34,151 nucleotides of DNA. It comes from a virus. Lineage: Duplodnaviria; Caudoviricetes. The notes under the pieces were generated by a model that searched no databases, was not told where the DNA came from, and worked only from the letters and a program-made list of their open reading frames with translations. Positions 1 through 34,151 of the stretch are shown piece after piece. The stretch is taken from the IMG/VR virus record IMGVR_UViG_3300020042_009544, positions 1-34,151 of that record, one strand, 5' to 3'. Every line of letters starts with the position of its first letter. Within the stretch, counting starts at the first letter, position 1. The position numbers and the translations under genes are program-made.

Positions 1-2
1 AA

Positions 3-2138
3 GTAAATAACCCTGGACCTCAAGGACCAGTAGGACCACAAGGTGTAGCAGGACCATCAGAACCATTTGCTAACATAGGAGGAGGCGTTTATGCTACTAC
101 CTCTAGCTTACAAGTATCAGGATCATTTTTAGTATCTGGATCTTCTACTTTTACAAACATAGGCCCAGCGATATTCTCAGGTAGTGCAATTATAACAGGA
201 GCTACTACAATGTCATCTGCTATTGTATCAGGAGATGTAACAGTATTAGGTACTGCTTCTATCAATGTATTACAGATTAATACAACAATTAATTCAACAG
301 GTTCTAATACATTAGGAGATAGTGCTAATGATACTCAAACTTTGTTTGGTAGTGTAATTATACCTACTGGTAGTTTAACTGTAACAGGTTCAACTGTTAT
401 TAGTAGTTCTGCTAGTACTCAATTATTAGTTGGTACTAGTTCATTATTTGTTAGTAGTAGTGGTAATGTTGGTATTGGAACAACTAGTTCTACAAAAGCA
501 TTAACAGTTCAAGCTAATTCTAATGATGAAGGTATTTTATTACGAAGCTCAACAGGAAATACATTATTCCAAGTAACAAGAGATGGAGCTTCTAACAATA
601 CTGCAGAAATGTTTTTATATTCAGGAGGCGCTATTCGTTTAGCTATTAGATCTACTTCTAATTTTAGTTATTTTAATGGTGGTAATTTCGGTTTTGGCAC
701 ATCAACTGATTTAAGTGCAAGATTAGGTATTAGAGGCTCAGGTGCTACAAGTGCTACAACAGCACTACAAGTAGAAAACACAAACGCAAGTGCAAGTTTA
801 GTAGTATTAGATAATGGGGCAGTAGGTATTGGAACAACATCACCATCATCTTCAATCTTATTAGATGTATCTGGCTCAATAAGATCATTTAATATTCTCC
901 CAGCATCAACTGGTAATTGGGATATAGGTGTAAGTGCAAATAGATTTAGAAACGGATGGTTTAATGGAGTACTTGTAGCAGTTAGTACGTATACAAATAA
1001 TTTATTTTTTGGTGTAACGAACTTAGGAATATATAATTCAACAGGTACTCAAATTGCACAAATGTTTGGCACAGGAGATCTTGTTCTCCAAAGTGGAGGA
1101 ACATTTACAAATAATAACTACCGACTACAAGTAAACGCTACTGGTTCAACCAACTCTGGTTCATTATTCTTAGGAGGTACTACTATAGCTACTAGCTCTA
1201 TAGCTAGAACAATGTTAATTAGCTCTTCATTAAGCGCATCTGCTAATAACGATGTGTTAGTGGGGTTAGAAATTAATCCAACTTTTACAAATGGTGCTTT
1301 TACAGGTGTTAAAAATAATTGGATTAATTTAGTAGGTAATGCCTCTGTCAATTTCACGAATCAAGTGTACTTAAAAAGAGGAGATGTTGATGTTTTATTT
1401 GCATCATCGGCAGAAACACAACTGAAAACAGTATCATCTTTAGCGCCATTAAAATTCTTTGTTGGAAGCACTTCACAATACGCACAATTCTTTGCAACAA
1501 CAGGAAACCTTACACTCCAAAACGGAGGAACATTTACAGATAACGGATATCGTTTACAAATAGATGCATCTGGATCATCCAATTCAAGTTTACCATTAGC
1601 TTTAACTTCTGTTGATGCTAATAATAGAGTAGGTATCTTATTTGCCTCCTCAAGCATATCCTCAGGAAGACAACATAGATTGTTACATAGAGTAAATACA
1701 CCTAATGTTGAATGGTTGTTAGGTACTATTGCTGGAGAAACTGCTACATGGAGATTTCTACCCCAAGACAACACCAACTACGCTATAAACATTCTAACTC
1801 CATATAATGGAGGAACAGCATACATAACTACAGGACTTAGTCAATCATTATTTTCATTAGGAGCAGGTTCAACAACAGCACAACATATTAACATAAGTTC
1901 AAGTGGTAATGTCGGTATTAGAACGGCTACTCCTGCCTTTACTCTAGATGTAAGTGGATCGGGTAGATTTACAAATAACTTAACAATAACAGGAAGTGTA
2001 ACTATATCAAACATATTAACACTTACCCCACAATCACCACTTCCATCTGGAGTAGCAACAGGATCATTTGCTGTATCATCAAGTGTACCTCCAAAACCAT
2101 ATTTTTATGATGGTACTATATGGAATGCTCTATATTAA
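3..2138 (+). CDS. Tail fibre / virion appendage protein, 5'-truncated by the window edge
   Basis: The frame of ORF 210..2138 is open back to position 3 (VNNPGPQGPVGPQGVAGPSEPF..., a short collagen-like G-X-Y run). Ser/Thr/Gly-rich, with repeated GNVGIGT/GAVGIGT/GNVGIRT and LDVSGS motifs typical of phage fibres. Lies upstream of the neck genes. Confidence 0.75.
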   Translation, partial: VNNPGPQGPVGPQGVAGPSEPFANIGGGVYATTSSLQVSGSFLVSGSSTFTNIGPAIFSGSAIITGATTMSSAIVSGDVTVLGTASINVLQINTTINSTGSNTLGDSANDTQTLFGSVIIPTGSLTVTGSTVISSSASTQLLVGTSSLFVSSSGNVGIGTTSSTKALTVQANSNDEGILLRSSTGNTLFQVTRDGASNNTAEMFLYSGGAIRLAIRSTSNFSYFNGGNFGFGTSTDLSARLGIRGSGATSATTALQVENTNASASLVVLDNGAVGIGTTSPSSSILLDVSGSIRSFNILPASTGNWDIGVSANRFRNGWFNGVLVAVSTYTNNLFFGVTNLGIYNSTGTQIAQMFGTGDLVLQSGGTFTNNNYRLQVNATGSTNSGSLFLGGTTIATSSIARTMLISSSLSASANNDVLVGLEINPTFTNGAFTGVKNNWINLVGNASVNFTNQVYLKRGDVDVLFASSAETQLKTVSSLAPLKFFVGSTSQYAQFFATTGNLTLQNGGTFTDNGYRLQIDASGSSNSSLPLALTSVDANNRVGILFASSSISSGRQHRLLHRVNTPNVEWLLGTIAGETATWRFLPQDNTNYAINILTPYNGGTAYITTGLSQSLFSLGAGSTTAQHINISSSGNVGIRTATPAFTLDVSGSGRFTNNLTITGSVTISNILTLTPQSPLPSGVATGSFAVSSSVPPKPYFYDGTIWNALY

Positions 2139-2146
2139 TATTTATA
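2138..2146 (+). promoter_or_regulatory. Putative late promoter motif ATATTTATA
   Basis: One of 11 intergenic copies; overlaps the last base of the upstream TAA and ends 14 nt before ATG 2161. Confidence 0.7.
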
Positions 2147-2160
2147 ACAAAATCTAACAC

Positions 2161-3315
2161 ATGAATATTCCTATATATCCTGGTTCTAGTTCATTTATCC
2201 CTGGAGCAACTCCATTTGGATTCTATGACTATGACTACCAATTTCAAATCGATGCTGATAAAGTAACTACATTTGTTGCTCGTCGATTAGGATATCCTAT
2301 TATGGAAGTTGAATTACAAGATTTAAACTTCTATGCTGCTTTTGAAGAAGCAGTTACTACATATGGTAATGAACTCTACGCTTATCAAGTGCGAGATAAT
2401 ATGTTATCACTAGAGGGTGCACCTACGTCTTCAAATTTAAATAACACGCTTATTACGCCCAATATGGGCAATATAGTACGCCTTTCACAACAATATGCTT
2501 CAGAAGCAGGTGCAGGTGGAAATATAACTTATTATAGTGGAGCATTAGCTTTAACTTCAAGTGTACAAGAATATGACTTAGCAGCATGGGCTACTAATAA
2601 TAACATTACTGGTGGAATAGAAATCAAAACTGTATTCTATCAAAGCCTACCAGCCGTAAGCCAAATGTACGCTCCATTTGGAGGATTTGCAGGACTAGGA
2701 GGAGTACCAGCAGCTGGTTTATATGGAGGAATGTATGGTGGTGGATATGGAGGTGGATACTTAATGATGCCTGTGGCTTATGATGCCGCTGTAGTACAAG
2801 GTATAGAATTAAGTAATACAATTCGCTTATCTGCTTACACATTTAACATTGTAAACAATAAAATAAAAGTATTCCCAATACCGTCAGACAGTGATGTTAG
2901 AGATGGATTTTTATTCTTTGAATACATTAAAGTACAAGAAAGATTAACAAACGGATTAATAACACCAGGTGGTATTACAAATCCTTCTAATGCTCCATAT
3001 GGCAACCCCGTTTATACTCAAATTAATTCTGTTGGTAGACAATGGATATATGAATATTGTTTAGCATTATGTAAAGAAATGCTAGGATATGTTAGAGGTA
3101 AATACTCTACAGTTCCTATTCCTGATCAAACTCTAACATTAAACCAATCAGACTTACTATCAGCAGCTACCGCGGAAAAAACAGCTTTAATAGAAAGATT
3201 AAGATTATATTTTGATGAAACTTCTAAAAAAGCGTTATTAGAAAGACGTTCACAAGAGAGTGATTTTAGAAGACAAGAAATTAGTAATGTACCAATGGTA
3301 ATATACATAGGATAA
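2161..3315 (+). CDS. Neck / head-tail connector protein (T4 gp13-like)
   Basis: N-terminal RRLGYPIMEVEL and C-terminal WIYEYCLALCKEMLGYVRGKY...LN resemble gp13-family neck proteins; first of three coupled genes before the sheath. Confidence 0.7.
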   Translation: MNIPIYPGSSSFIPGATPFGFYDYDYQFQIDADKVTTFVARRLGYPIMEVELQDLNFYAAFEEAVTTYGNELYAYQVRDNMLSLEGAPTSSNLNNTLITPNMGNIVRLSQQYASEAGAGGNITYYSGALALTSSVQEYDLAAWATNNNITGGIEIKTVFYQSLPAVSQMYAPFGGFAGLGGVPAAGLYGGMYGGGYGGGYLMMPVAYDAAVVQGIELSNTIRLSAYTFNIVNNKIKVFPIPSDSDVRDGFLFFEYIKVQERLTNGLITPGGITNPSNAPYGNPVYTQINSVGRQWIYEYCLALCKEMLGYVRGKYSTVPIPDQTLTLNQSDLLSAATAEKTALIERLRLYFDETSKKALLERRSQESDFRRQEISNVPMVIYIG

Positions 3316-3824
3316 TGGCACTTTTTGGAGGCAGTAGAGACATTTCAATGTTTAGAAAAATCAACCGTGAGTTGATGGGAGATGTTATTACTCAACAAAT
3401 AGCATTTTACAAATATGTTTTAGATAAAACTAAAGTAAACATGTATGGAGAAGCATCAGGTGGTAAGTTTTTCGATGGTCCTGTATTATTAAATGCTTTA
3501 ATTACTGTAGGTGATAATACAAGTCCTACAAGTGAATTTGGTGTTGACTTTAACTGGAGTATTAAAGCGGCTTTCTTAAGAGATGATTTAGTAGATACTA
3601 ATGTCCATCCTGAAGTTGGAGATGTATTATTATACCAAGAATCATATTTTGAAATTGATAATACAAATATCAAACAATTCTTCGCAGGCAAAGACCCTGA
3701 CTACCCATACGCTCAAAACCCACTAAACCCAGGTCTAGAAAACTTTGGATATAATGTAAGTGTAATATGTGAGACCCATTACATACCAGCAGATCGTGTT
3801 AATATTATTAAACAAAGATTATAA
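3315..3824 (+). CDS. Neck / head completion protein (T4 gp14-like)
   Basis: NMYGE...FG...PEVGDVL..YFEI pattern; TAATG overlap with the upstream gene; synteny 13-14-15. Confidence 0.6.
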   Translation: MALFGGSRDISMFRKINRELMGDVITQQIAFYKYVLDKTKVNMYGEASGGKFFDGPVLLNALITVGDNTSPTSEFGVDFNWSIKAAFLRDDLVDTNVHPEVGDVLLYQESYFEIDNTNIKQFFAGKDPDYPYAQNPLNPGLENFGYNVSVICETHYIPADRVNIIKQRL

Positions 3825-4705
3825 TGGCTAACCAAAGAAAAGTAACACCTAAAACACAAAGAGAAATAAGTGAATCTTTACAAGAACCACTTACACCAGG
3901 TGGTCCTGGATTTTCTCCTACTGATAATCCTAATGATGCTAATCAACCTAATAGAGCACTACAAACATCTTTTAAAGATGATACTATAAAACCATTCTCA
4001 GTAGGTTTAGAAGATTTAGACTGGGCTGTGATGTATTACTTTCAAAATGTTATTAGGCCAACAGTTAAACAAAATGGAGAATTAATACCTGTACCTGTTA
4101 TCTATGGCTCACCTGAGAAATGGAAATCATTTCAAAAAGATGGATATTATAGAGATTTAAATGGTAGAATAATGGCTCCGTTATTAATGTTTAAAAGAAA
4201 TAGTATTGAAAAAAATAGAGGCTTAGCAAATAAACTAGATGCTAATCAACCTAATAATATAGCTGTAACTAATAAAAAATATAGTAAACAAAACGCCTAT
4301 AGTAAATTTAATATTCTTAATGGAATTAAACCAGAACAAACACTATACGCTACAGTTGTACCTGATTATATAACAGTAACATATGATTGTGCTGTATTTA
4401 CTTACTATAATGAACAACTAAATAAAATAATTGAGGCAGTTGAGTATGCTTCTGATGCATATTGGGGTGATCCTGAACGTTTTAAATTTAAAACAAATAT
4501 TGATTCATTCTCATCTACTGTAGAATTATCTGACAATGCTGAAAGAATAGTTAAAAGCACTTTTACTCTTAAAATGCATGGTTATATTATACCTGACACA
4601 ATACAAAAAGATACAACATTTGTAAGTAAATTTTCAAACAGAAACAAACTTGTAGTAACCTCAGAAACAGTAGCAGATATTAATAACTTACCAACTTCTT
4701 CGTAA
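3824..4705 (+). CDS. Tail sheath stabiliser / tail completion protein (T4 gp15-like)
   Basis: VPVIYGSPEKW motif and VPDYITVTY...EQLNKIIE segment; position before the sheath gene. Confidence 0.65.
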   Translation: MANQRKVTPKTQREISESLQEPLTPGGPGFSPTDNPNDANQPNRALQTSFKDDTIKPFSVGLEDLDWAVMYYFQNVIRPTVKQNGELIPVPVIYGSPEKWKSFQKDGYYRDLNGRIMAPLLMFKRNSIEKNRGLANKLDANQPNNIAVTNKKYSKQNAYSKFNILNGIKPEQTLYATVVPDYITVTYDCAVFTYYNEQLNKIIEAVEYASDAYWGDPERFKFKTNIDSFSSTVELSDNAERIVKSTFTLKMHGYIIPDTIQKDTTFVSKFSNRNKLVVTSETVADINNLPTSS

Positions 4706-4713
4706 TATTTATA
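4705..4713 (+). promoter_or_regulatory. Putative late promoter motif ATATTTATA
   Basis: Intergenic copy abutting the TAA at 4703-4705, upstream of ATG 4740. Confidence 0.7.
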
Positions 4714-4739
4714 ATAAACAATAGCAAAAAATAAATTTT

Positions 4740-4991
4740 ATGGAAAACAAAGTTTTAACACAAGAAGAAATTCAATCTTTAAAGACAATTCAAACTAATC
4801 AATCTAACTTAGTTCAAGCATTAGGAACAGTAGAGTATCGTATCCAACTTTTAGAATTAGATAAGCAAGCTCTTAAGTCACAACTTCAAAAACAAGTTGA
4901 AGAAGAAACTAAAATAGCTAAAGAACTTCAAGAAAAATACGGTGATGGAAATATTGATTTAGAAAAAGGAGAGTTTATCCCGGTTTCATGA
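4740..4991 (+). CDS. Small coiled-coil hypothetical protein
   Basis: 83 aa, Q/E/K/L-rich helical pattern, ends KYGDGNIDLEKGEF; has its own motif copy and an A-rich start. Confidence 0.7.
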   Translation: MENKVLTQEEIQSLKTIQTNQSNLVQALGTVEYRIQLLELDKQALKSQLQKQVEEETKIAKELQEKYGDGNIDLEKGEFIPVS

Positions 4992-5008
4992 TTTTGACGT
5001 TTTTTAAG

Positions 5009-5017
5009 ATATTTATA
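5009..5017 (+). promoter_or_regulatory. Putative late promoter motif ATATTTATA
   Basis: Intergenic copy upstream of sheath ATG 5042. Confidence 0.7.
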
Positions 5018-5041
5018 ATAAAATTAATACACAAATAAAAC

Positions 5042-6766
5042 ATGGCAGAAACTCTAATATCACCAGGCGTATTAGCAAGAGAAAATGATACTTCATTTGT
5101 TTCTCGAGGTCCTGTAACTGTTGGTGCCGCTATTATAGGCCCAACCGTGAAAGGACCTGTAGAGATACCTACAGTAGTTACTTCTTATTCTCAATACCAA
5201 CAAATTTTTGGTACTACATTATCAAGTGGTAGCCCAGCCCAAACTTATACTTACTTTACCTCTATAGCAGCTTATAACTACTTCCAAAACGGAGGTATTT
5301 CATTATTAGTTGCTCGTGTAGTAACAGGATCTTACACCCCAGCTTCAAGTAGTGCTATTGTAAGTGCAAGTGGTGCAACAACCCCAGTATTTGTTTTAGA
5401 AACTATTTCTGAAGGTACTGTAATGAACAGCTCAGGATCTGAAGATTCAACTGGAGCTTTAACTAATGGCATGGCAGATAATGTTAGATGGCAAATTGTT
5501 AACTCAAATACTTCTTCTGGTACATTCGATTTATTGGTTCGTCAAGGTAATGATAATAATTTAGAACAAACAGTATTAGAAACATGGACTAACTTATCAT
5601 TAGACCCATTTGCTTCTACGTATGTAGCTAAAGTAATTGGAGACCAAAAATACACTTTAAGAACAGATAGTGGAACTAGTACCAAATACTTACAATTAAC
5701 TGGTAGTTTCCCTAACAACTCAGCTTATGTAAGAGTTAAGTCAGTTAATTTAACTACACCTAACTATTTTAACAATGCTGGTAACCCAAACCCATTATTT
5801 ACAGGTTCATTACCAATTAATACAAGTGGGTCATTTGGTGGGGCATCTGGTGCTATAAAAGCAGGTGCTAAATTCTATGATCAAATTGGAAGTACTGATA
5901 CTCAAGGTTTAACAGCAGGTAATTATGATAACATGATTGCTTTATTAGCAAACCAAGATGATTATAAGTATAATGTAATATTAACACCTGGTCTGTACAA
6001 TACTGACTACTCTTCTCCAATGACTAGTATTATATCAAATACCCAAAATCGTGGAGATGCTATTTATGTAACAGATATGGTTGCTTATGGAGCAGGAAGT
6101 GTTACTACAGTAACTGCCCAAGCTGCTGCTAGAAATACTTCATACGCTGCTACTTATTGGCCATGGTGCCAAGTGCAAGACCCAGACTCAGGACAAAATG
6201 TTTGGGTGCCAGCTTCAACAGTAATTGCTGGGGTATATGCTTACAACGATAGTGTTTCTGAGCCATGGTTCGCACCAGCAGGTATAAACAGAGGTGGATT
6301 ATCTCAAGTAATTAGAGCTGAAAGACGTTTACCACAAGGTGATAGAGATACTTTATATAACGGAAAAATAAACCCAATTGCTACATTCCCAGGAACTGGA
6401 GTGGTAGTATACGGACAGAAAACATTACAAACTAGAGCAAGTGCTTTAGATCGTGTAAATGTTCGTCGCTTGTTAATTGCTCTTAAGAACTACATTTCTC
6501 AAGTTGCTAACAACTTAGTATTTGAACAAAATACAGCAGCTACAAGAAATAACTTCTTAGCACAAGTTAACCCATACTTAGAATCAGTTCAACAAAGACA
6601 AGGTTTGTATGCATTCCGAGTAATAATGGATGATACTAATAATACTCCAACAGTAATTGATCAAAATCAAATGGTAGGACAAATTTATTTACAACCTACA
6701 AAAACTGCTGAATTTATTTACTTAGACTTCAATATTACACCAACTGGAGCTACTTTCCCAGCATAA
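5042..6766 (+). CDS. Contractile tail sheath protein
   Basis: SPGV..RE.D N-terminus, GPTVKGP, YWPW, PWFAPAGINRG, INPI..FPG.G..VYGQKTL, RVNVRRL, FEQN, PTKTAEFI: canonical sheath motifs. Confidence 0.97.
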   Translation: MAETLISPGVLARENDTSFVSRGPVTVGAAIIGPTVKGPVEIPTVVTSYSQYQQIFGTTLSSGSPAQTYTYFTSIAAYNYFQNGGISLLVARVVTGSYTPASSSAIVSASGATTPVFVLETISEGTVMNSSGSEDSTGALTNGMADNVRWQIVNSNTSSGTFDLLVRQGNDNNLEQTVLETWTNLSLDPFASTYVAKVIGDQKYTLRTDSGTSTKYLQLTGSFPNNSAYVRVKSVNLTTPNYFNNAGNPNPLFTGSLPINTSGSFGGASGAIKAGAKFYDQIGSTDTQGLTAGNYDNMIALLANQDDYKYNVILTPGLYNTDYSSPMTSIISNTQNRGDAIYVTDMVAYGAGSVTTVTAQAAARNTSYAATYWPWCQVQDPDSGQNVWVPASTVIAGVYAYNDSVSEPWFAPAGINRGGLSQVIRAERRLPQGDRDTLYNGKINPIATFPGTGVVVYGQKTLQTRASALDRVNVRRLLIALKNYISQVANNLVFEQNTAATRNNFLAQVNPYLESVQQRQGLYAFRVIMDDTNNTPTVIDQNQMVGQIYLQPTKTAEFIYLDFNITPTGATFPA

Positions 6767-6781
6767 GGATTAATTATATAG

Positions 6782-6790
6782 ATATTTATA
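6782..6790 (+). promoter_or_regulatory. Putative late promoter motif ATATTTATA
   Basis: Intergenic copy 14 nt before tube ATG 6805. Confidence 0.7.
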
Positions 6791-6804
6791 ATAAATAAAA
6801 AGAC

Positions 6805-7293
6805 ATGGCAATATTAGACGCAAACGAAATATTTTTCACAGCATTTGAACCTAAACAAGCTAACCGATTCATCCTTTATATGGATGGAGTACCTAGCTAT
6901 ATAGTGAAGGGAGTAAACGCAATTACTGTAACTCAAGGTGAAGTACCTTTAAACCACATTAACGTACAACGTAAAGTTAAAGGTAAAACAGTATGGGGTG
7001 ATGTTCAAATGACATTATTTGACCCAATCACACCTTCTGGAGCCCAATCAGTAATGGAATGGGTACGTTTACACCATGAATCAGTAACAGGTAGAGATGG
7101 ATATTCTGACTTCTATAAAAAGGACTTAGTATTAGACGTTTTAGGACCTGTTGGAGACGTAGTAAGTGAATGGATTCTTAAAGGTGCATTTATAAAAGAC
7201 GCTAACTTTGGTGATTATAACTGGGATACTACCGATACCGCTGTAAACATCACAATGACTGTAGCTGTCGATTACTGCATATTGAACTTCTAA
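6805..7293 (+). CDS. Tail tube protein (T4 gp19-like)
   Basis: 162 aa directly after the sheath; NRF, W..V.MT..D, MEW, YKKD, W.LKGAF motifs. Confidence 0.9.
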   Translation: MAILDANEIFFTAFEPKQANRFILYMDGVPSYIVKGVNAITVTQGEVPLNHINVQRKVKGKTVWGDVQMTLFDPITPSGAQSVMEWVRLHHESVTGRDGYSDFYKKDLVLDVLGPVGDVVSEWILKGAFIKDANFGDYNWDTTDTAVNITMTVAVDYCILNF

Positions 7294-7310
7294 TATCACT
7301 ACTTAATAAT

Positions 7311-7344
7311 AAAAAGAGCTCGCTTTTAGCGAGCTTTCTTTTTT
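7311..7344 (+). terminator. Rho-independent terminator, possibly bidirectional
   Basis: A-run, stem AGCTCGCT (7317-7324), loop TTT, stem AGCGAGCT (7328-7335), then TTCTTTTTT, just after the tube gene. Confidence 0.9.
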
Positions 7345-7346
7345 CA

Positions 7347-7355
7347 ATATTTATA
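7347..7355 (+). promoter_or_regulatory. Putative late promoter motif ATATTTATA
   Basis: Directly after the terminator and 10 nt before ATG 7366, as expected for re-initiation. Confidence 0.75.
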
Positions 7356-7365
7356 ATAAAATAGT

Positions 7366-9522
7366 ATGAATCTATTAGAACGACTACAACAAGGGCAAAC
7401 ATTATTAAGTGCAGGAAGTTTTCCTAACGATGCCCCTATTAATGATCCTCAATCTGGGTTTATTCAAAGTAATTTACCAAATTCTACTTATGAAGATGAA
7501 ACTATAGGCCAACCTAATAATGGAAGCATATTAATAAATACATTAGACAATACAGCCTTAGATATAACAAATTTTAACCAAAGTAGTAATATTGATGCTC
7601 CAACATATGATTGGGTAACTAATTATCCTCCATTAGTTAGTGGAGAGTTTAATGGTGCCCCATCCTTATATGAACTGACTTACACCGCTAATAATACTTA
7701 TTTAGATAATATTCCTATTCAAACTGAAAATAGTCCTCAATTACCAACATTATCTAGTAGCTCATTAGATAATACTGGTAGTAATGCTTCTACAACAATA
7801 GTACCTGATAGTATATCTTATCCTAACAATTACCCAACTATAACTGATGTATATTTAGGAGAATTTAGAGGGGCTCCGTCACCATATGAAACAATATACA
7901 ACCCAGACAATACTTATTTAGTTGATGTGCCTATCCAGACTCCAAATAGTCCTCAAATTCCTACTTTAGATCAAACATCATTAGATAATGCAGATACTGG
8001 AAATGTAAGCACTACAAACCCAGTTCCTAATGCTAATACTTTTCCAAATAACTACCCAACCCCTACTCCTCAAATAGGAATGGGAAAATTTGGACTCCAA
8101 CCTAATCAATATACTACTATTTGGGCTCCAAACAATAAGTACTATAGTCAGTTTAACTATAATAATATAATAACTAATTCAAGTAATCCTTTAATTAATT
8201 ATATGAATTTAACTGGGTTAACTTTAGACCCTAATAGTTTTGCTTCATTTATCCAAACATATCCTTTTAATCAAACATATTTAGGTAGTCCTGGATTCCC
8301 ACCATTTGTTACAGGTCAATTTAATGGATCTCCATCTATATTTCAAGGTATATATGATACTGGAAATACTTATCTAAATACTGTCCCTATCCAATCAGAA
8401 AATAGCCCCCAAACTGATACATTTTTTAGAACTGGATTAGATAATACTAATGCTTTTGCTGATGCAACAACATTTATACCTAATAGTAACAGTGTCCCTA
8501 ATAACTACCCAGAAATAGAAAGTGTAAATTTAGGGTCATTTAATGGAGCTCCAAATGACTACCAATCAATATATAACGCAAACAATACTTATTTAAGTAA
8601 TATACCAGTACAGGATCCTAATAGTACTCAAATTAATACACTATCTAGTACAGGGTTAGACAATACTAATACTAATTCTAATCCTACAACAATAGTACCT
8701 GATAGTATAGCATACCCCAACATCTACCCAGCATTAACCAGTGGAGAATTTAACGGTGCTTCATCACAATACACATCGCCATATAACTCTGAAAACCCGT
8801 ATTTAAACTCAATACCTATTCAAGATCCTAATAGTCCACAAATACCTACACTAGGAGAAACAGGGCTAGATCTAGATAATTCTGAATACTCCCCAACAGC
8901 AATACAACCAAGTAATATAGCATACCCTAACAACTACCCAGCTATAGAAGGAGTAAATCTAGGTGGGTTTGGAGGACCAGAACAGTATGATACAAACTGG
9001 AATCAAGATAATACTTATTTCAATAATTTTAATCCTGACTCAGACAATAGTATTCAACTTGCTTTTACTGGGTCTAATTTAGACAATACAAGTACAGCAA
9101 TATCTACATTAAGCCATGTAACCCCACCACTTAGTATTTATAAGCCAAACAACTACCCTATAATCCCTCATGTTTATCTAGGTGAATTTAATAGTGGCCC
9201 ATCACAATATATCACCCCATACACCCCATCAAGTTCTTATTTAGAACAATATGATGAGTTAAAAAACGAAACTACGAATCCACAAATCAACACATTAGAT
9301 GAAACTGGGTTAGACGTTGAAAACTCAGATGCTTTATCTACATCCTTATTGTTTGCACCTACTAATCCAGATAATATAACTACATATCCTGTAATAACTG
9401 GGATTAATCTAGGGGTAACAGGTAGTGGAGCTCAAGGATTTAACCAAGTATATAAACCTTCAAACACATACTGGGATAATTATTTAACTAATCGCTTACT
9501 TTTTGATACTTTAACTGTATAA
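7366..9522 (+). CDS. Uncharacterised acidic Asn/Pro/Thr/Ser/Tyr-rich protein with about nine ~72-aa tandem repeats
   Basis: Recurring unit GLDNT...YPNNYP...GEFNGAPS.Y...Y...NTYL..IPIQ..NSPQI.TL; no Cys, very few Lys/Arg. Confidence 0.85.
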   Translation: MNLLERLQQGQTLLSAGSFPNDAPINDPQSGFIQSNLPNSTYEDETIGQPNNGSILINTLDNTALDITNFNQSSNIDAPTYDWVTNYPPLVSGEFNGAPSLYELTYTANNTYLDNIPIQTENSPQLPTLSSSSLDNTGSNASTTIVPDSISYPNNYPTITDVYLGEFRGAPSPYETIYNPDNTYLVDVPIQTPNSPQIPTLDQTSLDNADTGNVSTTNPVPNANTFPNNYPTPTPQIGMGKFGLQPNQYTTIWAPNNKYYSQFNYNNIITNSSNPLINYMNLTGLTLDPNSFASFIQTYPFNQTYLGSPGFPPFVTGQFNGSPSIFQGIYDTGNTYLNTVPIQSENSPQTDTFFRTGLDNTNAFADATTFIPNSNSVPNNYPEIESVNLGSFNGAPNDYQSIYNANNTYLSNIPVQDPNSTQINTLSSTGLDNTNTNSNPTTIVPDSIAYPNIYPALTSGEFNGASSQYTSPYNSENPYLNSIPIQDPNSPQIPTLGETGLDLDNSEYSPTAIQPSNIAYPNNYPAIEGVNLGGFGGPEQYDTNWNQDNTYFNNFNPDSDNSIQLAFTGSNLDNTSTAISTLSHVTPPLSIYKPNNYPIIPHVYLGEFNSGPSQYITPYTPSSSYLEQYDELKNETTNPQINTLDETGLDVENSDALSTSLLFAPTNPDNITTYPVITGINLGVTGSGAQGFNQVYKPSNTYWDNYLTNRLLFDTLTV

Positions 9523-9537
9523 AAACAAATTTTGTAT

Positions 9538-9546
9538 ATATTTATA
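9538..9546 (+). promoter_or_regulatory. Putative late promoter motif ATATTTATA
   Basis: Intergenic copy upstream of ATG 9578. Confidence 0.7.
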
Positions 9547-9577
9547 TAAGACATTAAAGTTATAACAAATAAAAGAT

Positions 9578-10306
9578 ATGGAAAATAAATTAAACATCCC
9601 AACAGAAATTGTTGAGTTACCATCATTAGGATTAATCTATCCTGAATCATCTCCTTTATCAAGCGGAAAAATTGAAATGAAATACATGACCGCTCGTGAA
9701 GAAGATATTTTAACTAACCAAAACTATATACAAAAAGGTACAGTATTAGATGAGTTAGTCAAATCACTCATTGTATCCAATATAAATTATGATGATTTAT
9801 GTGTTGGTGATAAAAACGCGGTCTTAGTAGCAGCTCGTATCTTAGGATATGGTAAAGACTATTCGTTTAGTTGGGGTGGAGAAGAATATAATATTGATTT
9901 AACCGCAATTGATAATAAACCTTTAAACGAAAAATTGTTTAATAAAGGTACTAATGATTTTGATTTTGAATTACCTACAACTAGTGTAAGAATAACATTT
10001 AAGTTATTAACAAATCATGATGAAAAGAAAATTAAAGCAGAAACAGACGGTCTAAAGAAAATTAATAAAAACTCTTCTACAGATATATCTACTCGCTTAA
10101 AATATATGATTACTTCAATAAATGGTAACCGTGATTCTAAAGACATCAGAGAATTTGTAGACACAATGCTAGCTCGTGACTCCAGAGCGTTAAGGGAGTA
10201 TATAAAGGAGGTGCAACCAGACGTGGATCTGACCTTTTTTCCCAACGGGAGCAACGAAAAAGTCTCAATTCCAGTTGGACTTAGCTTTTTTTGGCCTGAC
10301 ATCTGA
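9578..10306 (+). CDS. Baseplate hub assembly / tail assembly chaperone (T4 gp26-like)
   Basis: ELPS.G..Y, MTAREEDIL, L..GD...L..ARI..YG motifs; located between tube and tape measure genes; ends FFWPDI. Confidence 0.75.
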   Translation: MENKLNIPTEIVELPSLGLIYPESSPLSSGKIEMKYMTAREEDILTNQNYIQKGTVLDELVKSLIVSNINYDDLCVGDKNAVLVAARILGYGKDYSFSWGGEEYNIDLTAIDNKPLNEKLFNKGTNDFDFELPTTSVRITFKLLTNHDEKKIKAETDGLKKINKNSSTDISTRLKYMITSINGNRDSKDIREFVDTMLARDSRALREYIKEVQPDVDLTFFPNGSNEKVSIPVGLSFFWPDI

Positions 10307-10580
10307 TCTAGCGCCTCAATTTAGATCCATTATATTTACTCAAATACATGAAATAGTATTTCATGGTCAAGGAGGATATGATTGGGAAACAGTTTATAAT
10401 ATGCCTATTTGGCTACGTAAGTTTACTTTTCATAAATTAAAAGAACATTATGAAAATCAAAATAAACAAAATAATGATGATTTAGCATCTCAATCTCAAA
10501 AGATTAAAGAGGGTAAAGTAGATATTCCCGCTCACCTAAAAGGAAAATTAAATAACAGTAAAAGAGCAGCCAAGTATTAA
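10275..10580 (+). CDS. Second chaperone segment (gp51 / 'T'-like), probably expressed as a frameshift extension of the upstream gene
   Basis: Only a TTG start is available; overlaps the upstream gene across a T7 run (10286-10292); VYNMPIWLR motif; directly precedes the tape measure gene. Confidence 0.65.
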   Translation: MDLAFFGLTSDLAPQFRSIIFTQIHEIVFHGQGGYDWETVYNMPIWLRKFTFHKLKEHYENQNKQNNDDLASQSQKIKEGKVDIPAHLKGKLNNSKRAAKY

Positions 10581-10595
10581 TTCTTGGCTTTCTCT
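10568..10595 (+). terminator. Possible weak intrinsic terminator hairpin
   Basis: AGCCAAG (10568-10574) pairs with CTTGGCT (10583-10589), 8-nt loop holding the stop codon, followed by TTCTCT. Confidence 0.4.
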
Positions 10596-10604
10596 ATATT
10601 TATA
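10596..10604 (+). promoter_or_regulatory. Putative late promoter motif ATATTTATA
   Basis: Intergenic copy 15 nt before ATG 10620. Confidence 0.7.
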
Positions 10605-10619
10605 TCTATATAATATACT

Positions 10620-12953
10620 ATGGCGCAATTATCACCCCAAGAAGTACAAGAATTAGTTAACCTCTATAAAAAAATAGACGGGTTTACTGAGGCCGCTGCT
10701 AGAAACGCAGCTCAAATGGCTGAACAACAAGGTCGTGCTAGTGCTGAATTAGTTCGACTTAGGGATGCATATGCTGATCTTTTAAGAGATGTAAATTCTT
10801 CTTTAACTTCTTTTACTAACATTGTTGATGAAATAAAAAACATGAACAGTGGTGTGAGTAAAACTATTACTGGTTTTAAAGGATTAGAAAGTTTAGCTTC
10901 TAAATTACAATATCATCAACAAGGAATTAGTCGTTTATCTACTAAAGAATTAGAAACTTTACAGAAAAAAGCTAGCCAAAGAAAAAAAGATCTAGAAAAT
11001 GCCAGAGATCAAACAGCAGCTGAAATTACTAGGTTACAAAATATTCGTCATTTATCTCTTGCTCTTGAAGAACAGTATAAAAACGCTGTAACAGCAAACA
11101 ATAATATAAACGCTCAATTAAATGACAATAATAGTGCTTTAAAAACTTTTAATGATCAAATTGAACATGCTGTTAATAATTCTAAAAAAATTGATAAAAC
11201 TTTAGGTAATACAGGAGCATTATTAAAAGGAATTAGTAAAATTCCATTCCTAGCTAACCTACCAGGTATGGATAAGGTTTTAGGTGATGTAGAAGAAGAA
11301 ATAGCTAAAATTCAAAAAGAAACAGGTAAAACTGTTTCAAAAACAGAAGCTATGGGTATGGCTTTTTCAAAAATGGGACCTGTTATAGGTAAATCTTTAA
11401 TAGATCCTATGACTGGTGTTACATTTTTAGCTAAACAAATATTTGATGCTTTTAAAGCTATAGACGCAGGAGCTGGGGAGTTAGCTAAGAATAATAATAT
11501 GTCTTATAATAGCGCTCTTAAACTTAGAGAAGAATTTACTAGCATAGCTACAAGTTCGGGAGATGCTGCTCTTAATGGTAAAAGATTATCTGATACTTAT
11601 AATGCTATTGGTGCATCATTAGGAGCTAATGCTGATATTAATCAAGCTGATTTAGAAACATTTACTAAATTAAGAGAACAAGCTGGGTACACTAATGATG
11701 AATTAATTGGTATGTATAAAATGTCTTTAGTCACTGGTGAAAGTATACAAGACACAACCTCAGAATTTTTAGGTGGGGCAACAGCATTAGCAGCCCAAAA
11801 AGGTTTAGCAATTAATGTTAAACAATTAATGAAAGACACAGCTGGTGCTTCTAATACTATTAAATTATCATTAGGTGGAAGTGCTAAAGAACTAGCTGAA
11901 GCAGCTGTAGCTGCTAAAGCATTAGGATCTGATCTAGGTAAAGTAGAAGCTATATCTGGTAAATTACTTAATTTTGAAGATAGCATATCAGCTGAATTAG
12001 AAGCAGAATTATTAACAGGTAAAGCAATTAATTTAGAAACAGCTCGTCTAGCTGCGTTAAATAATGATATAGCTACTGTAGCATCAGAAATCCAAAGAGA
12101 GATGGGTGGCTCAGCTGAGTTTGCTAAAATGAATCGCATTCAACAAGAAGCATTTGCTAATGCTGTTGGTATGAGTAGAGAAGAATTAGCTAATACTTTA
12201 GTAGAACAAGAAGCATTACAAAGAGTAGGAGCTAAAACTGGTGAAGAAGCTAAAGCTAAATATGATTTACTCCGTAAAACAATGTCAGCTGAGCAAGCAG
12301 CTGCATCATTAGGAGATAAAGAATTAGCTAAGCAATATGAACAACAATCTGTAGCTGAAAAATTCCAACAAGCTGTTGAAAAAATAAAAGACATATTTGT
12401 CACTATAGTAGATGGACCATTTGGGAAAATGCTATCTGGATTTTCATCTTTACTTAGTAATGCTGGAGTATTAAAAGGAATATTAGTAGGTATAGGCATA
12501 GTATTAGCAGGAATGGCGATAAATGCAATTATGACGGCTTCAGCTCTTACTTTAGGAGCAGCTATAGCAGCTGTAGTAGTAGGAGCAGCTGTGGCATTTT
12601 CTGCTCAAGACTCAGCTACTCAAAGAGCACAATCACAAGCCGGGAATGTTAAATCAGTTAATTTAAATGATGGAGCAATTGCACCCCCAGGAGTTGACCC
12701 AAATGGAGGTATAGTTGCTTCTTTACCTAAAGGAGGAATAATAGCTCAATATAGTAAAGATGATTATATTGTAGGTACAACTAATAAACCTGGGGCCGGA
12801 AGAAACGATGAAAGTTTTGTTGAAAGTATTATTAAAAAAACACTATCATCTCAACCCCCTATAAATATAGCTCCCGCAGTTTACTTAGATGGTAAAAAGA
12901 TATCTGATAATACCCAAACTAATACTAATATATCTTCTATCAAAATGCAATAA
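10620..12953 (+). CDS. Tail tape measure protein
   Basis: 777 aa, Ala/Glu/Lys-rich helical sequence, hydrophobic stretch GILVGIGIVLAGMAINAIMTASALTLGAAIAAVVVGAAVAF, C-terminal VYLDGKKI; canonical position after the chaperones. Confidence 0.85.
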   Translation: MAQLSPQEVQELVNLYKKIDGFTEAAARNAAQMAEQQGRASAELVRLRDAYADLLRDVNSSLTSFTNIVDEIKNMNSGVSKTITGFKGLESLASKLQYHQQGISRLSTKELETLQKKASQRKKDLENARDQTAAEITRLQNIRHLSLALEEQYKNAVTANNNINAQLNDNNSALKTFNDQIEHAVNNSKKIDKTLGNTGALLKGISKIPFLANLPGMDKVLGDVEEEIAKIQKETGKTVSKTEAMGMAFSKMGPVIGKSLIDPMTGVTFLAKQIFDAFKAIDAGAGELAKNNNMSYNSALKLREEFTSIATSSGDAALNGKRLSDTYNAIGASLGANADINQADLETFTKLREQAGYTNDELIGMYKMSLVTGESIQDTTSEFLGGATALAAQKGLAINVKQLMKDTAGASNTIKLSLGGSAKELAEAAVAAKALGSDLGKVEAISGKLLNFEDSISAELEAELLTGKAINLETARLAALNNDIATVASEIQREMGGSAEFAKMNRIQQEAFANAVGMSREELANTLVEQEALQRVGAKTGEEAKAKYDLLRKTMSAEQAAASLGDKELAKQYEQQSVAEKFQQAVEKIKDIFVTIVDGPFGKMLSGFSSLLSNAGVLKGILVGIGIVLAGMAINAIMTASALTLGAAIAAVVVGAAVAFSAQDSATQRAQSQAGNVKSVNLNDGAIAPPGVDPNGGIVASLPKGGIIAQYSKDDYIVGTTNKPGAGRNDESFVESIIKKTLSSQPPINIAPAVYLDGKKISDNTQTNTNISSIKMQ

Positions 12954-12959
12954 CAAGTA

Positions 12960-12968
12960 ATATTTATA
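12960..12968 (+). promoter_or_regulatory. Putative late promoter motif ATATTTATA
   Basis: Intergenic copy upstream of ATG 12992. Confidence 0.7.
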
Positions 12969-12991
12969 TTAAACATTAAAACAATACAATC

Positions 12992-13270
12992 ATGGACTTA
13001 CTAGACAAACTTACAAAACAAGGATCTTCATTAACATCATATAATGGTGTAACTCCAACAGTAAATCCTTTAGCTACACAACAATCACAACTTCAAACCT
13101 ATTCACTTAATGGTGCTGATAAAGGTTTAGTAAACGCGTCTTACCAAGAGTATTTAGATGGGACAGTAAATACGTTGCCTAGTCCATCACAATTGGATTT
13201 AAACGGTGTTACACCAAGTATATCACCAAGCGGACAAGTGTTACCTTATTCAATTAATACGCCTCGTTAA
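12992..13270 (+). CDS. Small hypothetical virion-module protein, possible single-unit relative of the 718-aa repeat protein
   Basis: MDLLDKLTKQGSSLTS resembles MNLLERLQQGQTLLS; EYLD...TLPSPSQLDLNG resembles the repeat unit. Confidence 0.7.
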   Translation: MDLLDKLTKQGSSLTSYNGVTPTVNPLATQQSQLQTYSLNGADKGLVNASYQEYLDGTVNTLPSPSQLDLNGVTPSISPSGQVLPYSINTPR

Positions 13271-15051
13271 TGCCTTTAATTAATCTAAGAACTAATTTAA
13301 AGACTACTTCTGATTATACATCTACTGACCCTAATTTAACTTATGGTCATGATAGAAAAGGAGGAGGTTCAAGTAATCAACCATATATTGTTACCCTAAT
13401 CCCAAAGGGAAATGATAATGTACCTTCGTCCCCAGATTTTTTACTGCGTAATGGTTATTTAAATCCTATTAATTCATTACAAGATGTTAAAAGAATATCT
13501 AAATTTTTAAATCCAATTGGTCAAGGAGCATCTATAAATGGTCTTTTATTTACCATTAAGCAAGGATTATTAGAAAGACAAAATGCTAAAGTAGTAAATG
13601 GTTTTAGTAGGTTATTTAATCCTCTTCAACCTATTTTACAAGCTGGAGTATTATCTATAGGATATCATTTAAATAAACAAGGATTTAATGTATTTAAAAG
13701 AGGATATTATGATGGAGGTAGAGAAGGATATTTTGAAATAACTAGAACTGATAGTCTTGTAGGTAATAGTTCCCAAATAGGAGTTAATCGTTTAGTATCA
13801 TTATTTAACATAAAACAAAACTTATTAGCTACACCTACAACTGATACTATAGGTAGACTTAAATATGATATCAGTTTAGATTCTAATACATTATTATCTT
13901 ATTCTGGGGGCCCAGGATCAATTTTAGGAATTCTTGGCAAAACTAATATTAGAATCCAAAATCCATTAGCGTTTAAAACATATATACCAAGTATTCCAAA
14001 TTCAACTACTTTTGGTTATCCTATTGAAAAAACTCCTGAAACTTACTTAGCCCCAGATAGTGCTAATATTAAAAATATATATTCAATACCATTTTCAGGT
14101 TATGGAAATTTTAGTACTTACAAAAATAACACATATAAATCAACACAAACTTCATTTAATAGAAAAAGAAAAGGGACTACTCAAGTAATTAATCCAAACT
14201 TATCTATATCACCAGATAATAATTTTGATTTTGGAGATGATATTATAGATTTCCAATTTGAATTACTTAATAATGAAGGATTATCTAGCCCTAATACTGT
14301 ACTAAATTTTAGAGCATATATTGATGATTTTAGTGATACATTTAATGGTGATTGGGAAGCATATAGATATGTTGGTAGAGGTGAAAATTTTTACAAATAT
14401 AAAGGATTTACTCGTGACTTAAGTATTGGCTTTACAGCCCCAGTCCTATCAAGAGCAGACATGGTTAACATGTATCAAAAATTAAATGGATTAGTTTGGG
14501 CTACTGCCCCTGATTACTCAGGTGCTGGCTTGATGAGAGGTACTTTAGTTAAATTTACAATGGGTGATTATTTAAGAAACTCTATATCTATTATTAAATC
14601 TATTACTTTTACCCCAATTATGGAAATGGGATTTGATATAAATAGAAATGAAGATGGTACTAAAATCCCATTTGGAAATAATTTATACACAGGTCAATTA
14701 CCTAAAGGTATTAGAGTACAATGTAATATGATCCCATTAAATCAAGGAATTGAAGGAGAGGTAGATACAGGAATTGAAGGTATAACTGAAAATAAGACAT
14801 TATATTATTCTATCCAGCGAGGTGAAGCATTTGTTGGTAATAGAACTCATGTTATTAAAGATAGAGATCTAATAACTAGACAATATAATGAAACAGTAGC
14901 TACTCGTGGAGAATTCGAAAATTCTTTCTTACCTACTAACCCAGATTATTCACCATTAATGAATAATGTTGATATCCCATTACCTCCACCAGGTCCTTCT
15001 TTCCAAAGAACTTTTCCAGAACCTGATGTTAATGATATTTTATTTACTTAA
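13270..15051 (+). CDS. Putative baseplate / tail tube initiator protein
   Basis: 593 aa after the tape measure gene; C-terminal FRAYIDDFSDTFNGDW...YVGRGENFYKYKGFTRDLSIGF is tube-initiator-like. Function inferred mostly from synteny. Confidence 0.55.
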   Translation: MPLINLRTNLKTTSDYTSTDPNLTYGHDRKGGGSSNQPYIVTLIPKGNDNVPSSPDFLLRNGYLNPINSLQDVKRISKFLNPIGQGASINGLLFTIKQGLLERQNAKVVNGFSRLFNPLQPILQAGVLSIGYHLNKQGFNVFKRGYYDGGREGYFEITRTDSLVGNSSQIGVNRLVSLFNIKQNLLATPTTDTIGRLKYDISLDSNTLLSYSGGPGSILGILGKTNIRIQNPLAFKTYIPSIPNSTTFGYPIEKTPETYLAPDSANIKNIYSIPFSGYGNFSTYKNNTYKSTQTSFNRKRKGTTQVINPNLSISPDNNFDFGDDIIDFQFELLNNEGLSSPNTVLNFRAYIDDFSDTFNGDWEAYRYVGRGENFYKYKGFTRDLSIGFTAPVLSRADMVNMYQKLNGLVWATAPDYSGAGLMRGTLVKFTMGDYLRNSISIIKSITFTPIMEMGFDINRNEDGTKIPFGNNLYTGQLPKGIRVQCNMIPLNQGIEGEVDTGIEGITENKTLYYSIQRGEAFVGNRTHVIKDRDLITRQYNETVATRGEFENSFLPTNPDYSPLMNNVDIPLPPPGPSFQRTFPEPDVNDILFT

Positions 15052-15053
15052 TA

Positions 15054-15356
15054 ATGAACCGTTACAAATATATAAAAATAGAAAAAAACTCAGAAATTGG
15101 AGTTAAACAATATAGAGATTCTAAATATCCTTCTATATCACTTTCTTCTACTGATATATATGTTGTAACAACTATTGGTGATCGATATGATCTATTAGCT
15201 AACCAATATTATGGAGATAGCACTCTTTGGTGGATAATATCAACAGCAAATAGTCTCTTACCACAAAATTCTATATTTATACCTGTAGGAACTCAAATTC
15301 GTATTCCTACTGATATTAATAATATATTAACAAGTTATAATAATTTAAACTCTTGA
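15054..15356 (+). CDS. LysM-like baseplate wedge protein (gp53 / tail X-like)
   Basis: GDRYDLLANQYYGDSTLWWII..AN...GTQIRIP motif. Confidence 0.85.
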   Translation: MNRYKYIKIEKNSEIGVKQYRDSKYPSISLSSTDIYVVTTIGDRYDLLANQYYGDSTLWWIISTANSLLPQNSIFIPVGTQIRIPTDINNILTSYNNLNS

Positions 15357-15357
15357 T

Positions 15358-18300
15358 ATGGCTGAAGGTGTCGTTGTGGGAGCTAGTTTTGATGAGTTTG
15401 TCAAAACTCAAATCCAAGTTAGACAAGAAAAATTAGGTTTAGGTCTTAAAGACCAAAACATAATACAATTTGAAAATTCAAATACTCCCTTTATTCGTCT
15501 CTCATCAGGTGTAAATGTAAATAGTGATATATTATCACAATTAGAGTTACCAAATAATCCACTTTATACAGATAATGGTTTAGCAAATTATTTTAAATTA
15601 TATGGGGGTAGATCAGTATATATTAAAAGTTATGATCCTGTAAATTCAGAAAACACTGTAGGTAAACTTGATGTATTAACTAATGGATATGGATACTATG
15701 ATGGAGAAATAGGACAATATCCTACATCTTACGGATTTTACTCTAACTCAGATTATGGATATGTCCCACCCCCAGGAATTAAATCTATTAGTATAAAAGC
15801 GATGAACCGGGGTTCATTGCGTGAAGCTAATATAGAAATCCAATGTCATAATCTTCAACAATTTCAAATAATTGAAGTTTTATATTTACGTTTAAAATAT
15901 AGTATATTACTAGAATGGGGTCATAGTGTTTATTTTGATAATGATGGTGAATTCCAACAAAATAGATTTAATCTTTCTAATAAGTTTTTATCTGGCTCAC
16001 CTAGAGCTACTCATCAAGGTATGTTAGATGCTATTAAAGCAGCTAGACGTGATTCTAATGGTAATTATGATGGATTTTTTGGTTTAATAACTAATTTTTC
16101 TTGGACTTTAAGACCTGATGGAGGATATGATATAACTTTAACAGCTAGATCAACAGGAGACATTATTGAATCTTTAAAAATAAATACATCATATCCTGTT
16201 AAAAGTGGAGCTCCAATTCCTAATTTACCTTCCCCTACTTCAGGAAGTGGTGAACCTCCTGTACCATCAATGCAAGCAAATTTTTACAGAACTACTATTA
16301 ATAGAGTATTAGGCACTATACCAATTCACGTTTACCCAGCACGAAATTATGCTCATGGAGTAAATTTAGGTGAGTGGTCTGCATGTAATAGTGTTTTAGC
16401 TTCATCTACAGGATTACAAGCTGTATATAATAGGACTCTTGATGAAAGTGTTGAAAGTAATTATTTAACTTGGAATGAAATTATATGTCAAACATTCCCT
16501 AAATTAAATCAAGGAGCATATGCTAATAATGGTACATCAAAAAACATTCAATATTATTTAAAATTAGGAACCTTATTAAGAATATTAGAATCATTTTTAA
16601 TATATTATGATACTTCTAAAAGTGATAAAAATGGTAATGAACCTGTTATTAAAATAGATTATAACTATAATGACAATTATTGTTTAACATTCCCTAGACA
16701 TGCTTCTACTGACCCTAAAATATGTTTAATACCCTTATTTGGTGGGCAGATTGAAGGCTCAGAAACTGGAAATTTAACAACTAAAACAGTTTATGGAAAT
16801 ATCAAAGTATTTCCTGTAGATAGAAATATTATTCCAACATCACAACCAAGATTTTTTAATGCATATGCTGGGTACTTTGGACAAGTTTTTTCTAAAACCG
16901 AATTCTCCCCAGAAAGTACAAATATAAATGTTGGAGAATCATATAACTTTTTAGATGGAACTAACATTCAAGGAAATTTAGAAAATTTTTATTTAACTAG
17001 TGGTGGAACATATACCTTCCCTATAATAAATTATTTAGAATTAATATTTGATAATCTTAACTCAGCTCCTGATATAACTATAGAAGCTAGTAAAAATTAT
17101 GTAACAAATTTTTATAATGAAGATTTAGGTATAAAATATTTTTATGATGGAACTAATACAGATAATCTTGCTTTACGTGCTAAATTAGCTAATGGTTCTC
17201 CTTTAGCAGATATTAGAATAGATGGCACAACTCAAGAAATAACTCAATTCCAATACCAATATGCTAAAGATCAACAAGCAAGAGTTGAAAATGCAGAAGG
17301 GCGAAGATTTAGTTCCCCATTTATAGAAGTTAGAGCTAGAAGAGAAAATTTTGTTTTACAATCATTTGTAGAAGGAGATAGTAATTATTCCTCTAATAAT
17401 GAAGGAACTGGATTATATGATTATTTAAAAGATACTGGTTTTAAAGACGCGGATAAAAAATATGTAGGTAAATTAATGCATATGTATGTAAACGCTGAAT
17501 ATATATCTTCAACTTTAGATAAAAATGTTAATGATGATGGTGAACTTTCATTATATGATTTTTTATCTAATTTAATGAAAGGCATCCAAAGTGCTACAGG
17601 AAATATAAACAGTTTTGAGGTAGTGTATAATGAAGATGAAAACTTATTTAAAATAATTGATAATACATTTATTCCTGGTTTAGCAGCACCTTCTAAATCT
17701 ATTGTCCAATTTAACGCTAATATATTAAAAAATAATTACGGTAGTTTTATTCAAAGTGTTAATTTTAAAACTAAATTATCAAATAATTTTGCTACAATGA
17801 CTACTATTGGAGCTCAAAAGAATGGTAATGCAGTAGGTTCTAACTCAACTATGTTAAGTAAATGGAATGAAGGATTAGAAGATAGAATTATAACTGAGAG
17901 AAGTAATCCAAATGGTATTGGAACTGAAACAGTAGAAAATGCTTATTTACAAAATATTAGTAGATTAGTTAATTTTAACAACTCAGTCAATACATTAGTA
18001 ACTACTGAAGAAGACATATCTAGAATTAAAGGAGCTATGTCTGACATATTCCGATCAGAAATAGGTGAATTTACTAATGGAGGCTCAATCCCAGGAATCG
18101 GATTTATACCATTTGATTTAGAATTAACAATGTTAGGATTAAGTGGTCCTCGTATTTATGAGTCATACACTATAGACACTACTCTTTTACCTAGTGTTTA
18201 TAAAGATAAAATTCAATTTATATGCTCTGGGGTATCACATCAAGTAAATGAAAATGGATGGATAACTACATTAAATAGCATATGTGGTCCAAAATATGAT

Positions 18301-18894
18301 GATGTTGTTATATCTAATCCACCTAATGTAGATAATTATACTTCTATTAATCAAGATGAAGATGATGGTGGAGGTGGAGGAGAAGATGGTAGTAATGGAA
18401 GATTCCCAGATTCAGCATTAAAGGATATAGGTATTGGTAACAATAGACTTGTTATAGCAGCAGCAGATGCATTTATACAAATGAAAGCAGCTATGGATAC
18501 AGCAGGGATTCAATATAATCTTACAGACTCATATAGAACATTTAATGAACAAGATAGTATATTTGACTGGAATCTTTATGTAACAACCGGAGGAAATCGA
18601 TCAGACACAGCTGCAAATTATAATAGAAATGCAAAGCGCAAGAAAATAAACACAAATGGAACAGTAAATGCAGCATTCCCTGGAACATCAAATCATGGTT
18701 TAGGATTAGCTATAGATATATTCCCTCCAAATAATAATCAAGGGATAAATGTCCAAAAATGGATTAGAGAAAATGGAGTAAATTATGGATGGTCATGGAC
18801 TGAAGGTAGAGCAGCTAAAGAATTTTGGCATTTTACATATTTTCCAAATGATAGTAGAGTGTATACAACTGATTGGAATGGTGACCCTATATAA
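15358..18894 (+). CDS. Large baseplate hub-like protein with C-terminal M15 (VanY-like) zinc peptidase domain
   Basis: 1178 aa after the LysM gene; C-terminal SYRT..EQ, PGTSNHGLGLAID (SxHxxGxAxD) and EFWH behind an acidic/Gly linker DEDDGGGGGEDG. Confidence 0.8.
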   Translation: MAEGVVVGASFDEFVKTQIQVRQEKLGLGLKDQNIIQFENSNTPFIRLSSGVNVNSDILSQLELPNNPLYTDNGLANYFKLYGGRSVYIKSYDPVNSENTVGKLDVLTNGYGYYDGEIGQYPTSYGFYSNSDYGYVPPPGIKSISIKAMNRGSLREANIEIQCHNLQQFQIIEVLYLRLKYSILLEWGHSVYFDNDGEFQQNRFNLSNKFLSGSPRATHQGMLDAIKAARRDSNGNYDGFFGLITNFSWTLRPDGGYDITLTARSTGDIIESLKINTSYPVKSGAPIPNLPSPTSGSGEPPVPSMQANFYRTTINRVLGTIPIHVYPARNYAHGVNLGEWSACNSVLASSTGLQAVYNRTLDESVESNYLTWNEIICQTFPKLNQGAYANNGTSKNIQYYLKLGTLLRILESFLIYYDTSKSDKNGNEPVIKIDYNYNDNYCLTFPRHASTDPKICLIPLFGGQIEGSETGNLTTKTVYGNIKVFPVDRNIIPTSQPRFFNAYAGYFGQVFSKTEFSPESTNINVGESYNFLDGTNIQGNLENFYLTSGGTYTFPIINYLELIFDNLNSAPDITIEASKNYVTNFYNEDLGIKYFYDGTNTDNLALRAKLANGSPLADIRIDGTTQEITQFQYQYAKDQQARVENAEGRRFSSPFIEVRARRENFVLQSFVEGDSNYSSNNEGTGLYDYLKDTGFKDADKKYVGKLMHMYVNAEYISSTLDKNVNDDGELSLYDFLSNLMKGIQSATGNINSFEVVYNEDENLFKIIDNTFIPGLAAPSKSIVQFNANILKNNYGSFIQSVNFKTKLSNNFATMTTIGAQKNGNAVGSNSTMLSKWNEGLEDRIITERSNPNGIGTETVENAYLQNISRLVNFNNSVNTLVTTEEDISRIKGAMSDIFRSEIGEFTNGGSIPGIGFIPFDLELTMLGLSGPRIYESYTIDTTLLPSVYKDKIQFICSGVSHQVNENGWITTLNSICGPKYDDVVISNPPNVDNYTSINQDEDDGGGGGEDGSNGRFPDSALKDIGIGNNRLVIAAADAFIQMKAAMDTAGIQYNLTDSYRTFNEQDSIFDWNLYVTTGGNRSDTAANYNRNAKRKKINTNGTVNAAFPGTSNHGLGLAIDIFPPNNNQGINVQKWIRENGVNYGWSWTEGRAAKEFWHFTYFPNDSRVYTTDWNGDPI

Positions 18895-18905
18895 TATTAT
18901 CAATA

Positions 18906-19694
18906 ATGGCTTACTACCCTAAAAATAAAATTCAACAAAATCTCCAAACCAATGGTAATGAGTATAAAACTGTTAAAAACTTTAACCGTGGTGGAATTTT
19001 ATACTCAGGATTTTATTATAAGTTATTTAATGGTAAAACATATACTGGTCGATATCCTGGTGATGGAAATAATGAAGAAATAATTCCTGTTAATCCAACA
19101 ACCCAACCTGTTACTCCTAATCCAAATTCACTTGTTACAACTGATATACCACCTATGTTCCCAACTCCTAAAGATTATGAATTAGGAGTATTTACTCGTT
19201 ATTTTAGAAAAAAAAGAAACGAATACTTATTTGATGAATTAACAAAAGATCAATACAATACTGTTAACACAACATTATATATTAAATTTTCAATTCAATG
19301 GCAGCTTGTAGGTGATGTAAATACTATTTATAATACAAATAGAAATATGGTATTACTAGCAGAGCAAAGAGAAAAAGCATTAGGTCTTGGCTTATACTTA
19401 AAAGAAGATTATCTTAAATACTATAAAGCTCCAACTCAAGATAATTTATATACAAGTGGAAAAGAATTTAAAACTCCAAATGGAGGAGAGTATATAGGAT
19501 CTTACCATATCCACCCGGATAAAGGACCTATGGTTGGGGCTACTCACTCTATTGATTCTCATAGTATATTAATACCTATAAATAGTACATTCCAATCTTC
19601 AACAGGATCACAAATGATGTCTAATAACATACAACCAACTACTCTACCAAACTACTCATCAGGTGGTGGATCATCTGGTGGTAGTTCTTATTAA
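18906..19694 (+). CDS. Hypothetical baseplate-region protein
   Basis: 262 aa, Tyr-rich, with an internal duplicated segment NL.T.G.E.KT and a Ser/Gly tail. Confidence 0.7.
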   Translation: MAYYPKNKIQQNLQTNGNEYKTVKNFNRGGILYSGFYYKLFNGKTYTGRYPGDGNNEEIIPVNPTTQPVTPNPNSLVTTDIPPMFPTPKDYELGVFTRYFRKKRNEYLFDELTKDQYNTVNTTLYIKFSIQWQLVGDVNTIYNTNRNMVLLAEQREKALGLGLYLKEDYLKYYKAPTQDNLYTSGKEFKTPNGGEYIGSYHIHPDKGPMVGATHSIDSHSILIPINSTFQSSTGSQMMSNNIQPTTLPNYSSGGGSSGGSSY

Positions 19695-19702
19695 TATTTA
19701 TA
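19694..19702 (+). promoter_or_regulatory. Putative late promoter motif ATATTTATA
   Basis: Abuts the TAA at 19692-19694, 11 nt before ATG 19714. Confidence 0.7.
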
Positions 19703-19713
19703 TCAAAAAATAA

Positions 19714-19953
19714 ATGGCAGAATTATTTCCAATAGACGTCTCAAATATAGGATCCTACTCAGGATCATTTTCTGGTTCATTTTTTGGGGATGGAACAGGA
19801 TTAACAGGTATAGAAGGCAAATCAACAGGCTCCTTATTAATATCAGCATCCTTTGCTGCTAATTCTTCAAACACAAATATTTCCTTCACAAAAGGTGATG
19901 GTGATAAATTTAATGTTAATTTAAGCAAATTAGTTGATGGAGGTACTTTTTAA
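19714..19953 (+). CDS. Small fibre-associated protein ending in DGGTF
   Basis: SGSFSGSFFGDGTGLTGI fibre-type motif; C-terminal LVDGGTF. Confidence 0.65.
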   Translation: MAELFPIDVSNIGSYSGSFSGSFFGDGTGLTGIEGKSTGSLLISASFAANSSNTNISFTKGDGDKFNVNLSKLVDGGTF

Positions 19954-20285
19954 TGAGTACAAGAACGCCATTTCAGTGGGGTAACGCGAATTTCTCTTGG
20001 GATGCGAATCCATTCCCGAATCAAAGCATTAATCCGTTTACTTGGGATGATTGCGCATTAATAGATGGTATAATTGGTGCTATTCAAGGTGGAGGTTATG
20101 ATGAACATGATTTTTGGCAACGTCGACCTAAAGAGGAAAAGAAGCGATTTATTAAATTACTTTGTAAAGTAGAAGGCAGAGAATACAAAGAAACTAAAGA
20201 AGTACTAGAACGTAAAATACGTATAACGGACATATCCTTAGTTGCTAAGGAAGTATTGGGAATAAACATAAAAGTAGAATTATAA
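19953..20285 (+). CDS. Hypothetical protein
   Basis: 110 aa, TAATG-coupled on both sides; N-terminal FxW repeats, basic C-terminal half. Confidence 0.7.
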   Translation: MSTRTPFQWGNANFSWDANPFPNQSINPFTWDDCALIDGIIGAIQGGGYDEHDFWQRRPKEEKKRFIKLLCKVEGREYKETKEVLERKIRITDISLVAKEVLGINIKVEL

Positions 20286-20842
20286 TGTATAAATTATTTA
20301 CAGATAAACCTGAAGTATTTGAGTGTAATATTAAACTTGAAGGTGCTTCATTAAAGAACAGCTCAGCCCGATTAATCATTGAGTCTGAAGATGTTAATTT
20401 AATGTTTGAAGGAACAATTAATAAAGACGGAAAATGCTCTATTCCTATTAAAAAATTAAAAGGATTACTAGAAGATAACACCTCAGGTCAAATAAAGCTT
20501 GAAGTCATAGCAGAGGATACATATTTTAGTCCATGGAAATCAGATTTTATAGTAGATTCATCTCGTAAAGTAACTGTAGAAGTTAAATCTAACGATGCTG
20601 AAGTAATAAAAGATACTACTCCTAAAATTCAAATTACAGGAATACAAGAAGTTGATCCTGTAACTGAACATATCATCAGAATAGTTAAAATGTTGGTTAA
20701 AGAAGACATCAATGTTAAAAACTTAACTATTAAAAAAGATAAAGTAAACAATATAATTGGTACTTACTTACAAGAAAACAAAATTGAACAAAATTATGTT
20801 CAAGAAATTATAAATGGGATAGTTGCTAAACTACCTAAATAA
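20285..20842 (+). CDS. Hypothetical protein (beta-rich N-terminal domain, helical C-terminal domain)
   Basis: 185 aa, coupled start, codon style like the neighbouring genes. Confidence 0.7.
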   Translation: MYKLFTDKPEVFECNIKLEGASLKNSSARLIIESEDVNLMFEGTINKDGKCSIPIKKLKGLLEDNTSGQIKLEVIAEDTYFSPWKSDFIVDSSRKVTVEVKSNDAEVIKDTTPKIQITGIQEVDPVTEHIIRIVKMLVKEDINVKNLTIKKDKVNNIIGTYLQENKIEQNYVQEIINGIVAKLPK

Positions 20843-20850
20843 AATAAGTT

Positions 20851-22095
20851 ATGAGCGGACCTTTAGATTTCACAGGTCAAAATATAGAAGATAGTTACCA
20901 ACGAGTTCTTCAAATTAGTGGTTCTAGTGTCTATGATGGAACAGGTTCACTGGTTATTATAGCGAGCGCTGTTACTTCATCATACCCCATAACTGTAACA
21001 GGTAGTTCGTTATACTCAACAGCTCCCGCGACAAGTAATATAAGTAATAATGGTGTTGTTGCATTTGGATCAAATGCTGGTAATAATGCTATTAATGCAG
21101 CTTCCTCTATTTTTATAGGAAACAACGCAGGACAAAATGCTAGCCTTGCTACTTACTCTAACTTTTTAGGTGCAGGTGCAGGTTTAAACGCTACTAATGC
21201 TTTTTATTCTAATTTCTTAGGTGCTACCGCTGGTAATGGTGCCTCTGGTGCTGCATACTCTAACTTTTTTGGTTTTCAAGCTGGTATGGATGCTACTGGT
21301 GCTGGTAGCTCTAACTTCTTAGGTTATAATGCTGGCAATGGTGGTTCTAATGCAGGTAGTTCTAATTTCTTAGGTAATAGTGCTGGTTATACCGCTACAA
21401 TTGCCAATAACTCTAACTTTTTAGGTGATAACGCTGGGCAAAGCGCTACAAATGCTAATAGTTCTAACTTTTTAGGTTCTCAAGCTGGTAGAGATGCTAC
21501 AAATGCTAATAGTTCTAACTTTTTAGGTTCTCAAGCTGGTAGAGATGCTACAAATGCTGCTAACTCAAATTTTATAGGCCAAAGCGCAGGTTACAGTGCT
21601 TCTAATGCTGATTTTTCAAACTTTTTAGGCAAAAGCGCAGGTTACAATGCTATTAGTGCTCAATATAGTAATTTCTTAGGTGTAGGTGCTGGGTCAAATG
21701 CTACTAACGCCTCTTATTCTAATTTTATAGGCTATGCAGCTGGAGAAAAAGCTGCTATTGCAAGTCATTCTATTTTTATAGGATACAGAGCAGGTATTAA
21801 TTATAGTGCTAAATTTGTACCTAGTTTAGGAGATGGTGTAGGTCCAAACAATATCATCATTGGTAATAACATTACCCTAGAACAAAATAGAGTAGATTCT
21901 ATTAATATCGGGGCAATAATATTTGCTACTGGATCATATGCACAAATAGATGATGAAAATTATGCATTCTCAGGCTCAGTTGGGAATGGTAAAGTAGGTA
22001 TTAATGTAGTAGATCCTCAACATGCTTTAGATGTATCTGGATCTTTAAATGTTACAGGTGAGTTTTTTGGAACAATAGATGGAGGAACTTTTTAA
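20851..22095 (+). CDS. Fibre/adhesin-like protein with ~15 17-aa SNFLGxxAG repeats, ending in DGGTF
   Basis: Repeats visible in the translation; GKVGIN...LDVSGS fibre motif; C-terminal TIDGGTF. Confidence 0.75.
   Translation: MSGPLDFTGQNIEDSYQRVLQISGSSVYDGTGSLVIIASAVTSSYPITVTGSSLYSTAPATSNISNNGVVAFGSNAGNNAINAASSIFIGNNAGQNASLATYSNFLGAGAGLNATNAFYSNFLGATAGNGASGAAYSNFFGFQAGMDATGAGSSNFLGYNAGNGGSNAGSSNFLGNSAGYTATIANNSNFLGDNAGQSATNANSSNFLGSQAGRDATNANSSNFLGSQAGRDATNAANSNFIGQSAGYSASNADFSNFLGKSAGYNAISAQYSNFLGVGAGSNATNASYSNFIGYAAGEKAAIASHSIFIGYRAGINYSAKFVPSLGDGVGPNNIIIGNNITLEQNRVDSINIGAIIFATGSYAQIDDENYAFSGSVGNGKVGINVVDPQHALDVSGSLNVTGEFFGTIDGGTF
21445..21558 (+). repeat. Exact 51-bp tandem repeat (about 2.2 copies), coding
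   Basis: GCTACAAATGCTAATAGTTCTAACTTTTTAGGTTCTCAAGCTGGTAGAGAT at 21445 and 21496, partial third copy at 21547. Confidence 0.95.
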
Positions 22096-22103
22096 TATTT
22101 ATA
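22095..22103 (+). promoter_or_regulatory. Putative late promoter motif ATATTTATA
   Basis: Abuts the TAA at 22093-22095, 7 nt before ATG 22111. Confidence 0.7.
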
Positions 22104-22110
22104 ATAAAGA

Positions 22111-23859
22111 ATGGCTACAATAATAATAAAAAATAGTACCGGGTCAGGAGTAATTCCCTCTTCATTACAGCAGGGTGAATTAGCTATTAATACTAAAGAT
22201 GGGAAACTATTTTATGGTAGTGGATCAGGCAATATTGTAAAGGAATTTACTGGTAGTGGAGGAGGTGGTGGATCAACATTCCCATTCACCGGAAGTGCTA
22301 TTATATCAGGGTCATTAAACATAATAGGTACTACTACCATCACAGGTTCATTAATAGTATCAGGTTCAAGTACTTTTACAAACATAGGACCAGCCATATT
22401 CTCTGGAAGTGTTAATAGTCAAGGTGGATTTACAGGATCACTTCAAGGTACAGCATCATATGCAACACAGGCTTTAACAGCATCCTTTGCTCTAACATCC
22501 GCAGGTGGAGGAGCAGCATTTCCATTTACCGGTTCTGCTTTAATAACAGGTAGTTTAGGAGTGACAGGATCTACCTCAATTCGAGGAACCTTTAACCAAG
22601 GATCAGCTTCATTAGCATCAGGATTATTCTCTCATGTACAAGGATTTAATACTACTGCATCTGGAATATATTCACATGCTGAAGGACAAAACACATTAGC
22701 CTCAGGACAATATTCACATGCCGAAGGTGTAGGAGATACTACTGCTTTAGACTTTTGGAATAGAGCTACAGGAACTGGTTCACACGCAGAAGGAAATATT
22801 ACTTTAGCAGAAGGAAATTATTCTCATGCCGAAGGACAAGGGTATTATCTACCTGATGGAGAAGGTGGGTATGAATATTATCCAACTTATGCTATTGGAG
22901 TTGGTTCACATGCTGAAGGATTTGGAACAAGAGCAACCGGAAATTATTCTCATGCTGAAGGATACACTAGTAATGCAAATAATAATTATTCACATGCTGA
23001 AGGAGATGATACTGTAACTAATGGAATAGGTTCACATGCTGAAGGACAAGATACAACAACAAATGGACAATATTCCCATGCTGAAGGAGTTTCAACAGTA
23101 ACTGCGGCAGCAGCAACTGGTAGTCATGCAGAAGGTTATTTTACTCAAGCGAATGGGCAAGGATCACATGCAGAAGGTTCTTCAAGTATAGCTATAGGAA
23201 TAGGTTCACATGCTGAAGGATTTAATACAGTAGCATCAGGCTCATTCCAACACGTCCAAGGACAATATAATATATCCTCATCTGCACAAAGTGCTTTTAT
23301 AATTGGAAATGGCACTAGTGATGCTGCTAGATCAAACCTAGTTTTTGCATCTGGTTCACAATTTCAAATTACAGGCTCATTAGATGTAAGTGGTAGTATA
23401 ACAGGTTCATTATTTGGTACTGCTAGTTGGGCTACAAATGCTTTAACAGCTTCTACAGCCCCAAATGCTGCTTTGATTATATTTGGTAACTATGCAGGGG
23501 CGGGTGGTGGTTTTACCAACCCCATAGTTACTCATTTACCATTTGGAACTACAACAGTATCTGCTAATGAAACACAACGTCAAATAGTAACACCACAGGC
23601 TGGTACATTAAAAAATATTTATATAAGAACTAATGGTGCCGCTGTTGCTACTAGTTTTACTACATTCACTATTAAAGTTAATGGTGTAGCTACTAATGTT
23701 AAAATAAATATTTCCGGAGGGCAAGCAGCAGGTTTATATTCTAATATAATTAACAGTGCATCTGTAGTATTAGGAGATGAAATTTCACTTCAAGTGAGTA
23801 CTAGTATAGCTAATGGACCTACAGTTAATCAATATAGTTTTGGAATATTTAACACATAA
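22111..23859 (+). CDS. Tail fibre / adhesin with SHAEG (YadA head-like) repeats
   Basis: N-terminal L.QGELAINTKDGKLFYG fibre-attachment motif; 12 SHAEG plus 2 variant repeats (22627-23262); beta-rich C-terminal domain. Confidence 0.8.
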   Translation: MATIIIKNSTGSGVIPSSLQQGELAINTKDGKLFYGSGSGNIVKEFTGSGGGGGSTFPFTGSAIISGSLNIIGTTTITGSLIVSGSSTFTNIGPAIFSGSVNSQGGFTGSLQGTASYATQALTASFALTSAGGGAAFPFTGSALITGSLGVTGSTSIRGTFNQGSASLASGLFSHVQGFNTTASGIYSHAEGQNTLASGQYSHAEGVGDTTALDFWNRATGTGSHAEGNITLAEGNYSHAEGQGYYLPDGEGGYEYYPTYAIGVGSHAEGFGTRATGNYSHAEGYTSNANNNYSHAEGDDTVTNGIGSHAEGQDTTTNGQYSHAEGVSTVTAAAATGSHAEGYFTQANGQGSHAEGSSSIAIGIGSHAEGFNTVASGSFQHVQGQYNISSSAQSAFIIGNGTSDAARSNLVFASGSQFQITGSLDVSGSITGSLFGTASWATNALTASTAPNAALIIFGNYAGAGGGFTNPIVTHLPFGTTTVSANETQRQIVTPQAGTLKNIYIRTNGAAVATSFTTFTIKVNGVATNVKINISGGQAAGLYSNIINSASVVLGDEISLQVSTSIANGPTVNQYSFGIFNT

Positions 23860-23868
23860 GTATAAAAT

Positions 23869-24129
23869 ATGATACAAAATAGATTTACACAACTAAGTAC
23901 AAATTATATCTTAGAATTACTTGATACTATGGATGCTAAAGTACGTTTTACTTTATTTAATAACCCATCTGATTTATCTCAAAAAATAGTATCTATAGAA
24001 AATAGAATTGATGAATTTGATCAAATGATTAGAGATTTTTATTTAGATGATTCTAAATTAGATTACTTTATATCATTAATGCTTCAAGATCATACAACTG
24101 CATTTTCTATTTACAATAACTTGGCTTAA
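23869..24129 (+). CDS. Hypothetical protein, possibly a fibre chaperone
   Basis: 86 aa directly after the fibre gene; function inferred from position only. Confidence 0.6.
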   Translation: MIQNRFTQLSTNYILELLDTMDAKVRFTLFNNPSDLSQKIVSIENRIDEFDQMIRDFYLDDSKLDYFISLMLQDHTTAFSIYNNLA

Positions 24130-24150
24130 AATATCTTTATTACTATATTA
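24118..24150 (+). promoter_or_regulatory. Putative early/middle promoter AAC-TTGGCT-N17-TATATT-A
   Basis: TTGGCT 24121-24126, 17-nt spacer, TATATT 24144-24149; same layout recurs at 25932-25964; sits at the start of the replication module. Confidence 0.7.
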
Positions 24151-24166
24151 TTAGAAAATAAAGGTT

Positions 24167-25437
24167 ATGTATTGGTTAGTAGAAACTAAAGATCAATTAA
24201 GAGAATTTTTTAATCAAGACTATAAAGAAGTCTTTGTTGAGATTATTCCCTATCATAATCATATTCATCCTGCTTTAAATGATGTATGTTTAGTCTATAT
24301 TAGACCAACTTATGATTCTAAAGGATATATGTTTTGTATTGACCATAGTGAGACAATGTCACTTGGAAAAACATACCTTGAAAAATTATTAAAACATATA
24401 GATACAGTTTATGTTAGGGATAAAAAATCATTTCTATACTACTTTCAATTAAATAAAGTAACAGATATTTCTTCTATTAAACATATAGAAACACCATCTG
24501 AACCTGTATTTGATATCTTTTATAGAAAACATCCTAATAAAACGGATATTAATAAAATAATTCCAATAGTTAAGCATTATGAGGTTTGTGAGAATATTTA
24601 TACTCAACTCGAAAAAACAATCCTAAACCAGAATATGTTAAATTCTATAATAAAGGTGCTTTAGCATTTTTTGGAATTGAAAAAAACGGAATTAAAATTA
24701 ATGAAGACAAGTTTTATAAATACTATGAACCAAATAATAGCTTATACTCAGTACATGATAGTAGGGTGTTTACTCAATATAACCTCAATACTACAACCAG
24801 ACGCCCATCTAATGCCTTTAATAGCATTAACTTCGCTGCTCTAAAGAAAGACAACCACTCAAGAGCAAGCTTTATACCACAAAACAATGAATTTCTTGAA
24901 ATTGATATTTCTGCATACCATCCGACTTTGGCTGGACAACTGGTTTCTCATGAATTTGACAACCCTGATATTCATGCTGATTTTGCTAGCATGTATGGCG
25001 TAGACTATGCTAAAGCAAAAGAATTAACATTTAAACAGTTATATGGAGGAGTATTTAAAGAATATAAATCACTCCCATTCTTCCAAAAAATACAAACATA
25101 TGTTCAAGAACAATGGAAATTGTTTAATGAACAAGGATTTATTAACACTCCTATATCAGGTTATATATTTAAAAAGGATTCATTAGAGAATATGAATCCA
25201 CAAAAATTATTCAATTATATCTTACAAAACCTAGAAACATCAACAAACATAGGTATATTACTTAAGATTCATAAAATATTAACAGGTAAACATACTAAAA
25301 TAGTTTTATACACATATGACTCATTTTTGCTTGATTGGGATGAAGATGAAGAGCAAGAATTAGAACAGATCAAAAATATATTTAAAGAAATGAAGTTATC
25401 AATAAAAATTAATGGGGGGGCGGATTATGACTTTTAA
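24167..25437 (+). CDS. Short divergent family-A DNA polymerase-like protein (~423 aa if joined), split by a -1 frame discontinuity in 24592-24661
   Basis: The downstream frame is open from 24592 and encodes PKPEYVKFYNKGALAFFGIEKNGIKIN before the called GTG at 24766. PolA-like motifs: TTTRRPSN, RASFIP, IDISAYHP (A), AKELTFKQLYGG (B), NYILQ, LYTYDSFLLD (C). Confidence 0.8.
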
Positions 25438-25873
25438 ATCAAACTATGATATGTATGACGCGAACAATGTTAATACTAAGGATTTGATGACTAATAAGTT
25501 ATTTTGCACATTCACAAGTGGTGAGGAATTAGATGAGTTAGTAAGTGAATTATCTACTGTCTACACTATCATGTATAACAAGATGTTTGTATTGTTTGTT
25601 AAAAGCACAAATGAATATGTTGTCACTTACAATGTTGATCAAGGTAATGTAAATACAATCCCTGAGAACACAATTCTAGTTCATCGTAAAAAAGAAACCA
25701 ATACACTTTATACTATAAACGCTCTAAATGAACTTATTAAAAAGTTAAATGATGGAGTAGTTGATATGTCTTATAGAGTAAATTGGCCCCACTATAGAAA
25801 TAGTATATTATTAACCCAACATAATGAGTTAAAACAATTGAATACAAAGGTATTCAAGATCATTGAATTATAA
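25427..25873 (+). CDS. Hypothetical protein between the PolA-like gene and SSB (start uncertain: 25412, 25427, 25451 or 25487)
   Basis: Open frame with ordered-looking core NKLFCTF...TILVHRKKETNTLYTINALNELIK; a motif variant ATATGTATG at 25449-25457 precedes ATG 25487. Confidence 0.75.
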   Translation: MTFKSNYDMYDANNVNTKDLMTNKLFCTFTSGEELDELVSELSTVYTIMYNKMFVLFVKSTNEYVVTYNVDQGNVNTIPENTILVHRKKETNTLYTINALNELIKKLNDGVVDMSYRVNWPHYRNSILLTQHNELKQLNTKVFKIIEL

Positions 25874-25931
25874 GGTACATACGTTAAAGAAAACACTACG
25901 AGAAAAGGCATTTTAAGAGCTTGTATTAGCT

Positions 25932-25964
25932 AACTTGGCCTATTAATAAAAATGTAGTATATTA
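25932..25964 (+). promoter_or_regulatory. Putative early/middle promoter AAC-TTGGCC-N17-TATATT-A
   Basis: TTGGCC 25935-25940, 17-nt spacer, TATATT 25958-25963, upstream of ATG 25994. Confidence 0.7.
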
Positions 25965-25993
25965 AAATAGTAACAATTTAAAACCAAATAAAA

Positions 25994-26848
25994 ATGGACA
26001 TCAATGCGATTAAACAGAGACTAAGCTCTCTACAGTCATCAGGCGCCAAGAAAGAAAAGGTTGACTATTCCAAGTATTATTGGAAGCCTAAAGCCGAAGG
26101 GAAGTATCAAATCCGAGTAGTACCTTCAGTGTTAAACAAGAGTAACCCATTCCAAGAAGTGTTTGTACACTACGGGTTCTCAAAATTCCCAATCTATGCT
26201 TTAACAAACTGGGGTGAAAAAGATCCAATTGTTGAGTTTGCAAAATCACTTCGTACTACACAAGAAAAAGAAAACTGGCAGTTGGCTAAGAAATTAGATC
26301 CAAAAATGAGAGTTTTTGCTCCTGTAGTTGTTCGTGGAGAAGAAGAAAAAGGTGTTCGCCTTTGGGAGTTTGGAAAAGAAATATATATGCAATTATTAGG
26401 TATTGCTGAGGATGAAGATTATGGAGATTTTACTGACATTAATGAAGGCCGTGACTTTACAGTTGATGTAGTAACAGGTGATATTGGTGGTCGTCAAGGG
26501 TTGAAATCATCAATTCGTGTTAAGCCTAAAACATCACCACTAGGTTCTGATAAAGAAACTATTAAAATGTGGTTAACTGAACAACCAAGTGTTCTTGAAT
26601 TACAACGTAAAACTGCATTTGATGATCTTAAAACTATTTTAGCTAACTTCTTAAACCCAGAAGAGGAAGAGACAGTAGCGGTTGAAGTAGACGAAGATGT
26701 AGATCCGATTATTGCTAAAGCACAAGAAGAGCCTAAAACTAACTATAGTTTGAAAGCAGCACCAGTAGCTAAAGTATCTAAAGCAGATAAGTTTGACTCT
26801 TTGTTTGATGATGAAGAAGAAAGCGAAGGCGAAGGTTCACCATTCTAA
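25994..26848 (+). CDS. Single-stranded DNA-binding protein (T4 gp32-like)
   Basis: YWKP...IRVVP, DPIVE, LWEFGKEIY, YGDFTD..EGRDF motifs and a long acidic C-terminal tail. Confidence 0.85.
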   Translation: MDINAIKQRLSSLQSSGAKKEKVDYSKYYWKPKAEGKYQIRVVPSVLNKSNPFQEVFVHYGFSKFPIYALTNWGEKDPIVEFAKSLRTTQEKENWQLAKKLDPKMRVFAPVVVRGEEEKGVRLWEFGKEIYMQLLGIAEDEDYGDFTDINEGRDFTVDVVTGDIGGRQGLKSSIRVKPKTSPLGSDKETIKMWLTEQPSVLELQRKTAFDDLKTILANFLNPEEEETVAVEVDEDVDPIIAKAQEEPKTNYSLKAAPVAKVSKADKFDSLFDDEEESEGEGSPF

Positions 26849-26864
26849 ATAAATAAAAACTTAT

Positions 26865-27950
26865 ATGGCTAAAAAGAAAGAATCTTTAATGACAGCGGTC
26901 TCTGCTGAAATGAAATCTAGTTTTAACCTAGATAAATTTAAAGAGAAAAAACTACTTAACACAACTGTTAAGTTTAAAGAACAGAGATGGATTCCATTTT
27001 CTGAAGCATTACAAGATTCAACTTCACTTCCAGGTGCAGCAATAGGACATATTAATCTTTTAAGAGGACACAGTAACACAGGTAAAACAACTGCGTTATT
27101 AGAACTAGCAATTAATGCCCAGAAAATGGGCATTTTGCCTGTGTTCATTATTACAGAGATGAAATGGTCTTGGGAACATGCTAAACAAATGGGTTTCCAA
27201 GTTGATGACATTGTTGATGAAGCAACAGGTGAAATTATAGACTATAAAGGATTTTTCCTATATACTGACAGAAGTTCATTAGGAACTATTGAAGATGTAG
27301 CAGAGTTTATAGCTGACTTGTTAGACGAACAAAAGAAAGGTAATTTACCTTATGACTTATGTTTCTTCTGGGATTCAATTGGTTCTATACCTTGTAAAAT
27401 GAGTGTTGAACAGAATAAAAACAATCCGATGTGGAATGCAGGTGCAGTATCACAACAGTTTGGTAATTTTATTAATCAACGTTTCCCATTATCAAGAAAA
27501 GAATCATCACCATACACAAATTCAATGGTAGCAGTTAACAAAATATGGATAGCACCAGCTGAAAATATGTTTGCTCAACCTAAAATGAAAATGAAAAATG
27601 GTGAGACAATGTTTTTAGATGCTTCTATTGTACTAACATTTGGTAATATTACTAATAGTGGTACAAGTAAATTAAAAGCAACTAAGGATGGTAAGGAAGT
27701 TGAATTTGCGGTTCGTACTAAAGTAGCAGTAGATAAAAATCACGTTACTGGATTACAAACTAAAAATACAGTTGTAGCTACAATTCACGGTTTTATTCAA
27801 GATGATAACAAAGATATTGCTGACTATAAAAAACAACATGCTCATGAATGGGTACATATTTTAGGTAGTATTGATGGTATTGGTCTTGCTGAGGATAAAT
27901 CAGAATGGGAAGAAAGTAAAGAAAATATTACATTAATTGACGAGGATTAA
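26865..27950 (+). CDS. uvsX: RecA/UvsX-like recombinase
   Basis: Walker A GHSNTGKT, ITE catalytic Glu, Walker B FFWDSIG, C-terminal DKNH. Confidence 0.85.
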   Translation: MAKKKESLMTAVSAEMKSSFNLDKFKEKKLLNTTVKFKEQRWIPFSEALQDSTSLPGAAIGHINLLRGHSNTGKTTALLELAINAQKMGILPVFIITEMKWSWEHAKQMGFQVDDIVDEATGEIIDYKGFFLYTDRSSLGTIEDVAEFIADLLDEQKKGNLPYDLCFFWDSIGSIPCKMSVEQNKNNPMWNAGAVSQQFGNFINQRFPLSRKESSPYTNSMVAVNKIWIAPAENMFAQPKMKMKNGETMFLDASIVLTFGNITNSGTSKLKATKDGKEVEFAVRTKVAVDKNHVTGLQTKNTVVATIHGFIQDDNKDIADYKKQHAHEWVHILGSIDGIGLAEDKSEWEESKENITLIDED

Positions 27951-27951
27951 A

Positions 27952-28998
27952 ATGGATAAAAAAGATTTATTTCGGTTATTAGATGACATTAAATCAGGAG
28001 ACGATGATGAAGTTACAGGTACATTTTCAAAACATGATAAAGTATTAATTATAGATGGTTTAAATCTATTTTTAAGAAACTTTGCAGTATTGAATTATGT
28101 TAACCAAAGCGGAGTTCATGTTGGTGGGTTAGGTGGTTTTTTAAGATCATTAAGTTTTCTAATTAACACAAATAAACCTACATCTGTGTATATTGTATTC
28201 GACGGAGTGGGTTCTTCTGTAAATAGGAAGAACTTACTCCCGGAGTACAAATCAGGTAGGAATCAAGCTCGAATGACTAATCATGATACATTTGATAACT
28301 TAGATGAAGAACATGAATCTAAAGTAAATCAAATTGCTCGCCTCATTCATTATTTAAGGTGTTTACCCGTTAATCTTATTATGCTTGATAAAGTCGAGGC
28401 AGATGACATCATAGCGTATTTATCCCGCTATATGGCAACTAAATACGACAGCAAATGTATAATTGTGTCAGCGGATAAAGATTTTTTACAATTAGTAGAT
28501 GATAATATAACAGTTTATAGTCCTATGGTTAAAGAGTATTACACTCCAAAACTAGTAAAGGAAAAATTTGGCCTCCCACCTCATAATTTTATATTATATA
28601 AGACATTAATGGGTGATAATTCAGATAAGATACCTGGAGTACAAGGATTAGGACCTAAAAAGTTATTTAAGTTGTTTCCTGAATTAGCAGAGAAAGAAAT
28701 GACTTTAGAAGAGGTTTTTGAAATAAGTGAGTCTAAATACAAAGACAATATTATTTATTCCAGGGTGGTTTTTAATAATGAGAGTATTAGGAACAATTAT
28801 TTGATTATGGATTTAGGTAATCCGTTACTAGATGAGGGTGAAAAGAAACATATTGAGAATATAGTTGAACAACCAATTGAAAAAACTAAAACAACTGAGT
28901 TTATTAAGTTATATAATGAAGATGGGTTACACCACACAATCAAAAATGTAGAGTATTGGATTAGAGACACATTCAAAGTTTTAAACAGTTTTAAATAA
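27952..28998 (+). CDS. 5'-3' exonuclease / flap endonuclease (Pol I N-terminal domain, T4 RNase H-like)
   Basis: LIIDGLN, VFDG, YKSGR, EADDIIA, SADKDFLQL, GDNSDKIPGVQGLGPK. ATG 27952, just after the uvsX stop, is preferred to the upstream alternative start. Confidence 0.93.
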   Translation: MDKKDLFRLLDDIKSGDDDEVTGTFSKHDKVLIIDGLNLFLRNFAVLNYVNQSGVHVGGLGGFLRSLSFLINTNKPTSVYIVFDGVGSSVNRKNLLPEYKSGRNQARMTNHDTFDNLDEEHESKVNQIARLIHYLRCLPVNLIMLDKVEADDIIAYLSRYMATKYDSKCIIVSADKDFLQLVDDNITVYSPMVKEYYTPKLVKEKFGLPPHNFILYKTLMGDNSDKIPGVQGLGPKKLFKLFPELAEKEMTLEEVFEISESKYKDNIIYSRVVFNNESIRNNYLIMDLGNPLLDEGEKKHIENIVEQPIEKTKTTEFIKLYNEDGLHHTIKNVEYWIRDTFKVLNSFK

Positions 28999-29007
28999 AT
29001 AAAAGTT

Positions 29008-30372
29008 ATGACACTTTCTACATTATCATCATATGGTATTCATTTCCAAACGAAAGTAATATCTTCCTTATTAACACATAAGGAATTTTTAGTCAACATA
29101 CATGACATTATAAGTGAGGAGTATTTTGACAACTCAGCTCATAAATGGGTCATAAGCGAAATCTTAAAATACTATGACAAATACCATACTACACCAAGTA
29201 TGGAAGTCTTGAAAGTACAAGTAAAGAAAATAGATAATGAAGTTCTACAATTATCAATTAAGGAACAGTTAAAAGAAGCATATAAAGCATCAGATGATGA
29301 TTTAGCTTATGTAGAGGAAGAGTTTTCTAATTTCTGTAAAAACCAACAATTAAAGAAAGCATTATTAACATCAGTAGATTTATTAAATGCTGGTGATTAT
29401 GATTCAATTAGAAATTTAGTTGATAATGCTTTAAAAGCTGGTGGTGATAAAAATTTAGGGTTAGAATATAGTAAAGATATTGAATCTCGATATAGAAAAG
29501 AATATAGAAATCCAATCGCTACACCTTGGGTTTTATTTAATGACTTATTACAAGGTGGTTTAGGTGAGGGCGACTTTGGGTTAATATTTGGTAACCCGGG
29601 AGGAGGTAAATCATGGGCATTAATTGCTTTAGGATCACATGCTGTTCAATTAGGTTTTAATGTAGTACATTATACTTTAGAGTTAGGTGAAGCATATGTT
29701 GGATTACGATATGATGCTTGTTTAACAGGAATACCTGTCAATAATATTACAGAATTTAAAGACCAAGTTGAAAAAGAAATAATAGAACTACCAGGTAATT
29801 TAGTTATTAAAGAATATTCACCTGGTAAAGCATCTATCTCAACAATAGAATCACATATTCAAAAATGTATTGACCAAGATTTTAAACCAGATCTAATTCT
29901 TATTGATTATGTAGACTTACTTCGATCAAAAAGAAACAATCGTGAGCGTAAGGATGAAATTGATGATATTTATCTCAGTACTAAAGGTCTTGCCCGTGAG
30001 TTAAAACTCCCTATATGGAGTGTATCTCAAGTTAATAGAGCAGGAGCTAAAGATGACATTATTGAGGGTGATAAGGCCGCAGGTAGCTATGACAAAGTCA
30101 TGATTACAGATGTGGCTATTTCTCTCTCACGTAAGAAAGAAGACAAAGTAGCAGGCACAGGTAGATTTCACTTTATGAAAAACAGATACGGAGGAGACGG
30201 TATGACATTTGGAGCAAAAATTGATACATCAACAGGTCGTTTTGAAATCTTTAATGACTACGATGATAATGAAGAATCATATACACCATCAAAACCAGTA
30301 AATAGTTTTAGTGAAATAAATAGCATAGATCGAGACATTCTTCAAAAGAAATTCTTCGAATTACAATCTTAA
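29008..30372 (+). CDS. Replicative DnaB-family (gp41-like) helicase
   Basis: Walker A GNPGGGKS, YTLEL, LIDYVDLL, SQVNR, KNRYG. Confidence 0.93.
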   Translation: MTLSTLSSYGIHFQTKVISSLLTHKEFLVNIHDIISEEYFDNSAHKWVISEILKYYDKYHTTPSMEVLKVQVKKIDNEVLQLSIKEQLKEAYKASDDDLAYVEEEFSNFCKNQQLKKALLTSVDLLNAGDYDSIRNLVDNALKAGGDKNLGLEYSKDIESRYRKEYRNPIATPWVLFNDLLQGGLGEGDFGLIFGNPGGGKSWALIALGSHAVQLGFNVVHYTLELGEAYVGLRYDACLTGIPVNNITEFKDQVEKEIIELPGNLVIKEYSPGKASISTIESHIQKCIDQDFKPDLILIDYVDLLRSKRNNRERKDEIDDIYLSTKGLARELKLPIWSVSQVNRAGAKDDIIEGDKAAGSYDKVMITDVAISLSRKKEDKVAGTGRFHFMKNRYGGDGMTFGAKIDTSTGRFEIFNDYDDNEESYTPSKPVNSFSEINSIDRDILQKKFFELQS

Positions 30373-30388
30373 CATTATATTAAAATAT

Positions 30389-31339
30389 ATGATTACTGAA
30401 ATAAGAAATTTTTATAAGCCGTTTGAGTACCAACAGGCGTTTGATTTTTATAAAGATCAACATCGTTCACATTGGTTAGCAGACGAAGTTCCATTAGCAT
30501 CAGATTTAGGTGACTGGAAAGGCAAATTAACAGAATCGGAGAAGAATTTAATTGGAAACATATTAAAGTCATTTGCTCAAACAGAGGTTCATGTAAACGA
30601 TTATTGGTCAACAAAAGTATCAATATGGTTTCCAAAACCTGAAATACAAGCAATGGCTCGTGTGTTTGCTGATTTTGAATCAATTCATGCTGAAGCCTAT
30701 GCTCGTTTGAATGAAGAATTAGGTTTAGATGATTTTCAAGCGTTTTTAGAGGATGAAACATCAAAAGCAAAAATTGAACGCTTAATTGAAACACCAGGTG
30801 AAACATTAGAGGAAAGAGCATTATCATTAGCTATATTCTCAGCGTTCACTGAAGGAGTAAATTTGTTTAGTTCATTTGCTATATTGATGAGTTTCCAATT
30901 AAGAAACTTAATGAAAGGAACAGGTCAGATTGTTGAATGGAGTGTTAGAGATGAATCATTACATTCTAAAGCAGGATGTTGGTTGTTTAGAACATTACTT
31001 AATGAACAACCTGAACTAGATAATGATAGATTAAGAGATGCAGTAATAGAAGCATGTCAAATAGCAGTACAATTAGAGTTTGATTTTATTGATAAAGCGT
31101 TTGAAATGGGAGATGTTGATGGATTAAATGTTAATCAACTAAAAAACTTCATTAAAGCACGAGCTAATGAGAAAATGGTAGAATTAGGTTATAAAGCAAT
31201 TTATAATGATATTGATCCAAACTTACTAAAACAAATTGAGTGGTTTGGTCATTTAACAAGCGGTAAAACGCATCAAGATTTCTTTGCAGGAAGAGTAACT
31301 AGTTACTCAAAGTCAACAGCAGATTGGGACGATTTATAA
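30389..31339 (+). CDS. nrdB: Class I ribonucleotide reductase beta subunit
   Basis: FAQTE, ESIHAEAY, TEGVNLFSSF, RDESLH, C-terminal DFF..RVTSY. Confidence 0.96.
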   Translation: MITEIRNFYKPFEYQQAFDFYKDQHRSHWLADEVPLASDLGDWKGKLTESEKNLIGNILKSFAQTEVHVNDYWSTKVSIWFPKPEIQAMARVFADFESIHAEAYARLNEELGLDDFQAFLEDETSKAKIERLIETPGETLEERALSLAIFSAFTEGVNLFSSFAILMSFQLRNLMKGTGQIVEWSVRDESLHSKAGCWLFRTLLNEQPELDNDRLRDAVIEACQIAVQLEFDFIDKAFEMGDVDGLNVNQLKNFIKARANEKMVELGYKAIYNDIDPNLLKQIEWFGHLTSGKTHQDFFAGRVTSYSKSTADWDDL

Positions 31340-31349
31340 AAAACAAAAA

Positions 31350-33074
31350 ATGAGTATACAAGTAGACACAGATGGATGGGTTAAGGGGAAGAACTACCCA
31401 AGTTGGATGGATGAGATTGCAGTTAGTATGATTTCAAAAGGTTATTTATTACCTGATGAAGATGTGTTTGACGCATATAAGAGAGTAACTAAATCAGCAG
31501 CACGCAGATTAAAACGTAAAGATTTACAACCATTCTTTTACGAGGCAATAGTTAAGAATTGGTTATGCTTAGCATCACCAGTATTATCAAATTTAGGTAC
31601 AGAACGTGGAATGCCAATTTCATGCTTTGGTATTGATGTTGGAGATAGTATTGAAGGTATTGCAGATGCTAACTCTGAATTAATGAGATTATCATCTCAA
31701 GGTGGAGGAGTAGGTATTGGTTTATCTCGCATTAGAGGCCGAGGTAAAGGAATTAAAGACAATGGTGTGTCTGAAGGTATTGTTCCATGGGCTAAAATTT
31801 ATGACTCAACTATTTTAGCTACCAACCAAGGCTCAGTTCGTAGAGGAGCAGCATCAGTTAACTTAAACATTAATCACCCAGATGTTGAGGAATTTTTACA
31901 AATTCGTAGACCAAAAGGTGATGTTAATCGCCAGTGTTTAAATTTACACCAGTGTGTTGTTATTGATGATCAGTTTATGACTGACCTAGACAATAAAGAA
32001 CCTAGAGCAATGAAGTTGTGGGGTGAGATTTTAAAAACACGTCTTGAAACAGGTGAGCCTTATATCATGTTTGAAGATAATGTTAATAATGCAAATCCTG
32101 AAGCATATAAGAAAAATAACTTAAATGTTTCAATGACTAACATTTGTTCTGAGATTTCATTATACACAGATGAATTACACTCATTCATTTGCTGTTTATC
32201 ATCTTTAAACTTAGCTCGTTGGGATGAATGGAAAGATTTTACATTTGAAAATGGGATGACATTACCTGAGTTAACTTGTTGGTTCTTAGAAGGTGTATTA
32301 CAAGAATTCATTGATAGAGCTAAAAATGTTAAGTTTATGGAAAACACAGTTCGTTCTGCTACTAAAGGTAGAGCAATTGGAATTGGTGTTTTAGGATGGC
32401 ATACATTTTTACAATCAAAGAATTTACCATTTGTAGGTATTCAAGCAACTGCTCATACAAGAATGATATCTGACTTTATTGAAAAAGGTGCTTTAAAAGC
32501 ATCTCGCGACCAAGCAGAATTATATGGTGAACCAGAATGGTGTAAAGGTACAGGTATGAGACATACTCATCACTTAGCAATTGCACCTACAGTATCTAAT
32601 GCTCACATTTCAGGAGGTGTATCACCTTCAATTGAACCTATTCCTGCTAACGTTTATAATTTAAAAACAGCAAAAGGTGTATTCATTAAGCGTAATAAAA
32701 TATTAGAGGAATTACTTGAAACTAAAGGATATAATATTGATAGTGTTTGGGAACAAATTCTAAAAGATCAAGGTTCAGTAATCAATGTTCCGTCTTATAT
32801 CTTAACAGATGAAGAAAAGGAAGTATTCTTAACATTTAAAGAAATCAACCAATTAGAAATTGTAAGACAAAATGGCGTTAGACAAGAATATGTAGACCAA
32901 GCTATCTCATTAAACTTATGCTTTGATCCAAATGATACTCCAAAGTGGATTAGTCAAGTACATAAAGAGGCTCATAAGTTAGGTATTAAAACATTATACT
33001 ACCTACGTACTGAATCAGTATTAAGAGGAGATAATTTACAACGTTTATCAGAATGTGTTTCTTGTGAGGGATAA
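31350..33074 (+). CDS. nrdA: Class I ribonucleotide reductase alpha subunit, without an ATP cone
   Basis: SPVLSN, ISCF, GGGVG, RRGA, TNICSEI, CCLSSLNL, IAPT, LYYLR and C-terminal CVSCEG; only 574 aa. Confidence 0.96.
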   Translation: MSIQVDTDGWVKGKNYPSWMDEIAVSMISKGYLLPDEDVFDAYKRVTKSAARRLKRKDLQPFFYEAIVKNWLCLASPVLSNLGTERGMPISCFGIDVGDSIEGIADANSELMRLSSQGGGVGIGLSRIRGRGKGIKDNGVSEGIVPWAKIYDSTILATNQGSVRRGAASVNLNINHPDVEEFLQIRRPKGDVNRQCLNLHQCVVIDDQFMTDLDNKEPRAMKLWGEILKTRLETGEPYIMFEDNVNNANPEAYKKNNLNVSMTNICSEISLYTDELHSFICCLSSLNLARWDEWKDFTFENGMTLPELTCWFLEGVLQEFIDRAKNVKFMENTVRSATKGRAIGIGVLGWHTFLQSKNLPFVGIQATAHTRMISDFIEKGALKASRDQAELYGEPEWCKGTGMRHTHHLAIAPTVSNAHISGGVSPSIEPIPANVYNLKTAKGVFIKRNKILEELLETKGYNIDSVWEQILKDQGSVINVPSYILTDEEKEVFLTFKEINQLEIVRQNGVRQEYVDQAISLNLCFDPNDTPKWISQVHKEAHKLGIKTLYYLRTESVLRGDNLQRLSECVSCEG

Positions 33075-33088
33075 TGGGTCTTTAATTT

Positions 33089-33126
33089 TTCCTATATATT
33101 TATAATAAAACACAATATGATAGGAA
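33089..33126 (+). promoter_or_regulatory. Late promoter motif (33096-33104) inside a hairpin that sequesters the endonuclease start codon
   Basis: TTCCTATATATT (33089-33100) pairs with AATAT-G-ATAGGAA (33114-33126): 12 bp with one bulged G, covering ATG 33117. Confidence 0.65.
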
Positions 33127-33740
33127 TTTATAAAATTACAAATCCTGAAGGTAAAGCATATATTGGTTTATCTAAAGAAATTGAAAAACGTCTTCAAAGT
33201 CATAAAGCATTACGATTTAAAAGAAATAACAAACTTAGAGAATCCTTAACTAAATACGGTTGGGATTCTCATTTTTGTGAAATTTTAGAAGAAATTGATA
33301 TTTTTAGTTTAAATAGAAATGAAGGAAATGCTTTACTCCGTAAACAAGAAAGATATTGGATAGATAAATTAAATACATTTCGTAATGGTTTAAATGAAAA
33401 TGGTGGAGGAAGTGGATGTGGATCTCACACCCCTGAATCTAAACAAAAAATATCTGAGGCGTTAAAAAACAAACCTAAACCTTTAGATTTTGGGACTAAA
33501 AGAAAAAAATGGCAACATACTGATGAGTTTAAAAGTAAAATAAAAGCTGCTCCTAGATGCCCTATATTAATGTTTGATTTAGAAGATAATTTTATTAAAG
33601 AATTTCCAACACAACAATCAGCAGCAGAATATCTTGGTGTTAAGAAAAATGCAATTTGGAATTTTTTAAATAGCCATCCTAATCCTAATGGAAAACCATT
33701 AACTCAAGTTAAAGGGCATAAATTTAGATATAAAATATGA
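33117..33740 (+). mobile_element. Free-standing GIY-YIG homing endonuclease (Seg-like)
   Basis: GIYKITN...AYIGLS, R...H, ERYWI, GLNE; NUMOD3-like HTPESKQKISEALK and HTDEFKSKIK; C-terminal NUMOD1/HTH-like IKEFPTQQSAAEYLGV. Confidence 0.92.
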
Positions 33741-33748
33741 TATGTATA
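33740..33748 (+). promoter_or_regulatory. Late promoter motif variant ATATGTATA
   Basis: One mismatch to the consensus, abuts the TGA stop, upstream of ATG 33769. Confidence 0.55.
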
Positions 33749-33768
33749 ATAAATAATTTTTAATAAAA

Positions 33769-34119
33769 ATGAAAGCATCACAATTTAAAAAGCTAATCCG
33801 CGAAGAAGTCAAAGGAGCTTTGAGCGAGGTATATACCGGTAACTTAGAAACTAGAGTAATTGATCTATACGCAAACGATGGTATAAGAACACAGTACGAT
33901 GATTCTATGATTCAAAAGTTTGGACAGGATGTAGTAGACAAAGCTGTAGAAATGGCACCAAAGCTGCTTGCATACGAGACTAAGCTTAAAGGGATCATTC
34001 AACAACTTGAGAAAAGTCCAGAGGTGGAAATGCTAACAAAGATACTACAAGCAGGACCTGGGATACGAGGTTTCGCAACTAGTCCCTTAGGAGCTCTAAT
34101 TAATAAACACACCCAGTAA
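33769..34119 (+). CDS. Hypothetical protein with MKxSx(F/L)KxxI N-terminal motif
   Basis: 116 aa starting MKASQFKKLIREEV. Confidence 0.75.
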   Translation: MKASQFKKLIREEVKGALSEVYTGNLETRVIDLYANDGIRTQYDDSMIQKFGQDVVDKAVEMAPKLLAYETKLKGIIQQLEKSPEVEMLTKILQAGPGIRGFATSPLGALINKHTQ

Positions 34120-34151
34120 ATGAAATTATCACAACTTAAACAAATCATCAA
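34120..34151 (+). CDS. Start of the next ORF (MKLSQLKQII...), truncated by the window end
   Basis: ATG immediately after the TAA at 34117-34119; same N-terminal motif as the preceding gene. Confidence 0.6.
   Translation, partial: MKLSQLKQII

What the first reader, a model, noticed from the sequence alone, without database searches (positions are those of the whole stretch)
24592..25437. Thumb-less mini family-A polymerase with a His at the sugar steric gate and other rewired catalytic motifs
Seen: IEKNGIKIN is followed only about 35-40 aa later by RVFTQY...TTTRRPSN. Known: the matching E. coli Pol I segments (IERNGVKID and RVHTSY...TGRLSS) are roughly 120 aa apart and enclose the thumb, so most of the thumb appears to be missing. 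Motif A reads DISAYHPT instead of DYSQIELR, putting His at the E710 steric-gate position that excludes rNTPs. Motif B keeps K758/F762/Y766 but has Tyr at R754. Motif C is TYDS instead of VHDE. Both catalytic Asp residues are retained. The N-terminal part has no evident ExoI DxE motif (FVEII). Inference: probably not the processive replicase but a repurposed nucleotidyltransferase, for example a primer-synthesising, rNTP or modified-nucleotide adding, or end-processing enzyme. It heads the SSB/UvsX/exonuclease/helicase module, and no primase is visible in this window. This is my best candidate for an undescribed activity here.
Basis: partly seen in the sequence, partly recalled or inferred. Interest (0 to 1): 0.8.

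Follow-up and report, generated by a model that had tools for sequence, protein, structure and literature searches.

The report
Thumbless helper polymerase of lake phage
This phage gene encodes a stripped-down Pol I-type polymerase of a family already described from sequence in 2024 (divPolA1); it likely copies only short stretches of DNA at primer ends as a helper to the main replicase found in related phages, and its unusual active-site histidine and small linked partner gene remain untested.

Summary
The gene runs 24167-25437 and is 425 aa in close relatives. The window's frame break is a 7-nt gap absent from 12 of 12 aligned relatives and 4 of 4 read sets, so likely an assembly artefact. 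The AlphaFold model (pLDDT 97) matches Klenow (Z 22.9). The thumb is 86 residues short. Both catalytic Asp are invariant, His replaces E710 in 134 of 137 sequences, and Tyr at R754 is variable (86 of 137). This is divPolA1 (Yutin 2024), and this scan already found it on four other genomes. All 5 near-complete relatives also encode DnaG primase and a regular replicase, so the missing-primase argument fails; His does not imply rNTP use. Added here: the last thumb helix is four residues short, as reported for PolA-SSB primases, and a promoter-like motif precedes only this gene and SSB (2 of 31 genes). A more conserved ~150-aa partner gene follows directly in 89 of 94 loci. Best reading: a distributive, non-proofreading helper polymerase that hands off to the replicase (0.45). 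Main rival: a de novo primase with its partner (0.27). Known family, function open.

The parts
24120..24149 (+). Promoter-like element (CTTGG ... TATATT) directly before the polymerase gene
   Evidence: Pattern found in the 73 nt around the start in 32 of 39 related loci against 25 of 546 windows inside the genes; present before only 2 of 31 window genes, this one and SSB. Function inferred.
24167..24620 (+). divPolA1 5' part: 3'-5' exonuclease-like domain without conserved catalytic acids; own conserved residues H34, H60, K87, D100, N129, P133, K136, E139
   Evidence: model residues 1-156 match DEDDy/RNase D-type nuclease folds at Z 8-11
24611..24624 (+). Frame break: 7 nt fewer than in relatives, at a site where population alleles differ; likely assembly artefact
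   Evidence: 12 of 12 aligned relatives have no gap; the contig over the site carries 7 extra letters in 4 of 4 DNA runs
24625..25437 (+). divPolA1 3' part: thumb stump, palm and fingers
24676..24762 (+). Thumb stump (29 aa from IEKNG to RVFTQY, against 114 aa in E. coli)
24763..24873 (+). Hairpin with invariant Arg (R215 = R668) and a last thumb helix four residues shorter than in Pol I
   Evidence: N224 to R235 is 11 aa in 128 of 137, against 15 in E. coli Pol I and 16 in T7 gp5
24904..24921 (+). Motif A: catalytic D249 and H254 at the E710 sugar-gate position
25006..25044 (+). Motif B: K287, F291, Y295 kept; R754 position variable (Tyr here)
25213..25236 (+). Q356 (= Q849) followed by an invariant Glu (E359) where Pol I has Ala852
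   Evidence: Q 136 of 137, E 137 of 137
25312..25323 (+). Motif C TYDS with catalytic D387
25412..25873 (+). Partner gene (148-153 aa), overlaps the polymerase stop; no family match; predicted ferredoxin/RRM-like N-terminal fold
   Evidence: within 200 nt downstream in 89 of 94 loci
25934..25963 (+). Second promoter-like element before SSB
25994..26848 (+). gp32-like SSB
26865..27950 (+). UvsX/RecA-like recombinase
27937..28998 (+). 5'-3' exonuclease (Pol I N-terminal / FEN type)
29008..30372 (+). DnaB-like helicase
30389..33074 (+). Ribonucleotide reductase small and large subunits

Best explanation
The gene encodes divPolA1, a family A polymerase with both catalytic aspartates, a thumb 86 residues shorter than in Pol I and a predicted dead proofreading domain, which likely works as a low-processivity helper that adds short template-directed DNA tracts to existing 3' ends and would leave long synthesis to the separate replicase found in related phages. 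Shown: fold, motifs, conservation, gene order, and co-occurrence with DnaG and a regular replicase in relatives. Inferred: (1) it is catalytically active; (2) it is distributive because it cannot grip duplex DNA; (3) His254 still bars most rNTPs, probably with lowered fidelity; (4) its substrates are DnaG primers, UvsX D-loop ends or gaps left by the neighbouring 5'-3' exonuclease; (5) it is co-expressed with the small partner, which would supply the lost nucleic-acid grip. The frame break in this record is likely an assembly error.
For: Model pLDDT 97.3; best fold matches are family A DNA polymerases (Klenow 1d9d Z 22.9, rmsd 3.3, 411 aligned), RNA polymerases only Z 8-13. All primer-extension residues kept: R668, D705, K758, F762, Y766, Q849, D882 equivalents. 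dN/dS 0.05-0.21 in 7 of 7 pairs. Fixed order polymerase-partner-SSB-UvsX-5' exonuclease-DnaB (same order without a UvsX hit in a 484-kb phage). DnaG in 5 of 5 near-complete relatives; regular replicase in 5 of 5 (PolB 4, PolA 1), with clamp-loader subunits in G004. Thumb-truncated Pol I stays active with less processivity and fidelity (stated in Rice, 10.1101/2022.12.02.518924). E710A/Q are mutators (PMC3715850); His760 is the modelled gate of Pol III (PMC8485763).
Against: No activity is measured here or in the papers read. Gap filling could be done by host Pol I or, in immuto, by its own full PolA (gp72), yet divPolA1 is kept while the main replicase varies among families A, B and C (PMC11348598), which points to a job no ordinary polymerase does. 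Three features lean to initiation: the short last thumb helix, the YDSF motif C resembling T7 RNAP HDSF, and the invariant E359. R754 is lost in most members, which may impair dNTP binding. The Pol III His gate is in an unrelated fold, so it is only an analogy.
Confidence: 0.45

Rival explanations
1. divPolA1 and its partner form a two-subunit primase that starts chains de novo (leading-strand, origin or restart priming), working like CcPol-MP but with a different partner fold, beside DnaG for the lagging strand.
For: Last thumb helix four residues short in 128 of 137, the feature Rice and Bebel name for PolA-SSB primases and T7 RNAP; CcPol also has a shortened thumb. Partner directly downstream in 89 of 94 loci and more conserved than the polymerase (60% against 33-39% mean column identity); shared promoter-like element. 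Kept while the replicase family changes. Among the partner's top fold rows the SV40 origin-binding domain spans the whole chain (Z 5.5-5.9, 96-100 aligned, rmsd about 4; within the noise range).
Against: DnaG with intact Toprim motifs in all near-complete relatives examined. The helicase is DnaB, not the D5/DUF927 type linked to PolA-SSB primases. The partner model is a mixed alpha/beta ferredoxin-like fold rather than the all-beta barrel described for MP. I could not test how specific the short helix is among ordinary PolAs (only three comparators).
Confidence: 0.27
2. It is a ribonucleotide-using enzyme (short RNA or mixed primer maker, mini RNA polymerase), the first reader's rNTP idea.
For: E710, the Pol I steric gate (PMC3715850), is replaced in 137 of 137 sequences; motif C DSF matches T7 RNAP D812-S813-F814; E359 may match T7 RNAP D787 (equivalence recalled, no paper found).
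Against: T7 RNAP has Gly542 at this position, not a bulky His; F762 and Y766 equivalents kept; fold closer to DNA polymerases; profile comparison with T7 RNAP gives probability 0.1%; no promoter-binding domain.
Confidence: 0.12
3. It adds nucleotides without a template or handles modified bases (end processing, copying past or adding modified nucleotides).
For: Rewired pocket (H254, E359, Y386); immuto carries 7-deazaguanine and glycosyltransferase genes.
Against: Template-reading residues R668, Q849, Y766 equivalents are kept; the modification genes lie far from the locus; the neighbourhood is replication and recombination.
Confidence: 0.08
4. It is a non-catalytic scaffold, decoy or decaying gene.
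For: The copy in this record is frame-broken; one other contig (G006) shows a stop inside the match.
Against: Catalytic residues invariant in 137 sequences at 29-80% identity; dN/dS 0.055 and 0.126 on the two sides of the break; break absent from read sets.
Confidence: 0.05

Closest known systems
divPolA1 (Yutin et al. 2024, Virol J 21:200, PMC11348598; type members in Flavobacterium phages vB_FspM_immuto)
   Same: Homologous to immuto gp1 (39% identity, 92% covered); catalytic palm, truncated thumb, dead exonuclease, same downstream replication genes, second regular polymerase in the genome.
   Different: Nothing at family level. The sections I read do not mention the His gate, the short last thumb helix, E359, the partner gene or the promoter; their alignment figures and supplements were not seen. 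The family is far larger than the 14 phages reported: 4309 proteins at 90% clustering, 1088 at 50% clustering with E up to 0.001 (the weakest may be ordinary PolAs).
CcPol-MP / PolA-SSB primases (Bebel 2020, PMC7581432; Rice, 10.1101/2022.12.02.518924)
   Same: Family A core with shortened thumb, short last thumb helix and a small gene directly downstream.
   Different: CcPol keeps E710 and F762; MP is a predicted OB fold; helicase is D5/DUF927 type with recombinases on mobile elements. Here a lytic-type phage with DnaB, DnaG and PolB.
TV-Pol family (Iyer 2008, PMC2579912)
   Same: Minimal family A core with the hairpin Arg and two Asp.
   Different: TV-Pols keep RxxxK, carry no nuclease domain and go with D5 helicases or transposases; divPolA1 has an exonuclease-like domain, mostly lacks the Arg and sits with DnaB.
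[quoted passage not shown]
   Same: Same fold and domain order (Z 22.9); a Pol I-type 5'-3' exonuclease is encoded four genes downstream.
   Different: About 180 aa shorter; thumb stump, trimmed fingers (D705-K758 53 aa against mostly 38-46; Y766-Q849 83 against about 60), no proofreading, E710H, H881Y, E883S.
divPolA2 (same paper) and T7-type RNA polymerase
   Same: Reduced family A palm.
   Different: No sequence-profile match (probability 0.2% and 0.1%); the divPolA2 example keeps Glu at the gate, T7 RNAP has Gly.

Membership tests
divPolA1 | Homology to the immuto phage protein | tested here: met
   39% identity over 92%, E 8e-81
divPolA1 | Palm with conserved catalytic residues | tested here: met
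   D249, D387 invariant in 137 of 137
divPolA1 | Truncated thumb | tested here: met
   41 aa against 127; model
divPolA1 | Inactivated 3'-5' exonuclease domain | tested here: met
   Nuclease-like fold with no conserved DxE in the first strand (E25 45 of 137); by sequence only, model coordinates could not be superposed
divPolA1 | Conserved replication genes downstream | tested here: met
divPolA1 | A regular DNA polymerase elsewhere in the same genome | tested here: inconclusive
   Own record is a 34-kb fragment; PolB in 5 of 5 related contigs including the 96%-identical L006 contig
Family A DNA polymerase | Fold and motifs A, B, C | tested here: met
Family A DNA polymerase | dNTP-dependent primer extension | not testable with these tools
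   needs an assay
PolA-SSB primase (CcPol-MP) | Short last thumb helix | tested here: met
   11 aa against 15-16
PolA-SSB primase (CcPol-MP) | Adjacent OB-fold SSB subunit | tested here: inconclusive
   Partner model (pLDDT 82) gives ferredoxin/RRM-like rows at Z under 6
PolA-SSB primase (CcPol-MP) | D5/DUF927 helicase and site-specific recombinase next to it | tested here: not met
   Neighbours are gp32, UvsX, 5' exonuclease, DnaB
PolA-SSB primase (CcPol-MP) | Primer-independent synthesis | not testable with these tools
   needs an assay
TV-Pol | RxxxK in the fingers, no nuclease domain, D5 helicase or transposase link | tested here: not met
   Arg in 14 of 137; exonuclease-like domain present; DnaB neighbour
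TV-Pol | Sequence-profile relation to TV-Pol members | not tested
   The paper's alignment supplement gave no text; no TV-Pol sequence was compared
T7-type RNA polymerase | Small residue (Gly542) at the sugar gate and an N-terminal promoter-binding domain | tested here: not met
   His in 134 of 137; N-terminal domain is exonuclease-like
divPolA2 | Homology; no exonuclease domain; variable neighbourhood | tested here: not met

The most novel reading that the evidence does not exclude
divPolA1 and its small partner are a dedicated two-subunit initiator primase of a large clade of aquatic phages: the partner binds the origin or template with an RRM-like fold, the thumbless polymerase starts chains de novo through a His-gated pocket, and any replicase (A, B or C) takes over, which is what lets these phages swap their main polymerase freely.
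Probability: 0.25. Interest if true: 0.8.

Novelty: new member of a known kind. Interest (0 to 1): 0.4.

Why it matters
The family is described but untested, and it is large (thousands of proteins, about 5900 stored stretches of IMG/VR by the tool's estimate). It is the constant polymerase in phages whose main replicase varies, and it breaks a residue called universally conserved in family A (E710, PMC3715850). Cultured carriers exist (Flavobacterium phage immuto, Microcystis phage Mel-JY01), so the function is directly testable. If it only extends primers it is a neat minimal Pol I; if it primes de novo with its partner it would be a new primase architecture, and a natural His-gated PolA could be useful for engineering sugar selectivity.

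Tried and rejected
Pfam and NCBIfam give no family for the polymerase; PHROGs gives only phrog_17 at E 1e-7 to 3e-9. Complex prediction of polymerase with partner residues 20-152: no answer, score 0.01 against a mark of 0.32; no evidence either way. Partner: no useful match in Pfam, PHROGs, NCBIfam, PDB sequences, Atlas or Foldseek; no OB-fold row among the 50 listed, which does not exclude it. Programmed frameshift: rejected, since relatives are in frame. Search for longer fused forms: 1 of 9 hits is a full divPolA1 in a 946-aa record, the other 8 are ordinary Pol I; no fusion to the partner seen. PF00476 and PolC found in 0 of 5 related contigs. Five further primase-bearing contigs (61-82% complete): divPolA1 in 2 of 5, PolB in 3 of 5; fragments, so absences say nothing. 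RNA runs: contigs cover the partner in 4 of 4 and one 152-nt piece of the polymerase in 1 of 4; contigs cannot show transcription. Sigma-70 scan not above shuffles (22 against 19). A control for how common the short helix is among solved PolAs returned only chance hits. No paper found for the T7 RNAP H784/D787 equivalence or for TV-Pol motifs; the relation of this motif pattern to TV-Pols is left open.

Full report
Observation. The window is a 34,151-nt virus record with tail sheath, tail tube and neck genes followed by a replication module. The gene begins at 24167 in another frame. Close relatives encode one 425-aa protein (P0003, 96% identical over the part searched). Aligned with 12 related loci, the window lacks 7 nt near 24622, none of the 12 has a gap, and the site is where two allele types differ. 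In 4 of 4 DNA runs laid (of 20 holders listed) the contig over the site has 7 extra letters; contigs drop rare variants, so a private mutation is not excluded. dN/dS on the two sides of the break is 0.055 and 0.126. I read the break as a likely assembly artefact.

Anatomy. Alignment A1 holds 137 sequences: 7 close homologues and 130 of the best 150 listed 50%-cluster representatives (20 short, partial or two-piece rows left out; 1088 hits in all). Numbering is from E. coli polA fetched from K-12. R215 (R668), D249 (D705), K287 (K758), E359 (A852 in Pol I) and D387 (D882) are invariant. H254 at E710 is in 134 of 137, Gln in 3; F291 126, Y295 133, Q356 136, Y386 134. The R754 position is variable (Tyr 86, Ile 16, Arg 14). 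The thumb span is 41 aa (23-43) against 127; fingers are also trimmed. The last thumb helix is four residues short (11 aa in 128 of 137, against 15 in Pol I and 16 in T7 gp5). The N-terminal domain has a nuclease-like fold without a conserved DxE but with its own conserved H34, H60, K87, D100, N129, P133, K136, E139. AlphaFold gives pLDDT 97.3, pTM 0.94; the best matches are family A DNA polymerases (Klenow Z 22.9, rmsd 3.3, 411 aligned), single-subunit RNA polymerases follow at Z 8-13. dN/dS is 0.05-0.21 in 7 of 7 pairs.

Context. A ~150-aa gene overlaps the stop codon. Of 105 loci examined, 94 had 600 nt or more downstream; the partner lay within 200 nt in 89, further off in 3 (two behind an HNH-like gene) and was not seen in 2 that end within 1 kb. 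Three contigs are counted twice (86 of 91 distinct) and many are close kin. The partner is more conserved than the polymerase (mean column identity 60% against 39% and 33%, on sets of different breadth). Its model (pLDDT 82) has a ferredoxin/RRM-like N-terminal part with no match above Z 5.9. SSB, UvsX, 5'-3' exonuclease, DnaB and mostly NrdB/A follow, also in immuto, Mel-JY01 and, in part, a 484-kb phage. A TTG-N16-21-TA[TC][AC]TT pattern lies just before the gene in 32 of 39 loci against 25 of 546 control windows (pattern written from the window's two sites) and before only 2 of 31 window genes, this one and SSB. Its likeness to the Bacteroidetes TAnnTTTG promoter is recalled; I saw only a search listing.

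Replicase and primase elsewhere. PolB was found in 5 of 5 related contigs, one of them carrying a 96%-identical divPolA1; the G004 enzyme has exonuclease and polymerase domains and clamp-loader subunits nearby. DnaG was found in 2 of 2 near-complete IMG/VR records and 3 of 3 named genomes; the three sequences read keep the EG, DxD and DP motifs (motif names recalled). Immuto has a full second PolA (gp72); Mel-JY01 and LR756508 have PolB. So 5 of 5 near-complete genomes carry divPolA1, DnaG and a regular replicase.

Known or new. Yutin et al. named this family divPolA1: 14 phages, palm intact, thumb truncated, exonuclease inactive, regular polymerase of family A, B or C in the same genome (preprint passages and sections 14-15; Virol J abstract and section 13). 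A search for the name finds only versions of that paper. The text I read does not mention the His, the partner or any assay; figures and supplements were not seen and may show the His. This scan noted the same family, His and partner on four other genomes; those notes are leads, and the points were re-tested here.

Mechanism. Best reading (0.45): an active, distributive, non-proofreading DNA polymerase that extends existing 3' ends for short tracts (DnaG primers, UvsX D-loops, gaps after the 5' exonuclease) and leaves long synthesis to the replicase. Every primer-extension residue is kept and a primase is already present. His at the gate does not imply rNTP use: T7 RNAP has Gly there, Pol III is modelled with a His gate (PMC8485763, passages), and E710A/Q mainly act as mutators in the passages read (PMC3715850). 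Against it, host Pol I or immuto's own PolA could fill gaps, yet divPolA1 is kept while replicases change. Main rival (0.27): de novo primase with the partner. The short last thumb helix is the feature that Rice (parts 1-3 of 4 read) and Bebel (passages) tie to initiation, and CcPol also has a short thumb; but CcPol keeps E710, MP is a predicted OB fold, the helicase type differs and DnaG is intact. rNTP use (0.12), template-free or modified-base work (0.08) and scaffold or decay (0.05) are less likely. TV-Pol (PMC2579912, whole text; supplement empty) and divPolA2 do not fit as families; Czernecki 2023 (PMC10201439, passages) was read for CcPol and the steric gate.

Verdict. Observation confirmed, interpretation partly supported. 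New member of a known but uncharacterised family, found before by this scan. Interest 0.4; the primase reading would deserve 0.8 at probability about 0.25.

Noticed in passing
P0393: A 946-aa record joins an N-terminal second polymerase-like domain (motif A ending QP, QxxE, HDS; looks TV-Pol-like from recall) to a complete divPolA1; a single record, possibly a read-through of two genes.
   Followed up: partly
L046:7259-7972, L091:1037-1717: HNH-like homing endonuclease genes inserted between the polymerase and its partner (family judged by eye).
   Followed up: partly
window 33117-33740: GIY-YIG / NUMOD3 / NUMOD1 homing endonuclease directly after nrdA.
   Followed up: no
window 24167-24620: The dead exonuclease domain keeps its own conserved set (H34, H60, D/E62, K87, D100, N129, P133, K136, E139), which could be a new binding or metal site.
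   Followed up: partly
G003 L125:12443-15698; G010: PolB appears in two open frames (about 590 and 300 aa) in two relatives, split or interrupted.
   Followed up: no
G006:135034-136290: A divPolA1 match with one TGA inside.
   Followed up: no
L132-L143 (genome contigs): The module turns up in 12 contigs filed in bacterial MAGs of many taxa, probably mis-binned phage DNA.
   Followed up: partly
window 23869-24129: 86-aa ORF of no known family just before the promoter; seen by tblastn in only one related locus.
   Followed up: no
L116:11946-12665 (G004): 240-aa gene between PolB and GroEL with no PHROG match; a sliding-clamp candidate given the clamp-loader genes nearby.
   Followed up: partly
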